From a virus, in IMG/VR virus record IMGVR_UViG_3300027741_000048, positions 1-64,000 of that record: a stretch of DNA of 64,000 nt; one strand, 5' to 3'. Below, in pieces: positions 1-64,000 of this stretch. Every line of letters begins with the position of its first letter. Positions within the stretch are counted from its first letter, which is position 1. A program made the translations under genes and the position numbers. The notes under the pieces were generated by a model. It was not told the DNA's origin. It saw only the letters and a program-made list of their open reading frames with translations, and made no database searches.

Positions 1-225
1 AGAAAGCAACAAAACTATAAATTTAATATTGATCAAAATTATGCATCTAATAGTTTAAAATCAATTATACAAATCGGAGCAAGTAATGCGTATCCGGGTA
101 GAAATCTCGTTAATATGGAAATTTCAGAAATCCTTGTGTTTAATACCCCTTTAAATGATGTGGCGCGTAGTACGGTGTCGAAATATCTTGTGGATAAATG
201 GAGTCTATCGTTAAGATCAGACTAG
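1..225 (+). CDS. 3' end of a LamG/concanavalin-like domain virion protein (partial)
   Basis: Frame 1 is open from base 1 to TAG at 223-225. It ends ...IQIGAS..MEISEILVFNTPLNDVARSTVSKYLVDKW, the typical LamG C-terminal motif. Confidence 0.7.
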   Translation, partial: RKQQNYKFNIDQNYASNSLKSIIQIGASNAYPGRNLVNMEISEILVFNTPLNDVARSTVSKYLVDKWSLSLRSD

Positions 226-255
226 TGTCTCTTTAGACTATTAATAAATATAAAC

Positions 256-3200
256 ATGGAGGTAATTACCCTCAACTCATCGTACTACATTGGCTTATCA
301 TCGGAATATACTCCTGATGAGACTGTTACTTTTAATCAAGATACCTATCATATGGAGCAGGGGATGTCGTTCCCGCTCGCAAAAGCTTTTCAGTATACAA
401 ACGACACCACAACAAATAATTACTCTAATCTTTTTCTCACAAAAAACACACCATTGACTGGTATACTTGATATCGTTGACTTGAATCCAGTTGATGAAAA
501 TGTTTTTACTACGTATCTGGCAATGCTTGCAAAAGACGGTATAACCGATGCATCGCGATTTATGGTGATTCAAAACGCTGATCCAGCCGTTGATACAGCT
601 CAGGTAAGTATATCGGGTACGAGAGGTCTTATTAATAGTAATTATATGTTTACTATTAATTTAATTAGCGATACACTCTGTAAAATAAAACATAATAATG
701 TAAGTACAACGCGGTATCTCACAGTTTCCTATAATGGTAATTTCTTTTTTACAACTGACACCGGTGAAGATTATTTGCAAGATAAAAGCTCACAGATTTT
801 TTATTACACTTATGACCGCAACGGTGATTATATTACATTATATAAAAATATTGGCGATGTAGCGTACTTTGTGACGTACACACCAGGCTCAACAGGTAGC
901 GGTCTTAGTCTAAATGCTGCAGTGTCTGGTACACCTGACGTTCAGTATACAAATTATACTATTTTTAAATGCTACTCTAGGCAAGATACCTCAAATATTG
1001 CGAGATTATATGATCCATGGGTAGCATATACACGAGGTACTGATACCAATACGCTGACTATCGATCCGGTAAAGAGTGTACAAGCGCCTAATTCAAATCT
1101 TCTTCTTAACAGCGAATACCTGACACTAGCAAACGATACAAGCTTAAAGTTAAATGCACTGTCTCTTAAAAATACAAACACACCTGAAAATTTTCAATCA
1201 AGAAACAACCCGTTTTACGAAAACAAATCTATCTTTTTTCATGAAAATAGTGTACAGTCTAGAGAGTATAAAAAACTCTTTACAGGGTCAAATCAAGCGC
1301 TTGGTGATGATAACATTACTCTTGGTTACGAATCCTATACCACAGATATTGTTTTACGTAAGGATTCTATAACATACTTCCATGTTCCTAATAACATATA
1401 TCCCTTTAAGCAGCTAAACATTAATGACTCAGGTTTAGTACAAGCCGGTGCTATTGCTGGTGACCATCCTATAAAGTCTGATAAAATTTTTAAAAAATTA
1501 GCGATTGCAAAAGATACATCACCCTTTGGTGTAACTAGTGAAGAAGCGACAGGTGCTTTTCTTTGTAGTTGGCTTTCCGGTGGATCTGACCTAACCCTGT
1601 CTCCTGTCTGGGTTGATAGATACTACATACCATCAAAAATAACAGCAGCTGCAGCACTTACTAGCAGACCAATACACGCCATAACGTATACCACGGTATT
1701 TGAAAGCCTATGTCGGGAGATTCCTGTCATACCTATGACCGGTGAAGTCTTTGATAAGCCATCAGATCTTATTTTCGAGCCTGGTACCTATTACGCATAT
1801 CACCACTACGGTCCAAGTGATGTAAGTAAGTATATTGATACTTTTAATACATTCCTTGTAGATAAAGGACTGCCGTATTATTATGATCTTACGTCAAACG
1901 TATTAACTCTAACGTCTGTAAATAACGATTATGCTTTTTACGGTAATAATTATGCTATTACATCACCACTGACAGGTATACAGGAATCAAATCAGTTTAC
2001 AATGTCGTTTGATATGTATAACTCCGATTGGACAAAGCCATTTGGTTATCAAATTATCGGAAATCTTCTTAATGACGGGTTTGGTATTTTTAATGAAAAT
2101 GTAGTTACACCGACAATTTTTGTTAATGCACCGTTAAGTTTAAATATTCTAAACACGGATTTTAAGCAAATTAAAAAAATAGATTATACGCAAAAGCCGT
2201 TAATTTTTATTCGGTCTAGATTTGGTGAAAATTATAGTGTAATATTTGCAGATGGATCGGTTTCACAGTATACTTGTGACGACTTTTTAGTTAGTACAGA
2301 TACAAGTAACGTAAAGCTACTTTCTGCAGCTGTTGAATATATTAATATAGATTCAACTGCATTTGTTCTTTGCTCCGGTGTTCAGGCAGGAGGATACAAT
2401 AAAGTTATACAGATTAATTTACAGACAAACACATCAACTTCAATTGACTCATCGTCACTTGCAGTAAGTGCGGTGTTCGTACCTAGCGCAGGTTCTGCTG
2501 GGTTCAATACTGCAAGTACTATTGATTATTTAAACAATAAATTCTATTTTACACCAGGTAGTTTTTCTCGCAGGATTAATAACGATATTTACTATTTAAC
2601 AGACAACAGATATACGATTAATGCTTGGTATAATATAGAGTCAAGTGGTACACAAGTCCTGACAGCTTTTAAATCAAAAGACCAGATAGTTGATTTTAAT
2701 ATTGATTTTGATGGAAATATTTGGGTAGTTACATGTACAGAAAAATATTATAAATTCACTCAACAAAAAGAACTACTTCTTTCCGGTACCCTTACATCAA
2801 ACACAACAATTACAACAACCATATCCTTGACTGGTAATGGCGTAGACAGATCGTTCACCTTGTCAAACAGTGGCTCACCAATACCAGGTGATTATATTGT
2901 AAATAATAGTAGTGGTGTAAGGCTCTTACCGGCTTTAGACTATACAATCTCAGGTAGTACAAATAATACTATAGTATTTTCAACACCACCTGGTAATAAT
3001 ATAGTCTATACCGTAGCACGTACTTATATTATTGACGCTTTTAAGAGTAGGGGAATCGACTTTACAGCAGAATTTGCAAACGGTAAATATATTGACCAGG
3101 TATTATTTGTACGTACAAATTACAATACTAGCCTTACGCCTATTACAGGTTATCAATTCGCAACATTTACCACAAACGGACAACCTTTAACAAGTGTTTT

Positions 3201-3906
3201 TTACCCCACGTTAAGTGCAAAGTTGGCTCTAACGAATTCGAAATATTTACGCAATTACGTGTTAGACACCTACCCAGACTCAAACCTTAATATTAAAGCA
3301 GTTACAACAAATGTATATGATCCATCTGATATTTCGGTGAATGAAATTATATATAATCTATCAGCGCTTGATCCGGGTTATCATCATTTTGCTATTCGCT
3401 TTGATTCTTATCACGGATATATGACGCTATTTATTGACGGTAGCCGTCTTGGTGAGGTGCAATTTCAACCGAGAAAATATAAATTTAGCAATCTCGTGTA
3501 TCGTCCGTTTGTTGTAGGCTCATCGTGCTTTAATAATTCAACACCATTATTCGAGTATTTACAAAAAAATAGTTACCTTATCGAAAATACAAGAATAAAA
3601 AATTTCTGCATATATAACACCCCTCTCAACGACTACGATATTATCATGCATGCTCGTAGAAATCAGACAATACACGATGTTCATTTTAACGTACCTTGTG
3701 GCCGAAGAAACTATTTAGAAGAGATAGAGCGTTATTTTAAAGCTAATGTACCGGGTAGTAAGTCGACGACATATAATATCGTTCTACGTAATACTGGTAT
3801 TACAAACAGTAATCTACAAAAACAGATAGAGCAATATTTGCTAAATACGATTAAAAATTCGGCACCTGTTTATGCAAAATTAAATACTATTAAATGGGTT
3901 AACTAG
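256..3906 (+). CDS. Large virion structural protein with LamG-like and beta-propeller segments (tail/baseplate)
   Basis: 1216 aa, rich in T/S/N. LamG-type motifs (FTMSFDMY; YHHFAIRFDS..MTLFIDG; FCIYNTPLND). TAAATA 5 nt upstream. Confidence 0.6.
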   Translation: MEVITLNSSYYIGLSSEYTPDETVTFNQDTYHMEQGMSFPLAKAFQYTNDTTTNNYSNLFLTKNTPLTGILDIVDLNPVDENVFTTYLAMLAKDGITDASRFMVIQNADPAVDTAQVSISGTRGLINSNYMFTINLISDTLCKIKHNNVSTTRYLTVSYNGNFFFTTDTGEDYLQDKSSQIFYYTYDRNGDYITLYKNIGDVAYFVTYTPGSTGSGLSLNAAVSGTPDVQYTNYTIFKCYSRQDTSNIARLYDPWVAYTRGTDTNTLTIDPVKSVQAPNSNLLLNSEYLTLANDTSLKLNALSLKNTNTPENFQSRNNPFYENKSIFFHENSVQSREYKKLFTGSNQALGDDNITLGYESYTTDIVLRKDSITYFHVPNNIYPFKQLNINDSGLVQAGAIAGDHPIKSDKIFKKLAIAKDTSPFGVTSEEATGAFLCSWLSGGSDLTLSPVWVDRYYIPSKITAAAALTSRPIHAITYTTVFESLCREIPVIPMTGEVFDKPSDLIFEPGTYYAYHHYGPSDVSKYIDTFNTFLVDKGLPYYYDLTSNVLTLTSVNNDYAFYGNNYAITSPLTGIQESNQFTMSFDMYNSDWTKPFGYQIIGNLLNDGFGIFNENVVTPTIFVNAPLSLNILNTDFKQIKKIDYTQKPLIFIRSRFGENYSVIFADGSVSQYTCDDFLVSTDTSNVKLLSAAVEYINIDSTAFVLCSGVQAGGYNKVIQINLQTNTSTSIDSSSLAVSAVFVPSAGSAGFNTASTIDYLNNKFYFTPGSFSRRINNDIYYLTDNRYTINAWYNIESSGTQVLTAFKSKDQIVDFNIDFDGNIWVVTCTEKYYKFTQQKELLLSGTLTSNTTITTTISLTGNGVDRSFTLSNSGSPIPGDYIVNNSSGVRLLPALDYTISGSTNNTIVFSTPPGNNIVYTVARTYIIDAFKSRGIDFTAEFANGKYIDQVLFVRTNYNTSLTPITGYQFATFTTNGQPLTSVFYPTLSAKLALTNSKYLRNYVLDTYPDSNLNIKAVTTNVYDPSDISVNEIIYNLSALDPGYHHFAIRFDSYHGYMTLFIDGSRLGEVQFQPRKYKFSNLVYRPFVVGSSCFNNSTPLFEYLQKNSYLIENTRIKNFCIYNTPLNDYDIIMHARRNQTIHDVHFNVPCGRRNYLEEIERYFKANVPGSKSTTYNIVLRNTGITNSNLQKQIEQYLLNTIKNSAPVYAKLNTIKWVN

Positions 3907-3907
3907 C

Positions 3908-5530
3908 ATGAATATTAACACGATAATACAACAGCAGGGAATAATTTATGATCGTAGTTTGAACACTACACTTACATTACCGTACTCTGGTTTTGAAACA
4001 ATAAAGCTAAAACAAAACGAATCCGTAACAAATTTTAATATTAATAGTATTATTACTAAATTATACGAAAACTATTTACAACTCTACAAGTATACACATA
4101 TAGCGTCAAACGTTATGCCTATTACCTCTGTAGCAATGCTCGGTGTGAGTGCCGGTGTACTATCGTTCTACCGTAGCATAAGCACAAGTCAACTCGATGC
4201 GTTTGGAGCTGCAGGGTTTCCAGGTATTGGGTCAAGTAATGTTTTAACTGTCAGATACAACCCTGAAACAGACTCATATGCAATCTTTACGACTAACGGC
4301 AATAATACCCTACTAGCGTTTACTGCAGATAGCTCTTTTACAATGGTAGCTTCCGCGTTGAGTGCGAGATATACATCAAACTCTATCAATGCTACACCTT
4401 GGCAAAATATAACTGATTTGACATTTGATGGTGATAACTCACTCTATGTACTTGATTCTGATGCTAATAGCATTTATAAATACAACGCTTCTGGTTTTTT
4501 AACAAACGATAATATTTTAAAAAATAAACTCGTCTATACGTCGTATATTGGTGGTAAAGGTAACTATAATGATAATACAAAGTTTAATAAACCTAATAGT
4601 ATTGCCTATTATGATTCTGAAATATACGTTCTCGATGCAGGTAATAGTTGTATAAAAAAATACGATACTAATTTAAACTGGGAAATAACATATCGGTTGT
4701 TTAGAGATTTCTTGCAATCGCCTCCGTTACAAATTGGTTTTAGTAAAATGGGTGTTCCTTTTGTACTGTTAGCTAACAATCAATTAATACAGTATAGTAA
4801 TGATTTTAATACTAAGCAGATATACAGTGTAATACCTCTTTCAGGTGATAATAGTACTATAAAAAAATTTACTTTCTCTTCATCAGACTCTAATGTATTA
4901 TATCTTTATTCAAATAATTACGTTTATAAGTGTTTAATTAGCGATCCGGCAGATTTTATTGGTAGATATTCTTTAAGTAGATTTCGTGTTAACACCACAG
5001 AGACAATTAATGCAGTGGCTTCAGTACCTGTTGTGTTTAACAATCAACCGAGTGATTGTAACTTTATCTTAAGTACTGGCGGAGCTGGTGGGAAAATATG
5101 TTTGTATTATGATAACATAAATACAGTCAGCGTTCTTGCGGATGAAGAATTTGACGTATACCCGCTAGACGTTATTAAAATTAACCCCGATGAGTATTTA
5201 CAGAATTGGGTCATTAATAAAGCTATTTCTAAGTTATTGTTAAATCACATGAGATTGCGCGATAATATTGTGGAAAAGCTTATCTATAAAAAAGATATTA
5301 TATCAGGTGATGTATTGCTTTCAGGTACAAGGTATTTTGTACCGAGTGAGATGGATACAATGGCTTTTCATCAGGAGATTACAAATTATATAGGAATAAA
5401 CGAAATATTTCAAAATACAACAGTTAACCGCCCGTTCGAATATATATACAACATTCAGATTAATCTGTTGAATATTCTACAAGCGGAAAAGCAAAATTAC
5501 TTTGATTTATATCAAATAGCGTATTTTTAA
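3908..5530 (+). CDS. NHL-repeat/beta-propeller virion protein
   Basis: NHL-like repeats LYVLDSDANSIYKY and FNKPNSIA..IYVLDAGNSCIKKYD. Confidence 0.6.
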   Translation: MNINTIIQQQGIIYDRSLNTTLTLPYSGFETIKLKQNESVTNFNINSIITKLYENYLQLYKYTHIASNVMPITSVAMLGVSAGVLSFYRSISTSQLDAFGAAGFPGIGSSNVLTVRYNPETDSYAIFTTNGNNTLLAFTADSSFTMVASALSARYTSNSINATPWQNITDLTFDGDNSLYVLDSDANSIYKYNASGFLTNDNILKNKLVYTSYIGGKGNYNDNTKFNKPNSIAYYDSEIYVLDAGNSCIKKYDTNLNWEITYRLFRDFLQSPPLQIGFSKMGVPFVLLANNQLIQYSNDFNTKQIYSVIPLSGDNSTIKKFTFSSSDSNVLYLYSNNYVYKCLISDPADFIGRYSLSRFRVNTTETINAVASVPVVFNNQPSDCNFILSTGGAGGKICLYYDNINTVSVLADEEFDVYPLDVIKINPDEYLQNWVINKAISKLLLNHMRLRDNIVEKLIYKKDIISGDVLLSGTRYFVPSEMDTMAFHQEITNYIGINEIFQNTTVNRPFEYIYNIQINLLNILQAEKQNYFDLYQIAYF

Positions 5531-5569
5531 TATTGTTTGATTTTAATGTTCTTTTACTAAATAATAACG

Positions 5570-7696
5570 ATGGCAATACCAAATATCACATCTGATACAA
5601 TAATAAAGCTTTTAGTTAGACGTGGATTAGACACAGATCGTGTAAAAACTACATTAGCTAATGGTGAGTTAGGGTATACTACAGATGAAAAGCGTCTCTT
5701 CGTTGGCGATGGATCAACTCCAGGCGGGAAATTAGCTGGTAATCTCGGTGGCGTTGCAGCAAAAGGAAAAGAAAATCTTGCAACATATTCCCCACAGTTT
5801 ATACCACGTTCTGGTGATCTTTTATTTGAGCAATTCGATAGTAATGGGAATAATTCCAATATCTTGTTTATCTACGGTAACCAGCAATGGGTAAATGTAC
5901 ACCCTGTTTATAGCCCTGCTTTCTCGTATAACGGTATAGCAGGAAACACTTCAACTGGTGGGTTGGGATTTAATAAACAATATTTTAACTTAGATACTGC
6001 TACAGGTTATTTTGGTATTGGTACTACAGTAGCTCCTCAAGCTAAACTTGATGTCAACGGCAATGTAAATGTAAGTGGTAATTTAACTGTACCGACTGCG
6101 AATTTAACGCAAGGTTACGTAACCAATAGCATCAGTCAGTCCACTCAAATAACTAACAAACTCTATGTTGATTCAAAGTTTTTACCGCAGTCAGGTTTTT
6201 ATTCTTTAATACAACCCTGGGTACATACAAATTTTGTAAATGTTAGCGGTGATACTATGACCGGTAATTTAGATCTCGGTCTTAATAATTTTGTAATTCT
6301 TAGTGCGGCTCCTGTTAACCCCAAGCACTCTACAAATAAACAATACGTTGACGACTTAGTTGCCGATGCTATTGGTACTTCATCAGCCTTTGGTAGTTCG
6401 AGATTTGTTCCTATATCAGGAGGCGCTGTGGTACGCGGTCCGTTGACGTTCTCACCTTCAATTAACAGCCCAGGCGGGCCTGCGATATACATATCACAAA
6501 CAAACAATCAACAGGTTGTATTTAAAATCGACGATACCAAGCTTAATACAAAGCCACTAATCGTTGACAACTATGGTGCTGTTGGCATAGGTGATACCCC
6601 GCCATATGGTGGTCGGACGCAACTATCTGTGTTTGGTAACGCTAGTGTAACACAATTATTGACTGCGGCTAATATTGTTGCTGGTAACTCGCTCGGTGTC
6701 AACATTAATACACCACTTACAAAGGCACATATCGGTGGCGCGCTACGTGTTGATAGTGAGACGGTTAGTCCGTATACACAATCGGTTAATAGTCAATCCT
6801 TACAAGATGTAAATTACCGTACAAATACATATCTTGTGCTGCCCGGTGACCCAGCAGGAGCTGCTACTGATTGGTGCTATCTACGTCAAATAGGTAGCGG
6901 TGATTACTACACTCTTTCTTTTGATTTATTTGATAATCCAAATTCAAATACTTCAGGACAAGCTTTTGCTATACGTAACATTAATGAAACGACATCTACG
7001 ACACAAGTTTTGACACGTTTCTTAATCGACGGTGTTGGTAATATCGGTATTAACACCAATGCACCGACTCAGAGATTAACCATTAATGACGGTAATATTC
7101 TTCTCAATACTAATAGTACAGGGTTATATTTTACCGATGCAAGTAATTCGCATCCATATATGGTAATGCAGGGTGATAATAATTTTGTATTTTACGGTAC
7201 TAATTCTACTGGTGGTCAAAGACCGATTTGGAGTGTGTTCCAACGAAGTGATAGCTCTACCTTTAGAATTAATACGTCAGCTTCTGTATCCGGCTCTCTT
7301 AGTACCACCGGTAACTCGGTTATAGGTGGTAATTTAACCGTCAGTAATGGACTAGCAGTAAACAGTGGTGGGTTAACGGTTAACGGTACGATAAACGCTA
7401 CTGGTGATATTACAGCATTCTATACTTCTGATGCACGTCTGAAAGATAATATCAAGCCTATTACCTGTGCGCTAGAAAAAATTGATAGTATACAGGGTGT
7501 GGAGTTTGATTGGAATCACGAGCTCTCCGATCATACAGGACATGATATCGGTGTACTGGCTCAAGAAATAGAAGAAGTGTTGCCTGAAGCTGTAATTACA
7601 CGTGATAATGGCTATAAAGCAGTTCGTTATGAAAAGCTAATACCTCTTCTTTTACAAGCCGTAAAAGAACTCAAAGCTCAATTAGCATCAAAGTAA
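5570..7696 (+). CDS. Tail fibre with C-terminal intramolecular chaperone (peptidase S74-like)
   Basis: N-terminal GELGYTTDEKRLFVGDG fibre-attachment motif; TNKxYVD and GIGT/GINT repeats; C-terminal SDARLKDNI...GVLAQEIEEVLPEAV...YEKLIPLLLQAVKEL. Confidence 0.85.
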   Translation: MAIPNITSDTIIKLLVRRGLDTDRVKTTLANGELGYTTDEKRLFVGDGSTPGGKLAGNLGGVAAKGKENLATYSPQFIPRSGDLLFEQFDSNGNNSNILFIYGNQQWVNVHPVYSPAFSYNGIAGNTSTGGLGFNKQYFNLDTATGYFGIGTTVAPQAKLDVNGNVNVSGNLTVPTANLTQGYVTNSISQSTQITNKLYVDSKFLPQSGFYSLIQPWVHTNFVNVSGDTMTGNLDLGLNNFVILSAAPVNPKHSTNKQYVDDLVADAIGTSSAFGSSRFVPISGGAVVRGPLTFSPSINSPGGPAIYISQTNNQQVVFKIDDTKLNTKPLIVDNYGAVGIGDTPPYGGRTQLSVFGNASVTQLLTAANIVAGNSLGVNINTPLTKAHIGGALRVDSETVSPYTQSVNSQSLQDVNYRTNTYLVLPGDPAGAATDWCYLRQIGSGDYYTLSFDLFDNPNSNTSGQAFAIRNINETTSTTQVLTRFLIDGVGNIGINTNAPTQRLTINDGNILLNTNSTGLYFTDASNSHPYMVMQGDNNFVFYGTNSTGGQRPIWSVFQRSDSSTFRINTSASVSGSLSTTGNSVIGGNLTVSNGLAVNSGGLTVNGTINATGDITAFYTSDARLKDNIKPITCALEKIDSIQGVEFDWNHELSDHTGHDIGVLAQEIEEVLPEAVITRDNGYKAVRYEKLIPLLLQAVKELKAQLASK

Positions 7697-7707
7697 ATAC
7701 TTAAAAA

Positions 7708-8844
7708 ATGGCTAATAATACCAACCCTCTTCCGTTGAGTGGTAACGCTATTTCACTACAAGAAATAGCAGATGCTTTTTATTTATATAAGACATATACC
7801 GATGGTAATGCTACCACCATCGAAGATTATTATGGTGACTTAATTAAACAGCAGTTTGATTATTTACCACCATCGCTGCCTGTTCCAACAACTACTGAAC
7901 GTACGATTAACATTGGATCATTTCACGGTAAGCAGATAATACTACCTATTAATCTTACTATCACAACAACTGTAAATAACTATAATTTATTCGATAACGC
8001 GAATGCTGCGGCTTTATCAAAGTATGGAATTGGTCTCACCACCGCTGATATTCCTTTTTATATTACATTGACTAATAAAAGTATTATTACATCCACTAGT
8101 ATCAGTGCACCAGCACTCGATATTGGTAAAAGCTCTGACAGTACGAAAATATTTAACAGTCGGACAGTTATCTTTCTGTATAATGATAGTACGGGTACGA
8201 TAGTCGGTGCTACAGATACAACGCCAGATAGGTATTTTGCAAGCGATGGAACTAATGGTCATGCTACGCAGACATTTACTGTAAATGAAGGAGAGACAAG
8301 TGTACGATATAACCTTGCAGGTGCAGGCGGTTATGGAGCAGGTGGTGCTCAAACTGATTGGAAGGCAGGCTATACTTACGGTGGTCATGGCGGTAACGGT
8401 GAACTTTTAACAGGGTCATTAGCTGTGTCGAATAATGATATCATTACATTAGAACGTGCCACTTTAAAATTAAACGGCACTGTTGCAGTTGCTGCAGGTA
8501 ACGGTGGTTCAGCAAACGGCGGTAATAACGGTGGTTCTGCAGGTAACGGACGAGGTGGGGGGGGAGGATCAGGTGGTGGTCCTAATGACGGTCGTGGTAA
8601 AAATCCTAGCTCAGGTCAGCCCGGAGCACCTGCAGGTGGTAACGTATCATATACACCTAATTTACCCGGAGGACCTGCAATACGTCTACTTTTCCCTGTA
8701 ACAGTCGTCAATAACGGTAAAATAACCGGGGGTTATGGTAATCAAGGAATAGCAGGGATCAACGGCTATTCTATTGTAAATAAACAATATCTTCTCGGTG
8801 GTAATATAGGTGGTAGCGGGGTTGTATCGGGGCCCTACGTTTAA
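7708..8844 (+). CDS. Glycine-rich tail fibre tip adhesin (T-even gp38-like)
   Basis: Follows the chaperone-ended fibre. Poly-Gly motifs (GAGGYGAGG, GRGGGGGSGGG) and C-terminal GGPAI...VVNNGKITGG. Confidence 0.6.
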   Translation: MANNTNPLPLSGNAISLQEIADAFYLYKTYTDGNATTIEDYYGDLIKQQFDYLPPSLPVPTTTERTINIGSFHGKQIILPINLTITTTVNNYNLFDNANAAALSKYGIGLTTADIPFYITLTNKSIITSTSISAPALDIGKSSDSTKIFNSRTVIFLYNDSTGTIVGATDTTPDRYFASDGTNGHATQTFTVNEGETSVRYNLAGAGGYGAGGAQTDWKAGYTYGGHGGNGELLTGSLAVSNNDIITLERATLKLNGTVAVAAGNGGSANGGNNGGSAGNGRGGGGGSGGGPNDGRGKNPSSGQPGAPAGGNVSYTPNLPGGPAIRLLFPVTVVNNGKITGGYGNQGIAGINGYSIVNKQYLLGGNIGGSGVVSGPYV

Positions 8845-8881
8845 GCATTGCCATTTCGTGTATGTTTTTTAAATATATTAT

Positions 8882-9463
8882 ATGAAAAAATTAGCTCTTA
8901 TTGCTTTGTTTTTTATTAATGGCTGTACAATATATACTGAAAAACAATCCGAGGCATTGAGTCAAAATGTTTATGCAACAAACGATGCCCTTGATAAAGC
9001 GAGGGTTGATTTAGCTTGGTTTTATTCAAACGAATCGACAAAATTTATTAAAATACCGAAGAGCCGTATAGTGATCAATTCGATATACGAATCAAACAAT
9101 GCGTCGAATAAACAGACTGTGGAATCAAAAACACGCGTCGTTGTTGTACCGTCACAGTATAGAAATGATAAAGTAGTTGTTGTTGGGTCTGAAGAGTATC
9201 AGAATCTCTTGAAAGACCGTGAAATAAAAAAACAGCTTGAAAAAGATAATACTAATATGAGTAATCAACTCAAGATTAATGAGCAAGAGTTACTCAAGCA
9301 GCAAAACATGCACGATAAATTGGTACAGGATTTAAACCATCTACAGTCCCGGGTCTATAAAAAAGACGCAATAATCTTAAAGCTTATTATTGCTCTTGGT
9401 ATTACATGGTTGTTAATAGCAGGGTACCTCTATCTTAGAATTAATAGACTGCTCTTCTTTTAA
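8882..9463 (+). CDS. Probable unimolecular spanin (lipoprotein signal plus C-terminal TMD)
   Basis: MKKLALIALFFINGC lipobox, coiled-coil middle, C-terminal hydrophobic helix IILKLIIALGITWLLIAGYLYL. Adjacent to holin and endolysin. Confidence 0.65.
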   Translation: MKKLALIALFFINGCTIYTEKQSEALSQNVYATNDALDKARVDLAWFYSNESTKFIKIPKSRIVINSIYESNNASNKQTVESKTRVVVVPSQYRNDKVVVVGSEEYQNLLKDREIKKQLEKDNTNMSNQLKINEQELLKQQNMHDKLVQDLNHLQSRVYKKDAIILKLIIALGITWLLIAGYLYLRINRLLFF

Positions 9464-9486
9464 TACATTGTAATAAATATTTTTGT

Positions 9487-9945
9487 ATGCTTGAAGGACT
9501 TGCAAATGTCGCACGATCAGCGGTTGCTTTTCTTCAAAACGGAAAAGCACCTCCAAATACACCGGCGTATTTGGAAAAAAAAATGGAAGATACTAATCAC
9601 TTAGCTTCCAAAAAGTTTTTTATAATAATGACATCGTTACTCATTATAGTCTCGATGTTCTTTATAGCAGTTGGTATTTTGTTTTTTATTCCAAAAGATC
9701 ATGATATAGTTATAACAACATATGCAACAATTTTTACAAAGATTATGGAGCAAATTGCTCTTGTTATTTCTGTTTACTTAGGTGCTCAAGGCCTTGTTGA
9801 CATTAGATATAACAGTTCTTCTAATGCAAATGTTTCTGGAGAAGCTCAATCAATACAAGAAACTACTAAAGAAGAAAAAAATATTAATGTAAATGAACAA
9901 GTTTTGTCTAATAACGCAAAAGAGGCTGACTATATAATAGAATGA
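9487..9945 (+). CDS. Probable holin (2 TMDs)
   Basis: Two hydrophobic helices and a charged C-tail. Overlaps the endolysin start (ATGA). Confidence 0.6.
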   Translation: MLEGLANVARSAVAFLQNGKAPPNTPAYLEKKMEDTNHLASKKFFIIMTSLLIIVSMFFIAVGILFFIPKDHDIVITTYATIFTKIMEQIALVISVYLGAQGLVDIRYNSSSNANVSGEAQSIQETTKEEKNINVNEQVLSNNAKEADYIIE

Positions 9946-10553
9946 AAACACCATCTCCTGAAACATTAAAGCTATTGCTTGATTATGAAGTAGGGGGCGG
10001 TAAGCCATACTACGATAAATATCTTTCTAAATTTACTTGGCCTGGCGGAGCATCAGGTCCTACTATCTGTATCGGTGTTGATTGTGGTTATTATACAAGA
10101 GATGAGCTATCTGCAATATTTCATTTTTTAGCAGATGATCAGATTAAACTAATACAGGGTGCTAGTGATAAAACAGGAGCGAGCGGTAAGGAATATACAA
10201 AAATATTGAGAGAGGCAGGCATTACTGTTTCCTGGGACCAGGCGACAGAGATATTTGAAACACTCACTTGGCCTAAGTTTACAAAATTAGCAGAAAAATC
10301 ATTTCCTGGTTTAGATAAGCTATGCGATAACGCATATGGAGCTATCGTGTCATTGGTTTTCAATCGTGGAAATAGTATGACAGGAGATAATAGGTTAGAG
10401 ATGCGCAATATAAGAGACTTAGTACCTTCAAAAGACTATAAAGGCATTGCTAAAGAGCTTAGAAATATGAAAAGACTTTGGAAGGGAAAAGGATTAGACG
10501 GTCTTATTGAAAGACGAGAGGCAGAGGCTAAATTAGTTGAAACGTGCGCTTAA
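9942..10553 (+). CDS. Endolysin, lysozyme-fold (pesticin/GH24-like)
   Basis: YEVGG..WPGGASGPTICIGVDCG; AIVSLVFNRG; C-terminal GLIERREAEAKL. Confidence 0.8.
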   Translation: MKTPSPETLKLLLDYEVGGGKPYYDKYLSKFTWPGGASGPTICIGVDCGYYTRDELSAIFHFLADDQIKLIQGASDKTGASGKEYTKILREAGITVSWDQATEIFETLTWPKFTKLAEKSFPGLDKLCDNAYGAIVSLVFNRGNSMTGDNRLEMRNIRDLVPSKDYKGIAKELRNMKRLWKGKGLDGLIERREAEAKLVETCA

Positions 10554-10572
10554 TAATCGTAAATAATATATA

Positions 10573-10770
10573 ATGAGTAATCTCATAAACGAGTTTTTTG
10601 ATCTTAATAAACCGTGCCCAGATAAAATTCCTAATTGTCAACAACTTAGAGACGAATACCAGAAAGCACTTGACGAGAAACGTGCATCTAGATGTAGTGC
10701 ATGTGAAGAGCTTAAAATTAAAACAAAATATATGGAGATAGCCTGGAATGCATTTATAAATACGATTTAA
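10573..10770 (+). CDS. Small Cys-containing hypothetical protein
   Basis: 65 aa with Cx6C...CxxC. TAAATA 7 nt upstream. Confidence 0.55.
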   Translation: MSNLINEFFDLNKPCPDKIPNCQQLRDEYQKALDEKRASRCSACEELKIKTKYMEIAWNAFINTI

Positions 10771-11243
10771 GCTATTTTTTTATTAACGTATCTATAGTAC
10801 CTACAAAATTTTGTTATATACGCACGCTCAAATTGTCGTGCATCTATTTCGTGTTTATTACGGTAATATGCGTTTGTGTTGTCTTCAACATCTTCATCTG
10901 TATAGTTAAACTCTGATACGCCTACCTTGTATATACGAGATTGCATCCAGTGCCTAAACTCGTGTAAAAATGTCTTAAATATCTCTATCTTTTTTTGCTT
11001 GGTAGAATATACCCGAGTATACGGTTCATCGCATATATGTATCTTATCAGTTTTAAAAGTATAAGTGCTTTGTTTGCCTCCGTATATAACCTGGATAGTA
11101 ATTACTTTACGCCGAACTGTTAGAGATGGTTCGAATTCAGCAAAGAGGAGCGTTATTGCAGTTTCCATAGCGTGTACATCAATATCATGCTCTTTAAACC
11201 ATGGTATTGATTTTTTTGTAGGCTTTAACTTAAATACAACCAT
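10767..11243 (-). CDS. Zincin-like metallopeptidase-domain protein
   Basis: FLHEFRHWMQ (HExxH) and YYRNKHEIDAR. Start moved to ATG 11243 because the track's start overlaps the divergent gene. Confidence 0.65.
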   Translation of the reverse strand: MVVFKLKPTKKSIPWFKEHDIDVHAMETAITLLFAEFEPSLTVRRKVITIQVIYGGKQSTYTFKTDKIHICDEPYTRVYSTKQKKIEIFKTFLHEFRHWMQSRIYKVGVSEFNYTDEDVEDNTNAYYRNKHEIDARQFERAYITKFCRYYRYVNKKIA

Positions 11244-11287
11244 AGAGTCTTGATAATTAGAGATTACACCTATAATATATAATATAA

Positions 11288-11482
11288 ATGGAAAATACAA
11301 CTACAAACAATGATATTATTGAAGTTATTACCGATCTCAATGTTTCGGATATTAAAAGTATTGATCTTATTATCGATAAATGTTTGCAAATAAATGTTTT
11401 TGCACAAGAGAGCATAGAAGACGTTAAGCAATTGTCTGTAAAGGTAAAGATCTTATTACAAAACCTAGAAAAACAGCTATAA
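11288..11482 (+). CDS. Hypothetical protein
   Basis: 64-aa ORF with TTGATA-N17-TAATAT upstream. Confidence 0.5.
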   Translation: MENTTTNNDIIEVITDLNVSDIKSIDLIIDKCLQINVFAQESIEDVKQLSVKVKILLQNLEKQL

Positions 11483-11523
11483 CGTACGTTTTTAGGTTAT
11501 TATAGAGAATTAAATATTCTATA

Positions 11524-11733
11524 ATGACGGGAATAGTCGCAATAGCTTCTATATGCGAAGAGTTTACAGAAACATTGCTTGTTGATAGCAAAAAGAACAG
11601 TATTATCGTTAATGTTAGCAAGCAATGGTTTAGTACGCTCAATCAACGCTTACTCTCTATGCAGTGTAAGTTAATACATAAGTCTCCGATTAATAATGGA
11701 TACACATGTACGTATCTTTATGTAGGAAGATAG
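11524..11733 (+). CDS. Hypothetical protein
   Basis: 69-aa ORF with TAAATA 7 nt upstream. Confidence 0.5.
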   Translation: MTGIVAIASICEEFTETLLVDSKKNSIIVNVSKQWFSTLNQRLLSMQCKLIHKSPINNGYTCTYLYVGR

Positions 11734-11768
11734 TAGCATTCCATGTATAGTGATGATAATATCATATT

Positions 11769-12458
11769 ATGTTGATTTTTGATCCTATCTCGCATTTATA
11801 TAAAAATGAATTTACCGGTGAGTTATATATTTCTGCTACTACATTAATACATAAATTCAAAAAGCCGTTTGATTCCGATCTTATGGCAAAACGGGTAGCG
11901 AAAAAAGAAGGTACAACTGCTGAAGAAGTACAAGCGCGCTGGAAAGAAGATAACAATAAGAGTAAGGATTACGGTACTGAATTACATGCAGCTGTTGAGC
12001 AATATTTAAAGACTGGTATAATAGGAGACCAAAAATATCAAGAATTTATACAAGCGTACCTCGATCTTGATGTTGTTTCTCGAAAAGATGATCTTTTAAT
12101 CGAGCATAAATTACATTCACATGAATATAAAATCGCAGGCACGGCAGATTTAATACGTCTAGAAAAGAATGGAGGCTTTAGCGTGTTCGATCTAAAGACT
12201 AACAAGCGATTTAATTATCATAATCAATATAACGAGTATTTATTACCACCTTTACAGCATTTAACAGCTAGTGAGTACTCAATCTATTCTATTCAGCTTT
12301 CGCTTTACGCGTATATGTTTCAAAATATGACAGGTAGACGTGTTAATAGTATCGGTGTTACCTATTACGATAGGAATACCAAAAAATTTACATATTATCC
12401 TATGTCGTTTATGAAATATGAGATAAAGGCTATACTCGATTATTACTCCACATTATGA
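11769..12458 (+). CDS. PD-(D/E)XK exonuclease
   Basis: SATT, YGTELH, E..L....IAGTADLI..VFDLKT and QLSLYAYM motifs. Confidence 0.8.
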   Translation: MLIFDPISHLYKNEFTGELYISATTLIHKFKKPFDSDLMAKRVAKKEGTTAEEVQARWKEDNNKSKDYGTELHAAVEQYLKTGIIGDQKYQEFIQAYLDLDVVSRKDDLLIEHKLHSHEYKIAGTADLIRLEKNGGFSVFDLKTNKRFNYHNQYNEYLLPPLQHLTASEYSIYSIQLSLYAYMFQNMTGRRVNSIGVTYYDRNTKKFTYYPMSFMKYEIKAILDYYSTL

Positions 12459-12928
12459 AATTTATAGATCTAATACTACAGAATAGTCAAATAAAAGAAG
12501 CTAAGCTATATGGGCCTTCTAAAAAAGCGTCCGAGCGACCAGAAACAGGGATTACGATACAAAATACCTCAGCTTTTTATGTTATTAAAGACTGTGCAAC
12601 GCTTGCAAATAAATATCTACCACATTTTGTCTTCGGACACTACGCAAACCCTTTCGAAGTACTTAAAGATAAATTTACTCGCGATGATATAAGTGAGTTT
12701 GTTGCTGAAGCTAATTCCGATATAGTATTGAATCAGCTTTTAACACTTATTTTAGAAAAAATTAATAAATCTACAGCTATATCTAATATTCAGCCTACAA
12801 TAAACACAAACACTACAAGCAATTCATCCGATCCATACGGTGACTACGAATCTTACGCATTAGCTCAACAGCAAGCACATCCGCAGGATACGGTATCGCT
12901 TCTCTGCGCAGCTTTTAATGCGATTTAA
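12455..12928 (+). CDS. Hypothetical protein
   Basis: 157-aa ORF overlapping the exonuclease stop. Confidence 0.55.
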   Translation: MKFIDLILQNSQIKEAKLYGPSKKASERPETGITIQNTSAFYVIKDCATLANKYLPHFVFGHYANPFEVLKDKFTRDDISEFVAEANSDIVLNQLLTLILEKINKSTAISNIQPTINTNTTSNSSDPYGDYESYALAQQQAHPQDTVSLLCAAFNAI

Positions 12929-12941
12929 TAAATATAATATA

Positions 12942-13298
12942 ATGAATTTAATAACACCGTTTCTTAAAATACAAAACCAGCTAAGAATTTTTCACTGGCA
13001 AACGAAAAGTTACGCACAACACAAGGCGTTTGGTAAAGCGTATGAGTCATTAGACGACTTAGTTGATCAATTCGTAGAGGTATATACAGGAAAGTATGGT
13101 AGAACGAAAGCAAATATTAAATTTAATATTGAATTAGATAATTTATCAGGTGATTATATTAAAATTATTGATTCATATATTCATTATTTAAACGAATTAA
13201 CGAACCAGCTTAGTGATATTGATACAGACTTACTCAATATACGAGATGAAATGTTGGCTGTATTGAATCGTCTTAAGTATTTGCTGTCGCTTTCTTAA
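12942..13298 (+). CDS. Ferritin/Dps-like four-helix bundle protein (phage DUF5856-like)
   Basis: FHWQTKSYAQHKAFG..YE...LVDQFVE; LLNIRDEM..LNRLKYLL. Start placed at MNLIT, 7 nt after TAAATA. Confidence 0.75.
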   Translation: MNLITPFLKIQNQLRIFHWQTKSYAQHKAFGKAYESLDDLVDQFVEVYTGKYGRTKANIKFNIELDNLSGDYIKIIDSYIHYLNELTNQLSDIDTDLLNIRDEMLAVLNRLKYLLSLS

Positions 13299-13300
13299 TA

Positions 13301-16300
13301 TTAAAAAGTTAAATTCGCACCAAGTGTGGTTTTATATAGCGTGTCGAGTTCTTTTATAGTGTTGGTCGCTGTTTCAGGGGTATTTGGATAAAGAGAAGCT
13401 GTATTACTACGGTATACTAAAGCGAAAGCTATATTACCAAAGTAGCCACCTCTTGCAAACGGATCATCACTATATGTACCAAACATTAAATTGCCTGTCG
13501 TCGTTGCAGGTACTGTGGTAATATCAGCTACGGTGTCTGTTGTTGAGATAATAGAACCGTTCTGATATACAAGTGCTGTCTTGTAATTGGAGCCGATAAC
13601 TCCATAAGAGTTAAAATTAGTACTCGAATTAGCAGTAAGAGTCGTCGTGGTATTAATAAAATCATATTCACTTACACCGTTTCCGTTGTTTGGTATAATC
13701 CAAACCCATCTTCCACTTAAACTAGGACCAGAAGCTGTCATAAGTTGCTGAATAGAGCCTTCATCTGCTGTCGGAGCTTGTGCAACAACGTAAGAAAGCA
13801 TATGCTTGTACGCAAAATCGCTATTATTACTATTAATTCTACCACTATTCTGATCACCGCTATTACCGACTAATCTGACTCCATTTACCGTCCATGCATA
13901 TTCTCCGTAAATTGTAGCGCTTGATCCTTGCGTCATGCCACCGAGTGGGTATATTGTTGTGCCTACGCCTGCGTTTTGATCGCTTATCATTGGCCAGCAT
14001 ATAATATTGTTCCAAAAGCCTAGGCCTAAGTTACGCTTTATGCCTGTGACGAAGTCGTTTATTGCCTGCCGGCTGCGTACATCAGATACACCTGCGCGTA
14101 GTATATATTCCCATGCGTCAGCGTCATACGCTGTAATGTCGCCTATTTGACCATTACCGAATGTGTATGTGAATAGTGATTGGGTTTTATCTACAAATCC
14201 TGTATTATTGCCAATAACAGCGAAAGTATCGAAGTAAGGTCCGACAGATGGGTTTAAATCAGTATCGCGATAGTTTTGGAAATTTACATGATATGTGTCG
14301 GTAGTAGGCTTATGTAACGTACATGCAATATTTGCTATTTCGTTATTGATATACTGGAATCTGTTTGTAACAATGTAGAAACAGTTAGCAGCATCTTTTG
14401 CTAGATATGTTAATGTATAGTACCCTGTATCGTCGCTATAATTTAATACAGGCTTTTCGATTTTAATAATATCTATTTCAACACCAGCTCCAAAAAGCGA
14501 GAATACTTGTAAATCAGAAAACTGTAAATCAGATGTATTTTTCTTTGGATAAATTTGCGTAGCATGGTTATTACTCAAATCAATTCTATATATAATGGGA
14601 TATATAACCTTATAGTTTGTAGCACTCGAGCTATCGGTTAATAGCGTCGTCTTACAAAATGTAAGCATATTGTCATGTTCATCAAACCAAACGCTGGAGA
14701 ATTTTTCAAACGCAGGTAACGTATTACGGTTAAACACGTTATTATTAGTTTGTGCACCAATTATATGCGAAGTGTCGTGGTCAAAACTTATTTTTTGAAA
14801 AACTAAATAGTTTTCAGTTTCGAATTGAATAATATCGTAGTAAATATCAAAGTTAATTAACTTGTTTTTTATTTCGTCAGCGGCTTCCGTTGTAAAATTA
14901 ATAAGCAGCCCGCTAAGTGCGGAAGAGACAGGGCTAATTTGGGTGCTATTATTATTTCTAAAATAAAATGAACCATATTCCGCTGTGCGTGTTTTATACA
15001 AGGTATTAGGTACAGTTTTTAATGCTGATAGCGATAAATCGACTATAGTATCTTTGTTATTCAGGCGGAGATCTTTAAAGTTTGACGGTTCAGCATATGA
15101 ATACGAATATGGTTCAGTTACAACAAAATACGGGCACCGAGGACATGGTTCTTGATTTGTTATATCGATAAAAGCACTACCATCATATTCTGTAATTCCT
15201 GTATATGTATTAGGGTTAATTAAAAAGCTCCCTGGGTAACTAGCTGTTGAAATACGATACGGTGCTTCGTAATTAACAGCACCGTCAGCTAGTTCATTGT
15301 AGTAAAATATAGATGAGGTTGGATTAAAGTTAGGGTCATCGCTCGGTATATCAGGTAGCGGGGCACCAGTCTGCTTAACGAATGTAAAGCCGTCTTTTAT
15401 TGAGCAATTATATGTACTATCAGCGATGGTCCCGAGATTATCAAAAACATATCCAGCGTTCGATATGAAGTCATACGATTCAAGCACTATAGCATCATTA
15501 TCGTCTTCAAATGTATTAGGTGCTACACTTGTTCTTAACGTAACGCCGGAGAAATTAATATAAGTGCCGTTTAATTCTGGTAGATTGGTATAAATCGGTC
15601 CACTAGCTATACTATAGTTAAAATCATAATCTTGACCACACAGCGTGTCTTTAAATGTATAACCATCGAGTATAAAGTCGATAGCGCTACTTATTTTTGG
15701 CGTTATAGTAAATTGTTTACCGGTACCGGTTTTATAAAGCCCGTATTCGTTGCCATATATGTCAGTCTTGTACTGAAAAAGTGTTTTGTCGTTAAATGTT
15801 AATAATGTACCAATACGCTGTTCTATAGGATAACGATTAATCGGGGATAACGTGTATATATCAGGATTTGACCATATGTCGTTTAAATCACCGGTGAAGA
15901 AGCTCTGCGAATCCGTATATCGCGAAAGACCGAACTCACTAGTATTTAATGACTGCTCACGAGATTGATATGCGCGAAATGTCTGTAGATACGGGTCAGA
16001 TAATACTTCACCAGCGCTATACTGATTAGAAAAATCTATTTTATTAAAATAATTATTTTCAGAAAATATAAACGGCGTGGTAAAGTCAACTTTCGTGTTA
16101 CCGGATACGTTGCCGTATTTCTGTGGGTCGGGGAAATAATACAACGTACCGGGTTGTAGCTTATCAATATTTACTTGCGGTGTAAAATCAAAATTAGTAA
16201 AATTTACTAAACCAATTTTATCGGGTTTAAAAAATAGCCCTAACTCCTTGCCGGTTTTAAAGAACTCTTCACTGGGTACTGCAGCTATAGATGGATATCT

Positions 16301-17326
16301 TCTATTAAGATAGTGCGCGTACACATTATCCGCTGTAAATAACTGACCAGACGCATATGTGGTTCCTGTTGATGTGGCAGATGTTGTTATGTAATAGAAA
16401 TCTGAACCAGCATATTTCTTAGTTATAGAAGCTTGAGTCTGTAAATTAAGATTTGTCCGTTGACCGTCGTTAATTGTACTAATAAAGTCGCTATCCTTGA
16501 GGAGTGTTAGTTGCGATGAATCAACAAGTGGGTCTATTGTAAAATTATCACCAAGTTCAGCCAAATAAAAAGGATACGATAATATTGCACGAACGATACT
16601 TTGATTAATATTGGTAAATAAATTTGGGTCAATATCAACCTGGTTTAATTCAAAATAATCTTTACGTAGTCCAGTAGTTATATTATACGCGGAGGATGGT
16701 AAAAGTGTACTAACATCTCGATAATCAGGGTATGTGTCGTATACATCTTCTACTTCTATGACGAGATTATTCAATATACTAGAAAGAGAGGTCTTATAGG
16801 TTGTAAGTGTAGTAGCAACATCATGTGACTCTGTTGCTTTAGCGAAGCTTGAATACAGCAACGTTTCGATACCAACGTTTGATCCTTTTAAATTATACTG
16901 AACAGCAGCGGTTTTAGCATCTTCACGTAACTCGCTATAGTACAAACAGATATTTTTTATTTTTTTTGCAAAAAACGGTACTGCTATAGCGAGATCTCGA
17001 CTATTTGATAGGTCTAAATTTAAAAGATATCGTTGCTCGTCATTACTCGTATAATTAATAATAACATTATTAATAAGGTCTAAATAATATTGCTGCACAC
17101 CGCGCGCTGCGTCTTCACGAGACATTCCCTTAGCTTCATACCAGTTGTTTAAATAGAGCTGGTATCGATTTAAGAATTTATCCGTTGATGTAAAAACCTG
17201 AGTATTACGTTGCAGCCATTGAATGAAAGTAAGTGGTTTGTCATTATCGATAGGATGCGTAGGGGGGGTTAGGGATGTAATTGAATCATCTAACCGTCCA
17301 TCAATGAATGTCAGTGGTTCCGCCAT
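13301..17326 (-). CDS. Large virion (baseplate/tail) protein with C-terminal LamG-like module
   Basis: 1341 aa in the baseplate operon. C-terminal YDADAWEYI..AINDFV..W..WPM module, then a lectin-like end (YFGNIAFALVY). Confidence 0.55.
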   Translation of the reverse strand: MAEPLTFIDGRLDDSITSLTPPTHPIDNDKPLTFIQWLQRNTQVFTSTDKFLNRYQLYLNNWYEAKGMSREDAARGVQQYYLDLINNVIINYTSNDEQRYLLNLDLSNSRDLAIAVPFFAKKIKNICLYYSELREDAKTAAVQYNLKGSNVGIETLLYSSFAKATESHDVATTLTTYKTSLSSILNNLVIEVEDVYDTYPDYRDVSTLLPSSAYNITTGLRKDYFELNQVDIDPNLFTNINQSIVRAILSYPFYLAELGDNFTIDPLVDSSQLTLLKDSDFISTINDGQRTNLNLQTQASITKKYAGSDFYYITTSATSTGTTYASGQLFTADNVYAHYLNRRYPSIAAVPSEEFFKTGKELGLFFKPDKIGLVNFTNFDFTPQVNIDKLQPGTLYYFPDPQKYGNVSGNTKVDFTTPFIFSENNYFNKIDFSNQYSAGEVLSDPYLQTFRAYQSREQSLNTSEFGLSRYTDSQSFFTGDLNDIWSNPDIYTLSPINRYPIEQRIGTLLTFNDKTLFQYKTDIYGNEYGLYKTGTGKQFTITPKISSAIDFILDGYTFKDTLCGQDYDFNYSIASGPIYTNLPELNGTYINFSGVTLRTSVAPNTFEDDNDAIVLESYDFISNAGYVFDNLGTIADSTYNCSIKDGFTFVKQTGAPLPDIPSDDPNFNPTSSIFYYNELADGAVNYEAPYRISTASYPGSFLINPNTYTGITEYDGSAFIDITNQEPCPRCPYFVVTEPYSYSYAEPSNFKDLRLNNKDTIVDLSLSALKTVPNTLYKTRTAEYGSFYFRNNNSTQISPVSSALSGLLINFTTEAADEIKNKLINFDIYYDIIQFETENYLVFQKISFDHDTSHIIGAQTNNNVFNRNTLPAFEKFSSVWFDEHDNMLTFCKTTLLTDSSSATNYKVIYPIIYRIDLSNNHATQIYPKKNTSDLQFSDLQVFSLFGAGVEIDIIKIEKPVLNYSDDTGYYTLTYLAKDAANCFYIVTNRFQYINNEIANIACTLHKPTTDTYHVNFQNYRDTDLNPSVGPYFDTFAVIGNNTGFVDKTQSLFTYTFGNGQIGDITAYDADAWEYILRAGVSDVRSRQAINDFVTGIKRNLGLGFWNNIICWPMISDQNAGVGTTIYPLGGMTQGSSATIYGEYAWTVNGVRLVGNSGDQNSGRINSNNSDFAYKHMLSYVVAQAPTADEGSIQQLMTASGPSLSGRWVWIIPNNGNGVSEYDFINTTTTLTANSSTNFNSYGVIGSNYKTALVYQNGSIISTTDTVADITTVPATTTGNLMFGTYSDDPFARGGYFGNIAFALVYRSNTASLYPNTPETATNTIKELDTLYKTTLGANLTF

Positions 17327-17334
17327 AACAATAT

Positions 17335-20300
17335 TTAGCTATTATATGTAATGTTGGTAGCGGAAGTAAATAACCGGAAGCCTTTTGTTAGTTCATAACT
17401 TAACATATTCTGTATAATACCGTCATCTACACTCCAGTCGGTGTAGGAGCTATTCTGTGGTGTAAGGGTGGTCATGGGATTATACCAATCAATGATATAA
17501 TCGTAAAAGGTATTATTATTGTTAGAAATATATTCATAAAATTCATAATATTCACTAATAGCTGATCCTGTTACTGTATTGGGTATTACCAGAGGCCATC
17601 CCCAGCTAGATGTATATGCGGATAACGGGTAGCCTGTAATAGTATCAGTTATTGTTAGTATGGATGATGTTATGGTATTTGTATTTACGAGTGAGTAAAT
17701 ACCTGAGAATCGCTCATAAGCAACGACAGGTTTATCAAAAGAAAAAACACCAGATATAGGATCAATTCTAGAGCCTAAATTTATACCGTACGTATCGTTT
17801 GATGCTATAGTTCCCTGTTTATTAAAATTGCTTGCGTATTTATTTTGCGTTCCCCATAGATTACTCTGCTTAATAGATAAAAGATCAACAAGGCGCTTGA
17901 TTTGTGGGGGGTAAAGATAATTATAATCTTGATAGTTAATACTCAGTTCATTACAGAAAGAAATGAGTGCATCGATGTTGCTCTTATCAATGTCAGATCT
18001 ATTATTAACGAAGTTGCTTATTTTTTCGTAAACAGTTTTTCCTAATTCGTATGGTTGAGCTGAAAAACCACCGACAATTGTACCGAGGAACTCATTAAAA
18101 AATACTTGTTTATCTAAAAGTGTTTCTTGATATCGTAATGAATTATAAAAACTAGCTGCGTTCCAATCTTCATTTATTTTAGATACGTTATACTGACCTG
18201 TTGATGGAAAAATGTTGAATAATGTTGATGAGCCTGTAATTGTTCTTATTGTGCTAACAGGTGCAGAGTATTTATTAATCCAATGATACCCGTTCCAATC
18301 ACCTAGTGCTTGAAATTGCTTTTGACCGCTACTGTAATTAACTGCTGATACGGCAGGTAATATAACATCTGGATATGTTAATTTAATACTATAACTGTAA
18401 CTTAAATTCGTGGTCGGTGTTTTAGCACTAGCGTCAATTAAATAAAGCGCTTTATCTGCGTTGTTTATTACCCAAATATTATTACCAGTATCGCATGTTA
18501 TTCCACCGATGTTAGAGTTATAATTATTTTGTATGTTATTACCGGCACCGGCGGTAAAATCTGTACGCGTGCGTGTCACACCATCGACGCGTGTTATTGT
18601 TTCGCGGTTGTGTGAGATCCATGCGTTTTGATTACCATCAATGGTAATATTATTGATTAATTTAAAGCCTGAAAGCGGATAACCTGTAACAATATTTCCG
18701 TATGTATCAAACTTATAAAGCAAATCGTTAGCTGTGGTAAATGAGTCGCGTACCACATTGAGGTTCTGAGCTGTCACCCAAACAAACGTATTTCTATCTA
18801 TACAAATTTCATCAGGTACAATAAAATCGGGAAATTTATATTTGTATAATATATCAGCGTTAAAGTCAAAATTATCTACACCTCTATATTTGATTAAAAA
18901 GTTATTAACAGGATGACTGTACGATATCCAGATATTGTTATCATGATCAGCGTCTATAGAGCTGGGTAAAATAGTACCGTCGCCGGCAAAACCGCTATAG
19001 CTTGAATAATCACTCGACGTGAGCATGGTTTCAGTAAAGTCAGGGCAAGCAACGTTAACTGCGTATCCATTTGTTGTGTCAAATTTTAATGCCGAGCCGC
19101 TATCGATAAGTGTTACCCATATATTATTCTGCCCGTCGAGTGTAATATAGTTCGGCGTAGCAAAGAAGCGATTACCCTGATCGTCGAGACCTCTATAATC
19201 AATATACCGTATCTGGTGGTTTATTAGTGTTGGTACGCTCGAGAGTGAAAAATAGTAAACCGGCTCGTTTGTGTCTTGACTATAGTAAAGAGGTTGTAAT
19301 ATACCGTTGTAGTCAATACGAGAAATGCGGTCGTTTATTGGATCACCAATCCAAGTCTGATAATCGTCATCGTAACCGGGTCCCTGTGGTGCCATAGCGA
19401 TAGCATATGTATTACTGTCATTAATATCGATTAACGGTTCGTTATTTGTAAATGTTACAGTTTTATTACCGTCTAAGCCGTTGTATGTTTCTTGGCGAAG
19501 TATTCTAAAAAGAGAACTATACTGCGGTATTGCTATCCAACCAACAAGTGAATCTTTTTGATAAAAAGTCGGTTCTACAATAGTTATACCGGCAGTGAGT
19601 ATGCAGTTTTGTGAAGATTGTGACGCTACAAAATATCCTTTATAAAAGCTACCAATTGATTGTGGTGCTTCAGGTGTAAAATCTTCGTAAAATGTAACAC
19701 CCTGTACGGTACTTGTATCACCGCTTTCATTAATTTGTACAACACCGAGTTGAACATTGTAGGATGTAAGTGGTGAGGTAGAATTATTTACAACACTTGA
19801 GGACGAAAGCGGTGGGTAATTCTTGGTTGTATATCCGCGTTCATCTTTTAACTTTATTAAAAACGGTATTTGTGTTTCTTGCCAACTAACGTACGGTATA
19901 TTAAAATTTGTAGCTGATAATATACCTTCACCGTCGATCCCAGTTGTTGTGATACTTAAACGGTTAGCAGGGTTAAAGCGTGTCTTAATTCCAGGAAATA
20001 CTATAGGATCGGTGTTTTGTATACCATACGGTGGGTAATTAACGGTGTCGAATATATTTCGGCTCTCCGTTAATGCGTCATTAAATTTAGAACTATCAAC
20101 AGTTGCAAAAATAAAAACTGGGTGATCTTCTGTGGTTAGATTTCCGGGTACATCATCAGTATAGAGAAACTGGCATGTACCTGTTGTACCTACAAATACA
20201 CTACCTTGATCGCTTTGATTACAGTATTGTAGCGTATTATCTACAATGCTAACAAAAAGCTGTGTTTGCTGCGCTGTTAGACTATTAATAAGTGTATAGC

Positions 20301-20889
20301 TTGTAGTTCCGTCGTCACTTGTTTCTTGCTTATAAAATCTACTGAGCGGACGAAGATGCAGCCACTTATCATATGATGTTTGTTTGAGGTAATTGTAATC
20401 GCCTCGGGCTCCGGATGCATATAGATTGATCGTAAACCCGGTTGCGCTTAGCGCGTTATAATTTTGCCAACTGTAATTTGCGTTAATTGTAAGTGGGCCT
20501 ATCAACCTACCAACTGGTACATCGTAAATAAAACTTTTGTAATCTTGAAACGTAATTTGAGTAGAGATGTAATCGTATACGCTAATAGAGCATGAATATA
20601 TATTATCGTAAGCGTTACCATAGCGATCAAAAACAGTAAGCGATACGTCGTATTTACCGGGCCACTTAAATCTATGTGTAGGTGATATATCAGTAGAAAA
20701 TTCACCATCTCCAAAATCCCATCGTAATGATTTATTTGAAATAATGTTATCGCCTGATAACAAGCTTGACGTGGTAAAGTCGGGTGTAAAGGTTAGTGGT
20801 GTATTTTCAAGTGTATACGTTGAAACAGCGCTTGTATTAGTGTAGTCAAGCGCGTCAAATTTAACATACGTATAGTTATTGTTAGGCAT
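17335..20889 (-). CDS. Baseplate wedge-associated protein with PKD domain and beta-propeller (gp7-like position)
   Basis: PKD motif WDFGDG..PTHRF..PGKYDVSLTV; repeated D..NNIW blades; directly downstream of gp6. Confidence 0.6.
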   Translation of the reverse strand: MPNNNYTYVKFDALDYTNTSAVSTYTLENTPLTFTPDFTTSSLLSGDNIISNKSLRWDFGDGEFSTDISPTHRFKWPGKYDVSLTVFDRYGNAYDNIYSCSISVYDYISTQITFQDYKSFIYDVPVGRLIGPLTINANYSWQNYNALSATGFTINLYASGARGDYNYLKQTSYDKWLHLRPLSRFYKQETSDDGTTSYTLINSLTAQQTQLFVSIVDNTLQYCNQSDQGSVFVGTTGTCQFLYTDDVPGNLTTEDHPVFIFATVDSSKFNDALTESRNIFDTVNYPPYGIQNTDPIVFPGIKTRFNPANRLSITTTGIDGEGILSATNFNIPYVSWQETQIPFLIKLKDERGYTTKNYPPLSSSSVVNNSTSPLTSYNVQLGVVQINESGDTSTVQGVTFYEDFTPEAPQSIGSFYKGYFVASQSSQNCILTAGITIVEPTFYQKDSLVGWIAIPQYSSLFRILRQETYNGLDGNKTVTFTNNEPLIDINDSNTYAIAMAPQGPGYDDDYQTWIGDPINDRISRIDYNGILQPLYYSQDTNEPVYYFSLSSVPTLINHQIRYIDYRGLDDQGNRFFATPNYITLDGQNNIWVTLIDSGSALKFDTTNGYAVNVACPDFTETMLTSSDYSSYSGFAGDGTILPSSIDADHDNNIWISYSHPVNNFLIKYRGVDNFDFNADILYKYKFPDFIVPDEICIDRNTFVWVTAQNLNVVRDSFTTANDLLYKFDTYGNIVTGYPLSGFKLINNITIDGNQNAWISHNRETITRVDGVTRTRTDFTAGAGNNIQNNYNSNIGGITCDTGNNIWVINNADKALYLIDASAKTPTTNLSYSYSIKLTYPDVILPAVSAVNYSSGQKQFQALGDWNGYHWINKYSAPVSTIRTITGSSTLFNIFPSTGQYNVSKINEDWNAASFYNSLRYQETLLDKQVFFNEFLGTIVGGFSAQPYELGKTVYEKISNFVNNRSDIDKSNIDALISFCNELSINYQDYNYLYPPQIKRLVDLLSIKQSNLWGTQNKYASNFNKQGTIASNDTYGINLGSRIDPISGVFSFDKPVVAYERFSGIYSLVNTNTITSSILTITDTITGYPLSAYTSSWGWPLVIPNTVTGSAISEYYEFYEYISNNNNTFYDYIIDWYNPMTTLTPQNSSYTDWSVDDGIIQNMLSYELTKGFRLFTSATNITYNS

Positions 20890-20894
20890 TTACG

Positions 20895-22751
20895 TTAAAC
20901 GGTTTGCAGCTGTTGAAGTGATGGTGTAATAACTGTAATTTTATTTGTAAAATTTAGCGCGTCCTTAAGATACGGAAATTTAAAATAAGGGAGATTGAAG
21001 TTTTGAGCGTGTATAGCTATATCTGTATACGCATAAACAGGATTATAAATTAAAAGACTTACACCTGGTACGGTTATTGTCTGACCGTTAATTACACGCT
21101 GCGTAGCTACACTCCGTACACCGTTAATAGCGAGTATCTGATTTGTTAGATCAGTTATTTGTATGGCGAGACCAAGATTATCGTTTGTTGTAGCAAAATA
21201 ATTCGTAAATACCTTTGATACTAATTGCTTGATTGTAATCGGATCTGATTGTGATGTTGGGTCACGTGTGATAATTAGTGATGTGGTGTCGCCGATATTC
21301 GGTGTGAGCGGTTCAATACCATCAGTGATACCGAGATTAACTTCTACGTACACAGGATCGTTAATAATTATCTCTGTTGTTGTTAATTTGACGTTAGTGA
21401 GACTGTTTATAATAAGTTGTTTTTGCGCAGCGTTGAGATAATTGACTCTTGTTGTAGCAGACGATGTTTTGACGAGCTTTGGTACTGTGTAGATGTAAAC
21501 ATTGTTAAAATTCGACGAATCTGCAAATTTTGCATGACTTAATAACACTCTTGAGTCAAGATTTGGTTTTGTTACACCGATATCAAAGAAGTATTTTAAA
21601 TGACCGGTTAAATAATCCCAGTTGTTGACAACCTGTGTAGAGACAATTATATTGCTGAAGTTTGTAGAAATATAGTGATTAAAATCTTCTGCTGTAATTA
21701 ATCTATACTGGCTCTTAAAAGCGTTTTTTGCATTATTCTGAATATTCGACACACTCTCAATGTCAGCGTAGCTTGTAGATGTGTCTGTGTTTGCAAAGCT
21801 TATGCTTGTAGCTTCAGCAGGTGTTAAAAATTGAAGATTTGGTGATGTTGTGTTAGCAAGTATTGCGTTATAGCGTGCGGTGTTATAAAAGTAGAGCTGT
21901 TTGCTGTTGAGGAGACCTGGACCAACTTCACCCTGTTTACCGCTTGATTGTAGGTAATAGACTGCAACCTGCGATCCTGGTTGTAATTGCTGACCGTTGA
22001 TGCTGTTACCAAATTTTATTTCATATCGCCCGCTTTCATTTAATCGAATTTCGTATTTTAATGCGTTGGATTTCTCTAAGAATAATGACGGCGTTGGTGT
22101 CCATTTTTGCCAAATAGCCCCGACATCAGGTGTTTTAACGTAAACGCTTGTATTAAAATGATCAATAATTACATTAGCTCCGTTACTACCGACTACCGTT
22201 AGAGTAATAGTTTCAAATGGCGCGCCTGTCGCTGTATATGTTGGATATTCAACAAATGTACCTTGATATAATACGTTATTTTCTTGTAGATCAGTTAGTG
22301 TACCTGCCGTTGCTGTAGAATTAGTAAACGTTATATCGTTATTAAACGAATACACTGTACCGTTAATATTAAAGTATGAAAACCGAGGAATCGTATAAAT
22401 TCCTACAGGTAACCCACCGTTCGACGAGGCGTTGAATGGTAATACTGCTGTTTGCGCACCAATTGGATTATATCCAATAAGCTTTACGATCTTATTAATA
22501 TTTTCGTATAGTTCAGCAGTTGAAAATGTACTCTCTGCACCTGTTCTGTTAAGATAAAACAAGAGCACATGATAGGCGTAGGCTATAATATCGATAACCG
22601 AGGATAGATTACTACCCTCGTATTTTTGATCTGTATAGGTGTTAGTGGAGTTTAAACGCTTTATGATTAAGCTTTTTAGGCTTAATGCGTCAAAAGCTGC
22701 ATATCCATCTATCGGTAGATTAAAGTCGTCGTGTTGATTATTAGTTGCCAT
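20895..22751 (-). CDS. gp6: Baseplate wedge subunit (T4 gp6-like)
   Basis: TDQKYEGSNLSSVIDIIAY..ESTFSTA..LIGYNP; YEIKFGNSINGQQ; QYRLITAEDF. Confidence 0.9.
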   Translation of the reverse strand: MATNNQHDDFNLPIDGYAAFDALSLKSLIIKRLNSTNTYTDQKYEGSNLSSVIDIIAYAYHVLLFYLNRTGAESTFSTAELYENINKIVKLIGYNPIGAQTAVLPFNASSNGGLPVGIYTIPRFSYFNINGTVYSFNNDITFTNSTATAGTLTDLQENNVLYQGTFVEYPTYTATGAPFETITLTVVGSNGANVIIDHFNTSVYVKTPDVGAIWQKWTPTPSLFLEKSNALKYEIRLNESGRYEIKFGNSINGQQLQPGSQVAVYYLQSSGKQGEVGPGLLNSKQLYFYNTARYNAILANTTSPNLQFLTPAEATSISFANTDTSTSYADIESVSNIQNNAKNAFKSQYRLITAEDFNHYISTNFSNIIVSTQVVNNWDYLTGHLKYFFDIGVTKPNLDSRVLLSHAKFADSSNFNNVYIYTVPKLVKTSSATTRVNYLNAAQKQLIINSLTNVKLTTTEIIINDPVYVEVNLGITDGIEPLTPNIGDTTSLIITRDPTSQSDPITIKQLVSKVFTNYFATTNDNLGLAIQITDLTNQILAINGVRSVATQRVINGQTITVPGVSLLIYNPVYAYTDIAIHAQNFNLPYFKFPYLKDALNFTNKITVITPSLQQLQTV

Positions 22752-22759
22752 ATATTATA

Positions 22760-23269
22760 TTATTGTGTAGAGAAAGCAAACCCCGAGGTACTTAATATCC
22801 CATTTAACTGAAAGCTAGAGCTTCCTAATGTAGGGACGGTTATAACTATGTTTACTACATATTGATGATTATCAGGGTCTGCTAATACTTGCACTTTCTT
22901 AAGTGTAACGCGTGGTTCGAATGTAGTTGTACCCGAAGCAATTTGATTGCCTATGAGTTGCGCGGTGTTTTCACTACATTCTTCAAATATATATTGTAAA
23001 AGATTAAGACCAAAATAAGGATTAAGAATTTTTTGACCCGGTACAGTATTAAATAAATTTAATAATGAGTTTCTAATAGCTCCTAAATTATAATCGGCTT
23101 TTATGTCGATAATTTCCTCTTCTCGTTGAAGTTCATTATTCTGTGTATAAGCACCGAACGGCGCTTTACCGAAAACTGGTGTAAAATCTAAATGCATATC
23201 ACAGTATACAAAGCCATTTGGTAGTGAAGCGGGTTTTTGTGATATAGATTGTAACTTAATAGTAGCCAC
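22760..23269 (-). CDS. gp25: Baseplate wedge subunit (T4 gp25-like)
   Basis: AIRNSLLNLFNTVPGQKILNPYFGLNL..IFE..FEPRV; GTG start. Confidence 0.9.
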   Translation of the reverse strand: MATIKLQSISQKPASLPNGFVYCDMHLDFTPVFGKAPFGAYTQNNELQREEEIIDIKADYNLGAIRNSLLNLFNTVPGQKILNPYFGLNLLQYIFEECSENTAQLIGNQIASGTTTFEPRVTLKKVQVLADPDNHQYVVNIVITVPTLGSSSFQLNGILSTSGFAFSTQ

Positions 23270-23274
23270 GTATA

Positions 23275-23282
23275 TATTTATA
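23275..23282 (-). promoter_or_regulatory. T4-type late promoter TATAAATA
   Basis: Exact TATAAATA 5 nt before the gp25 GTG. Confidence 0.75.
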
Positions 23283-23336
23283 CCGTTTTCTTCGTTTCAA
23301 TATAATGGTTTATTGACACTAGAACAATAAATAATA

Positions 23337-23942
23337 ATGATGAAGAAAAGACGTTTTATTGAGTTATATGAGAGCTGGTTATTAAGAAACAACCATAGTG
23401 GCTTTCTCGTTGGTGATATTGTTAAATTTAAACCAGATGCTCTTAAGCATGAATACGTAAAAACTCAATCAGATGAAATTAAAAAAGCGATAGAGCATCT
23501 CTTCAATTGTAAGGGTACCGTCCGCATTACCAATGTCATTAACAAATACCCTGCCGTATTCGGTGCAGGTAATAGTGATAATTTTGGGCCTAATTTTTCT
23601 GTTGAAGTCTCAGAAGACGAAGGCGGTGGTCGCCTAGGTACTAGTGCTGTTGTTCACGCTAACATGATTGAGCGTATCGATACTACACCTAATCTCGAGC
23701 CGGTACCAGATAAAGCAAAATATCAACCAAGAATCAATATCAAGCCAGTACCTGTAAAGGATGAAGCAGAAGAGGTACCTTTCTATTCACCAGCTCGTAC
23801 ACGTACTTCTGATATCGGTGGAGGTAAGCTTTCTAGCGGCGATCGAACCCTTAAAAATGTTAACGTAAAAATCCCTGCAACACCTAGCACCGGTGCTGCT
23901 GACCCTGCTCAGTATACAGCAAATTATCTACCTAAAGCTTAA
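23337..23942 (+). CDS. Hypothetical late protein
   Basis: 201 aa, AATAAATA upstream, convergent overlap with the clamp loader. Confidence 0.6.
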   Translation: MMKKRRFIELYESWLLRNNHSGFLVGDIVKFKPDALKHEYVKTQSDEIKKAIEHLFNCKGTVRITNVINKYPAVFGAGNSDNFGPNFSVEVSEDEGGGRLGTSAVVHANMIERIDTTPNLEPVPDKAKYQPRINIKPVPVKDEAEEVPFYSPARTRTSDIGGGKLSSGDRTLKNVNVKIPATPSTGAADPAQYTANYLPKA

Positions 23943-24864
23943 TATCAGAAAGCTGAATTAAGCAAGCGTAGCAGTTTAATTCCTGATCTACGCAAAAGGC
24001 TGATCTATACAAGTATTCAGAAATTGCTAATAGGTAGAGTCGCTTTAAATCTGAGTTCTTCTCCGCTTCATCAATATAGTTAAAAAGATTACGCAATAGT
24101 AGTACGTAATCAGAATTAAAAGTATGCTCACTTTCAATTAGCGCTTTGCGAAGGGTGTCAGTATTTTTTCTCTTCACCTCTCTAAAAATTAGCTCTAGTA
24201 CTTTATTGTTTTTTGTATCTTGTAGGACGAGAGTACCGGAAGCAGAAAACTTCTGTAATTCATTAATACACTTGCGAAGATCAGGATATGTACCTTTTAC
24301 GAACTCGACAAACTTTACCTTTTGATCTTCACCGATTGAGATACCTTCTTTCTTTAAGATAACCGCACACCTCTTTACAGCAGCATCGAGAGGCGGTGTT
24401 AGGTCAAAGCTCTGACAACGGCTTCTTAGAGCTGGTATGATTCTATAGCTATAATTCGCTGTAAGAATAAACCGTGTGATACCGGCAAACTCCTCCATCG
24501 TATTTCTTAAAGCGCGTTGCGCGTCAATAGAGAGTCCATCGGTTTCGTCTAAGATAATAACCTTTATCTTACCGTCAATGCTCATCGTCTGAGCAAACCC
24601 TGTCACTTTCGTTCTAATAGTATCGATACCGTTTTCATCTGATGCGTTGATATAAAGATATTGACAGCCGAGAATATCATTGACAATAATTTTAGCGCTT
24701 GATGTTTTACCTATGCCTGGTCCTCCAGTAAAGAGAAGATTAGGTATTTCTTGCTTATTCTTATATGACAGTAATGTATCACGTACATCGCTTGTGCAGA
24801 TAAAGTCCTCTAATGTATGAGGCCTGTACTTTTCGCACCAAATATTATCAAAACTATAACTCAT
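23932..24864 (-). CDS. gp44: Sliding clamp loader large subunit (T4 gp44/RFC-like AAA+)
   Basis: WCEKYRP, GGPGIGKT, YINASDENG, IILDETD, LRSRC. Start moved to MSYSF. Confidence 0.92.
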   Translation of the reverse strand: MSYSFDNIWCEKYRPHTLEDFICTSDVRDTLLSYKNKQEIPNLLFTGGPGIGKTSSAKIIVNDILGCQYLYINASDENGIDTIRTKVTGFAQTMSIDGKIKVIILDETDGLSIDAQRALRNTMEEFAGITRFILTANYSYRIIPALRSRCQSFDLTPPLDAAVKRCAVILKKEGISIGEDQKVKFVEFVKGTYPDLRKCINELQKFSASGTLVLQDTKNNKVLELIFREVKRKNTDTLRKALIESEHTFNSDYVLLLRNLFNYIDEAEKNSDLKRLYLLAISEYLYRSAFCVDQELNCYACLIQLSDIKL

Positions 24865-24865
24865 T

Positions 24866-25318
24866 TTATCGTCCGGAAGAACCAAATCCCTTTTCGCCTC
24901 TATCGGTCGTTTCAACCTGACCCCAAGCAACAGGCATATGAGTATTCATATAGATGACAAATTGTGCAATACGATCACCCGCCTTAATCTCATAGTCCAC
25001 ATCTGTATTATTGTATAATTTAATACCTGCATCGCCTCGATAAGCATTATCAATAATACCTGGGTGCGGTGTTATACCGTATTTAAACCCTAGACCAGAT
25101 CGTGCTTCAACCTTAACCCAATAACCTTCTGGTATACTAGCAAACTTCAACCCTACGTTTACAATAGCGCTACCACGTGCCGGTATTGTTTTATCTTCTA
25201 TACTATAAACATCATAACCGGTATCAGATTCGTGATTCTTAGTAGGAAGCTTGGCAAGATCGTGCGTCTTCTCAAACTTTAAAATAGGCAAGTATTGGAT
25301 ATTAGGATCGATTGACAT
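24866..25318 (-). CDS. dut: Trimeric dUTPase
   Basis: TGYDV, ARSGL, GIIDNAYRG, GDRIAQ, RGEKGFGSSG (motifs I-V). Confidence 0.95.
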   Translation of the reverse strand: MSIDPNIQYLPILKFEKTHDLAKLPTKNHESDTGYDVYSIEDKTIPARGSAIVNVGLKFASIPEGYWVKVEARSGLGFKYGITPHPGIIDNAYRGDAGIKLYNNTDVDYEIKAGDRIAQFVIYMNTHMPVAWGQVETTDRGEKGFGSSGR

Positions 25319-25378
25319 ATACTTTGTATAATAATATACCTTTAACTAAAATCAACCCCTAATAAATATATCGACAGT

Positions 25379-25846
25379 ATGGACGATAAAACAAATAATG
25401 AAGTAGGTACTCTTCTTGATCAACTTCAAGCAGTTAGCTTAAATGCAGAGCGTGTACGTGAGGAGAGAGATCCTCTAAAAAAAGAAGACTTAGAAAATTT
25501 TGTTATAGAAAAAGGCGGTACCTTGGTCGAGGATGCCTTGGAGATGATTGCAACAGTTAAGGATTTTATTATCTCTGCTCCGAATGCTGAAGATGTAGGT
25601 GCGCTCGCTGATTTGATTAGATCGGCTTCTTCTGCTATTGATGCACTTAATCGTATAACAGTAACTGATAAAAAGTCTGAGACATCCATTAAACTAAAAG
25701 AAATGGACATTGCGTCGAGAAAGGAATTACAACGGTCGGATAACGAGCAGAAACTTCTAGCTACAAGAGAAGAAATATTTAAAATGCTTGTTGATAAAGC
25801 TAAGCCAATAGAAGCTGAAATAATCTCAGATAAGAAAATAAATTAA
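25379..25846 (+). CDS. Probable terminase small subunit (T4 gp16-like)
   Basis: Helical pattern VIEKGGTLVEDALEMI...EDVGALADLIRSASSAIDALNRI resembles gp16; late promoter motif upstream. Confidence 0.5.
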   Translation: MDDKTNNEVGTLLDQLQAVSLNAERVREERDPLKKEDLENFVIEKGGTLVEDALEMIATVKDFIISAPNAEDVGALADLIRSASSAIDALNRITVTDKKSETSIKLKEMDIASRKELQRSDNEQKLLATREEIFKMLVDKAKPIEAEIISDKKIN

Positions 25847-25860
25847 TCTTTAATAAGGTA

Positions 25861-27093
25861 TTATTTACCGGCCTTGTTATTATTCTGTGAAGCAGGTCCT
25901 TTATCGCACTTTGTAAATTCGTCATTAATAGCTTGCCAAATTTGATTAGGGTCAGGTACAAGGCTTTTGAGCTCGTCTTCAATATTGTGAAGTGCATTAA
26001 TAATATTTGACGTAACGTCTTCATATTCTTTTTTAATATATTTCTCTATATCGTCTAATTTTGGAAATTTAATCTGTGTTAATTGTTTAAACGATGGTAG
26101 CTTAATACTAGGTGGTACGAAGTTACAAATAATGGCTTTGACTTGCTTCTCTAGAGATATCAATCCCGTTAAGCTTGTAGGTGGGCCGTTATGATATATA
26201 TCTGTAGCAAGGCTAAAAATATTTGACAACGATCCGAGATTAAATTCACCACCTTGTAGAGAGGGTAAACTACCTTGTATATTAAGTACCTTAGCGGCTT
26301 GACCGATAAGGCCTTCGACTGATCCTATTGGGTTTTGTAATAGATTAGTTAAATTTGATGTTCCAGGTATTTGACCGAGAGCGTTTTGTGCAAATTTAAG
26401 TCCAGGTATTTTTGCGACTGTTTGTGTTATTTGTGTTGTTGGTATTACTTGATTCGCTAATCCTGTAATTGTTGTGCCTACGTTTATTTGTCCGTTATTA
26501 TTGAATAGATTACTAAATGTCTGTACACCGCCTGAGGTAACAGTCTTTGTAAATTGTGAAAAACGAGTACCGAGACTATTTGCTGCTGCTGATGTACCAG
26601 ATGAAAATTGTAAACCAGCGGAGTTTTGTGTCGCAGAGCCAGGTACTGATGATGGTAATCCAATACCGTTTTCAAGTTGTTTGAGTATATTGTTGCTTGC
26701 GTCGAAATTACGTGCATTACCTACTTGATTTATTTGTATGCTAATAGCGGAAAGTGAAGAAATTGCTCTGTATGCTGTAGACGTGTTAGTATTAATTTTC
26801 TTTCCCAATAAATCTACCATTATCCAAGTACCTTCCACGTTAATTTGATAATTTAAAGGAGCAATAAATTGTCTGTTACTATATTGGCCTTGCGTTTTTT
26901 GCTGTAATGCTGCGATACCAGCGGTTTGTGCTTGTGTAGCTGCATTGAGCGCTTGTTGCTGTGGTGAAGCAGCTAAAGTTTGCGCTGCTGGCGCTAGCTG
27001 TTTATATGGATTTGGAGATAACCCTGGTTTACCAAGAACATTATCAGCGTTTTCAAGATATGTTAAATTAGATGAAAAGACGTTAGTAGCCAT
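25861..27093 (-). CDS. Hypothetical virion/tail-associated protein
   Basis: 410 aa, rich in Q/N/G/A, last gene of the hub operon. Confidence 0.5.
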   Translation of the reverse strand: MATNVFSSNLTYLENADNVLGKPGLSPNPYKQLAPAAQTLAASPQQQALNAATQAQTAGIAALQQKTQGQYSNRQFIAPLNYQINVEGTWIMVDLLGKKINTNTSTAYRAISSLSAISIQINQVGNARNFDASNNILKQLENGIGLPSSVPGSATQNSAGLQFSSGTSAAANSLGTRFSQFTKTVTSGGVQTFSNLFNNNGQINVGTTITGLANQVIPTTQITQTVAKIPGLKFAQNALGQIPGTSNLTNLLQNPIGSVEGLIGQAAKVLNIQGSLPSLQGGEFNLGSLSNIFSLATDIYHNGPPTSLTGLISLEKQVKAIICNFVPPSIKLPSFKQLTQIKFPKLDDIEKYIKKEYEDVTSNIINALHNIEDELKSLVPDPNQIWQAINDEFTKCDKGPASQNNNKAGK

Positions 27094-27098
27094 ATAGA

Positions 27099-28757
27099 TT
27101 ATGCTTTAGGTGGTATAGCAGGAGTAAAGCTTCCTTGTATCGCTATTGCATTATTACTGCGAGCTTGATAGTTTGCTGTTGCAGCTGTGGGTTTGAGATA
27201 ACTTTTTGCAAAACCCACGGCTGCAGTACTCACGTCAGGTGCATTAATCATACCAGAATAACCACCTCTTTTATAGAAGGCCGGTTCTCTAAAGAGCGCT
27301 TCTATCTGTGTTTGCGCGGATACATTATTAGGCGATTCTCCTTTACTTACAGCATACGCTCTCATGCGCTGTAAGATATCTTGATTCTCACCGAGTAACC
27401 CATATCCTATACCTTGATCGTGTGATAAGTTTGTTCTAAATGATGATTCTTGAGCTATATTACCGCAAATAGCAGATGCGACCTGTCTTGCTTGAGCATC
27501 TGTTGCTCCTTGTTTTAGAGCTTCGTTGTATGCGGTATTATATGCTATAATTGCGTTTTGCGCATCTACTTTACTACTTAACCCTAATTGTTTTTTAACG
27601 AGCTCGGGATCTGCATCTGCTCCGAGATAAACTGATGTAGGTGGTGCACTGTTTGCTGTAGTGGTATATGTGGTTTCACCTGTTGTAGGATCGTATATAG
27701 CAGCACTTAATATACCACCTTGTTGTGATTGTAGATACGCAGTATGTTCTAGTGCGTATGCTGCTTGTGCGTCAGCTGCTTCTTGCGCTGCAATTTCCTG
27801 AGAAGCAGCTGCACTCTCTTCTGATGTTACAATAGTGAAATCCTTATCACTTGGTTGAATAGGAAAGATATCTCGAAGATTTAAAGCTGTCTGGTTACCG
27901 ATATTACTCAAATACTGTATAAATCCGAATAGCTTTGCTTGCTTAAAAACGCCTGCAAGAGTACTCTTAAATGCGTCTAATTGTTTGTTTATATTTACAA
28001 ACGTGGGTAAGTCGTTAATTAAATTTAATCCGTGTGATGTTGTTGCATCTGCTGCCATATTTTGCTGTAGAATAGGTGTAGTATATGCTATACCCATTAG
28101 ATTACGTCTCATGACAACAGTGTTTTTTCTACTTAAATTATAAGCCAGGTTTCTTGCTGTAGCGCTGAGTTTATTGTCTATGGATGCAGAGTACGGTACC
28201 GGTACACCGTAATAATCTTGATTAATATCAAAAATAGGTAGTGTGGTATCGAGTTGTATATATTTTGAATTTACTATTGTACCTATGGTATCGCTTATGT
28301 TGTCGAAATACCCTTCTTGTTGATTGAAGGTACTGTTATTGAAGGCGTTTTGCGAAAAAAGAGATGCACCAGGTAATTGGTTTGTTAAAAGATTTTGACT
28401 ATAGTATTCTGTTTTTGATTTATATGAAGTAATTTCTTTATTACTATAAGATAGTTTTTGATACCAGTAGAGAATACTTTCTAAAGGAAAGTCTGCCTGT
28501 CTGAAGTAGGTGTTTACCGCATTATTGTAGAAACCGCAAAGGGCAGTAATTACATCGCTTTGTTTAAAAGCGTTTCTGTAATCTATAGCAGCTTGTATTT
28601 CACCATCTGAAACAACTTCGGAAGGAAATATTTGACGTAAAGTTGTATAATCGGAAAGAGATTTTAAATCATTTGTTACATCGGTATCAACGAGATTAGG
28701 CGCTACGGTTAACTCATTATCGTTTGGTAAGCGTTGTGCGTATGTTGAAGTGCTCAT
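27099..28757 (-). CDS. Virion protein with C-terminal phage tail lysozyme (Phage_lysozyme2-like) domain
   Basis: ASAICGNIAQESSF..GYGLL..TQIEAL..APDVSTAAVGFAKSYLKP..RSNNA. Confidence 0.7.
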   Translation of the reverse strand: MSTSTYAQRLPNDNELTVAPNLVDTDVTNDLKSLSDYTTLRQIFPSEVVSDGEIQAAIDYRNAFKQSDVITALCGFYNNAVNTYFRQADFPLESILYWYQKLSYSNKEITSYKSKTEYYSQNLLTNQLPGASLFSQNAFNNSTFNQQEGYFDNISDTIGTIVNSKYIQLDTTLPIFDINQDYYGVPVPYSASIDNKLSATARNLAYNLSRKNTVVMRRNLMGIAYTTPILQQNMAADATTSHGLNLINDLPTFVNINKQLDAFKSTLAGVFKQAKLFGFIQYLSNIGNQTALNLRDIFPIQPSDKDFTIVTSEESAAASQEIAAQEAADAQAAYALEHTAYLQSQQGGILSAAIYDPTTGETTYTTTANSAPPTSVYLGADADPELVKKQLGLSSKVDAQNAIIAYNTAYNEALKQGATDAQARQVASAICGNIAQESSFRTNLSHDQGIGYGLLGENQDILQRMRAYAVSKGESPNNVSAQTQIEALFREPAFYKRGGYSGMINAPDVSTAAVGFAKSYLKPTAATANYQARSNNAIAIQGSFTPAIPPKA

Positions 28758-28758
28758 A

Positions 28759-30465
28759 TTAGTATCCCTTTGATATTAAGCCAGCTAAGCTTCCATCAGC
28801 GACAGAATTATCAAAAGTGTTATCATATTGATGGAAATTGTACGTCTTTACGCAGTGTATATCATTATAATATTCGTTACCTTTAAAGATATGATTAACG
28901 CCGATAATAAAATATACACCTAATAATTTATTGTCAAATTTACTTATTGGTACGGCCCCGTCTCTGTCAATACCAATAAATCTACCGGCTTGACGGTGAG
29001 TTGATCCAGGTAATCGGAATGACATCAAATTATTAGTAAAGACACTTGCATATAAAAATTTATTTTTTCCAAATGCTAATCTTTGATCGGGATTTTGTTG
29101 TACGGTAGAAAAGACGTGTTTTATATTTTTATTTAAATACCGATACTGACCGGGTGCGAAGTTAGGATATGCAGGTTTACTGTTTGTACTCGGCATAGTA
29201 TTGACGTAATTGCTTTGATAAGTCTTCATAGCTTCCACTACACCGTTTCGTATAACATCGATATTAAACTGTTTGTTCTGATTATCATAGCTATGTACCA
29301 TATACGGTACTAATTTGTTCTGTGATATCGCGCCTGCCATATTATCATAAGAATAACTCTTAATAGTACCAATTCGATCAAAATAGAGTTCACCGGCTGG
29401 TGTAAAATAAGACGCGTTCTCTGAATGTGCGTCTTGGTTAGTAAAGCCACCAAGCTTAACTGTTTCAAGATATAAATCCCCCCCAACCCCGCTACTATAT
29501 GCTTGTCTAAAGTATTGAGTAATACTCTTAAGAGAAAACTGTCTCGGGTATCTCTCTAAGCGTAAAATACAATAGTCGTAATTACTCGCAACATTTGATA
29601 CATGTCGTGATAAAATATAATTTACACAGTCAATCGCTTTGTAATTTGCAGGTGTGGAAAAAAATAGTTTCGAACCGCCGATATCCCAATTAACGTTACC
29701 GTTATCCTGTTCTTGTTGTGTGAGTGTATTAACATCTTCTACACCAGGTACTGATGTACCTATATCAGCGGTATAACCGTCGTTAGTTGGAAACGTTGCT
29801 TTGATAAATTCTCTTAATATAATACCTGTATTAATACCTGCTTCAATAGTTTTTGGATCTTGACCGCTTGCTGTAGTTGTAAGACTAGTAGCATTACCTG
29901 TAGTTGTGTCTTGTATAGTTGCTGTTGTAAACTGTACGTTTTTTTCTAACATTAACTGATAATAAATATCCCAGAAATATAATTTTTTAAATTTCTTATC
30001 CGGCTGATCACCTGGTATCTCCTCACTGTTATAGACAACAAAGTCATAAGTCATTCTAAATAGCTTCTGTCCATCTTCCGGGCCCATACTAGAGGCATTT
30101 GTCTGATCGAATTGAGGCATAATTTCTATTCGAAGTATATCCCTGGATTCTCCTTGAAAGAGAAAGCCGGCGCTCTGATCTTGCGCATTCGTTGCATTAT
30201 TATAGTCGTAATATGATGGATTTGTAGGTGCTACTAGGTCAGGCGTGTCTCGCTCAAGAATATCAAAAGAATTATCTACAACAATAAACCCCTTATGGTA
30301 AAAATCACTTAGCATATCTTCTATTTGAAGAGCCTTTATTGCAGATGGCTTTATATCCTGTGACACCGATTGATCACCAGCAGCTGCTATAACCGTTATC
30401 TTAAAAATATAATGGTTATTATTAATTAGATGCGTATACCCATCTGTTGGTGTAATTGTATCCAT
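28759..30465 (-). CDS. Baseplate hub protein (T4 gp27-like)
   Basis: C-terminal LPGSTHRQAGRFI..LGVYFIIGVNHIF...YYNDIHCVK hub signature. Confidence 0.65.
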   Translation of the reverse strand: MDTITPTDGYTHLINNNHYIFKITVIAAAGDQSVSQDIKPSAIKALQIEDMLSDFYHKGFIVVDNSFDILERDTPDLVAPTNPSYYDYNNATNAQDQSAGFLFQGESRDILRIEIMPQFDQTNASSMGPEDGQKLFRMTYDFVVYNSEEIPGDQPDKKFKKLYFWDIYYQLMLEKNVQFTTATIQDTTTGNATSLTTTASGQDPKTIEAGINTGIILREFIKATFPTNDGYTADIGTSVPGVEDVNTLTQQEQDNGNVNWDIGGSKLFFSTPANYKAIDCVNYILSRHVSNVASNYDYCILRLERYPRQFSLKSITQYFRQAYSSGVGGDLYLETVKLGGFTNQDAHSENASYFTPAGELYFDRIGTIKSYSYDNMAGAISQNKLVPYMVHSYDNQNKQFNIDVIRNGVVEAMKTYQSNYVNTMPSTNSKPAYPNFAPGQYRYLNKNIKHVFSTVQQNPDQRLAFGKNKFLYASVFTNNLMSFRLPGSTHRQAGRFIGIDRDGAVPISKFDNKLLGVYFIIGVNHIFKGNEYYNDIHCVKTYNFHQYDNTFDNSVADGSLAGLISKGY

Positions 30466-30466
30466 T

Positions 30467-30832
30467 TTATTTTAGGGAGTCGTTAATCTCTTTTAAAATT
30501 TGTGGTAGAAATTGAGGTTTAATAATCTTAATAACAGTACCGCTTTTCGGTATCTTAAACGGGTTGTATACCTTATTTGTCAATAATATCAACCACCATA
30601 ACTCAATCGTCTTATATGCATTAAAGCTAACCATTGTCCAAGGTTGACTGCTTTTAATTGTCATATAAAAAATAGCGCGTGGATCAATCTGATCAGGTAG
30701 ATAAATGGATTGAATTAAATTATAAAAATACTGGCTATCTGCTGTAGTGTATAATTTAAAGATCTTTTCATACCGGTTTGTATTTAAATTCGGTAGCGCT
30801 TTAATATTGTTTTGATACTTACCTAGATCCAT
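30467..30832 (-). CDS. Baseplate wedge protein (gp53-like, LysM-type)
   Basis: WTMVSFNAYKTIELWWLILLTNKVYNPF..GTVIKI. Start placed at MDLGK, 5 nt after TAAATA. Confidence 0.75.
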   Translation of the reverse strand: MDLGKYQNNIKALPNLNTNRYEKIFKLYTTADSQYFYNLIQSIYLPDQIDPRAIFYMTIKSSQPWTMVSFNAYKTIELWWLILLTNKVYNPFKIPKSGTVIKIIKPQFLPQILKEINDSLK

Positions 30833-30870
30833 GTATATATTTAACATGGATATATTGTTTTTAAACGGTA

Positions 30871-32067
30871 TTAGCCTCCGCCAAGAGTACCAGCTTCAAC
30901 GACATTATGGTTAGTTATAAGGTGTTGCATGAAGTTTTTACTATTAGCAGTCATACTTTTTAATGAAATGCGCACTTTATAAGCATCTGGTATAATTGCT
31001 GTAATCTGTGATATATAAGCTGTTGTGCTAAGGTATTCACCGATTAAATCGCCAGCAAATTCTGAAAATGTATTACTTGATGGCACTTTTATAATCATCT
31101 CGCGACGCGATCCTACAAAATCGACCGTCAAGCCTGTTACATAGCAGAATGGGAAGAACTTAACACCCGGTACTTCAACTTGATAGATAACCGGTTGATC
31201 GACTGTATTGTTACTTGTCTTACCAGGACGATTTTGATATAATAATAAGAAAAGAAGTTGCCAGTTTCTTACAACGTCATCATATGTTACAGATCCCGTA
31301 TTAATAAGTGGGAATTCAATATTAATATCCTCACCTTCAGACGGGTAATTATAGAATTTAGTTTTTTCTATATATGTAATTTGTGATGGATTATTAATTG
31401 ATGCAGCTACTTCTGCGAATTCTGTAATATAACCTGCGGCTTGACCAAGAAGACCTTGTACACCACCGAGATTAGCAGCATCAGAAAACGCATTTGCTTG
31501 TTGTGCGTGATTATTATCGAAATAAGGTAGCTTATAAACCCACCCTGTTGGATCCGTTAAATATAAATTTTGATAAGGTTGTAGCCAATAACTTGATGTT
31601 ACGGTAGGGTTGTTATCATCACCGTAACCGGAAATATTTCCAGCGATATTGTTTATTGTCTGCACACCTAATTGCGCGAGGTTACCGGCACCTTGGATGA
31701 ATCCTTTAATGGTTGGGTTAGTTGTATATGACTCTAAATTACTGACCGTTTGATCTATTCCATTGGATGCCTGACCGAGGGAATATTTTAATTGGCTTAT
31801 AAGAGCGTTTGTTCTGAGTTTTCTTTCGGTTAATAAAATATATGGTACTTCTTGTCTATTAAGATTTGAGTACGTCCAATAAAAACTATTAACAACATCA
31901 ACTAAATTTGATGTCTTTAGGGTATTTACCGTTGCATTGTTTGCGCCTATGCTTGCAGGTACAATTGTCGGTAATGTAACGGTGTTAGCGTTTGTTAAAT
32001 CATTAAGACTTATAGAGCTAGTAATGCTCGCTGGTGTATCGGTAAATGTCCATAAATAATTGGCCAT
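30871..32067 (-). CDS. Baseplate-tail tube junction protein (gp48/gp54-like)
   Basis: Position between tape measure and gp53; tube-fold-like FCYVTGLTVDF...YKVRISLKSM. Confidence 0.5.
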   Translation of the reverse strand: MANYLWTFTDTPASITSSISLNDLTNANTVTLPTIVPASIGANNATVNTLKTSNLVDVVNSFYWTYSNLNRQEVPYILLTERKLRTNALISQLKYSLGQASNGIDQTVSNLESYTTNPTIKGFIQGAGNLAQLGVQTINNIAGNISGYGDDNNPTVTSSYWLQPYQNLYLTDPTGWVYKLPYFDNNHAQQANAFSDAANLGGVQGLLGQAAGYITEFAEVAASINNPSQITYIEKTKFYNYPSEGEDINIEFPLINTGSVTYDDVVRNWQLLFLLLYQNRPGKTSNNTVDQPVIYQVEVPGVKFFPFCYVTGLTVDFVGSRREMIIKVPSSNTFSEFAGDLIGEYLSTTAYISQITAIIPDAYKVRISLKSMTANSKNFMQHLITNHNVVEAGTLGGG

Positions 32068-32084
32068 AATATTATTTAATTACA

Positions 32085-34706
32085 TTACGCTAGTACCGAT
32101 TGTCTAAACATAGTACTGGTCATAGGTGTGGTGTTAAAGTTTGTTGGGCTATTGACCGTACTGACATTAACAGTACTATTACTTTCAAGATTTTGTATGA
32201 CGTCTATTAACTGCTTTGTATATTTTGCGGTTTGTTTTTGATACTCAAGCATGCTTTTCAAGAAGTTTGTATGCTGTTTGAGAGCTGTATGCATTCCGTC
32301 TAAATTATCACTATCTTGCTCACCCGTGTCATCGTCCTGTTGCTTTGTTGAGTAATCATTTTGCGTATTCGGTGTAACGCGTGCTACCCATAAAGGGCGT
32401 GTTGTTGAAGCTTCATCATCATCTTCAATAGCATGTGTAAAGTTTGTTGGTGGTTGAGATGCTGCTGGTAACACCGCGGGCGATGGTTGCGCCGATGCAT
32501 TAGCTGTTGAATTCTGCTGCTGCGGTGCAACAGGGACCTGTACAGGTGTATTAGAGGGTAGAGTTTGTGGCGGCGGTGTAGCTGTTGACTGAGTGACAGA
32601 AATGCCTAACAGCTTTGCTACTTGTGATTTTAAACTCCATGGTCCGACCTTAATGTCAGGTACCATATCGAGCACAGCACGGAACAAGCTATCTTTCATG
32701 TTATCGAAAAAGCTTGTTATACCTGACGTTACATCAACCGTAGCTGCTTTTGCACCGTTAGCAATGAGACCACCTATATATTGTAATGGTGTTATAGCTT
32801 CACCGAGAAAGCCGAGCACATCGCCCCACTTACCATCCGCAATAGCTTCACCTGCTTTAATTATAGGACCTATAATAGGTATCATCTTTGCTTTATCATA
32901 CAGCCAAGATGCTACGTTACTAATAATATCTCCTGCAGCTACAGCTGCTGAAGCTACAACAGGGCTAGCTTTTTCATAAAGCCAACTCAAACCTTGCCCG
33001 AGAGGCTCAATTGCATCTCCAAGATTAGATAACGCTGCATCCCAATTACCATTAAACAACGATTCACCCGCTTTAATTAACGGGCCAATAATAGGCACAA
33101 GTTTAGCTTTTTCATAAAGCCATTTTCCGACACCGAGAGTAAAATTACCTATGGCAGTTGCTGTAGACATAGCGCCTTCCGTTATAGTTTCACGGTTATC
33201 TACAAGCCAATTAACAACTGACTTAAGACCCGACTTTGTATATACGTTGCCGAGGTAACCAAGAACTTTATCCCATTTACCTTCGCCAATCGCGCTACCC
33301 ATTTTAATCAATGAACCAATAACAGGCATATCTTTTACTTTATCATATATCCAGTTACCTATATCCTTTATTATGGATAGCTTCTTTGCAGATCTTTCCT
33401 TGCCTGTTCCTTCACCAGCCTTAAAATCTAAAAATGCATTAAACGCATCCAAGCCAATTGACAATACTGTGCCGAGTCCTGGTACAACAAAATCAATTAA
33501 ATTAACCATTGCTGAAAGTGTATCAATAATACCACCAACTGTATCTCCTGAAGTAAAGCGTGACCACGCAAACGAGAGGCTCAGAATTGTACCAATAATA
33601 GGTATGTGCTTGAGAACGTTCTTGCCAAAAAATTTAGAAAGCATTTTAAGAGCAATAGAAAAACCACCTTTTGCAAATATTTTCTCCAATCCTTTGAGCG
33701 GACCTGATTCGAATAAACCACCAATAAACGATACCAAACCACCGATAAGAGCTCCTGCCCCTAATAATAAAGGCATTAGCTTTTTCCACCATGGTTCGTC
33801 TTTTTTTTCTTCCTTTTTATTTAAACTGTTTGATAAAATTTTTTCTAAATTATCGTTGGTAGCTTCATTTCCTTCAATTAAACGCTTTACATTATCACCA
33901 AATAAATTTTCTAAGAAAACTCTTGTTTCGCTTGGAAAGAGAACATTAATTTCTTCATGATGATACGGTGATGTATTTGTAGCTTCAGCTTTTTTAGATG
34001 TTGTTTTTAGTTGCTCTTTTGTATCGTCGTTTTTATTGAATAATCTTGTTACTGGTGCTAGTAAATTACTAATTAAAGATTTATTATTTTCTTCTACCGG
34101 CTTAACATCCTTTTTTATTTGTTTGTCTGTTTCTGTATTAGTTTTTCCGCTAATTTTTTCTATTCTTTTTTCGTCATATTCTCTTGCTGATCTTTCTTTA
34201 GATGTTTGAGATTTATTGTTTATTGCTGCAGCAACATCAGAAAGCGTACCTTCAAAGAATTTCTTTGTTTCAGGTGATAGTGTAATACCTGTATGTTCTT
34301 TTGCTTTATTAGTTGCGTCAACAACTCGCACAGGTAAAACTTTTAAGCTGCTTGGAATATTAGCTAAAGACGATGAAACTAATTTAATTTCCTGTAAGCC
34401 ATTATTAGATTTATCTTCTTTTTTTATTTGCGTTGTTTCGCTTTTAGAGGGTGCTGTGGCGTTCTTGCTATCGCTTTTTTTAAAAAAAGATTTAAGTTCA
34501 GAAAATTTTTGATTAGTGTCATTATGACGCTCTGTTAAAGCATCAATTTTTTGGCCGATAAAGCTTTGTAGCTTATCAAGTGACTGCTTTTGTGTAGACA
34601 ATAGTCTTTCAAGACCCTTTTCAAACGCTTGAAAGGTATCGTCTTTGTGTATCCCGAGAGAATCGGATACAGCGGCTTGAAACTGTTCAAATGTGATACC
34701 ATCCAT
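32085..34706 (-). CDS. Tape measure protein (gp29-like)
   Basis: 873 aa, helical, with a central hydrophobic Gly-rich segment (KHIPIIGTILSL) and internal repeats; lies in the tail module. Confidence 0.7.
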   Translation of the reverse strand: MDGITFEQFQAAVSDSLGIHKDDTFQAFEKGLERLLSTQKQSLDKLQSFIGQKIDALTERHNDTNQKFSELKSFFKKSDSKNATAPSKSETTQIKKEDKSNNGLQEIKLVSSSLANIPSSLKVLPVRVVDATNKAKEHTGITLSPETKKFFEGTLSDVAAAINNKSQTSKERSAREYDEKRIEKISGKTNTETDKQIKKDVKPVEENNKSLISNLLAPVTRLFNKNDDTKEQLKTTSKKAEATNTSPYHHEEINVLFPSETRVFLENLFGDNVKRLIEGNEATNDNLEKILSNSLNKKEEKKDEPWWKKLMPLLLGAGALIGGLVSFIGGLFESGPLKGLEKIFAKGGFSIALKMLSKFFGKNVLKHIPIIGTILSLSFAWSRFTSGDTVGGIIDTLSAMVNLIDFVVPGLGTVLSIGLDAFNAFLDFKAGEGTGKERSAKKLSIIKDIGNWIYDKVKDMPVIGSLIKMGSAIGEGKWDKVLGYLGNVYTKSGLKSVVNWLVDNRETITEGAMSTATAIGNFTLGVGKWLYEKAKLVPIIGPLIKAGESLFNGNWDAALSNLGDAIEPLGQGLSWLYEKASPVVASAAVAAGDIISNVASWLYDKAKMIPIIGPIIKAGEAIADGKWGDVLGFLGEAITPLQYIGGLIANGAKAATVDVTSGITSFFDNMKDSLFRAVLDMVPDIKVGPWSLKSQVAKLLGISVTQSTATPPPQTLPSNTPVQVPVAPQQQNSTANASAQPSPAVLPAASQPPTNFTHAIEDDDEASTTRPLWVARVTPNTQNDYSTKQQDDDTGEQDSDNLDGMHTALKQHTNFLKSMLEYQKQTAKYTKQLIDVIQNLESNSTVNVSTVNSPTNFNTTPMTSTMFRQSVLA
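32790..33365 (-). repeat. Three degenerate ~75-aa repeats in the tape measure protein
   Basis: WIYDKVKDMPVIGSLIK..GKW / WLYEKAKLVPIIGPLIK..GNW / WLYDKAKMIPIIGPIIK..GKW. Confidence 0.8.
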
Positions 34707-34739
34707 CTAGTATATTTATCTAGAAAGATGAGAGATAGC

Positions 34740-35501
34740 CTATACGCTAAAAAAGCTACCGTCGATCTCAACACTCGAATCATCAAGCGTTGTAAATTTA
34801 TTTTCCAGGTCTCTATAAGTTTTAATAAACTCAAGAACTTTATTAGTTAATGTTGAGGGAAACTTTTCTACAATGGCTATTCTATCGTCAATTTTTAGCT
34901 CCGAAAATACTGACGTATGTTCTGTATCTTCTACTGTTACTGTAACGGATTGAATAAATTTTATTATTTCGTGTATAAAAAGCTCTCCAACAAGGCCTTT
35001 AATGTCACGTTCTTGTGTAGTTTTTAGCTTATTAATTGTTGCTATACTTGTGTCACGATCTACACCAAGCTGTGCTGCTTTTAGTTCAACACGAAGACTA
35101 TCTACTGTAATAGTTGTAAATAGGCTTTCTTCTTGTATTGTAATATTTGGAATGGAATTAATAAGATCGATGAGATTGATCTCTACGTCTTTTGTTTTAT
35201 AAATTTCGTTAAGACCATGTGCACGTAGTGTCAGAGCAATAACATTACGATCAAATGTGTACAGTGAATTGATGTCAACGTTTTCGAGATTATTTTCTTC
35301 AATAATTTTGTAAAACGCAGTAATAAAGGCTAATTTAGTAAGCGTTTCATCAACAGATGATTTTAAGAGTTCCTTTTGCTGCTTAAGGTTTAAGGTCTTA
35401 AATTTTGCTATTTTCTTAAGAGAAGGTATGTATACACTGATGCCTGTTGATTTATTAATCGCATCTAGCTGTTTTAAAACGTCGTTTACGTTGTTGCTCA
35501 T
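34740..35501 (-). CDS. Baseplate hub assembly protein (gp26-like)
   Basis: VYIPSLKK..FKTLNLKQQKELL..LYTFDRNVIALTLRA; ends DGSFF. Confidence 0.7.
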   Translation of the reverse strand: MSNNVNDVLKQLDAINKSTGISVYIPSLKKIAKFKTLNLKQQKELLKSSVDETLTKLAFITAFYKIIEENNLENVDINSLYTFDRNVIALTLRAHGLNEIYKTKDVEINLIDLINSIPNITIQEESLFTTITVDSLRVELKAAQLGVDRDTSIATINKLKTTQERDIKGLVGELFIHEIIKFIQSVTVTVEDTEHTSVFSELKIDDRIAIVEKFPSTLTNKVLEFIKTYRDLENKFTTLDDSSVEIDGSFFSV

Positions 35502-35513
35502 ATAGATATATAA

Positions 35514-36392
35514 TCAGGGATGGCCAAGATTCAATGGTTGCTGTGCGTTTTGCGCGTTTTTCTCTTCTTTCTTTTCGTCTCTATATAGGTTAATGTATGT
35601 AAGTAACTCCGCTGGTGTTGAATATTTTACTAAGCTATAGCTCATATTTAGTTTATGAATTAATGAGTATTCAAGCTCGTACACTGATAATAGATCTCGC
35701 TTAAAACATAACTTTAAAAATTCTATAGTTGAACCAGTGAAGATATTAAGAGGTATTTTTATTATCGGTTTTTGACTGCCGAATGGAGAGCGTATATCGA
35801 GGATATATATATCTTCTAATTGCTTATTAAAATCAAGTAAGTAGTTATTAATGTCGTTTAGTACATTAATAGGTAATTGATCTATAATTTGATTTGTGCA
35901 AACAATCTCTTTATTGCGAATGTGTATGCGCTTAATTAATGTCTTAAGTAAATCATCCTCAGTTGGCGTTATTAGTGTATTGGGCATACCAAGAGTTATA
36001 GAGAGCCCGTTGTCGTAAGTTTTTACATACTTAAAGATATCATCTTTTAAGTTGAGTGTCTGTAATTTATCAATAATATCAGAGATACTAGCAGTATATT
36101 TGAAGGTACTTTTTGTCTCCGGACATGTAACAGTTAGTTCAAGATCAGGTGCGATGCAAACTGCACGAATTGTTAATAATAATATAATTTTATCTAAAAA
36201 CGAATACGCAATTGTATTAAATTTATTGCTACAAAGAGAATTTAGTATGTTATTAAAGAAATTAGCGATAATTTGATTGTTATCATTTGTAATACACTTC
36301 ACTAAATGTTTATATACGTGAAAATGTAGCTCTTTAATCTCTTCTACACGATTTTCACTAGGTAGACTTACCGTATACGTAAATTGTGACAC
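35514..36392 (-). CDS. Second gp26-like baseplate hub protein, possibly with a gp51-like C-terminus
   Basis: FLDKIILLLTIRAVCI..LELTVTCP; C-terminal LLSVYELEYSLIHKLNMSY..STPAEL..YINL. Confidence 0.65.
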   Translation of the reverse strand: MSQFTYTVSLPSENRVEEIKELHFHVYKHLVKCITNDNNQIIANFFNNILNSLCSNKFNTIAYSFLDKIILLLTIRAVCIAPDLELTVTCPETKSTFKYTASISDIIDKLQTLNLKDDIFKYVKTYDNGLSITLGMPNTLITPTEDDLLKTLIKRIHIRNKEIVCTNQIIDQLPINVLNDINNYLLDFNKQLEDIYILDIRSPFGSQKPIIKIPLNIFTGSTIEFLKLCFKRDLLSVYELEYSLIHKLNMSYSLVKYSTPAELLTYINLYRDEKKEEKNAQNAQQPLNLGHP

Positions 36393-36424
36393 AGATTATT
36401 TAGAATTTACTATATATAAATCAA

Positions 36425-37330
36425 TTACCCTAGTATAGATGTTAATCTTTGACCTGAAAATAGACTTGGATTGAGTATTGATGGTACACCGCTTGTCTTA
36501 AATTGATTGATTATATCAATAATCGGTAGATAAAGACCGTTAGATACTGTATAATTCGAATAAGTCCACCGTGTATTGTAGTTCATTAGCTTTTCTTCTG
36601 TATATTCGAGTGTCTCTTCATTGATATTGAAGGGTACGCAATTGTAAAAATGCCAGGCTTTACGTGGTGTCTGTGATACACCCGCACGTGTACGTGTATA
36701 TTGCATAATGTGCATGTTTGTCTTCATGTTTTTTAACGCCTCTACAGGATTATTGGGGTCTCGCGCTACGTAACCGTAGTGAGATGCTAAAATGATCCAA
36801 GGTCTTACAACAAAGTCAATAAAAGATGTGTTAGTCTCTCTAAATTGTACATCAATAACGGGTGCTTCACGTTTTCTACCGCCAGCGAGTACACCAGGTA
36901 GAAAGCCTCTGTTGTTTTCTACAGAAATTTGCTCAACATCATAGCTTTCATTAGGTATAGTAACAGAGCTTGCAAAAAGACAGCCTATAATTCGTTGAGC
37001 TGGTGATGATGTTAATATATTAATAGCATTATCAATATCAAAACCAGTTTTTGATCCATCTATACGCTCTAATCCTTGTATAATTGATGTCTGAAGACCG
37101 GCTGGGTAGCTATCAAATAATAAAATCCACTGCGTAGACATAGGAATCGCTGTAAACCAGGATTCCATTTGCGTGAGAAAATAATCTCTGGTACTTACAA
37201 CCGGTAGGGCAGGTAAATTAAACCCAAATAGGTTCGCAAATTGCGGTTGAGATAGAGGATTTGAACCTGTAGCAAGGCCTACTATATTCTGACCAAGACT
37301 TGCTAGTGTACTGGTTATCGGATCGATCAC
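36425..37330 (-). CDS. Tail tube-like protein (gp54-like)
   Basis: Tube-fold motifs ASSVTIP, VQFRET, WHFYNCVPFNI; adjacent to gp19. Confidence 0.6.
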   Translation of the reverse strand: MIDPITSTLASLGQNIVGLATGSNPLSQPQFANLFGFNLPALPVVSTRDYFLTQMESWFTAIPMSTQWILLFDSYPAGLQTSIIQGLERIDGSKTGFDIDNAINILTSSPAQRIIGCLFASSVTIPNESYDVEQISVENNRGFLPGVLAGGRKREAPVIDVQFRETNTSFIDFVVRPWIILASHYGYVARDPNNPVEALKNMKTNMHIMQYTRTRAGVSQTPRKAWHFYNCVPFNINEETLEYTEEKLMNYNTRWTYSNYTVSNGLYLPIIDIINQFKTSGVPSILNPSLFSGQRLTSILG

Positions 37331-37364
37331 TTAATTATTTAAGCGATTGCTTTATTTTTACTAT

Positions 37365-37928
37365 TTACTGCCGTCTTGTAAAGTAATGATACGCCATTGT
37401 AGCGGTGAACTCAATCGTTTGACCTGTTCCGGCGGCCATTGAGTATGTAAGTGCACCAACAGAACGTGGCGAGGCACCTACGAGGCTGTATTGAGCGATA
37501 CGATTCAGTTGGTTATCAACTTGCAAGAGTGTGATAATTGATGTTTGCTTTGGTGTTAGGTAGTCACCTGTACTATTTGCATCATCAAATGTATAGCGTG
37601 ACCAATCTTCAAATTTCTGTCTAATTAAGGAATTAGCATCAGCATAAAACGTAATACTATAGCCTTCTGAACCAGGATAAACAGCATTACCGGGCATGTT
37701 GAAGTTGAGACCCATATACGGTACAGGTACGTTCGTTATCGCGCGTTCAGGTAGGGTTGCTGTTTTTGCATAGATGAGATCATCTTCATTAAAAGTTATG
37801 ATCTGTCCAGCTGCGTTAGTAGCACCACCTGTGTTTATGGAGAGTACGCGAAAATTAAAATCACGGGAAAACTCTCTTGTAGCTGCTATTCTATAGAAAT
37901 TTTGAATCGTTTGGTTTGTATCAGCCAT
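37365..37928 (-). CDS. gp19: Tail tube protein (T4 gp19-like)
   Basis: AKTATLP..VPVPYMG..PG..ITFYAD..IRQKFEDW..GASPRSVG..EFTATMAY; directly downstream of the sheath. Confidence 0.88.
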   Translation of the reverse strand: MADTNQTIQNFYRIAATREFSRDFNFRVLSINTGGATNAAGQIITFNEDDLIYAKTATLPERAITNVPVPYMGLNFNMPGNAVYPGSEGYSITFYADANSLIRQKFEDWSRYTFDDANSTGDYLTPKQTSIITLLQVDNQLNRIAQYSLVGASPRSVGALTYSMAAGTGQTIEFTATMAYHYFTRRQ

Positions 37929-37960
37929 AGTATGTAATTATTTAGTTGTTAGTAATATGA

Positions 37961-40282
37961 TTATCCTGTAATTTCAGCGAAGTTTTGATCTGTTCTTGTT
38001 GCATAGAAGTTAACAAGAATAAACTCTGCTGTTCTTGTCGGCTTGAGGTAGATGTCAACGACTAATGTGTTATCATCTATAACAGCCGGTGGGTTATTAC
38101 GTTCATCGCATACGATTAAGAAGTCGTATAGACCGTTTGTATTCTTCGCATTCGTAAAGATTGGTGCGAGTGTGTTGACAACTTGTGTTCTTGTGAACAG
38201 CGTATTTGGCTCAAATACGAATTGACGTATTGTGTTATTTGTCTGCTGTTCGAGTGTTAGGAACAATCTACGTACGTTAATGCGATCAAATGCGCTTGGT
38301 TGTTTGAGTGATGTCTTCTGGCCAAAAACCACATATCCTTCGTTAGGGAGATTCACGACAGGGTTGAGTGATATCTTATAGAGAAGATCGCGCTCTGATT
38401 GCTTCGGATAAACGGCGAGATCTGTAATACCGTTCACAACGCCTCTTGTTACACCTGCTGGTGCGTACCATGGATGTGCATTGCTATCGACGTTAGCCAT
38501 GATCGAAGCGGCAAATCCAGAGAACGGTACCCATATAAGGCCATTAGTTGAAGAATCTGCAACTTGTACGCAATTTGCGTATACAGCTGTATAGCTATTA
38601 TTTAGCCAGCTAAACTGATTACGTAGAGGCCAATAGATGTTATTTGAGAAGTTTAAGGTTGGATTACTAAGAGTCTTGACGTTGTTTTCAACAAAAATAT
38701 TAGTTAATGGATCGGCGATGAATAGGTGATCTTTGCGGCGATTTGCTGCGAAGTTAATAAACTCATCTGCAACAGCTCTATAATCAAGAATAATTTTTGC
38801 AGGTGTTGCGTTATCATCTTGCGTATAGGCGTCAATAAGATTAGGATATGGCACTGTATCATCAAAACAGCCTGATGTAGTTGCAGTGTTTGAATTTGCA
38901 TAGATGGTACCTAGCCCTGCCTCTGCTACAATAGTTAGTGGGTATAATTCGGTGTTTTCAATCGTATCTAACAATCTCGACACCTTGCCAGGAACGTTGC
39001 CAATAACTTTTGTTGTTAAGTCGACGGAGTTGTAATCGCCGAGTGCGACTAGTTTATCTGTTGTACCGTATGCGTTGATTAAGTTTGCATAAACTGCTGC
39101 ACTACATCCTCCATATACAGCGAATGTTGAGAGAGGTATATTATCGGTTAACCGATTCTTATTAAGAAAACGTACGGATTTTGTTGGCTTACCGTTATTG
39201 TCGAGCCAGGTGCCGACGTTTTGATTTGAGATATACGGATTAACGAACACTTCAATATTTTTTGACGTATCGGTAATATCACCGACGAAAAAGCTTTGTG
39301 CAGGTCCGCCTTGGGAAGAGTTAATCTTTCTGTAGTAATCAAGTGAACCTGTATATCCTTCTTGTAAGGTATAACCGAGCGTTGTTGCATCCGGTGTATA
39401 TCTAGATTTAGCTAATTTAAATACACCGATATTAATTGTATCGTTAAAGCCACTTACAGAAATATCAAAGGTATTGACATTTTCCATGACTTCGGAGATA
39501 CTCTTAGTCACTGATGCAGTCGCAGCTGAAAGGGTAAAGTCAAGTCTTGTTGTTGGTACGATACTATAACCACTATAGTTCTGGTTGCCGATAAATGTAT
39601 CCTGGGTGTTTACCGTATAAACACCTGAGAAGTCATTATAGGCAGGAGAAATAGGTCTCAACGCTGTATTATCGATAACGCCTAGATATGTACCTTCAAG
39701 AATATTATTAATTGAAGCTTGTGATTTATTTAAAACAATAAGACCGGCTTGGCCGAGACCGGTAACTGTGGTAAACGACGTTACGCCACCGCCATCTGTT
39801 GCCCATGTAAAGGCAGCGCCACGGCGAATATCTATTACCTGCTGCTGTGAGAGACGCACGTGTGTTGGTGCGCCGAAGTAATATGTAACGTTACCGCTTG
39901 TAGCTATAGCTGATGTGGAATATTGAAAATTTGTTGCTGTTACACCGTTCTGTAGTGAAACTGCAGGGTAAACAAGGGCACTATACTGTGTTGAAGTACC
40001 GATACCGAGGTCAGAGCCGTACGGTATGCGGTATGTTAATACGTTTGCTGTTGATTGAAATACTGCTTTCGCTGTTTGATAAAAATAACGTTCGGCTGCA
40101 TTTGTCGGTGTTCCATATATGTTTTCAAAATCACCAAGGGAATTTATATATGTTGGTGTCGATGCTGGTCCGCTGGGTGCAAACCCTGCGATAAAAACCG
40201 TCGTCGGTGAAGCAAGTTGTGCTCTTTGTGAAAAGTCAGTTTCTGTAAATTGTATACCGGGACTTTGAATTGTACGTGCCAT
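37961..40282 (-). CDS. gp18: Contractile tail sheath protein (T4 gp18-like)
   Basis: SPGIQFTETD; PWYAPAG.TRG; FGQKT..SAFDRINVRRLF; CDERNN; KPTRTAEFI. Confidence 0.96.
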   Translation of the reverse strand: MARTIQSPGIQFTETDFSQRAQLASPTTVFIAGFAPSGPASTPTYINSLGDFENIYGTPTNAAERYFYQTAKAVFQSTANVLTYRIPYGSDLGIGTSTQYSALVYPAVSLQNGVTATNFQYSTSAIATSGNVTYYFGAPTHVRLSQQQVIDIRRGAAFTWATDGGGVTSFTTVTGLGQAGLIVLNKSQASINNILEGTYLGVIDNTALRPISPAYNDFSGVYTVNTQDTFIGNQNYSGYSIVPTTRLDFTLSAATASVTKSISEVMENVNTFDISVSGFNDTINIGVFKLAKSRYTPDATTLGYTLQEGYTGSLDYYRKINSSQGGPAQSFFVGDITDTSKNIEVFVNPYISNQNVGTWLDNNGKPTKSVRFLNKNRLTDNIPLSTFAVYGGCSAAVYANLINAYGTTDKLVALGDYNSVDLTTKVIGNVPGKVSRLLDTIENTELYPLTIVAEAGLGTIYANSNTATTSGCFDDTVPYPNLIDAYTQDDNATPAKIILDYRAVADEFINFAANRRKDHLFIADPLTNIFVENNVKTLSNPTLNFSNNIYWPLRNQFSWLNNSYTAVYANCVQVADSSTNGLIWVPFSGFAASIMANVDSNAHPWYAPAGVTRGVVNGITDLAVYPKQSERDLLYKISLNPVVNLPNEGYVVFGQKTSLKQPSAFDRINVRRLFLTLEQQTNNTIRQFVFEPNTLFTRTQVVNTLAPIFTNAKNTNGLYDFLIVCDERNNPPAVIDDNTLVVDIYLKPTRTAEFILVNFYATRTDQNFAEITG

Positions 40283-40288
40283 ATAAAG

Positions 40289-40296
40289 TATTTATA
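40289..40296 (-). promoter_or_regulatory. T4-type late promoter TATAAATA
   Basis: Exact motif 6 nt before the sheath ATG. Confidence 0.75.
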
Positions 40297-40323
40297 AATT
40301 TTTGATTTAATTTTTTTTGGTTA

Positions 40324-40938
40324 TTAGAGATTTTCTATATCAGTTATCGGTGTAACTACAAGCTGAGAGTAGCTCATGGTAAATTTTGATTCAAGCTCTC
40401 CACCGTCTCTATGCGAGTAATTTATACCACCTAGTGCTATAGGAAACGCATTAGTATATTTAAATTCCACAACTCTCTTATTATATTCATCGAGTCCAAA
40501 AATTGAAACAGTCGCTTGATACTGAGAATGCAATGCTGTTGATGCTGGATCAATAGCAGATCTCGTTTGTAATGTTAATTTATTAACATCGTATAGTCCT
40601 GCTTCATCATTATTAAGCGTGTTAAGCCACGTGTATATAACCCAATAGTTGTTAAATCGGTTATCAACTGTAAAATTTATGTCAATAGGCGGGTACGGGT
40701 CTCTAGAGTGACTGGTTATATTAAGCGTCTGACCAGAAAAGCGAGTTGCAGTGGGAGGAATTGATATATCTGGTACTATAGCGCCAAAAATGGAAAACTG
40801 TAATGTATCAGGCATTATGCTTGTTAGATTTCGGTCAAACTTTGATGCAACCTGTTTTAAAGCAGTCGGGATATTCATGACAAATAAAAATTTGTCTTTT
40901 CTTGTCTTATTAAATGGACTCTGTGTGTATGTATTCAT
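40324..40938 (-). CDS. Tail tube terminator/completion protein (gp3-like)
   Basis: VPDISIP..PIDINFTVDNRFNNYWVIYTWL..FTNAFP-type (YTNAFPIALGGINY) signature. Confidence 0.7.
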   Translation of the reverse strand: MNTYTQSPFNKTRKDKFLFVMNIPTALKQVASKFDRNLTSIMPDTLQFSIFGAIVPDISIPPTATRFSGQTLNITSHSRDPYPPIDINFTVDNRFNNYWVIYTWLNTLNNDEAGLYDVNKLTLQTRSAIDPASTALHSQYQATVSIFGLDEYNKRVVEFKYTNAFPIALGGINYSHRDGGELESKFTMSYSQLVVTPITDIENL

Positions 40939-40939
40939 T

Positions 40940-42478
40940 TTAATATAGTGTCGTCCACCCTTGTTGTTCGAGATTTGTAAGATCTGTATGATCAGGCGTA
41001 TCTCCTATATCAAAAATAATAGGCATCGGTATTCCTTGATCAGGGTTTTTTTCGTTGCTATATATTGATGTAGGGTTGATAAAATATTTAATCCCGTAGT
41101 CGAGTGATTTAATGGCTTGTGGTCGCTTGTTATCATCAAGCTCGGTGATCTCGTAATATTTCTCGGTAATTTCGTTTTCTAGTATCATTAATGACCAGAT
41201 TAAACTCATTACGCGATCGTCCCAGTTATCAGACCCGGGCTTAGCAGCCCATGTACCGTTTGGATAACGTACGAAATTTCTAAGTTCATTAAGTGTTTTT
41301 AGATCACGTATACGGACAACATTAAGCTCGTTTATCCAGTATCGCATGTTCGTGATACCCTTGTATTTTGTATTAGTATGAGCTACAACACCGATTTTAT
41401 TAAACACTTTATCACCGGCTTTTACACCGTAATTGACAATATTCTCGTAATTCAATGTACTTTTTAATTGATCCACAACTTGTGCGCCGCAATTATTTCT
41501 CTCGATTAAAGCAGGCGGTGAACCCCAGTGTTGTAGTATCTCGTGTAGTTTTGTAGTGAAATTATATGGACTGATGTTACGGTTATGATATATTGCCACT
41601 TGCTCAACGTTACGTAAATCAGTTATATCTAATACCTGAACAACAGAAGCTGCTTCACCGACGCCTTCGGATATATCGACACCGACTACATATAATCTTT
41701 CCTTACTAGGCTCAGACCATAGAAGGTAATGACCGTCGTCAAATACAAATCTCGGCTCTGTACAATCGGCCTTTAGCCTGTCGAAGAATTCTTCATTAAT
41801 CGCACTTTCACCAGATTGATGAAACACATTTCCGAATTCTTGATCAAATGCTTCTCTACTTCCTAATTCTCGTATTGTATTCTTTTTCCATTTCTCATCT
41901 CTTCCAGGTATCTCCCACCAGTCGACACGCTCTGCTTTCCAGCCATTATGCTTTTCTGGGTCTGTCTCCTGAGCTCCTGAATATAATTCGTAGAACAAAT
42001 TATTTGAACCATTCGGTGTACTAGCTACAAAGATCTTAGATTTCTTAGATGATGAAATAATCGGATAAACCGATCGCCAAAAATCCTCGACCATATGATT
42101 ATCAATGAACGCTAACTCGTCAAGGATAAGGCATTGATGACTTAATATACCGTTTGCGTAATATCTATGGCTGTCTTTTACATCGAGAATCTCGTACACT
42201 GAGTCTGTATTTGTATATGTTTCAATTTTGTCTATTTTTATATTCGAAAATAATATATCACCAACTTTAAGGTCTTTTGCATAAATCCATTCGAATGCGG
42301 TGTTTTTTATAATTTTGTGTTTTGGCGTGCAGACTAATTCTCTTCCGTTTGAAAATGTAAATTTAATCTTATCTGTATTGCTTCCAATAATAACACCTTC
42401 AAAATTCTTGAACCCGTCGTCTGTCAAGATTTCATAATCTGTATTTTTTAAAATCTTATAATTATTAATGTCAGCCAT
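40940..42478 (-). CDS. terL: Terminase large subunit, C-terminal part, preceded by split-intein C-fragment
   Basis: Residues 1-115 are intein (TPKH, YYANGILSHQ). Then CLILDELAF (Walker B), STPNG, FDQEFG, VGVDISEG and DDRVMS nuclease motifs. Confidence 0.92.
   Translation of the reverse strand: MADINNYKILKNTDYEILTDDGFKNFEGVIIGSNTDKIKFTFSNGRELVCTPKHKIIKNTAFEWIYAKDLKVGDILFSNIKIDKIETYTNTDSVYEILDVKDSHRYYANGILSHQCLILDELAFIDNHMVEDFWRSVYPIISSSKKSKIFVASTPNGSNNLFYELYSGAQETDPEKHNGWKAERVDWWEIPGRDEKWKKNTIRELGSREAFDQEFGNVFHQSGESAINEEFFDRLKADCTEPRFVFDDGHYLLWSEPSKERLYVVGVDISEGVGEAASVVQVLDITDLRNVEQVAIYHNRNISPYNFTTKLHEILQHWGSPPALIERNNCGAQVVDQLKSTLNYENIVNYGVKAGDKVFNKIGVVAHTNTKYKGITNMRYWINELNVVRIRDLKTLNELRNFVRYPNGTWAAKPGSDNWDDRVMSLIWSLMILENEITEKYYEITELDDNKRPQAIKSLDYGIKYFINPTSIYSNEKNPDQGIPMPIIFDIGDTPDHTDLTNLEQQGWTTLY
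42134..42478 (-). mobile_element. Split intein C-fragment (115 aa, ends His-Gln, Cys+1)
   Basis: EILTDDGFKNFEG, block B VCTPKH, AKDLKVGD, block F VYEILDV, block G YYANGILSHQ/C. Confidence 0.88.
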
Positions 42479-42482
42479 ATTA

Positions 42483-42560
42483 TTAGTTTTTACGTTTTCC
42501 GGTACCGCGTAACCAATTATCCGGAATTGCAGTATTTGGATGAATAAGCATCTTAATCAT
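42483..42560 (-). pseudogene. 25-codon mini-ORF, probable homing endonuclease remnant between the split-intein halves
   Basis: MIKMLIHPNTAIPDNWLRGTGKRKN*. IPDNWLRG resembles the P-x-G-W-x-x-G tails of phage free-standing endonucleases. Confidence 0.4.
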
Positions 42561-42684
42561 TTATTATTTTCAATTGAAGCTCTGTATTGTTCTTTAATTT
42601 ATTAGCGAGGTCATACATACTAACTTGAAATACCTCATGTGTAACTTTATCTCTTAAAGTAACTAGTGTTTCACCTGCAACACA
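42553..42684 (-). mobile_element. Split intein N-fragment (43 aa)
   Basis: Block A CVAGETLVTLRD followed by a stop after 43 aa. Confidence 0.85.
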
Positions 42685-44256
42685 ATTACAGCTATCACCA
42701 CGACCAGCGTCGCTACTCGTTGTGCTTATACCAATACTCGACCCGTTAGACAAGGTCATTGACGTTTTACCGTATTCGAGTACACCAGGCTTTAAGTAGT
42801 TTGGAAGCTTCTCATACGCCATTCTTATTCGTTTGAATATGTTAATAGCTGTTTGTTCCTTGTTAGCTACTACAAGTATTCTCTGATCTTCCTGAAAGCA
42901 TGCAACCCAAAGAGCGTAGATTGTCATAAGGGTCGTATTATGCGTAGGAATCAGTTGTCTACCGGCTAAATAGAGGCTGTCTTTACTGTCTACCGTAATA
43001 CATCTAACTGGTGTGGATGGAACTTCGATGATACTTTTTATATAGTGCCATTGTGATCGGTAATTGGATTGCACTATATGCGGCTTGAGTTTTAATCTGC
43101 TCTTTTTAAAAGAAAGTCTGCAAATACATTCAATAGGAGTGAATGTTATTGATGCGCATGGTGAGCAATTTACTCCTTTAAGTGTTGGTACATATTCTTT
43201 ATATGATACCTTATAACCTAAACTCTCTACTAATTGCTTTACTTGTTTTACTAATTCAATATTTGTATTATAGAATTGACATATGCCGTTTTTATTAATA
43301 TACCCGTCACTATCTATTAGCCCTTGTAGGAGCGACAGTCGCTGTACTCTATCAGCTAGCAAATAATCGCTAGGTATATGCTTATTATTTTTAAGATTGT
43401 ATTGGTTAAGTAAAGCTGATAGGCTATGTGTTTGAATGTTTTTTTCTGTACTAATCCTTAATGTATAAACATCTGTACTGTATTCGTGTAATAGTAATTT
43501 ATTAAATTGAGTTTGTTGAGTTTTGAGAATATCGATGATTTCGTTTATATCGCGTCTACCTACTGTTAGAGATCCACTAGCGCTAGTTCCGTCACCTAAC
43601 CATAAACCTAATACATATGGGTCAATATCTAGCTTTCTCGTTGTTCCTGAAACTCCGTTTATGCACGTGGGTATTCTATGATTTGGTTCGTTGCTATTAG
43701 GTACGAATAGTGTGTTGAATATTTCTGTTGTGGTTTTTACGGTGCCGATTGTTTTTCTTTCACTTCTTGCTTCTGTATACCAGAGGTGCTCGGCATCAGC
43801 TATTATTTCTTCACCGTTGTCAAAAATTACTTTATAGCATTTTCTATCTTTTAGAACGTCATGCGCATACAAAACATTGCATGGCATGCCGTCAGCTCCA
43901 TAGACTTGATCACCAGCCTTTAAATCACCCATCGTCGACCAGCCTGTTGGTGTAAGTATCGGTGTGTTGAGAGCGAGTGCTTTACCTATCTGACGGCTAG
44001 CCAATAAACACACGAATCGATTATCGCGTAGTGATCTAAGTATTTTTTTCTGACAGAGGTGTAGCTGTATTTTTATTTTACCTTGATCGAGGTTTGTAAT
44101 ATAAAAGAAATTTTCCGCAAAAAACAAAATGTTTTTTCTGCATTTATCAATGTCCTTTATCCACTCAGGGTTTGACTGATAGTCAAACGCTGCATCAGGC
44201 GTGGGTAGATTCTCGTTACCAAGATAATATTGCTGTTTTTCCTTTTTAGTAGGCAT
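42553..44256 (-). CDS. terL: Terminase large subunit, N-terminal part (full intein plus split-intein N-fragment)
   Basis: YLGNENLP..FFAENFFYI..Q..SRQIGK/TT Walker A; VVANK; GRGDSCN followed by intein start CVAGET. Confidence 0.92.
   Translation of the reverse strand: MPTKKEKQQYYLGNENLPTPDAAFDYQSNPEWIKDIDKCRKNILFFAENFFYITNLDQGKIKIQLHLCQKKILRSLRDNRFVCLLASRQIGKALALNTPILTPTGWSTMGDLKAGDQVYGADGMPCNVLYAHDVLKDRKCYKVIFDNGEEIIADAEHLWYTEARSERKTIGTVKTTTEIFNTLFVPNSNEPNHRIPTCINGVSGTTRKLDIDPYVLGLWLGDGTSASGSLTVGRRDINEIIDILKTQQTQFNKLLLHEYSTDVYTLRISTEKNIQTHSLSALLNQYNLKNNKHIPSDYLLADRVQRLSLLQGLIDSDGYINKNGICQFYNTNIELVKQVKQLVESLGYKVSYKEYVPTLKGVNCSPCASITFTPIECICRLSFKKSRLKLKPHIVQSNYRSQWHYIKSIIEVPSTPVRCITVDSKDSLYLAGRQLIPTHNTTLMTIYALWVACFQEDQRILVVANKEQTAINIFKRIRMAYEKLPNYLKPGVLEYGKTSMTLSNGSSIGISTTSSDAGRGDSCNCVAGETLVTLRDKVTHEVFQVSMYDLANKLKNNTELQLKIIND
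42937..43980 (-). mobile_element. Class-3 intein with LAGLIDADG homing endonuclease (348 aa) in the TerL P-loop
   Basis: Starts ALALNTPILTPTGW. WCT triplet (AEHLW, VRCITV, PTHN/T). LAGLIDADG helices LGLWLGDG and LQGLIDSDG. Confidence 0.9.
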
Positions 44257-44261
44257 TTAGA

Positions 44262-44269
44262 TATAAATA
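44262..44269 (+). promoter_or_regulatory. T4-type late promoter TATAAATA
   Basis: Exact motif in the 24-bp divergent gap between terL and ORF 44281. Confidence 0.75.
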
Positions 44270-44280
44270 ATTAGGCAAAT

Positions 44281-45135
44281 ATGAACAAATCACGTGAACT
44301 CGTTGAAATGGGTGAGTTTTATAAGTCCTCTGTATTTACAGAATCAGTTAAAAACGTCCAATCAAAAAAAGCAACAAAGAAGGGATTTCCTAAGGACACC
44401 TTTCCTACATCAGGTAAAACGATCGATGGTGATACCGTAAAAACAACTAAGGCATTTGATAAGGCAGGCCCTAATGCTAATAAAAACAAAGAAGCTCTTA
44501 AAGCGCCTCTTGAACCTGGTTCAAAACAAACATTTACTGGTGTTGAAAATTTCTCACAAGAATCTAAAAAAATACAAAAAGAGAATATAAATACTTTTAT
44601 GAATAAATCTATTTTTGATGAATTATTTGAAAACGTAATGAGCGGCGCACCTATGTCACAAGATGACGTAGAGCATACAGATGCTGAAGCTCTTGATCTT
44701 CCAGGTCATGAAGAGATGCCAGGTGACGAGGGTGAAGTAACAATTACTCTTGATAAAGAGACAGCAAAGAAGCTTCATGATGTTCTCATGAGCGTTCTCG
44801 GCGAAGAAGAGCCGGAGAGCGAAGAGCATGAGGGTGAAGATGAAAGCGATTCTATGGAAAGTGAAGATGAAGAGGTTGCTTTTGAAGCAACAGATATCAA
44901 GGAGCTTTCCGATGAGCATGGTAAGAAGCTCATATCAAAGGGTGCACATAAGGTAGCTAGTACTGTTACATCCGACGTCGATGGCAAGGAAGGCAGTGGT
45001 GATTCACAAGGAATCGTTAACGATGGTAAGCCACAGCCTCTCAAGAAGGTAGTCGGTGGTGGTGTTCCGTCAAATAAGGTTGCTGGTAAGGTAACAAGCG
45101 GTGTAAAGAAAGATCTCTTTGCAGCAGCTAAGTAA
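44281..45135 (+). CDS. Acidic late protein, possible head core/internal protein
   Basis: Long E/D-rich segment, late promoter and its own terminator. Confidence 0.5.
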   Translation: MNKSRELVEMGEFYKSSVFTESVKNVQSKKATKKGFPKDTFPTSGKTIDGDTVKTTKAFDKAGPNANKNKEALKAPLEPGSKQTFTGVENFSQESKKIQKENINTFMNKSIFDELFENVMSGAPMSQDDVEHTDAEALDLPGHEEMPGDEGEVTITLDKETAKKLHDVLMSVLGEEEPESEEHEGEDESDSMESEDEEVAFEATDIKELSDEHGKKLISKGAHKVASTVTSDVDGKEGSGDSQGIVNDGKPQPLKKVVGGGVPSNKVAGKVTSGVKKDLFAAAK

Positions 45136-45159
45136 TAAATAAAAAATAGATTATAAATT

Positions 45160-45189
45160 AAGGGCCTTCGAAAGAAGGCCCTTTTTTTT
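45160..45189 (+). terminator. Rho-independent terminator
   Basis: AAGGGCCTTC-GAAA-GAAGGCCCTT stem-loop running into a T-tract. Confidence 0.9.
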
Positions 45190-45203
45190 GCTTAAATATA
45201 TCT

Positions 45204-45527
45204 GTGAATACCTTTAAAGAATATACGAGAAAGAAAGGTGTAGCTAGACATAAGCGCGATAATATCGGAGTTAGTAATGCTACAAATCCGAACATGAAGC
45301 ATGCAGCGGATGTCGTGCCAGTATGTCACCGTGTAGACAATAATGCTGTTCAGGAGTTCGAACAGCTTAAGCGAATGCAGCGTGGTACGAAGACTATAAA
45401 CTTGCAAAAAGCACGGAAGCTCAAAGATCAATTTAAATTGAAAGGTTTCTCTGGTGTGCTAGGTAATACAGGGATTCAACTCGCACCTCATCAGGAGTCG
45501 GGGTTTTTTGTTTTAATAAAGCGATAA
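45204..45527 (+). CDS. Hypothetical basic late protein
   Basis: GTG start 5 nt after TAAATA; begins MNTFKEY. Confidence 0.6.
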   Translation: MNTFKEYTRKKGVARHKRDNIGVSNATNPNMKHAADVVPVCHRVDNNAVQEFEQLKRMQRGTKTINLQKARKLKDQFKLKGFSGVLGNTGIQLAPHQESGFFVLIKR

Positions 45528-45530
45528 AAG

Positions 45531-46277
45531 ATGAGTATTGAAACTAAAGATTACTATAGCGGTGGACCTGGTGGTGACAACTCTCCTCAGGTATATCCTA
45601 TTACATTTACTGATAATCAATGCTTTAGATATACAGATAAAAGCGCTAATCAAAGTGAGAGAATTATTTACTCCAACTATTGGCGTGAAATGATTAACCT
45701 GTACGGTCAACGGGTTAATTACTATGTAAGTACCGTGAGTATACTTTCTGCAGATATGCTCTACGGTGAGCAACCAACAGCTCAATTTGCTCCTCCTCTT
45801 CCCCTTGTTATTGCTGTAAATTTAAACGAGAACGCACTTATGCTTAGTAAGTACGGGTTACTCTCTGAGGACGAAGTAACAGCGTTTATTCATATCACAG
45901 CGTTTTATGATAGATTCGGATGGAACGCAGAGCCAAAATCTGGTGATGTTTTTCAATTAACGGAATATGGTAGCGATCGACCAGGCGGGCGGGATGGTAG
46001 GTATTATGAAGTAACGGAACGACTCGATCAAGATATAGCGCAAATTAATCCGCTTGCCGGTCACTATGTTTGGCTACTTAAGTGTAAGCGCTTTGAATGG
46101 TCATTCGAACCTGGGTTATCAGCAGATGCTGTTAATAGTCAGGTCTTTGATGATACAAAAAATCAAACCGTGTCTGGCGCCTATAAACCGTATAGCTTTA
46201 GTGTTGATGACGCATCAAAACAAATATTTGATTACACACAAACTGACTATAGCGACGTATATGGTGGTTATAGTTAA
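45531..46277 (+). CDS. gp14: Neck protein (T4 gp14-like)
   Basis: EMINLYGQRVNYY..LYGEQPTAQF..LSKYGLLSEDE..PKSGDV..YEVT. Confidence 0.8.
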   Translation: MSIETKDYYSGGPGGDNSPQVYPITFTDNQCFRYTDKSANQSERIIYSNYWREMINLYGQRVNYYVSTVSILSADMLYGEQPTAQFAPPLPLVIAVNLNENALMLSKYGLLSEDEVTAFIHITAFYDRFGWNAEPKSGDVFQLTEYGSDRPGGRDGRYYEVTERLDQDIAQINPLAGHYVWLLKCKRFEWSFEPGLSADAVNSQVFDDTKNQTVSGAYKPYSFSVDDASKQIFDYTQTDYSDVYGGYS

Positions 46278-46588
46278 CAGGTTACAGCGTCGTGTGTATT
46301 GCTGAAGTTAATTCGCTTAATTTTGAATTCTGGTATTTGTTCTATTTCTTCGAGATCTGATTTCATTGAGAGAAACCGCTCTTCGATATATTTTTGAAAC
46401 GCAAGTGGCTTAATCCAGTCAATATTATTAGCATCGGTGTTGCGTCGTTTAATCTGCTCAACTCGTTTACCGACAAGCTCAATACCTTCTAACAGACAAA
46501 GCCATCTGGCGTATTCATCATACGACATATTATGTTGTTGTGCTTCAGCCTCTAGTGCTAGTGTATTTTTTGATAGTATCGATTGCAT
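46274..46588 (-). CDS. Hypothetical protein
   Basis: 104-aa ORF in the minus-strand run; start uncertain. Confidence 0.55.
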   Translation of the reverse strand: MQSILSKNTLALEAEAQQHNMSYDEYARWLCLLEGIELVGKRVEQIKRRNTDANNIDWIKPLAFQKYIEERFLSMKSDLEEIEQIPEFKIKRINFSNTHDAVTC

Positions 46589-47003
46589 ATCCGAGTATTA
46601 TGTATGAAATTTTTAAAACGTCAATAATATTCTGCTCTTTATTTAAAGTATTAATAAAGTGGTGTAGTGATTCTGTACTTGTTATTACACTCCTTATGTG
46701 GGTAGAAAAGACCTTTACTAATTCTGTCTTTATATTATCGTCGATTTCTGAAGCTACAATCGCTTTTGTAATAATGTCGTTATAAAGACTTAAAAAATTT
46801 TTTAGGATGTTTTTATCAAGGTTTATATTTTGTTTAGGGTATACAGCACCATCTTCAAAGTCTTTATAATTCGCTGCTGGTGTATATTGTTTAATGCTAT
46901 TGATAATTTTTGACAAACTTACAGTCTCTTCAGTAGCAGGTAGACAGATTTGACTAGGAGCCACATCTGTGGTGAGGTTACTTATACTTTCAGGAATTTC
47001 CAT
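46545..47003 (-). CDS. Hypothetical protein
   Basis: 152-aa ORF overlapping both neighbours. Confidence 0.55.
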   Translation of the reverse strand: MEIPESISNLTTDVAPSQICLPATEETVSLSKIINSIKQYTPAANYKDFEDGAVYPKQNINLDKNILKNFLSLYNDIITKAIVASEIDDNIKTELVKVFSTHIRSVITSTESLHHFINTLNKEQNIIDVLKISYIILGYAIDTIKKYTSTRG

Positions 47004-47421
47004 CTTTAAACTGTTCGGTTATTTGCGTAGGTAGGTTAATCGTACTAGCAATTGTTTCTGTTATTAACGCTGTTTCAGGAATTACATACACACTTACATT
47101 TTTTTGGCAATAATTACATTTATAACTATTAGCTGTATTAAGAGTAATAGGTACAAACTCGGTCTTTTTTAGTGAACAGGGACATGTCACCTCCATGCCC
47201 TGTAAGGAAAATTCGCGTATGCGTTCATTTTCGAGTTTTTTGTTTTTTAACGCGACAAAAGCATCGAGACACGTAAGAAAGCAATAGTTTAAGCCAATTT
47301 GTATAATAATACCTAACAACAAACCATATATAATAGGTACGCCGAAATATAATAGTATTACGCCAATAAGACTAGCTATTAATAAAAGAGCGGTTAATTG
47401 ATATATTAATTTCTTTACCAT
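46990..47421 (-). CDS. Membrane protein with C-terminal Cys cluster
   Basis: Two N-terminal TMDs; CPC...CNYC; TTGATT-N16-TATATT upstream. Confidence 0.6.
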   Translation of the reverse strand: MVKKLIYQLTALLLIASLIGVILLYFGVPIIYGLLLGIIIQIGLNYCFLTCLDAFVALKNKKLENERIREFSLQGMEVTCPCSLKKTEFVPITLNTANSYKCNYCQKNVSVYVIPETALITETIASTINLPTQITEQFKDGNS

Positions 47422-47453
47422 TACTCTAAAATATAGCGGCGCTCAACGTAAAA

Positions 47454-47834
47454 TCAAGCTTCCTTGCCTACTATTTTAAATATTGACTCTAGCTCTTTTT
47501 GCGATGCCTCAAGATGTTTAATTATTGCTATTAATTCTTTTTGAGCTTTTGTATTTTTTGTAAGTGCGGGTGATTTAAGAGCTATCTTAAAATCTCTTAT
47601 TGTGTTGGTCGTGTCAGTTGTTAGGTCTCCGAGTATAGATACGATGTTTGGGAGTGGATAGGGGAGTACGTTATCTGCTTTAGAATCATTTGGGTTCTGC
47701 TTAGTGAGACCGGGTGTATTACTGAGGATATCGTTAAATTTTAATCGCTGTGAATTAAATTCACGTGCAGCTTGACCGGATACCCATTTATTATAGGCCA
47801 TGGTTACATCTTCAAATAGTACTTTCTTTTTCAC
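47454..47834 (-). CDS. Hypothetical late protein
   Basis: GTG start 6 nt after TAAATA. Confidence 0.55.
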   Translation of the reverse strand: MKKKVLFEDVTMAYNKWVSGQAAREFNSQRLKFNDILSNTPGLTKQNPNDSKADNVLPYPLPNIVSILGDLTTDTTNTIRDFKIALKSPALTKNTKAQKELIAIIKHLEASQKELESIFKIVGKEA

Positions 47835-47867
47835 CTAAAATATTTAGTCTCGACAATAAATACATAT

Positions 47868-48284
47868 ATGAGTTCTTTTAGCTCTAAATTCTCTTATATT
47901 TTAGAAGCTGATGATGATCAGCTTAAACCAACAACCGATAAAGAAGCCATGGCTCAGCAATTAGATACTGCTGAGCCGAAGGATTTTGATGTCAAGCCAG
48001 CAACCACAGCGGCGGCCGCTGAACGTGCAGCAAGAGTTGATCACGCAAAAATAGAGCAAGCAAGTGAGTTAAATAGTTGGATTAACCACATTGATGAATT
48101 TATTGAATTTCTCAATGGCACAAGTGACGGCTCGGTGCAGTCTAAACTACACTCTGCATCATGTGATACGATGTTCGAAGATATTGCAAGAAGTGAAAAG
48201 AAGAAGATTGCGCGTCTTGCAGCTGAATTAAGTTCACTAAGTGAAGCGTTTAAGGGTTATCTAATCTCGTCAAACGATCGCTGA
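47868..48284 (+). CDS. Hypothetical late protein
   Basis: TAAATA 5 nt upstream; convergent overlap with primase. Confidence 0.6.
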   Translation: MSSFSSKFSYILEADDDQLKPTTDKEAMAQQLDTAEPKDFDVKPATTAAAAERAARVDHAKIEQASELNSWINHIDEFIEFLNGTSDGSVQSKLHSASCDTMFEDIARSEKKKIARLAAELSSLSEAFKGYLISSNDR

Positions 48285-49301
48285 TAGTAGTAGTTTTGCT
48301 TTCAGGCCTTGGTGCGAGTTATTTACTATAAAATTAGGTGATATTTCATCGATTTGTACATGTACGCAGGCGTCGTTTATATCCTTAAACATTTTACCTA
48401 ACTTCTCCGGCCAAATAAAAACAGTCTCACCTTGATCGATTAGTATTTTTGTTTTTTGTCTGCTAGCCTTATCAAGCCACTGACTATCTAATACCCAGAT
48501 ACGCTTATGTAGCTTAAAGCTATTGATCTGTGTCTGCTGTAAATTAGAAAACATATGCGTACTCTTTTCGTTAATACCAGCAACAGCTGTACCGTTTCTT
48601 ACAAAGAATGCATCGATAGGGCCTTCAAATATAAAAATATACTCTAAATCAATAGATAATTTATCAAGGTTATATAAAGCCTTTTCACCATTAACTTTGC
48701 TTAGATATTTTGGTAGTTTTATTCGTGAATCCTCTACTATGGTTCTAGATTGGTAAAAAATAATATCCTCTCGTTCATTGTAAAACGGTATTACTAGTCT
48801 GTTTTTATGTAGCCTATCTGTTAATGATAACCATAAAGCTTTTGGCCGGTTAACAGCAGTATCGAGTCTTCTTGCTTTTATTACTTCAAGAGTCTTCTTA
48901 ACAATAGGCGTATCTTCAAAAGCTGAAACCTGATGTGTATCAAACAGATTAATGCAATCAAGTGGTAACTTGTGCGTATTTTCAGGTAAGCTTTCCTCAA
49001 TAACATCTTTGTATATATCGACAGGTAAACGATCATATGTTTTTATTTCATTTAGTATTTCTCCATACGACTGACGCGATACTTCAATTATCCACTTTAT
49101 AGGATCGCTATACCATCCGCAATTATGACAACAAATGATGTTATTATCAACGACATAATAACATCTTCTTTTTTTAAGCCACGATTTACCTTCCCTGCAA
49201 ATAGGACAACCGGCTTCATACGTATTTGTAATCTTTTTATGCTTAGGATAACCAGCGTATTGGTAGAACTTTTGTATAATATATTCTTGAGGAAGAATCA
49301 C
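48270..49301 (-). CDS. gp61: DNA primase (T4 gp61-like)
   Basis: CPIC...CHNC zinc finger; RLVIPFY; FIFEGPIDAFF TOPRIM; KDIND. Confidence 0.92.
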   Translation of the reverse strand: MILPQEYIIQKFYQYAGYPKHKKITNTYEAGCPICREGKSWLKKRRCYYVVDNNIICCHNCGWYSDPIKWIIEVSRQSYGEILNEIKTYDRLPVDIYKDVIEESLPENTHKLPLDCINLFDTHQVSAFEDTPIVKKTLEVIKARRLDTAVNRPKALWLSLTDRLHKNRLVIPFYNEREDIIFYQSRTIVEDSRIKLPKYLSKVNGEKALYNLDKLSIDLEYIFIFEGPIDAFFVRNGTAVAGINEKSTHMFSNLQQTQINSFKLHKRIWVLDSQWLDKASRQKTKILIDQGETVFIWPEKLGKMFKDINDACVHVQIDEISPNFIVNNSHQGLKAKLLLSAIV

Positions 49302-49307
49302 ATTATA

Positions 49308-49336
49308 ACTATAGCGGCTCTATAACTATATTACAA
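49308..49336 (-). promoter_or_regulatory. Sigma70-like promoter (TTGTAA-N17-TATAGT)
   Basis: The -10 box ends 6 nt before the primase GTG. Confidence 0.5.
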
Positions 49337-49344
49337 GAGAAAAA

Positions 49345-49530
49345 TTATTTTTCTTTTTTGCTTAAATCTGTTACTGATACAATACCTTTGCGTATGAATG
49401 TACCTGATGCCGGGTCGATATATTCAGCTTCAACAATTTCTTGCTGGTTACGAATATATGTACGTAATTTCGGTCTCACCGGTTCACCGCTAATAGGTGA
49501 TTGTATAATTCTTGGTTGTATGAAATCCAT
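49345..49530 (-). CDS. Hypothetical protein
   Basis: 61-aa ORF with TAAGTA 5 nt upstream. Confidence 0.55.
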   Translation of the reverse strand: MDFIQPRIIQSPISGEPVRPKLRTYIRNQQEIVEAEYIDPASGTFIRKGIVSVTDLSKKEK

Positions 49531-49538
49531 ATAGTTAC

Positions 49539-49841
49539 TTATGCGTTATTACTTAAAGCGGTAGCTTTATTTTTTTTATACTGCTTATAGCAGATCTTAT
49601 AAACGCTGCGAGGTAGTTTTTCAACTATCTCTAATATGCTGTTCTGTATTCCAAATTTAAACTTATCTTTCGGTATCACGCGTATATTCATCTCCGGTAA
49701 GGCAAGAAAGTTATATGCATTGTTTTGCTCTTCAGCATATATAAGTAATTCACCTAAAAAAGCACCAGCGGTGACCGCGTATATGACTCTAGGTTTAGGT
49801 CGATCTTTTTTAAAAAATGTTTCTAGTTTACTCTTGATCAC
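49539..49841 (-). CDS. Hypothetical protein
   Basis: 100-aa ORF in the operon. Confidence 0.55.
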   Translation of the reverse strand: MIKSKLETFFKKDRPKPRVIYAVTAGAFLGELLIYAEEQNNAYNFLALPEMNIRVIPKDKFKFGIQNSILEIVEKLPRSVYKICYKQYKKNKATALSNNA

Positions 49842-50163
49842 CGCTATCTAAATGTGAATGAAAAAATTTGTTTATAAGAGTCACGAGAGAATCAGCTTCT
49901 TGCTGATTATGCGCGGATATACAATGTATAGGGTCGCCTTCAAAGGTGTAACCAAGTATAATAAACGATGAAAGATATTCCTCGACAACACTTGATAGGT
50001 TTTTTAAATCTCTTTTTATACCCTTTATATCTTCTGCCTTTTCCTGAAAGGACGCTATCATAGCTTTACGAATAGCTTCTTTTGATTCTGCATCTAAATC
50101 ATGATTTATGTTTTTACTATCATCAGATTTATTGCGGTTGTTTTGATCTTTACCCTTCATCAT
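49828..50163 (-). CDS. Hypothetical protein
   Basis: 111-aa ORF in the operon. Confidence 0.55.
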   Translation of the reverse strand: MMKGKDQNNRNKSDDSKNINHDLDAESKEAIRKAMIASFQEKAEDIKGIKRDLKNLSSVVEEYLSSFIILGYTFEGDPIHCISAHNQQEADSLVTLINKFFHSHLDSGDQE

Positions 50164-50512
50164 GATTATTTAATCTTTTTGATAAATAACGCGACTTACC
50201 GTGATAATCAGTATTATTCGTAATACCGCGCGAAATTAAATAATCAATTATAACTTCTATACTATCTGTTTTAATATTATAGTTTTTTGGTATACGTATA
50301 CCACCGTCGTTGAACTCAAAGAGTACCTCATTTAATTCATTTTTATTAGTGTAGCATGTTATAAAAACAGAGCTCTCTGATGGATTAACTAGTACGACCC
50401 ATCTTCTTGGATCGCTTTTAGCGAATACTGAAAAAAGACGTACTACGACGAACCCGTTATCACGTAGTCGTTTTATAAAATAACCGGGTGTCTTAAGTTT
50501 ATTTTTGCTCAT
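50150..50512 (-). CDS. Hypothetical protein
   Basis: 120-aa ORF with TAACTA 6 nt upstream. Confidence 0.6.
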   Translation of the reverse strand: MSKNKLKTPGYFIKRLRDNGFVVVRLFSVFAKSDPRRWVVLVNPSESSVFITCYTNKNELNEVLFEFNDGGIRIPKNYNIKTDSIEVIIDYLISRGITNNTDYHGKSRYLSKRLNNHDEG

Positions 50513-50524
50513 AAAGAATAGTTA

Positions 50525-51259
50525 TCAATTTTGTAACGCAGATGCAATAAATTTTATGTTTGTTGTTTCCGTGTTAGCATCTATAATTAATAGACCGCGT
50601 TTTGCGGCAAGCTCAATACTTACAAGCTTAAATTTCATAAAAGATAGTATTCTGAAGAGCTCAAATTTTAACGGTATACTTATACCTATTTGTTCACCGG
50701 TATAATCGGAAGATATTTTAATACCATAAGAATCGGTATTAGCACGAGACTTATCCGTGAGCTCACCAGTCACATTATTACCATCAAAAGACAAATATAT
50801 TTTATCGGTATCAGTTGCTATGGTACTGCCTTTAATGAGTGAATTAAGTGATGTAAAAGAGATAGTAAACTTACCATCAAACGTAATTTGTTTAAGCTTT
50901 TCTAAACTAATTTGCTTAGGGGTTTTAATGATATTATCTTCGTAAAGATGATACTTAAATCTTACATCACTTGATGTATAGCTAATATTATTGTTTGATA
51001 TGTCTAGGTTGCAATTATTACTCTCAATACATGAAAGAATACGGCAGAGTTTTTTAAGATCGGGTATGTTGAGGTTCTTTTGTACATCAGCTTGTATATT
51101 ATTGTACTCTGCATACACAACTAATGAATTATCATTATTTGATATAATGGATGTAGCTTTATCGTTATCTATTTTTATCACAGCGCAATCCGCAATACGA
51201 CTCAGCGGTGTGATAAAACTATTTAAAAAGTCTTCGCAATTAGGTATACAGAGTATCAT
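50525..51259 (-). CDS. gp45: DNA polymerase sliding clamp (T4 gp45-like)
   Basis: 244 aa with a clamp-like beta/alpha pattern (LNIPDLKKL..ILS; FKYHLYEDNII; KFIASAL) in the replication cluster. Confidence 0.7.
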   Translation of the reverse strand: MILCIPNCEDFLNSFITPLSRIADCAVIKIDNDKATSIISNNDNSLVVYAEYNNIQADVQKNLNIPDLKKLCRILSCIESNNCNLDISNNNISYTSSDVRFKYHLYEDNIIKTPKQISLEKLKQITFDGKFTISFTSLNSLIKGSTIATDTDKIYLSFDGNNVTGELTDKSRANTDSYGIKISSDYTGEQIGISIPLKFELFRILSFMKFKLVSIELAAKRGLLIIDANTETTNIKFIASALQN

Positions 51260-51303
51260 ATTATTAATAATAAGCTCTTTATTCGCTCTATCAAGCGTGA
51301 CTT

Positions 51304-51732
51304 TCAGGTAGGTTGCTTAGATGCAGCAATATTATCTAATATTTTATCAATCTTTCTCTCAACTCTTTCAAGCCTATCAAAGAGTTTATCTATAGTTGCG
51401 GATGTAGTAAAATCTAGTTCTAGTTGATTTTCGTCTTTTTCCGGTAATTGCGTAGCAACAGACTGCGGTGTAATGATTACAGCTGGTTGTGGCTGAGCTT
51501 CTATAGGAGTTAACGTTGCTGGCTGTGTGGGGGTACTTACCGGGGCTGTAGGCGGTGCACTAATAGAGTTAAGCACCGCATGTGGATCAATACTAAAACC
51601 CTGTAATGTATTATTTTTTGAAATAATATTTTTATCAAGTTCTTTAAGCTCACCTAAGTTCTGACCCAAAAACTGAAGAGTCAAAAACTTTAATTGATCA
51701 GGGGTAAGCTCTTGATCGTTAAACGTATCCAT
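51304..51732 (-). CDS. Hypothetical protein (Pro-rich linker, C-terminal coiled coil)
   Basis: 142 aa; contains QLELDF. Confidence 0.6.
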   Translation of the reverse strand: MDTFNDQELTPDQLKFLTLQFLGQNLGELKELDKNIISKNNTLQGFSIDPHAVLNSISAPPTAPVSTPTQPATLTPIEAQPQPAVIITPQSVATQLPEKDENQLELDFTTSATIDKLFDRLERVERKIDKILDNIAASKQPT

Positions 51733-51734
51733 TA

Positions 51735-52598
51735 TTATTCTAGACCCTTGAGAAGATCTGCGATATCATCGCTGTCTAAGCTCGTTGGTGCCTCCTCCTT
51801 GGGGGGAGACTGTATTTTTGGTGTAGTTGTTATAGCAGGTTTTGATACGGTTTCTGCTTCACTATCATACGTGTCTTCTACATCAGTAGTGCAATGATAA
51901 TGCGTGTTAAGAGTCTCTTTAAGCTCATCATAGCTCTTAACCGTAAGGTAGGACTCAAGATCAAAAACACTATTATAAATTTCTTGAATTTTGTTATCGT
52001 CTATACCAGGGATCGCCTTTGGAAGAGCAAATTTTGATGAAACATATGTTGGATAATCTCCCTGCTTTTCAACCTTAATTCTAAAATTACATCCATTTGG
52101 AGATAAGTCAAAAATACGTGGGCCGAAATCTGCAGCGTCGTCACCCTCAATAGCATCCATAATAATCTTATTAAGCTGACGTCCAAAACGAAGTACCTTA
52201 ATCTGACCGTTGTTCTCTGGACGTGCTGGGTCATCAACAACATACACATTAACAAGCCAGTTTTCCTTGCGATTGAGAGCACGAGCTTTATCCTTTTCTT
52301 CCTCTGTACCGTTACGACGGATACGGTAGCCCTCTTCGGCAATAGGGTCGCGCTGATTCCATGTTGTAGGGCTTACGACATTAATAAGCTTACCATCAGC
52401 AAAGCTGTTCCAGCCATAAGAGTAATAATGTAAAAATGTCTTGTTTGGATCTTTGATGTTAGGGAGAATACGAACTGTAAATGTATTACCGGCGTCGGTG
52501 CGTAAAAAATCTTTGTATTTTGTATTTGTGCTCTCAGTTTGCTTAGTGAGTGCGGACTTAATGCTGTCGAACATTGACGATGTGAATGTATTGCTCAT
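51735..52598 (-). CDS. gp32: Single-stranded DNA-binding protein (T4 gp32-like)
   Basis: VRILP; RKENWLVNVYVVDDPARPENNGQIK..FG; FDLSPNGCNFRIKV; YVSSKF; acidic tail. Confidence 0.93.
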   Translation of the reverse strand: MSNTFTSSMFDSIKSALTKQTESTNTKYKDFLRTDAGNTFTVRILPNIKDPNKTFLHYYSYGWNSFADGKLINVVSPTTWNQRDPIAEEGYRIRRNGTEEEKDKARALNRKENWLVNVYVVDDPARPENNGQIKVLRFGRQLNKIIMDAIEGDDAADFGPRIFDLSPNGCNFRIKVEKQGDYPTYVSSKFALPKAIPGIDDNKIQEIYNSVFDLESYLTVKSYDELKETLNTHYHCTTDVEDTYDSEAETVSKPAITTTPKIQSPPKEEAPTSLDSDDIADLLKGLE

Positions 52599-52632
52599 AT
52601 ATTTAATATAGTATATTGTAGTGTCTGATTAA

Positions 52633-53283
52633 TCAACTAGTTATTTTCTTTAAGCCTAAATCAACAAGTTTTTTGGCTTTTTTTGAAGCAAAGTATCTTA
52701 AACGAAATGTCGGCAGATTGTTTATAAAATCTTCGCTAAGAATAAACTTAATCATTTCCATGTCATATTGTCTTAATACTCGTTCAAAGTTCGAAAAGCC
52801 GAATAAGCTATAAGTGTTTATTTTATGTTCTTTCAAATGTATAATAAAAGAATGGGTGTTTTCGGGTTTATAATTAATATAATCGGGTACATTTATGTTT
52901 TGTTGACGGCAAAATGTATTAATAAATTTGAGAGATTCAATAATAGTTTGTAATTGTTCCGGTGTATCTGGATCGAGGTTGTCTTGCTTCTTTTTGAATG
53001 TCGTATAAGCTTTTACAGCTTTAAGTGTTGTAAAATAACTTAGATCAAAGTACTGTTCGTCAGGATATATGTTAAAAGGCGCGTATATAAAGTCTTCAAG
53101 TTTTATATGTGAATGTTTTGTAAGGAAAGCTGATATCTTTTTTAAATAGATAAAATTTTTATCTTGTATATCGGAAAAATCTTTTCTTGCTCTAAACGGT
53201 TGATTTTTTTGTTTTCTTGAAAACCGTAAATGTGTGTTATAAATGTGTTTTTCAAATTCGGTAAGTTCGATTTCTGAAGGCAT
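52633..53283 (-). CDS. Hypothetical basic protein, possibly helicase loader (gp59 position)
   Basis: 216 aa, rich in K/F/Y, immediately upstream of gp32 as gp59 is in T4. Sequence similarity not confirmed. Confidence 0.4.
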   Translation of the reverse strand: MPSEIELTEFEKHIYNTHLRFSRKQKNQPFRARKDFSDIQDKNFIYLKKISAFLTKHSHIKLEDFIYAPFNIYPDEQYFDLSYFTTLKAVKAYTTFKKKQDNLDPDTPEQLQTIIESLKFINTFCRQQNINVPDYINYKPENTHSFIIHLKEHKINTYSLFGFSNFERVLRQYDMEMIKFILSEDFINNLPTFRLRYFASKKAKKLVDLGLKKITS

Positions 53284-53285
53284 GT

Positions 53286-53576
53286 CTAATATATGATAGC
53301 GTTCTGCTTAGCAGAATTCAAATATTTCATTATATATTTGCTTTTATGTAAGCTAGGATCAAACGATAAAAAGGCTTGTACAGCAGCAAAATCACTATTA
53401 ATGTCGCAATATATTTTAAATAATTCTCTAACTTCTTTGTTTTGTAACATGAACAAAAATACATTTGCGAGATTTAACTTCTTTGTATGCATCAATGTTA
53501 CATACGAACAGAAGGCAAGAAACAGATGTTCCTGCTCATAGTTCATAAGAGGTGTATTTATTGTTATCGATTTCAT
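53286..53576 (-). CDS. Hypothetical protein
   Basis: 96-aa ORF with a TTGATT-type promoter upstream. Confidence 0.55.
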   Translation of the reverse strand: MKSITINTPLMNYEQEHLFLAFCSYVTLMHTKKLNLANVFLFMLQNKEVRELFKIYCDINSDFAAVQAFLSFDPSLHKSKYIMKYLNSAKQNAIIY

Positions 53577-53619
53577 CGTCGATAACTAGTTATTACTAAT
53601 TAGTAGTAAATCAATGTTT

Positions 53620-54933
53620 CTAAAGAGATAGCGCTGCTAGTGCATTAATACTCGATGAACTTGCTTCTGTGTCGTTAACATGCTCATCTTCGGTCAGCGT
53701 AAGAGTAGAATAATCTATTCTCAAAATGCATTGTCCGAAATTTTGTCCAAATCTATTCTTCATCATTCCCATCTTAATTACTCCGAGCTCTCTATCTGTA
53801 GGTTCTTGCCAGATACTCATTATTACGTCAGCTGTCATTGCTAGTCCAGAGCTTTCAGAAATTGTCTCCATGCCTGGGTCCGATACACCGAATCCGCTTC
53901 TATTAACCTGTGTTGCAGTAATGATAGGACAGTTAAAAATATACGTTAACGCTCGGACTTGCTCGGTGATCTTTTTAACTTTCTCATAACTATTACCGTC
54001 ACCCGGGTATGTGAGAAGATTTACATAATCGAGTACTATGGCGTCGAATTTTAACCCCTGGTTTCGTAGTTTCTTAATATAAGATTGTAAATAACCTACA
54101 GTAATAGTTGATGGAGGGAATTCTTTAATAAGAATTTTTGCTTCTGGGTTATTGCCTGCGTAATCCTCAAGTGATTGCTTTAGTGTTGGTAGTTCTGTAC
54201 GCAATTTACTGAGAGGAATTTTAGTAATATTCGCACTAATTCTTTGCGCGTAAACCACTTCCGGCATTTCAAGAGATACTAGTAGGACGGATTTGCCTTG
54301 CTTTGCAATATTGACAGCTACATTGCCGAGGAAAATACTTTTACCGATGTTTGTTTCGCCTGTAAAAACGTAAAGTGCTCTACCGTCTTGGAGAAAACCT
54401 CCACTAATTTTTTCATCCAGCCAATTCCACCCTGTAGGAATGTAGTTGATTTGCGAGCTTAAGTTATCAATAAGCTTATCAACATCATTGAGCAGGTCAA
54501 GTCCTGTTTCTGTGGTTAAGGATATATTACATGAACTTTCGAATTTCTCTAAAATTAGAGACGCGTCCATGCCAGGCTTCTCTACTACCTCGAGCATAGT
54601 ATGGTAAACTGCCTTTTCTTTTAAGAAAGTTTCCGTATTCTGAAATAGTTCATCGTTATTAATATTCTTATCAATATCTTTTATTTTGTCTACAACGCGT
54701 TTGTAAGAATCTTTTAGCTCATTCGTCGTAAGACAGGACTTAATCTCGGTAAGAGTCGGGCAAGCATTTCTACGCTGAAAATACTCTTTAATAATGTTAA
54801 AGATTACCTTGATATCACTATCTTTAAAATATATCGGTTTAATAAAATCAATAATAGACGCAAGGTAGGTTTCGTCCTTTAGCGCTCTATATACTATAAC
54901 ACTTTCAAAAAAATCGTGATCGATTTTCGACAT
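53620..54933 (-). CDS. gp41: Replicative DnaB-like helicase (T4 gp41-like)
   Basis: GETNIGKS, SLEM, IKEFPP, LDYVNLL, TATQVNRSG, SESSGL, KNRFG. Confidence 0.95.
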   Translation of the reverse strand: MSKIDHDFFESVIVYRALKDETYLASIIDFIKPIYFKDSDIKVIFNIIKEYFQRRNACPTLTEIKSCLTTNELKDSYKRVVDKIKDIDKNINNDELFQNTETFLKEKAVYHTMLEVVEKPGMDASLILEKFESSCNISLTTETGLDLLNDVDKLIDNLSSQINYIPTGWNWLDEKISGGFLQDGRALYVFTGETNIGKSIFLGNVAVNIAKQGKSVLLVSLEMPEVVYAQRISANITKIPLSKLRTELPTLKQSLEDYAGNNPEAKILIKEFPPSTITVGYLQSYIKKLRNQGLKFDAIVLDYVNLLTYPGDGNSYEKVKKITEQVRALTYIFNCPIITATQVNRSGFGVSDPGMETISESSGLAMTADVIMSIWQEPTDRELGVIKMGMMKNRFGQNFGQCILRIDYSTLTLTEDEHVNDTEASSSSINALAALSL

Positions 54934-54958
54934 CTTTTTATAATAAAAGCTTTACTTG

Positions 54959-55648
54959 CTAATTGCTAGCGTATTCACTTAGGAACTTTGTTTGGTTCTC
55001 ATTAAACGTTTTGTCGTTGAGATCACTCAATCCCGGTGATCCGTGAAACGTAAGAATTGGTATAACACCGAGCTTGAGCTTCTTCTTATTAGCATCAATA
55101 CAACTGGATATGTCGTAGTGGTGGAATGTATAATTTTCATTAAATCTCCAGTTTACTTCACGTACTTTTGCGGTATCAACAGACATGAATGCACCGTCTA
55201 AGATAGCTACACGCGCAGGCGTCGGACCAAAGCTAGTGATTGATGTTGTATTGTTGTTAGATACAAAATGGCCAGCAAACCCTCTTAGGTTACCACCTTG
55301 AAACCCTCCGCACATAATATGCCAGAGAGCAGGTGCCTTAATAATAGGATTAATACCACCGGCTAATCCTAAAATATTATACGTATTATGACCTATCTCA
55401 AGCTTTTTTAAAAAACCAGCGTCATCAATCCACATATCATCATGTGTAAAGAGGATAATATCAGATACGCTTTTATCTAACACCTTATTATATATCTTAC
55501 TTAGACTGTCTGTATTCTGCGTTTTAAACGTCAATTTATCCAACACACTAACATGAAATTCGCGTTCGAGCTTAGCTAAGCTCTGATATAGGTAAGTCTG
55601 CTTGTAGTCGGTTTTTTGTGTACAGGAGAAAATTGAGATTGTTTTCAT
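54959..55648 (-). CDS. Glycosyltransferase, GT-A/GT2-like
   Basis: SLSKIYN, ILFTHDD (DxD-like), LGLAG, LDGAFM, FNENYTFHHYDISSC. Confidence 0.75.
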   Translation of the reverse strand: MKTISIFSCTQKTDYKQTYLYQSLAKLEREFHVSVLDKLTFKTQNTDSLSKIYNKVLDKSVSDIILFTHDDMWIDDAGFLKKLEIGHNTYNILGLAGGINPIIKAPALWHIMCGGFQGGNLRGFAGHFVSNNNTTSITSFGPTPARVAILDGAFMSVDTAKVREVNWRFNENYTFHHYDISSCIDANKKKLKLGVIPILTFHGSPGLSDLNDKTFNENQTKFLSEYASN

Positions 55649-56331
55649 AATAAAAAGAACGGTGAGTTTTTTGTAAAGCCTCCGACAGATGTTATCCCTT
55701 CGAGAGTTATTTGATATAAGACGCCTTCTTCCAGGGAAGTAAAATTAGTCTCTGGAAGAGATGAAAAGGTATTATTAATCAGGTCTGCGTAAATAGTGCT
55801 ACCAGATCTCGCAATGAAAGTATTATGTGTTACTTTATTATAAATCCATAATCCAAATGTACCTTCGAGTTTTGAAAGAATTTTACAAATAAGATCGGTT
55901 TCGCTTAACCCTGATTCGTCGCTTTCTTGCGCTAACAAGGCAGGTATTACTGACGAATCAACCTCATTAAATGTATTTTTATCTCGAACTTGGTTTTTTA
56001 GTTTAATGTCATTAGTTAATACGCCATTGTGCGCGACAACCCACATATTGCATTCAAATGGGTGTGACGTTTTTCGATCAAAGGAACGTTTAGAGCTTGT
56101 CGGTGCCTGTGTATGTCCTAGATAATAATAAAAATCGGATGGTCGCATTGATACACTACTATTTTGAATTGACATATTTTTTGACAATTCAACAACGCTT
56201 TCTTCTTTAACGATAGCGTCGTATGCATGACTTAAAAATAAACCGCCGTATGCAAATGTACCACGTTCTTTATTTTTATTATAAAGTTTGCTGTATTTAG
56301 CAAACTCGTTGGATCCAAATATTCCGCAAAT
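55645..56331 (-). CDS. Class II (Ntn) glutamine amidotransferase, extended to a non-canonical ATT start
   Basis: The frame stays open upstream of the track's ORF to ATT-TGC-GGA-ATA-TTT-GGA = (M)CGIFG. Also ERG, LGHTQAPT, SHPF, AHNGVL, VDS, LEGTFG. Confidence 0.85.
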   Translation of the reverse strand: MCGIFGSNEFAKYSKLYNKNKERGTFAYGGLFLSHAYDAIVKEESVVELSKNMSIQNSSVSMRPSDFYYYLGHTQAPTSSKRSFDRKTSHPFECNMWVVAHNGVLTNDIKLKNQVRDKNTFNEVDSSVIPALLAQESDESGLSETDLICKILSKLEGTFGLWIYNKVTHNTFIARSGSTIYADLINNTFSSLPETNFTSLEEGVLYQITLEGITSVGGFTKNSPFFLL

Positions 56332-56335
56332 AGCG

Positions 56336-56371
56336 TTACCCTCCTCTCCTGTTTGAATAGCTAATATTCAT
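56336..56371 (-). other. 11-aa leader ORF MNISYSNRRGG containing an AGGAGG Shine-Dalgarno
   Basis: ATG lies 10 nt after TTGATA-N16-TATAAT. The stop is 4 nt before the amidotransferase ATT. Confidence 0.55.
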
Positions 56372-56381
56372 AGTATGAATT

Positions 56382-56409
56382 ATTATATCTATAAAATAAC
56401 CAATATCAA
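56382..56409 (-). promoter_or_regulatory. Sigma70-like promoter (TTGATA-N16-TATAAT)
   Basis: Consensus-like boxes upstream of the leader/Gat/GT unit. Confidence 0.55.
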
Positions 56410-56522
56410 TACAGGAAAATTTTATATTGGTTAATATAATAGTCAAAGCTCGGTTGTATTTAGATATTTTAAAATTTAATATCGAACTTCTGCATATGGA
56501 TAAGAATAAATAATTCAAGCAT

Positions 56523-57419
56523 ATGAATCGTGATTCACATTTAATTTTTGAAGCATATACGCAGCGTTTAACGGAAATGGCTCTTAAGACAGATTATACA
56601 AAGGTCCGTGAAGCTATCATTAATGGTCTAAAGGGCAGATCAGGTAATTCTTATCTCTTTAAGACAGTTGCAGATAAAACTGGACAGAGTGTAGAAGAAG
56701 TTGTTGATGTACTTGTTAAGCCTGTGATCGACGCGTTATTCCCAGGTGGTGTATTCTCATCGACAGGTGAGAGAAAGGACCAGGTCAGTAAATTACAAAA
56801 TTCGATTCATCAAGAGCTTGCAAGACAGTACGGCAGTGCTGTATCAGGTTATACAGCGAGAATTATTAAGAATTTTATCGATAATGTTATCGAGACAGTA
56901 GATGATGAAGTTGAGCAAGGAGAGCCTGTTTCAGATGCTAAGAATGACGTTGTAGCAGCGATTGCACAGGTTGCTGATAAATCTGAAGAAGAGGTAAATA
57001 GTGGAGCTACGCAGGAGCAGCCATTAGAAGTAGATGCATCTACAGAAGGTAGCGCCGGTGGCAATGCACTATTACAGCATGCTGTTGATCAGGTTGGTGA
57101 TGGTATTAATGAGGATGAATTAATTGATATTCTTAAACAGCATATCGTACAGAAGGATTCTGATGTTAGTGAAGCACGTGCCAAAGGCCAAGCAAAAGGT
57201 GTTATTAACAAGCTTATTGCATCAAACGTCCTTACAAAAAGAGGTACATATCTTGAACCTGGTGAAAAGGCTGATGAGTTTGCCGAAAAGGGTGATTTAT
57301 CTCTTGTCGGTGCTAGTGAAAAAGAATATGCCGCGCGTGAATTCGGTGTTGGTAGTCGACCGACATCAGGTCGCCAAGTCTTCGGCGGCGAAGACAGATT
57401 CGGCGGAATGTTCGGTTAA
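56523..57419 (+). CDS. Acidic late protein, possible internal head protein
   Basis: AATAAATA upstream; begins MNRDSHLIFEAYTQRLTE; inserted antisense between queC and gat. Confidence 0.55.
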   Translation: MNRDSHLIFEAYTQRLTEMALKTDYTKVREAIINGLKGRSGNSYLFKTVADKTGQSVEEVVDVLVKPVIDALFPGGVFSSTGERKDQVSKLQNSIHQELARQYGSAVSGYTARIIKNFIDNVIETVDDEVEQGEPVSDAKNDVVAAIAQVADKSEEEVNSGATQEQPLEVDASTEGSAGGNALLQHAVDQVGDGINEDELIDILKQHIVQKDSDVSEARAKGQAKGVINKLIASNVLTKRGTYLEPGEKADEFAEKGDLSLVGASEKEYAAREFGVGSRPTSGRQVFGGEDRFGGMFG

Positions 57420-58132
57420 ACCTTACCGAGTAAGTGATCCCAGGGTATATTTCTAGAATATTTAAGAGGATCCTCAATACCTGCATCTATAAAGCCCTTA
57501 AGTCTCAAAGCACATGCTGTGCATTCTCCGCATGCTTCTTCAAGACCTTCATAGCAAGTCCATGTATGACTAAAGTCAACACCGAGCTTTAATCCGAATT
57601 CAATAATCTCCTTCTTTGAGAGACCAATTAATGGAGCTTCAATGGTAATTTTATTTCTCCTATTCAAAACAGTTATATTATTAATAACTGATAAAAACTC
57701 TGGCGATCCATCCCAATATCCTGCGACAGAGTCAGCTTGAGCTGCACCGTGATATACAACACCGGCACCGAAGCTTTCAGCGTATGAGCATGCAATGCTC
57801 AAAAGCATCATATTTCTAAATGGTACGTAATTAACTGTTTGCGGGTCACCCATTACATCTTTCGCTTTAGCAACATCAATAGTATGATCTGTTAACGATG
57901 AACTCTTAATACTATTAAAAAATGGTAACTCTACTACATTGCTAGTACGTATTTTACTATTAACGGTTTCGTTAACATTATTAATCTGCCAACTAGCGTA
58001 TTCTAATTCTTTCTTATGTCTTTGACCGTAATCAAAAGAGATGACATGTACATCATCAAACTTTGATGCCGCTAAATGCAGTAGTACAGTACTATCCATA
58101 CCACCGCTTACTGGCACTACAACCTTACTCAT
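57416..58132 (-). CDS. queC: QueC-family (7-cyano-7-deazaguanine synthase-like) PP-loop ATPase
   Basis: SGGMDS, FDYGQRH, YVPFRN, TWTCY...CGECTAC zinc site. Start placed at MSKVV. Confidence 0.92.
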   Translation of the reverse strand: MSKVVVPVSGGMDSTVLLHLAASKFDDVHVISFDYGQRHKKELEYASWQINNVNETVNSKIRTSNVVELPFFNSIKSSSLTDHTIDVAKAKDVMGDPQTVNYVPFRNMMLLSIACSYAESFGAGVVYHGAAQADSVAGYWDGSPEFLSVINNITVLNRRNKITIEAPLIGLSKKEIIEFGLKLGVDFSHTWTCYEGLEEACGECTACALRLKGFIDAGIEDPLKYSRNIPWDHLLGKV

Positions 58133-59252
58133 TTTCAAGTACCTCGAGATTATCACCGCTTACTTCAGCGCTGTTATATTTATAATCTTCAGCTAGCCGC
58201 TTATCTAGTTCAGGAATAATAAAATCTTCAAAGAAAGATATATCCTTAACAAAATTCTTTGCATAACCAAGTTTATCGCCCTTCTTATATTTACCTGAAT
58301 CCATACCGACAACATAGGTAGAACCGGTTTGTTCGATAATACCACGAGCGGTAGCCATTTGAAGAAGACCACTGTATTTGTTAAGTCCAGACTTAAAAGA
58401 AAGATACATCTCAGCTTCAAGAAAAGGCGGTACAAATCGGTTCTTAACTGTAAGTGCGCGAATAGTAGTACCAGAGTATTTGTTAGCTTCTGCAAGCTTA
58501 GTTGTATTTACTGCACCTGAATCACCTTCACCTTCTTTTTCATTTCTCTTTGCAAGCTGTACAAGAATACTCGCCATATAAACAGGACCTGATCCACCGG
58601 ATTGAGTTTTAACTAAAGACGGAAACATGGCACCAGGATCAGAATATGTATGATTGGTAAAGAGAATCGTTACACCCGCTTTACCTGCCTTATATGTAAG
58701 GGTTCTGAGCATCGATTTAAGTGACTTTGCTCTTAGACCCATATCAGCTGCTGATTTATCCTTAGCAATATCGTCAATTTCCTTTTGTGATGATAGATTA
58801 CCGAGACTGTCAATACTAATAATAAACTTACCCTGCTGACCTGCTTCAATTACACTATCAAGAAATGCTGATATTTGATTACGACATTGATCAACAGTAT
58901 AAACTGGAACATATTTTGTCTTACTAGCATCAAGTCCTACGCCTTTCGTCGATCCTTCGTCAATAGCAAACTCCGTATCGAAGATAACGGGAATAACGTC
59001 TTGCTTCTGAGCGTTAGCAAGAATCTTATTAACAATAAATGTCTTGCCTGTCATTGACTCACCGGAAAATCCTATTATACGCCCCTTCGGTACTCCGCCT
59101 TTTCTACAGCTGCCTCCAAGTATAGCGTTCAGTGCATAGCAGCCTGTATCGTACCAGGTGTCAACGTTAGAAAGAGCGTTGTCATCGAGAAATGAGGCCT
59201 CAGCATTCATTGAATCAAGCTTTTTGAAAATGTTATCAATTTCTTTACTCAT
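58125..59252 (-). CDS. uvsX: RecA-like recombinase UvsX
   Basis: DTGCYALN, GESMTGKT, FDTE, IDSLGNL, ADMG.RA, TNHTY, SGGSG, KNRF. Confidence 0.93.
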   Translation of the reverse strand: MSKEIDNIFKKLDSMNAEASFLDDNALSNVDTWYDTGCYALNAILGGSCRKGGVPKGRIIGFSGESMTGKTFIVNKILANAQKQDVIPVIFDTEFAIDEGSTKGVGLDASKTKYVPVYTVDQCRNQISAFLDSVIEAGQQGKFIISIDSLGNLSSQKEIDDIAKDKSAADMGLRAKSLKSMLRTLTYKAGKAGVTILFTNHTYSDPGAMFPSLVKTQSGGSGPVYMASILVQLAKRNEKEGEGDSGAVNTTKLAEANKYSGTTIRALTVKNRFVPPFLEAEMYLSFKSGLNKYSGLLQMATARGIIEQTGSTYVVGMDSGKYKKGDKLGYAKNFVKDISFFEDFIIPELDKRLAEDYKYNSAEVSGDNLEVLENE

Positions 59253-59289
59253 ATACAAATAGTATCATCTCTTATTCTAAAAAATCAAC

Positions 59290-59318
59290 AAAAAAAAAAA
59301 GCGGGCGCAAGGCCCGCT
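59290..59318 (-). terminator. Rho-independent terminator
   Basis: Minus strand AGCGGGC-CTTGC-GCCCGCT followed by a long T-run, downstream of ORF 59348-59722. Confidence 0.88.
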
Positions 59319-59347
59319 CGAAAAACGCAGATGTTTTTTAATACTTC

Positions 59348-59722
59348 TTAATTATCGTCAAAAAGCTTGACAACGGGAGGCTCGGTGCTTCCTGGTGCTG
59401 CAATCACAGGCTGCTCAGTAAAGAGCTTACTGTACTGCTCGATAAGACGAGCGTCGTTATCAATGTCGACGCCAATTACGACAGTTGCGTAATTATACTT
59501 CCAAACAGTTCCGTTTGCCTTGCTCTTTTCTCCAACGAATTCGCGGAAATAGAGTGGAATAGTCTGGACGTTAAGCTGTCCCTGCTGGGTCGGCTGGACG
59601 TGAATAATTGCTGGGTTCTTTACTGAGAACGTACCGTCGCCGTTGTCACCGAGAAACTCACCGATAACCGTGCGGCCGATATGATCAATAAACGTTGTTA
59701 TGTTGTTTGCTGTTTCGCTCAT
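59348..59722 (-). CDS. Hypothetical protein (small beta-barrel-like) in the replication cluster
   Basis: 124 aa with its own promoter and terminator. Confidence 0.65.
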   Translation of the reverse strand: MSETANNITTFIDHIGRTVIGEFLGDNGDGTFSVKNPAIIHVQPTQQGQLNVQTIPLYFREFVGEKSKANGTVWKYNYATVVIGVDIDNDARLIEQYSKLFTEQPVIAAPGSTEPPVVKLFDDN

Positions 59723-59730
59723 ACGTGAAT

Positions 59731-59759
59731 ATATTAACTATAACTTAACTAAAAATCAA
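59731..59759 (-). promoter_or_regulatory. Sigma70-like promoter (TTGATT-N17-TAATAT)
   Basis: The -10 box ends 8 nt before the ATG at 59722. Confidence 0.55.
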
Positions 59760-62348
59760 CTAGTTCATACCTAAAAGATCGAAAAGATCTATTTGCATGT
59801 CGTTGCCTGGCTTTTTTATCTGCCAATTAACAGCTTCATAAAAACGCTCGATAACAGAGTAGATAATCGTTTCAAACATCTTTTCATAATCGATTTCAAA
59901 AACCGCTTCAAATTCTTTTGGATAGTAGTATTTGTAGCCAACTACTGATAGGCCAAAGCTATTTGGCTTACGTACCTCAATAAATCGTACTTTGTCTCCT
60001 GAGGTAAGTTTCTCATATTTTCTCTCAATACCGAAGCGATCAAGCAGGACGTTGTGGTAGTACGCTGCTTTGACGTGCTTAGGCATGCCCTTGACGGTCT
60101 CGAATCCATTACATTTATTGGCGTACTTTTCGTAGCCTTTTACACCCATGACATACGCAATGTCCTCGATAGGCAGACTCTTAAAGATATCATAGGTCTC
60201 GTTAAAGACCTTGTTAGTCTGATTGTAGTCCTTGGTTAAAAGCATTGTCTCGATAATTTTCTTTACATACGGCTTGATAGGTGCAGGCATGGTTGTACGC
60301 ACTACCTCAACACCTGTGTATTTGAATTTCTTCCCTGGTATGCCTTCTACATCGAGTGTATGTAGAACGTATCGTTTTTTAGCTAAGAAAAGACCTGCAT
60401 TGGCGATTGCTTCTCGTTTAAATACAAGTCTGCAATCTTTCGAACCAAGAGCGCTTCTTCCCCAGCTCGTAATTTCTTTGTTTAGATGCGCTTCAATGTC
60501 TTCAACAGCTTTATAATATTCCGGTGCTACATCGCCGTTTTTATCAAAGATAGGAATCTTTTTCGCTTCAACGAGATGCTTGATAGAGATATAGCTCGAA
60601 TCTGTATCATTGTAGATAATCGGAGAATTTGTTTCAAGATAATCGTCAGACAGTCCTGTATGCTTCTTGATGTAGTCGGTTAATATTCGGTTCGATTCTT
60701 TAATTACCGCTTGTCCTGTTAGTGTAATGGAATTAGCAAGATCATCGTCACCGAGCGGGCTGTGCTTGTTACCAAAATATCCGTACACCGTGTTCATCAA
60801 GATTTTAATAGTGTGTTGACGTATATTAAGACGGTCTATTTCAATCTGTAATGTATGATACTCAGGTGTATTCTCCTGTAACGTTAAGAGTTTTTTCTTC
60901 GCTTTTGTTAGCTGCTTTTTAACTTCGACACGCTTGTTGTAGTAGTAATCAATTGTGTCAGGTATGATTCCTTTCTCCTTCTGCGTGAAGAGAATCTTTG
61001 CTCGAGATATGGCGATCTCCTCTTGCTTCACGAATGCAGCGAATTTCTCATGCGTTAGTGTAAATGTCTGACCGTTTACGTGCTTAATGGTTATATCCTT
61101 ATCCGTCTTATCGGTAATCTTGCCGATTTTCGTCTCAGGAGAGAGATTAAGCGTAATCATTGTATTTGGATATAGACTGTTTGCATCGAGTGAGATGATA
61201 TGCTCTTGAAATCCTCGTTGCGGATCAGCTACGTAAGCACCTTTATTCTTTGTATCGTCTTTTACATCCTTTATAAAAGTTGGAATACGTTTATCCTTTA
61301 AGCGTGCTCGAATTGCGCATAGCCCTGTAATTACAGAAAGCGAGCCAAGAGCTCCCTCGAATGTAGTTAGACCGGCGTATGCTATCATACGTAACAGCTG
61401 TATATACTGTAGCTTTTGTTCTAATCTTACGAGAAGGTTAACGTCCTGGATGTTGTAGTCAACAAATGTCTCCCAGTCGTTATCTGCTAGTTCTGTGAGA
61501 TTCTGATCACCGTAATCAATCTTACGTTCATTCAACTCAATTTCTCCAATCGCATCGAGCTTATACGACTCGCGCAGGGTTTGACAAAACCGTTTATACA
61601 CGTCAAGATAATCGACGCAGGATAAACCCTCTACATACCATTTGACCTGCTCTTTACCGTACTTACCGAGAAACGTTCGTGATCGTAGCGAACCAACCGG
61701 AGATAACTCTTGCATAGCTTCTTCGCCAAGTATTTTCTTTACACGATTTATAACATACGGTACATCAAAGAATTCTGAGTTCCAGCCAGAGAGAATATCG
61801 CAGTAATCTTTCGTAAAGAAATTAAGAAACTTGCGCAGTAGTTCTTCTTCGTTTTTACAAGCAGTGTATATTACGTCATCTGATTTCGTTGTATACGGTT
61901 TAAGTCCCCAGGAGTAGAACTTCTTAACCAATGTATCGTATATAGTTATAATATTAATAGTATCGGTGGGATCTTGCGGGTTCGGAAACGCATCTGGCGA
62001 ATACGTCTCGATATCGATAAAATACACCTTGAGCGGAAACTTAGTGAAATCTGGCTTCTCATTCTCCTGCCAGTATGCGTCAATAAGGAATTGCTGATAG
62101 ACGTTAAAGTTCTCGAAAACACGCGTAACTTTGTTATCTTTGAGATAACGTGATCGATCGTATTGATTCTTAAAGCGCTTCCGCTTTAGCTTAGTATTAA
62201 AGATACTCTGAGCGTCAGCAGCGTTGTTTGTTTCAAGATAAATATATGGTTCGTATGTACTCGGTAACGTAATTCGCTTACCGTTCTCGTCCCACGTATA
62301 TAAATTTATACATTGTTGCTGTGATGAATATGAAACATTTCTATACAC
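59760..62348 (-). CDS. gp43: Family B DNA polymerase (T4 gp43-like)
   Basis: DIET, GWNSEFFD, YNIQDV exonuclease motifs; DANSLYP, KILMNTVYG, YNDTDS, KKRY. GTG start at 62348 fits the promoter. Confidence 0.96.
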   Translation of the reverse strand: MYRNVSYSSQQQCINLYTWDENGKRITLPSTYEPYIYLETNNAADAQSIFNTKLKRKRFKNQYDRSRYLKDNKVTRVFENFNVYQQFLIDAYWQENEKPDFTKFPLKVYFIDIETYSPDAFPNPQDPTDTINIITIYDTLVKKFYSWGLKPYTTKSDDVIYTACKNEEELLRKFLNFFTKDYCDILSGWNSEFFDVPYVINRVKKILGEEAMQELSPVGSLRSRTFLGKYGKEQVKWYVEGLSCVDYLDVYKRFCQTLRESYKLDAIGEIELNERKIDYGDQNLTELADNDWETFVDYNIQDVNLLVRLEQKLQYIQLLRMIAYAGLTTFEGALGSLSVITGLCAIRARLKDKRIPTFIKDVKDDTKNKGAYVADPQRGFQEHIISLDANSLYPNTMITLNLSPETKIGKITDKTDKDITIKHVNGQTFTLTHEKFAAFVKQEEIAISRAKILFTQKEKGIIPDTIDYYYNKRVEVKKQLTKAKKKLLTLQENTPEYHTLQIEIDRLNIRQHTIKILMNTVYGYFGNKHSPLGDDDLANSITLTGQAVIKESNRILTDYIKKHTGLSDDYLETNSPIIYNDTDSSYISIKHLVEAKKIPIFDKNGDVAPEYYKAVEDIEAHLNKEITSWGRSALGSKDCRLVFKREAIANAGLFLAKKRYVLHTLDVEGIPGKKFKYTGVEVVRTTMPAPIKPYVKKIIETMLLTKDYNQTNKVFNETYDIFKSLPIEDIAYVMGVKGYEKYANKCNGFETVKGMPKHVKAAYYHNVLLDRFGIERKYEKLTSGDKVRFIEVRKPNSFGLSVVGYKYYYPKEFEAVFEIDYEKMFETIIYSVIERFYEAVNWQIKKPGNDMQIDLFDLLGMN

Positions 62349-62355
62349 AAAAATT

Positions 62356-62384
62356 AATATAGCGTATACGCTATATCTTATCAA
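62356..62384 (-). promoter_or_regulatory. Sigma70-like promoter (TTGATA-N17-TATATT)
   Basis: The -10 box ends 7 nt before the polymerase GTG. Confidence 0.55.
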
Positions 62385-63625
62385 GATATAATATTATTAA
62401 CAGCGTTGATGAGCTTCCTATCTTTATGACCGTACGGTAATGTATGCAACTCAACGTACTTGTTGATATTATCTTCATTTTCCAACCAACGGCTCTCGGA
62501 TATCTTTCTCATCTTTGTACATATATTCATGTATCTACCCTTTTTCGAGAGAACATCGTCGACGATATCTATCATCTCTTCACCGGTATCAAACTTATAC
62601 GGTGCGTTTTCGTATGTAACAATATTCTGACATGCAATTGGCAGACCATAGCTACATGCCTCGACGAATTTAAGATCAGACTTTGCTTTATTGAAAGTGT
62701 TATTTTGTAAAGGCGCTACCATCATATTAACATTGAGGTTTGCGATTTTTTCAGGGTATCTATAGAGAGTCTCCCATGGGTGGTATTCGAACTCTCTACT
62801 CTGTATAAGATCATGCAATGGAAGAGGATATGCGCCTAAGAATACCCATTGATACTTGTCTTTTGTAGCGCGTATGACTCTATTAACATGCGCAAAATCG
62901 TCGTTTTGACCTACTCTATTATCAACATCAAAATGAGCTCCGGATCCTGCGTAGAGAATTCTTGGCTTCTTCTGATACCTATCATAGTTCTCAGATATTC
63001 TCTTTTCGTTGTAGTAATTACCCATCCAAAATTTCGGTGGGTAGTTTGGTATAACGGTAACATTCTTATTATTTGTCTTGCTCTGGTAATATTCCTTCAT
63101 GAAGTCACATGTTACAGTAATCTCATCACATAACTCCATGATCTCTTGCGCTGTTTTCCTGATTATCGGGTCGGTAAAGGCTGGCTTGAATTTATTATAC
63201 TCAGGGATATCTTCACTGAAGACAAGATCATCAATCTCATAGATAATTCTAAAACCGAGTTCCTGACTTACTTTTTTAAGAAATTTTATAAATTCAAGCT
63301 GATGCGTGGTAGCCTGTCGTTGTATACGAACGCATTTTGCTCCTCTAAAATAGTTAGGATCAAAACACATCATTGTACTACCATGGACAACCTGCTTCTG
63401 ATGAGCGTTAAGTATATGCTCCGGCCAGATCATTCTCCAAAAACCACAGCCACTATAATCTGCATAATAGTTAATTACGCGCTCAAGAGAGAGCTCCGGA
63501 GGCTGCGGAAGAGGTTGCTGCGCCATAATCGGTTGACTACCCGCAGTAGCAAAAGGCGATGGTCCGAACGGTGAGGGAGAGAACGGTGAAACAAAAGGCG
63601 ACGGAAAAAACGGACTTGTAATCAT
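62381..63625 (-). CDS. Glycosyltransferase, GT-B/GT4-like
   Basis: SGCGFWRM, IQRQ, YEIDD, DEITVT, VIPN, YAGSGAH, APLQNNTFNKAKSDLKFVE..GLPIAC. Confidence 0.75.
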   Translation of the reverse strand: MITSPFFPSPFVSPFSPSPFGPSPFATAGSQPIMAQQPLPQPPELSLERVINYYADYSGCGFWRMIWPEHILNAHQKQVVHGSTMMCFDPNYFRGAKCVRIQRQATTHQLEFIKFLKKVSQELGFRIIYEIDDLVFSEDIPEYNKFKPAFTDPIIRKTAQEIMELCDEITVTCDFMKEYYQSKTNNKNVTVIPNYPPKFWMGNYYNEKRISENYDRYQKKPRILYAGSGAHFDVDNRVGQNDDFAHVNRVIRATKDKYQWVFLGAYPLPLHDLIQSREFEYHPWETLYRYPEKIANLNVNMMVAPLQNNTFNKAKSDLKFVEACSYGLPIACQNIVTYENAPYKFDTGEEMIDIVDDVLSKKGRYMNICTKMRKISESRWLENEDNINKYVELHTLPYGHKDRKLINAVNNIIS

Positions 63626-63635
63626 ACTTAGTTAG

Positions 63636-64000
63636 TTATAGTGATGAGTTATTAAAATCAATACGTCTCGTTATACCATTACTCTTTTCAAGATATATAA
63701 CATCACCGGTTGCAGCTTTTACGCTTTCTTTTCTATGACTGATAACCATTATACTTTCATCATACTTATCAACACGCTCTTTCAGAACGTTAATAACCAG
63801 CTCAATACCTCGCGCATCAAGACTTGAATCAAATAGCTCGTCATAGATACTAAAATTAAAACACACATCACCCTGAAGACGTCTCATATCCATAAACGCA
63901 AATAAACACGCTAAGTCAATATTCTTTCTTTCAGCTCCGCTAAAATTAAAGTACGAGCATATCTTACCCTTTACATCAACGATTTCTTCTTCAAAATATT
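63636..64000 (-). CDS. gp46: Recombination nuclease ATPase subunit (T4 gp46/SbcC-like), 3' part
   Basis: The frame is open to the window edge. NFSGAERK (ABC signature), IYDELFDSSLD (Walker B/D-loop), VISH. Confidence 0.9.
   Translation of the reverse strand, partial: YFEEEIVDVKGKICSYFNFSGAERKNIDLACLFAFMDMRRLQGDVCFNFSIYDELFDSSLDARGIELVINVLKERVDKYDESIMVISHRKESVKAATGDVIYLEKSNGITRRIDFNNSSL

Follow-up and report, generated by a model that had tools for sequence, protein, structure and literature searches.

A probable AUU start codon behind a Shine-Dalgarno sequence in a phage amidotransferase gene, alternating with leaderless-looking AUG starts in its relatives

Leaderless mRNAs are known from lambda cI and from many Caulobacter, actinobacterial and archaeal genes. 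Initiation factor IF3 opposes initiation at leaderless AUG codons and at AUU codons led by a Shine-Dalgarno (SD) sequence, and it accepts GUG and UUG. To our knowledge, conserved AUU starts outside infC, the Escherichia coli gene for IF3, are very rare. A survey of 61,358 ancestral AUG starts recorded one change to AUU, 363 changes to GUG and 113 to UUG (PMC5622118). At the natural infC site, which reads UAA-GGU-AUU, the SD lies inside the upstream ORF (PMC3592434). Such a site has a several-fold lower output than AUG, and part of that output comes from reinitiation; with an SD in front of it, AUU yields product at a level roughly 4-8-fold below AUG (PMC3592434). Leaderless mRNAs strongly prefer AUG, and SD pairing aids near-cognate starts (PMC8459731; PMC5622118). 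In E. coli, 0-3 leader nucleotides already weaken leaderless initiation (PMC8459731). Among phages, 9g and its relatives encode Gat-QueC and carry 7-deazaguanine DNA modification (PMC6884629).

We analysed 64,000 nucleotides (the window) of the genome of an uncultured T4-like freshwater phage lineage, whose DNA polymerase shares ~30% identity with the enzymes of pelagiphage HTVC008M and of cyanophages. The minus strand carries gat (55645..56331), which was assigned from Pfam matches, homologues and an AlphaFold2 (AF2) model to the stand-alone class II (Ntn) glutamine amidotransferases. Its frame is open from an ATT codon to the stop at 55645 and encodes 228 aa. The ATT (56331-56329, minus strand) directly precedes the codon of the catalytic Cys and is followed by TGC GGA ATA TTT GGA. 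Upstream, AGGAGG (56345-56340, minus strand), part of the purine run AGGAGAGGAGGG (56350-56339), is separated from the ATT by the 8-nt spacer GTAACGCT; this hexamer was identified as an SD from the sequence and from ATT-type relatives. A first-pass annotation, made from the letters of the window, had described an ATT instead of an ATG before CGIFG, overlooked by the ORF track, and an AGGAGG 8 nt ahead of it, and both are there. The ORF track holds only a 180-aa tail of gat that starts at TTG 56187, and the database entry for the gene (P0003) has 176 aa. A UUG overlapping AUU-UGC was rejected as a start because, by reading, it is out of frame.

The same annotation had allowed for a hidden ATG or an indel at 56325-56350. 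Two contigs from other studies are identical to the window here: a 927-nt contig from another sample and study (X2) equals 55724-56650 with 0 differences, and a 151-nt contig from a third study (X3) equals 56280-56430, likewise with 0 differences. No variants at 56329-56331 were seen in these assembled contigs. Hence, the ATT stands, and the sequence of the window at the gat start is not an assembly error.

Ntn amidotransferases require a catalytic Cys at their N-terminus. Gat exceeds the Pfam cut-offs for GATase_6 (37.5 bits, cut-off 27) and GATase_7 (27.8 bits, cut-off 25), and its 453 homologues are mostly 227-228 aa long and start with MCGIF. The AF2 model (pLDDT 91.5, pTM 0.90) is confident from residue 2 onward. 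In Foldseek it matched the glutaminase domain of GlmS (1xff, TM 0.72/0.70) and also PurF, with E about 1e-10. The family profile matched 1xff with E 1.9e-10, and the HNG block of Gat was aligned with the hNG of GlmS. Cys2, Arg23-Gly24, His-Asn-Gly 101-103 and Asp125 are invariant in the Gat alignment (A1). The protein thus combines Cys2, an Ntn fold, the oxyanion-hole Asn-Gly (N102-G103) and a glutamine site of R23 and D125, all of which mark class II amidotransferases. Judged from its model, the gat product is a class II (Ntn) glutamine amidotransferase of predicted activity; no synthase domain was found in the 228 aa. A tblastn search of cultured phages with Gat returned only one Alteromonas phage protein, 24% identical.

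The gat stop TGA shares bases with the ATG of the next gene (ATGA), which is glycosyltransferase-like (54959..55648, minus strand; Pfam Glyco_tranf_2_5, 37.1 bits, cut-off 27). On the other side lies a divergent conserved gene (56523..57419, plus strand) that starts MNRDSHLIFEAY... and has no Pfam family above cut-off. Its homologue occupies the same position in loci L015 and L062, and most of the upstream regions from relatives include its start. It is followed by queC, for 7-cyano-7-deazaguanine synthase (57416..58156, minus strand; Pfam QueC, E 3.2e-60), the likely functional partner of gat. The neighbours of gat include queC and two glycosyltransferase-like genes. TGT/DpdA (PF01702) and RegB (PF10715) had no match in the 79-kb record; this is uninformative, with the record only 36% complete and the RegB control also matchless.

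To compare gat starts, we took the best 80 relatives of each of three scans, from about 300-336 relatives in IMG/VR, which yielded 98 distinct loci. The gat start codon was ATT in 40 and ATG in 58; GTG and TTG did not occur. All ATT loci have an SD at a spacing of 8-10 nt (33 with AGGAGG, seven with GGAGG), so that an ATT without SD was found in 0/40. ATG loci lack an SD in 53 of 58 cases, and the other five have a weak or mis-spaced one. Between the -10 hexamer and the start lie 18-22 nt in 35/40 ATT loci. Of the ATG loci, 33 could be anchored on the promoter, and 30 of these have 6-11 nt there. This covariation of ATT with the SD is shown by the data, as are the sequence of gat, its conservation and the fold of the enzyme. 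The alternation of ATT plus SD with a leaderless-looking ATG had not been seen in the first reading of the window.

The ATT loci span several clades and 46-77% protein identity. Cys2, Ile4, Phe5 and Gly6 are invariant in all 40 despite synonymous changes (TGT in ten and TGC in 30; ATT in seven and ATA in 33; GGA in 18, GGC in 12 and GGT in ten). This synonymous variation shows the N-terminal CGIFG to be under purifying selection. These data bear on the suggestion that gat is a pseudogene, that its start is a private mutation, or that only a Cys-less C-terminal part of 176-180 aa is made. Gene callers do report shortened ORFs, of 176 aa in the window and of 214, 212, 196, 188 and 175 aa in relatives. 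However, the ATT is common to 40 distinct loci, the full-length frame is intact, the fold is confident from residue 2, and the sequence is identical in three studies. Moreover, the first downstream canonical start is not conserved, its position wandering from residue 14 to residue 202. The pseudogene and truncated-product reading fails this comparative test, and we rank it as the least probable of the alternatives, with next to no weight. The state is therefore no private mutation of the window, which the first-pass annotation had left as an option to be settled by relatives. AUU stands where homologues have AUG, no canonical alternative is available, the codon is kept in relatives, and the SD is spaced for initiation.

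An SD is unusual in this genome. No AGGA, GGAG or GAGG core was found within 22 nt before the start of 59 of the 60 non-nested ORFs of >=80 aa in the window. The hexamer AGGAGG occurs five times in the 64 kb, both strands counted, and only that of gat precedes a gene start; the other four are not at starts. This bears out the earlier impression that gat has the only strong SD before a gene here. In related loci, GGAGG precedes 3/216 and 1/151 neighbouring ORF starts. The genome thus looks almost SD-free, with gat as an SD-led exception. The leader and promoter motifs of gat have no second copy in the window or the 79-kb record, and so are not a repeated cassette there.

Mapped on the protein tree, the ATG/ATT state requires seven changes, and at least five of these changes are forced by well-supported branches. 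The SD accompanies ATT in all five (or seven) independent pairs, although a sign test on five of five pairs is weak (p = 0.0625). With some loci the window shares 87-92% identity in the leader but only 60-69% in the gat coding sequence. Evidently, some ATG/ATT switches came about by exchange of modules and not by fresh mutation. The modules of ATT plus SD have GGAGG-TAA-like spacers in common and may have a single origin.

In the window, an 11-codon mini-ORF (56336..56371, minus strand; MNISYSNRRGG) lies in front of gat. It runs from ATG 56371-56369 through ten further codons to TAA 56338-56336, contains the SD, and stops 4 nt before the ATT. It is confined to a sub-lineage associated with a homing endonuclease gene (HEG), being present in five and absent in 35 of the 40 distinct ATT loci. 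No ATG at all occurs within 60 nt upstream in 26 of them. Within the sub-lineage the middle of the mini-ORF is variable (NISY, NNIY, NDIY). The first-pass annotation had asked whether relatives conserve the leader, which most ATT loci do not, and had offered two ways of translating gat. One was an SD-driven AUU start coupled to termination on the leader. Its core is strongly supported by the comparison, with ATT behind GGAGG or AGGAGG at 8-10 nt in 40/40 loci, but coupling is conceivable in the five loci with a mini-ORF only.

The other was a +1 frameshift as in prfB, in which ribosomes on the leader ORF would stall at GGG-UAA-C, with the internal SD tugging at 16S rRNA, and slip to GGU, adding a propeptide of 14 residues that is later removed. 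Either route, it was proposed, might serve as a translational rheostat on the enzyme. The 0-frame ORF of the window indeed ends GGG TAA C, and GGT AAC GCT ATT TGC belongs to the gat frame. Close by on the upstream side lies a purine-rich, SD-like run reminiscent of prfB, and B. subtilis PurF is known to remove a short propeptide. AGGAGA lies 3 nt before GGG, and re-pairing from GGG to GGU is possible on paper. However, AGGAGG overlaps the proposed shift codon, and for this reason its spacing is unlike that of prfB; at 8 nt it suits initiation at the ATT. The leader ORF is missing in 35/40 ATT loci, all of which still have ATT with an SD at 8-10 nt, so that a frameshift is neither necessary nor conserved; nor is any propeptide conserved. 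We regard a frameshift as extremely improbable. An extended N-terminus, MNISYSNRRGGNAI-C... or ILAIQTGEEGNAI-C..., would run contrary to the AUU start, and the MNISYSNRRGGNAI peptide is the one expected from a frameshift.

An upstream in-frame start with autocatalytic removal of a propeptide, similar to PurF, was considered as well. By reading, no stop interrupts the frame in the 13 codons ahead of the ATT, and initiation might be placed at ATA 56367-56365 or ATT 56358-56356; in L015 and L016, an in-frame ATG 12 codons upstream leads to a 239-aa ORF call. This ATG is missing from their closest relatives, L014 and L017, and the SD is rightly spaced only for the ATT adjacent to the Cys. Many ATT loci have an in-frame stop only 2-9 codons upstream, in or next to the promoter. 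Traced back from the Cys to the first in-frame stop, or as far as the 60 nt examined reach, 36/40 contain no ATG, GTG or TTG, and hence no upstream canonical start of the kind that a PurF-type propeptide would need. In most ATT loci the -10 box lies 18-22 nt upstream, so the mRNA would hardly hold any upstream codon. An upstream start therefore seems very unlikely to us.

Between gat and the divergent gene, L015 and L062 contain an intact ORF of 244 aa, a putative homing endonuclease gene, that starts MYYYIYKITNINNGKFYIGS. In L015 it shows the motif YIYKITN...GKFYIGS, and its Pfam scores are all below cut-off (GIY-YIG 20.9 bits, cut-off 22.6; SegE_GIY-YIG 18.2, cut-off 25; NUMOD1 16.8, cut-off 22.8). 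Comparison with these relatives suggests that the window retains two remnants of a GIY-YIG (Seg-like) homing endonuclease gene, now internally deleted. The 5' remnant (56375..56434, plus strand) consists of 19 codons, MNYYIYKITNINTGKFYIG, and a stop. The 3' remnant (56457..56513, plus strand) ends ...LDILKFNIELLHMDKNK and a stop, compared with ...LDILKQYKVELLYTMKNK at the C-terminus of the L015 ORF. Because the 5' remnant is present, a blastn search against cultured phages gave a single 52-nt match, to the region of a coliphage Seg-like gene that codes for the GIY-YIG motif.

A putative sigma-70-like promoter, TTGATA-N16-TATAAT (56382..56409, minus strand; TTGATA 56409-56404, TATAAT 56387-56382), had been proposed for gat. 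It matches 11/12 consensus positions and is kept in all type C loci. However, a stretch as AT-rich as this one yields such matches by chance (2 found, 2.6 expected), and the present match sits on the strand opposite the N-terminal codons of the HEG remnant. That the promoter and the leader lie in or beside a degraded GIY-YIG gene had gone unseen before. Most relatives retain, directly beside the start of the divergent gene, cTTGAAT, a 16-17-nt spacer and TATAAT. Of this ancestral gat promoter the window has kept the -35 box TTGAAT (56513..56518, minus strand), as sequence comparison indicates, and has lost the -10 box, now TATGCA (56496-56491); the end of the 3' remnant overlaps the old spacer. 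On the opposite strand, a TAAATA-like motif that precedes the endonuclease gene overlaps the mini-ORF. The ATG of the mini-ORF lies 10 nt past TATAAT, which is the place of the leaderless-looking gat ATG in ATG-type relatives.

When the leader RNAs of the window, of L014 and of L062 were folded, no structure beyond chance emerged (z -1.3 to 0.0). A small AU hairpin is conserved across the start of the mini-ORF, but it is very weak. The two weak hairpins proposed earlier did not surpass shuffled sequence (z from -0.5 to -1.3). An Rfam scan of 56250-56600 at permissive thresholds gave chance-level matches only (E >3, far below gathering scores), and found no preQ1 or other riboswitch.

In our view gat is very probably intact and functional, with translation starting at AUU 56331-56329, where the SD would place the 30S subunit, in a design interchangeable with a leaderless-looking AUG. 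We infer this use of AUU because the SD goes with every ATT locus and because ATT and ATG swap on the tree. AGGAGG with its 8-nt spacer would position the 30S subunit, and initiator tRNA would read AUU as fMet. Methionine aminopeptidase would then take off the Met, as Cys is a small second residue, and expose the N-terminal catalytic Cys. Two designs may thus exist. In the first, AUG would follow the -10 box by 6-11 nt, with no SD, on a leaderless or near-leaderless mRNA like that of most genes there. In the second, a short leader of about 13-15 nt with AGGAGG would precede AUU. As AUG is required for leaderless initiation, and help from an SD for a near-cognate codon, only these two combinations are seen. 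The mRNA of ATG-type relatives looks leaderless or near-leaderless from the spacing of the boxes; with 9 nt between TATAAT and ATG, a transcript may have 0-3 leader nucleotides. The pair of SD and AUU probably tunes gat to a modest output, in a genome where AUG behind a strong SD would yield too much of the enzyme.

In the sub-lineage of the window, the GIY-YIG endonuclease gene entered between gat and the divergent gene, and the module of SD and AUU probably came with or beside it. The mini-ORF would begin where the old leaderless AUG sat. It may hand ribosomes that finish on it to the AUU, in the manner of the thrS-infC junction, and would not be required for AUU initiation.

Among the 98 distinct loci, gat was never seen with GUG, UUG or an optimally spaced SD with AUG. 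A stronger claim would be that AUU is specifically selected rather than merely tolerated. In an almost SD-free, leaderless-looking genome, gat would then alternate between two modes that are both opposed by IF3, tying this DNA-modification enzyme, and perhaps the whole gene set, to the IF3 and ribosome state of the infected cell. We consider this doubtful. A single origin of the ATT and SD modules would weaken the argument from absent GTG and TTG. If the claim is true, the switches would provide evidence from nature that the phage as a whole runs a translation programme sensitive to IF3.

On these comparisons, gat is a new family-wide example of the known infC-like AUU start. About 40% of this phage gat family is mis-called as N-terminally truncated and without the catalytic Cys, and surveys of phage deazaguanine or amidotransferase genes will under-count or misjudge such genes. 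The family alternates at least five times between ATG and ATT, with a strong SD gained or lost each time. It may serve as a natural experiment for two laboratory rules, namely that leaderless initiation needs AUG and that near-cognate starts need an SD. Furthermore, an almost SD-free uncultured T4-like lineage is a useful system for leaderless translation in phages, and the locus offers a candidate case of a homing endonuclease insertion travelling with the translation-initiation module of a gene.

The putative endonuclease ORF resembles the Seg-type GIY-YIG endonucleases of T4-like phages in its 244 aa with YIY...YIG and a NUMOD1-like region, its place between two conserved genes, and its presence in some relatives, absence in others and degradation in the window. 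As for Seg genes, the flanking DNA stands out: among carriers, similarity in the gat leader far exceeds that in the surrounding genes. The ORF differs in Pfam scores below cut-offs. With Gat-QueC of 9g the phage shares the association of QueC with a class II amidotransferase domain; here, in contrast, the 228-aa Gat is separate, and a divergent gene lies between gat and queC. The window shares with prfB (RF2) a short ORF to a stop, a purine-rich SD-like run just upstream and a downstream frame in +1. Unlike in prfB, this first ORF is not conserved, the SD spacing suits initiation, and an in-frame start codon directly precedes the essential Cys. ATG-type gat and most genes of the phage resemble leaderless mRNAs, with promoter boxes a few nt before the start and no SD, whereas gat of the window is SD-led. 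The strict link between ATG and a missing leader in gat relatives fits the AUG requirement of leaderless initiation (PMC8459731).

E. coli infC and gat are alike in having AUU for AUG and in depending on a good SD. In the sub-lineage of the window the likeness extends to an upstream ORF that stops at UAA 3-4 nt before AUU with the SD in its last codons (here UAA-CGCU-AUU). They differ in that infC encodes an initiation factor and gat a phage enzyme, for which reason no autoregulatory loop is obvious, and in that the upstream ORF of gat is an 11-codon mini-ORF, mostly absent in ATT-type relatives. E. coli pcnB, for poly(A) polymerase, likewise has an inefficient AUU start that apparently keeps the enzyme low. 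The AUU of pcnB is a peculiarity at the species level, whereas that of gat is kept across a diverse phage family, alternating with a leaderless-looking AUG.

The window's stand-alone amidotransferase gene, gat, lies on the minus strand, where its frame is open from an ATT at 56331-56329, followed by TGC GGA ATA TTT GGA, down to 55645, and translates to 228 aa. The mechanical ORF list contains only a 180-aa tail. Upstream on the same strand we read a promoter-like TTGATA-N16-TATAAT (56409-56404 and 56387-56382), an 11-codon mini-ORF, MNISYSNRRGG, from the ATG at 56371-56369 (10 nt past the TATAAT) to the TAA at 56338-56336, and within this mini-ORF a Shine-Dalgarno (SD) sequence, AGGAGG (56345-56340), separated from the ATT by 8 nt. 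The ATT reported by the first-pass annotation is real: assembled contigs (not raw reads) from two other studies, a 927-nt contig of another sample covering 55724-56650 and a third-study contig covering 56280-56430, showed 0 differences, and thus no variant at 56329-56331. At its 3' end, gat overlaps the downstream glycosyltransferase-like gene by a stop-start ATGA (55645-55648), so that translation of the two may be coupled.

The 453 database relatives of Gat are mostly 227-228 aa long and start with MCGIF. A large minority had short calls (214, 212, 196, 188 or 175 aa), and two were called long, reading '...I-CGIFG' or '...I-CAIFG'. DNA of IMG/VR relatives was fetched in three scans, and the codon before the catalytic Cys was read in 98 distinct loci, sampled from the best 80 of each scan. 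ATT was accompanied by AGGAGG in 33 of the 98 loci and by GGAGG in seven, while ATG occurred without an SD in 53 and with a weak or mis-spaced SD in five; GTG, TTG or another start was found in 0 of 98. Judged from these loci, the ATT is not a private mutation, as 40 of 98 loci share it and each has an SD, at a distance of 8-10 nt in 40/40. Cys2, Ile4, Phe5 and Gly6 are invariant in all 40 ATT loci despite codon variation (TGT/TGC, ATT/ATA, GGA/GGC/GGT), and therefore the stretch appears to be translated in the gat frame. This purifying selection on the N-terminus contradicts the idea that gat is a pseudogene or that its product is truncated and lacks the Cys. Furthermore, no ATG, GTG or TTG was present between the upstream in-frame stop (or the edge of the 60 nt examined) and the Cys in 36 of the 40 ATT loci, and the first canonical start downstream of the Cys wanders from residue 14 to 202. 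Because canonical starts are mostly absent upstream and unfixed downstream, the ATT is the sole conserved candidate start. Hence, AUU is very probably the true start of gat, by the SD-driven initiation that the first-pass annotation had listed as one of two options.

Its other option, a prfB-like +1 shift from the mini-ORF into gat, is unlikely in the window and not needed. Only 5 of the 40 distinct ATT loci carry the mini-ORF, and in 26 of them the 60 nt upstream contain no ATG. The middle codons of the mini-ORF are variable and, on the other strand, overlap a TAAATA-like box preceding an endonuclease gene. The shift is thus unconserved, and the SD spacing suits initiation. Since so few loci have the mini-ORF and its middle codons vary, it is not required for AUU initiation; of the coupling to leader termination that had been envisaged, what is left is that the mini-ORF may have a local role at the AUU. 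The gat leader region yielded neither a riboswitch nor RNA structure of significance, and the weak hairpins described at the leader ATG are within the range of shuffled sequence. A longer Gat precursor from an upstream start is contradicted, since many loci have an in-frame stop 2-9 codons upstream and the promoter is too close. In two related loci, L015 (2965-3684) and L016 (at the corresponding position), one leader base differs (AAT GAT in place of AAT AAT), and this puts an in-frame ATG 12 codons ahead of the ATT, from which callers would give a 239-aa MIFIQTGEEGNAI-CAIFGS; their closest relatives, L014 and L017, are without this ATG, which also argues against a longer precursor.

Most relatives have a promoter in common (cTTGAAT, a 16-17-nt spacer and TATAAT) that adjoins the start of the divergent gene. 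The distance from the -10 hexamer to the start was 6-11 nt in 30 of 33 promoter-anchored ATG-type loci and 18-22 nt in 35 of 40 ATT-type loci, the extra bases being SD and spacer. Because these distances differ, ATG-type transcripts look leaderless or nearly so, whereas ATT-type transcripts would carry about 13-15 nt of leader, starting roughly at the SD. A distant gat clade (L163-L190; 221-237 aa), in a different gene context, has its ATG 6 nt after TATAAT, directly behind a stop (TAA, TAG or TGA) and again without an SD. In a maximum-likelihood tree of the Gat proteins, from which the first residue was left out, the ATG/ATT state changes seven times, and at least five changes are forced by well-supported branches. 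A strong SD goes with ATT in all five (or seven) phylogenetically independent pairs, although a sign test on five pairs gives only p = 0.0625. For instance, locus L020 reads TATAAT-attaatgaa-ATG and its close relative L019 TATAAT-attaat-GGAGG-tacaatatt-ATT, so that they differ by an SD-bearing indel of about 11 nt and by a G/T change. In some of the switches a module was exchanged and no fresh mutation arose, and the ATT+SD modules may have one common origin.

Seven sequences (the window plus L014-L017 and L062/L063) have nearly the same leader over about 100 nt before the ATT. Identity to the window is 87-92% for this stretch and just 60-69% for the gat coding sequence, and the three leader-sharing groups are scattered on the protein tree, each beside ATG-type sisters. 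In L015 and L062, the space separating gat from the divergent gene holds, on the opposite strand (2223-2957, minus, in both loci), an intact 244-aa ORF starting MYYYIYKITNINNGKFYIGS. The two copies are 70% identical and have Pfam matches to GIY-YIG, SegE_GIY-YIG and NUMOD1, all sub-threshold; the ORF most likely encodes a Seg-type homing endonuclease. Translation of the window's plus strand revealed its 5' remnant of 19 codons followed by a stop (56375-56434; codons 56375-56431) and its last 17 or so codons (56457-56513), with the middle deleted. Some relatives keep the gene intact and most lack it, while a co-occurring one from the source sample retains only about the first six codons; together this looks like a full cycle of invasion, decay and loss. 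The promoter motif is as the first-pass annotation read it, but it sits within the first codons of the endonuclease remnant, on the opposite strand. The GIY-YIG motif encoded by the remnant accounts for a 52-nt blastn match to a coliphage Seg-like gene. The endonuclease-less leader of the source-sample relative has the old -35 joined directly to this TATAAT, followed by mini-ORF, SD and ATT, and thereby shows that the mini-ORF ATG sits where the ancestral leaderless gat ATG was. Because leader similarity exceeds that of gat and an endonuclease remnant adjoins it, the window's SD+ATT module and the endonuclease gene appear to have travelled together between phages.

The phage is an uncultured, distant T4-like virus, with a 79-kb record that is about 36% complete. 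Its genes include a UvsX-like recombinase, an SSB and a gp43-like DNA polymerase, whose best matches (pelagiphage HTVC008M, cyanophages) are about 30% identical. An SD core (AGGA/GGAG/GAGG) before the start is absent in 59 of the 60 ORFs in the 64-kb window, and in many ORFs the ATG follows, at 6-12 nt, a TAAATA or ATAAATA box resembling the T4 late promoter (examples are the starts at 256, 8882, 9487, 23337, 25379, 32067, 37928 and 40282). This pattern suggests that leaderless or near-leaderless transcripts are widespread in the phage. Of five AGGAGG hexamers in the window, the one before gat is the only one that precedes a gene, in agreement with the earlier remark that this was the sole strong SD. 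That remark holds across the lineage: in the flanks of related loci, GGAGG stands before only 3 of 216 and 1 of 151 starts of other ORFs. The SD-poor, TAAATA-box pattern recurs in these flanks. The queC gene, listed from GTG 58156 (minus) and overlapping uvsX, probably starts at ATG 58132 (MSKVVVPVSGG...), which lies 8 nt past GAGGT and is the better fit to the beginning of the Pfam QueC model (at residue 11 when counted in the longer form). The divergent gene (56523-57419, plus) encodes about 300 aa (MNRD.HLIFEAY...) with an acidic low-complexity middle and a C-terminal ...GGMFG; no Pfam or PHROG family was found for it. Homologues occur in L015, L062 and most loci, always divergent from gat with a short promoter region in common.

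The Gat protein matches Pfam GATase_6 and GATase_7, in each case reaching the cut-off. Its AlphaFold model (pLDDT 91.5, pTM 0.90) resembles the glutaminase domains of GlmS and PurF (1xff, TM 0.72/0.70, E about 1e-10), and the HNG and Asp blocks align with GlmS in a family profile. On these grounds, Gat is a class II (Ntn) amidotransferase. Such enzymes require Cys as the first mature residue, and methionine aminopeptidase accepts Cys as second residue; hence, initiation with fMet at AUU followed by methionine aminopeptidase should expose Cys1.

AUU starts with SD compensation are already known from infC and pcnB, and gat adds no new mechanism. What is unusual here is that they involve an entire phage gene family, with at least five switches and no GTG or TTG, in an SD-free genome. 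In one survey, AUG-to-AUU was a single change among 61,358 ancestral AUG starts (PMC5622118). Selectivity for AUG is far greater in leaderless than in leadered mRNAs, and SD pairing aids near-cognate starts (PMC8459731; PMC5622118), while SD-led AUU gives a several-fold lower yield than AUG (PMC3592434). The ATG/ATT pattern of gat fits both laboratory rules. Because leaderless initiation needs AUG and SD-led AUU is weaker, an ATT lacking an SD would be non-functional, and pairing ATG with a strong SD would probably give too much Gat in an otherwise SD-less genome; the only designs seen are 'ATG, no leader' and 'SD + ATT'. The purpose of the latter could be simple dose tuning or IF3-linked control. 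In the window, UAA-CGCU-AUU closely resembles the UAA-GGU-AUU of the thrS-infC junction, where the SD also lies within the end of the preceding ORF, and where reinitiation and de novo initiation have roughly equal shares (PMC3592434).
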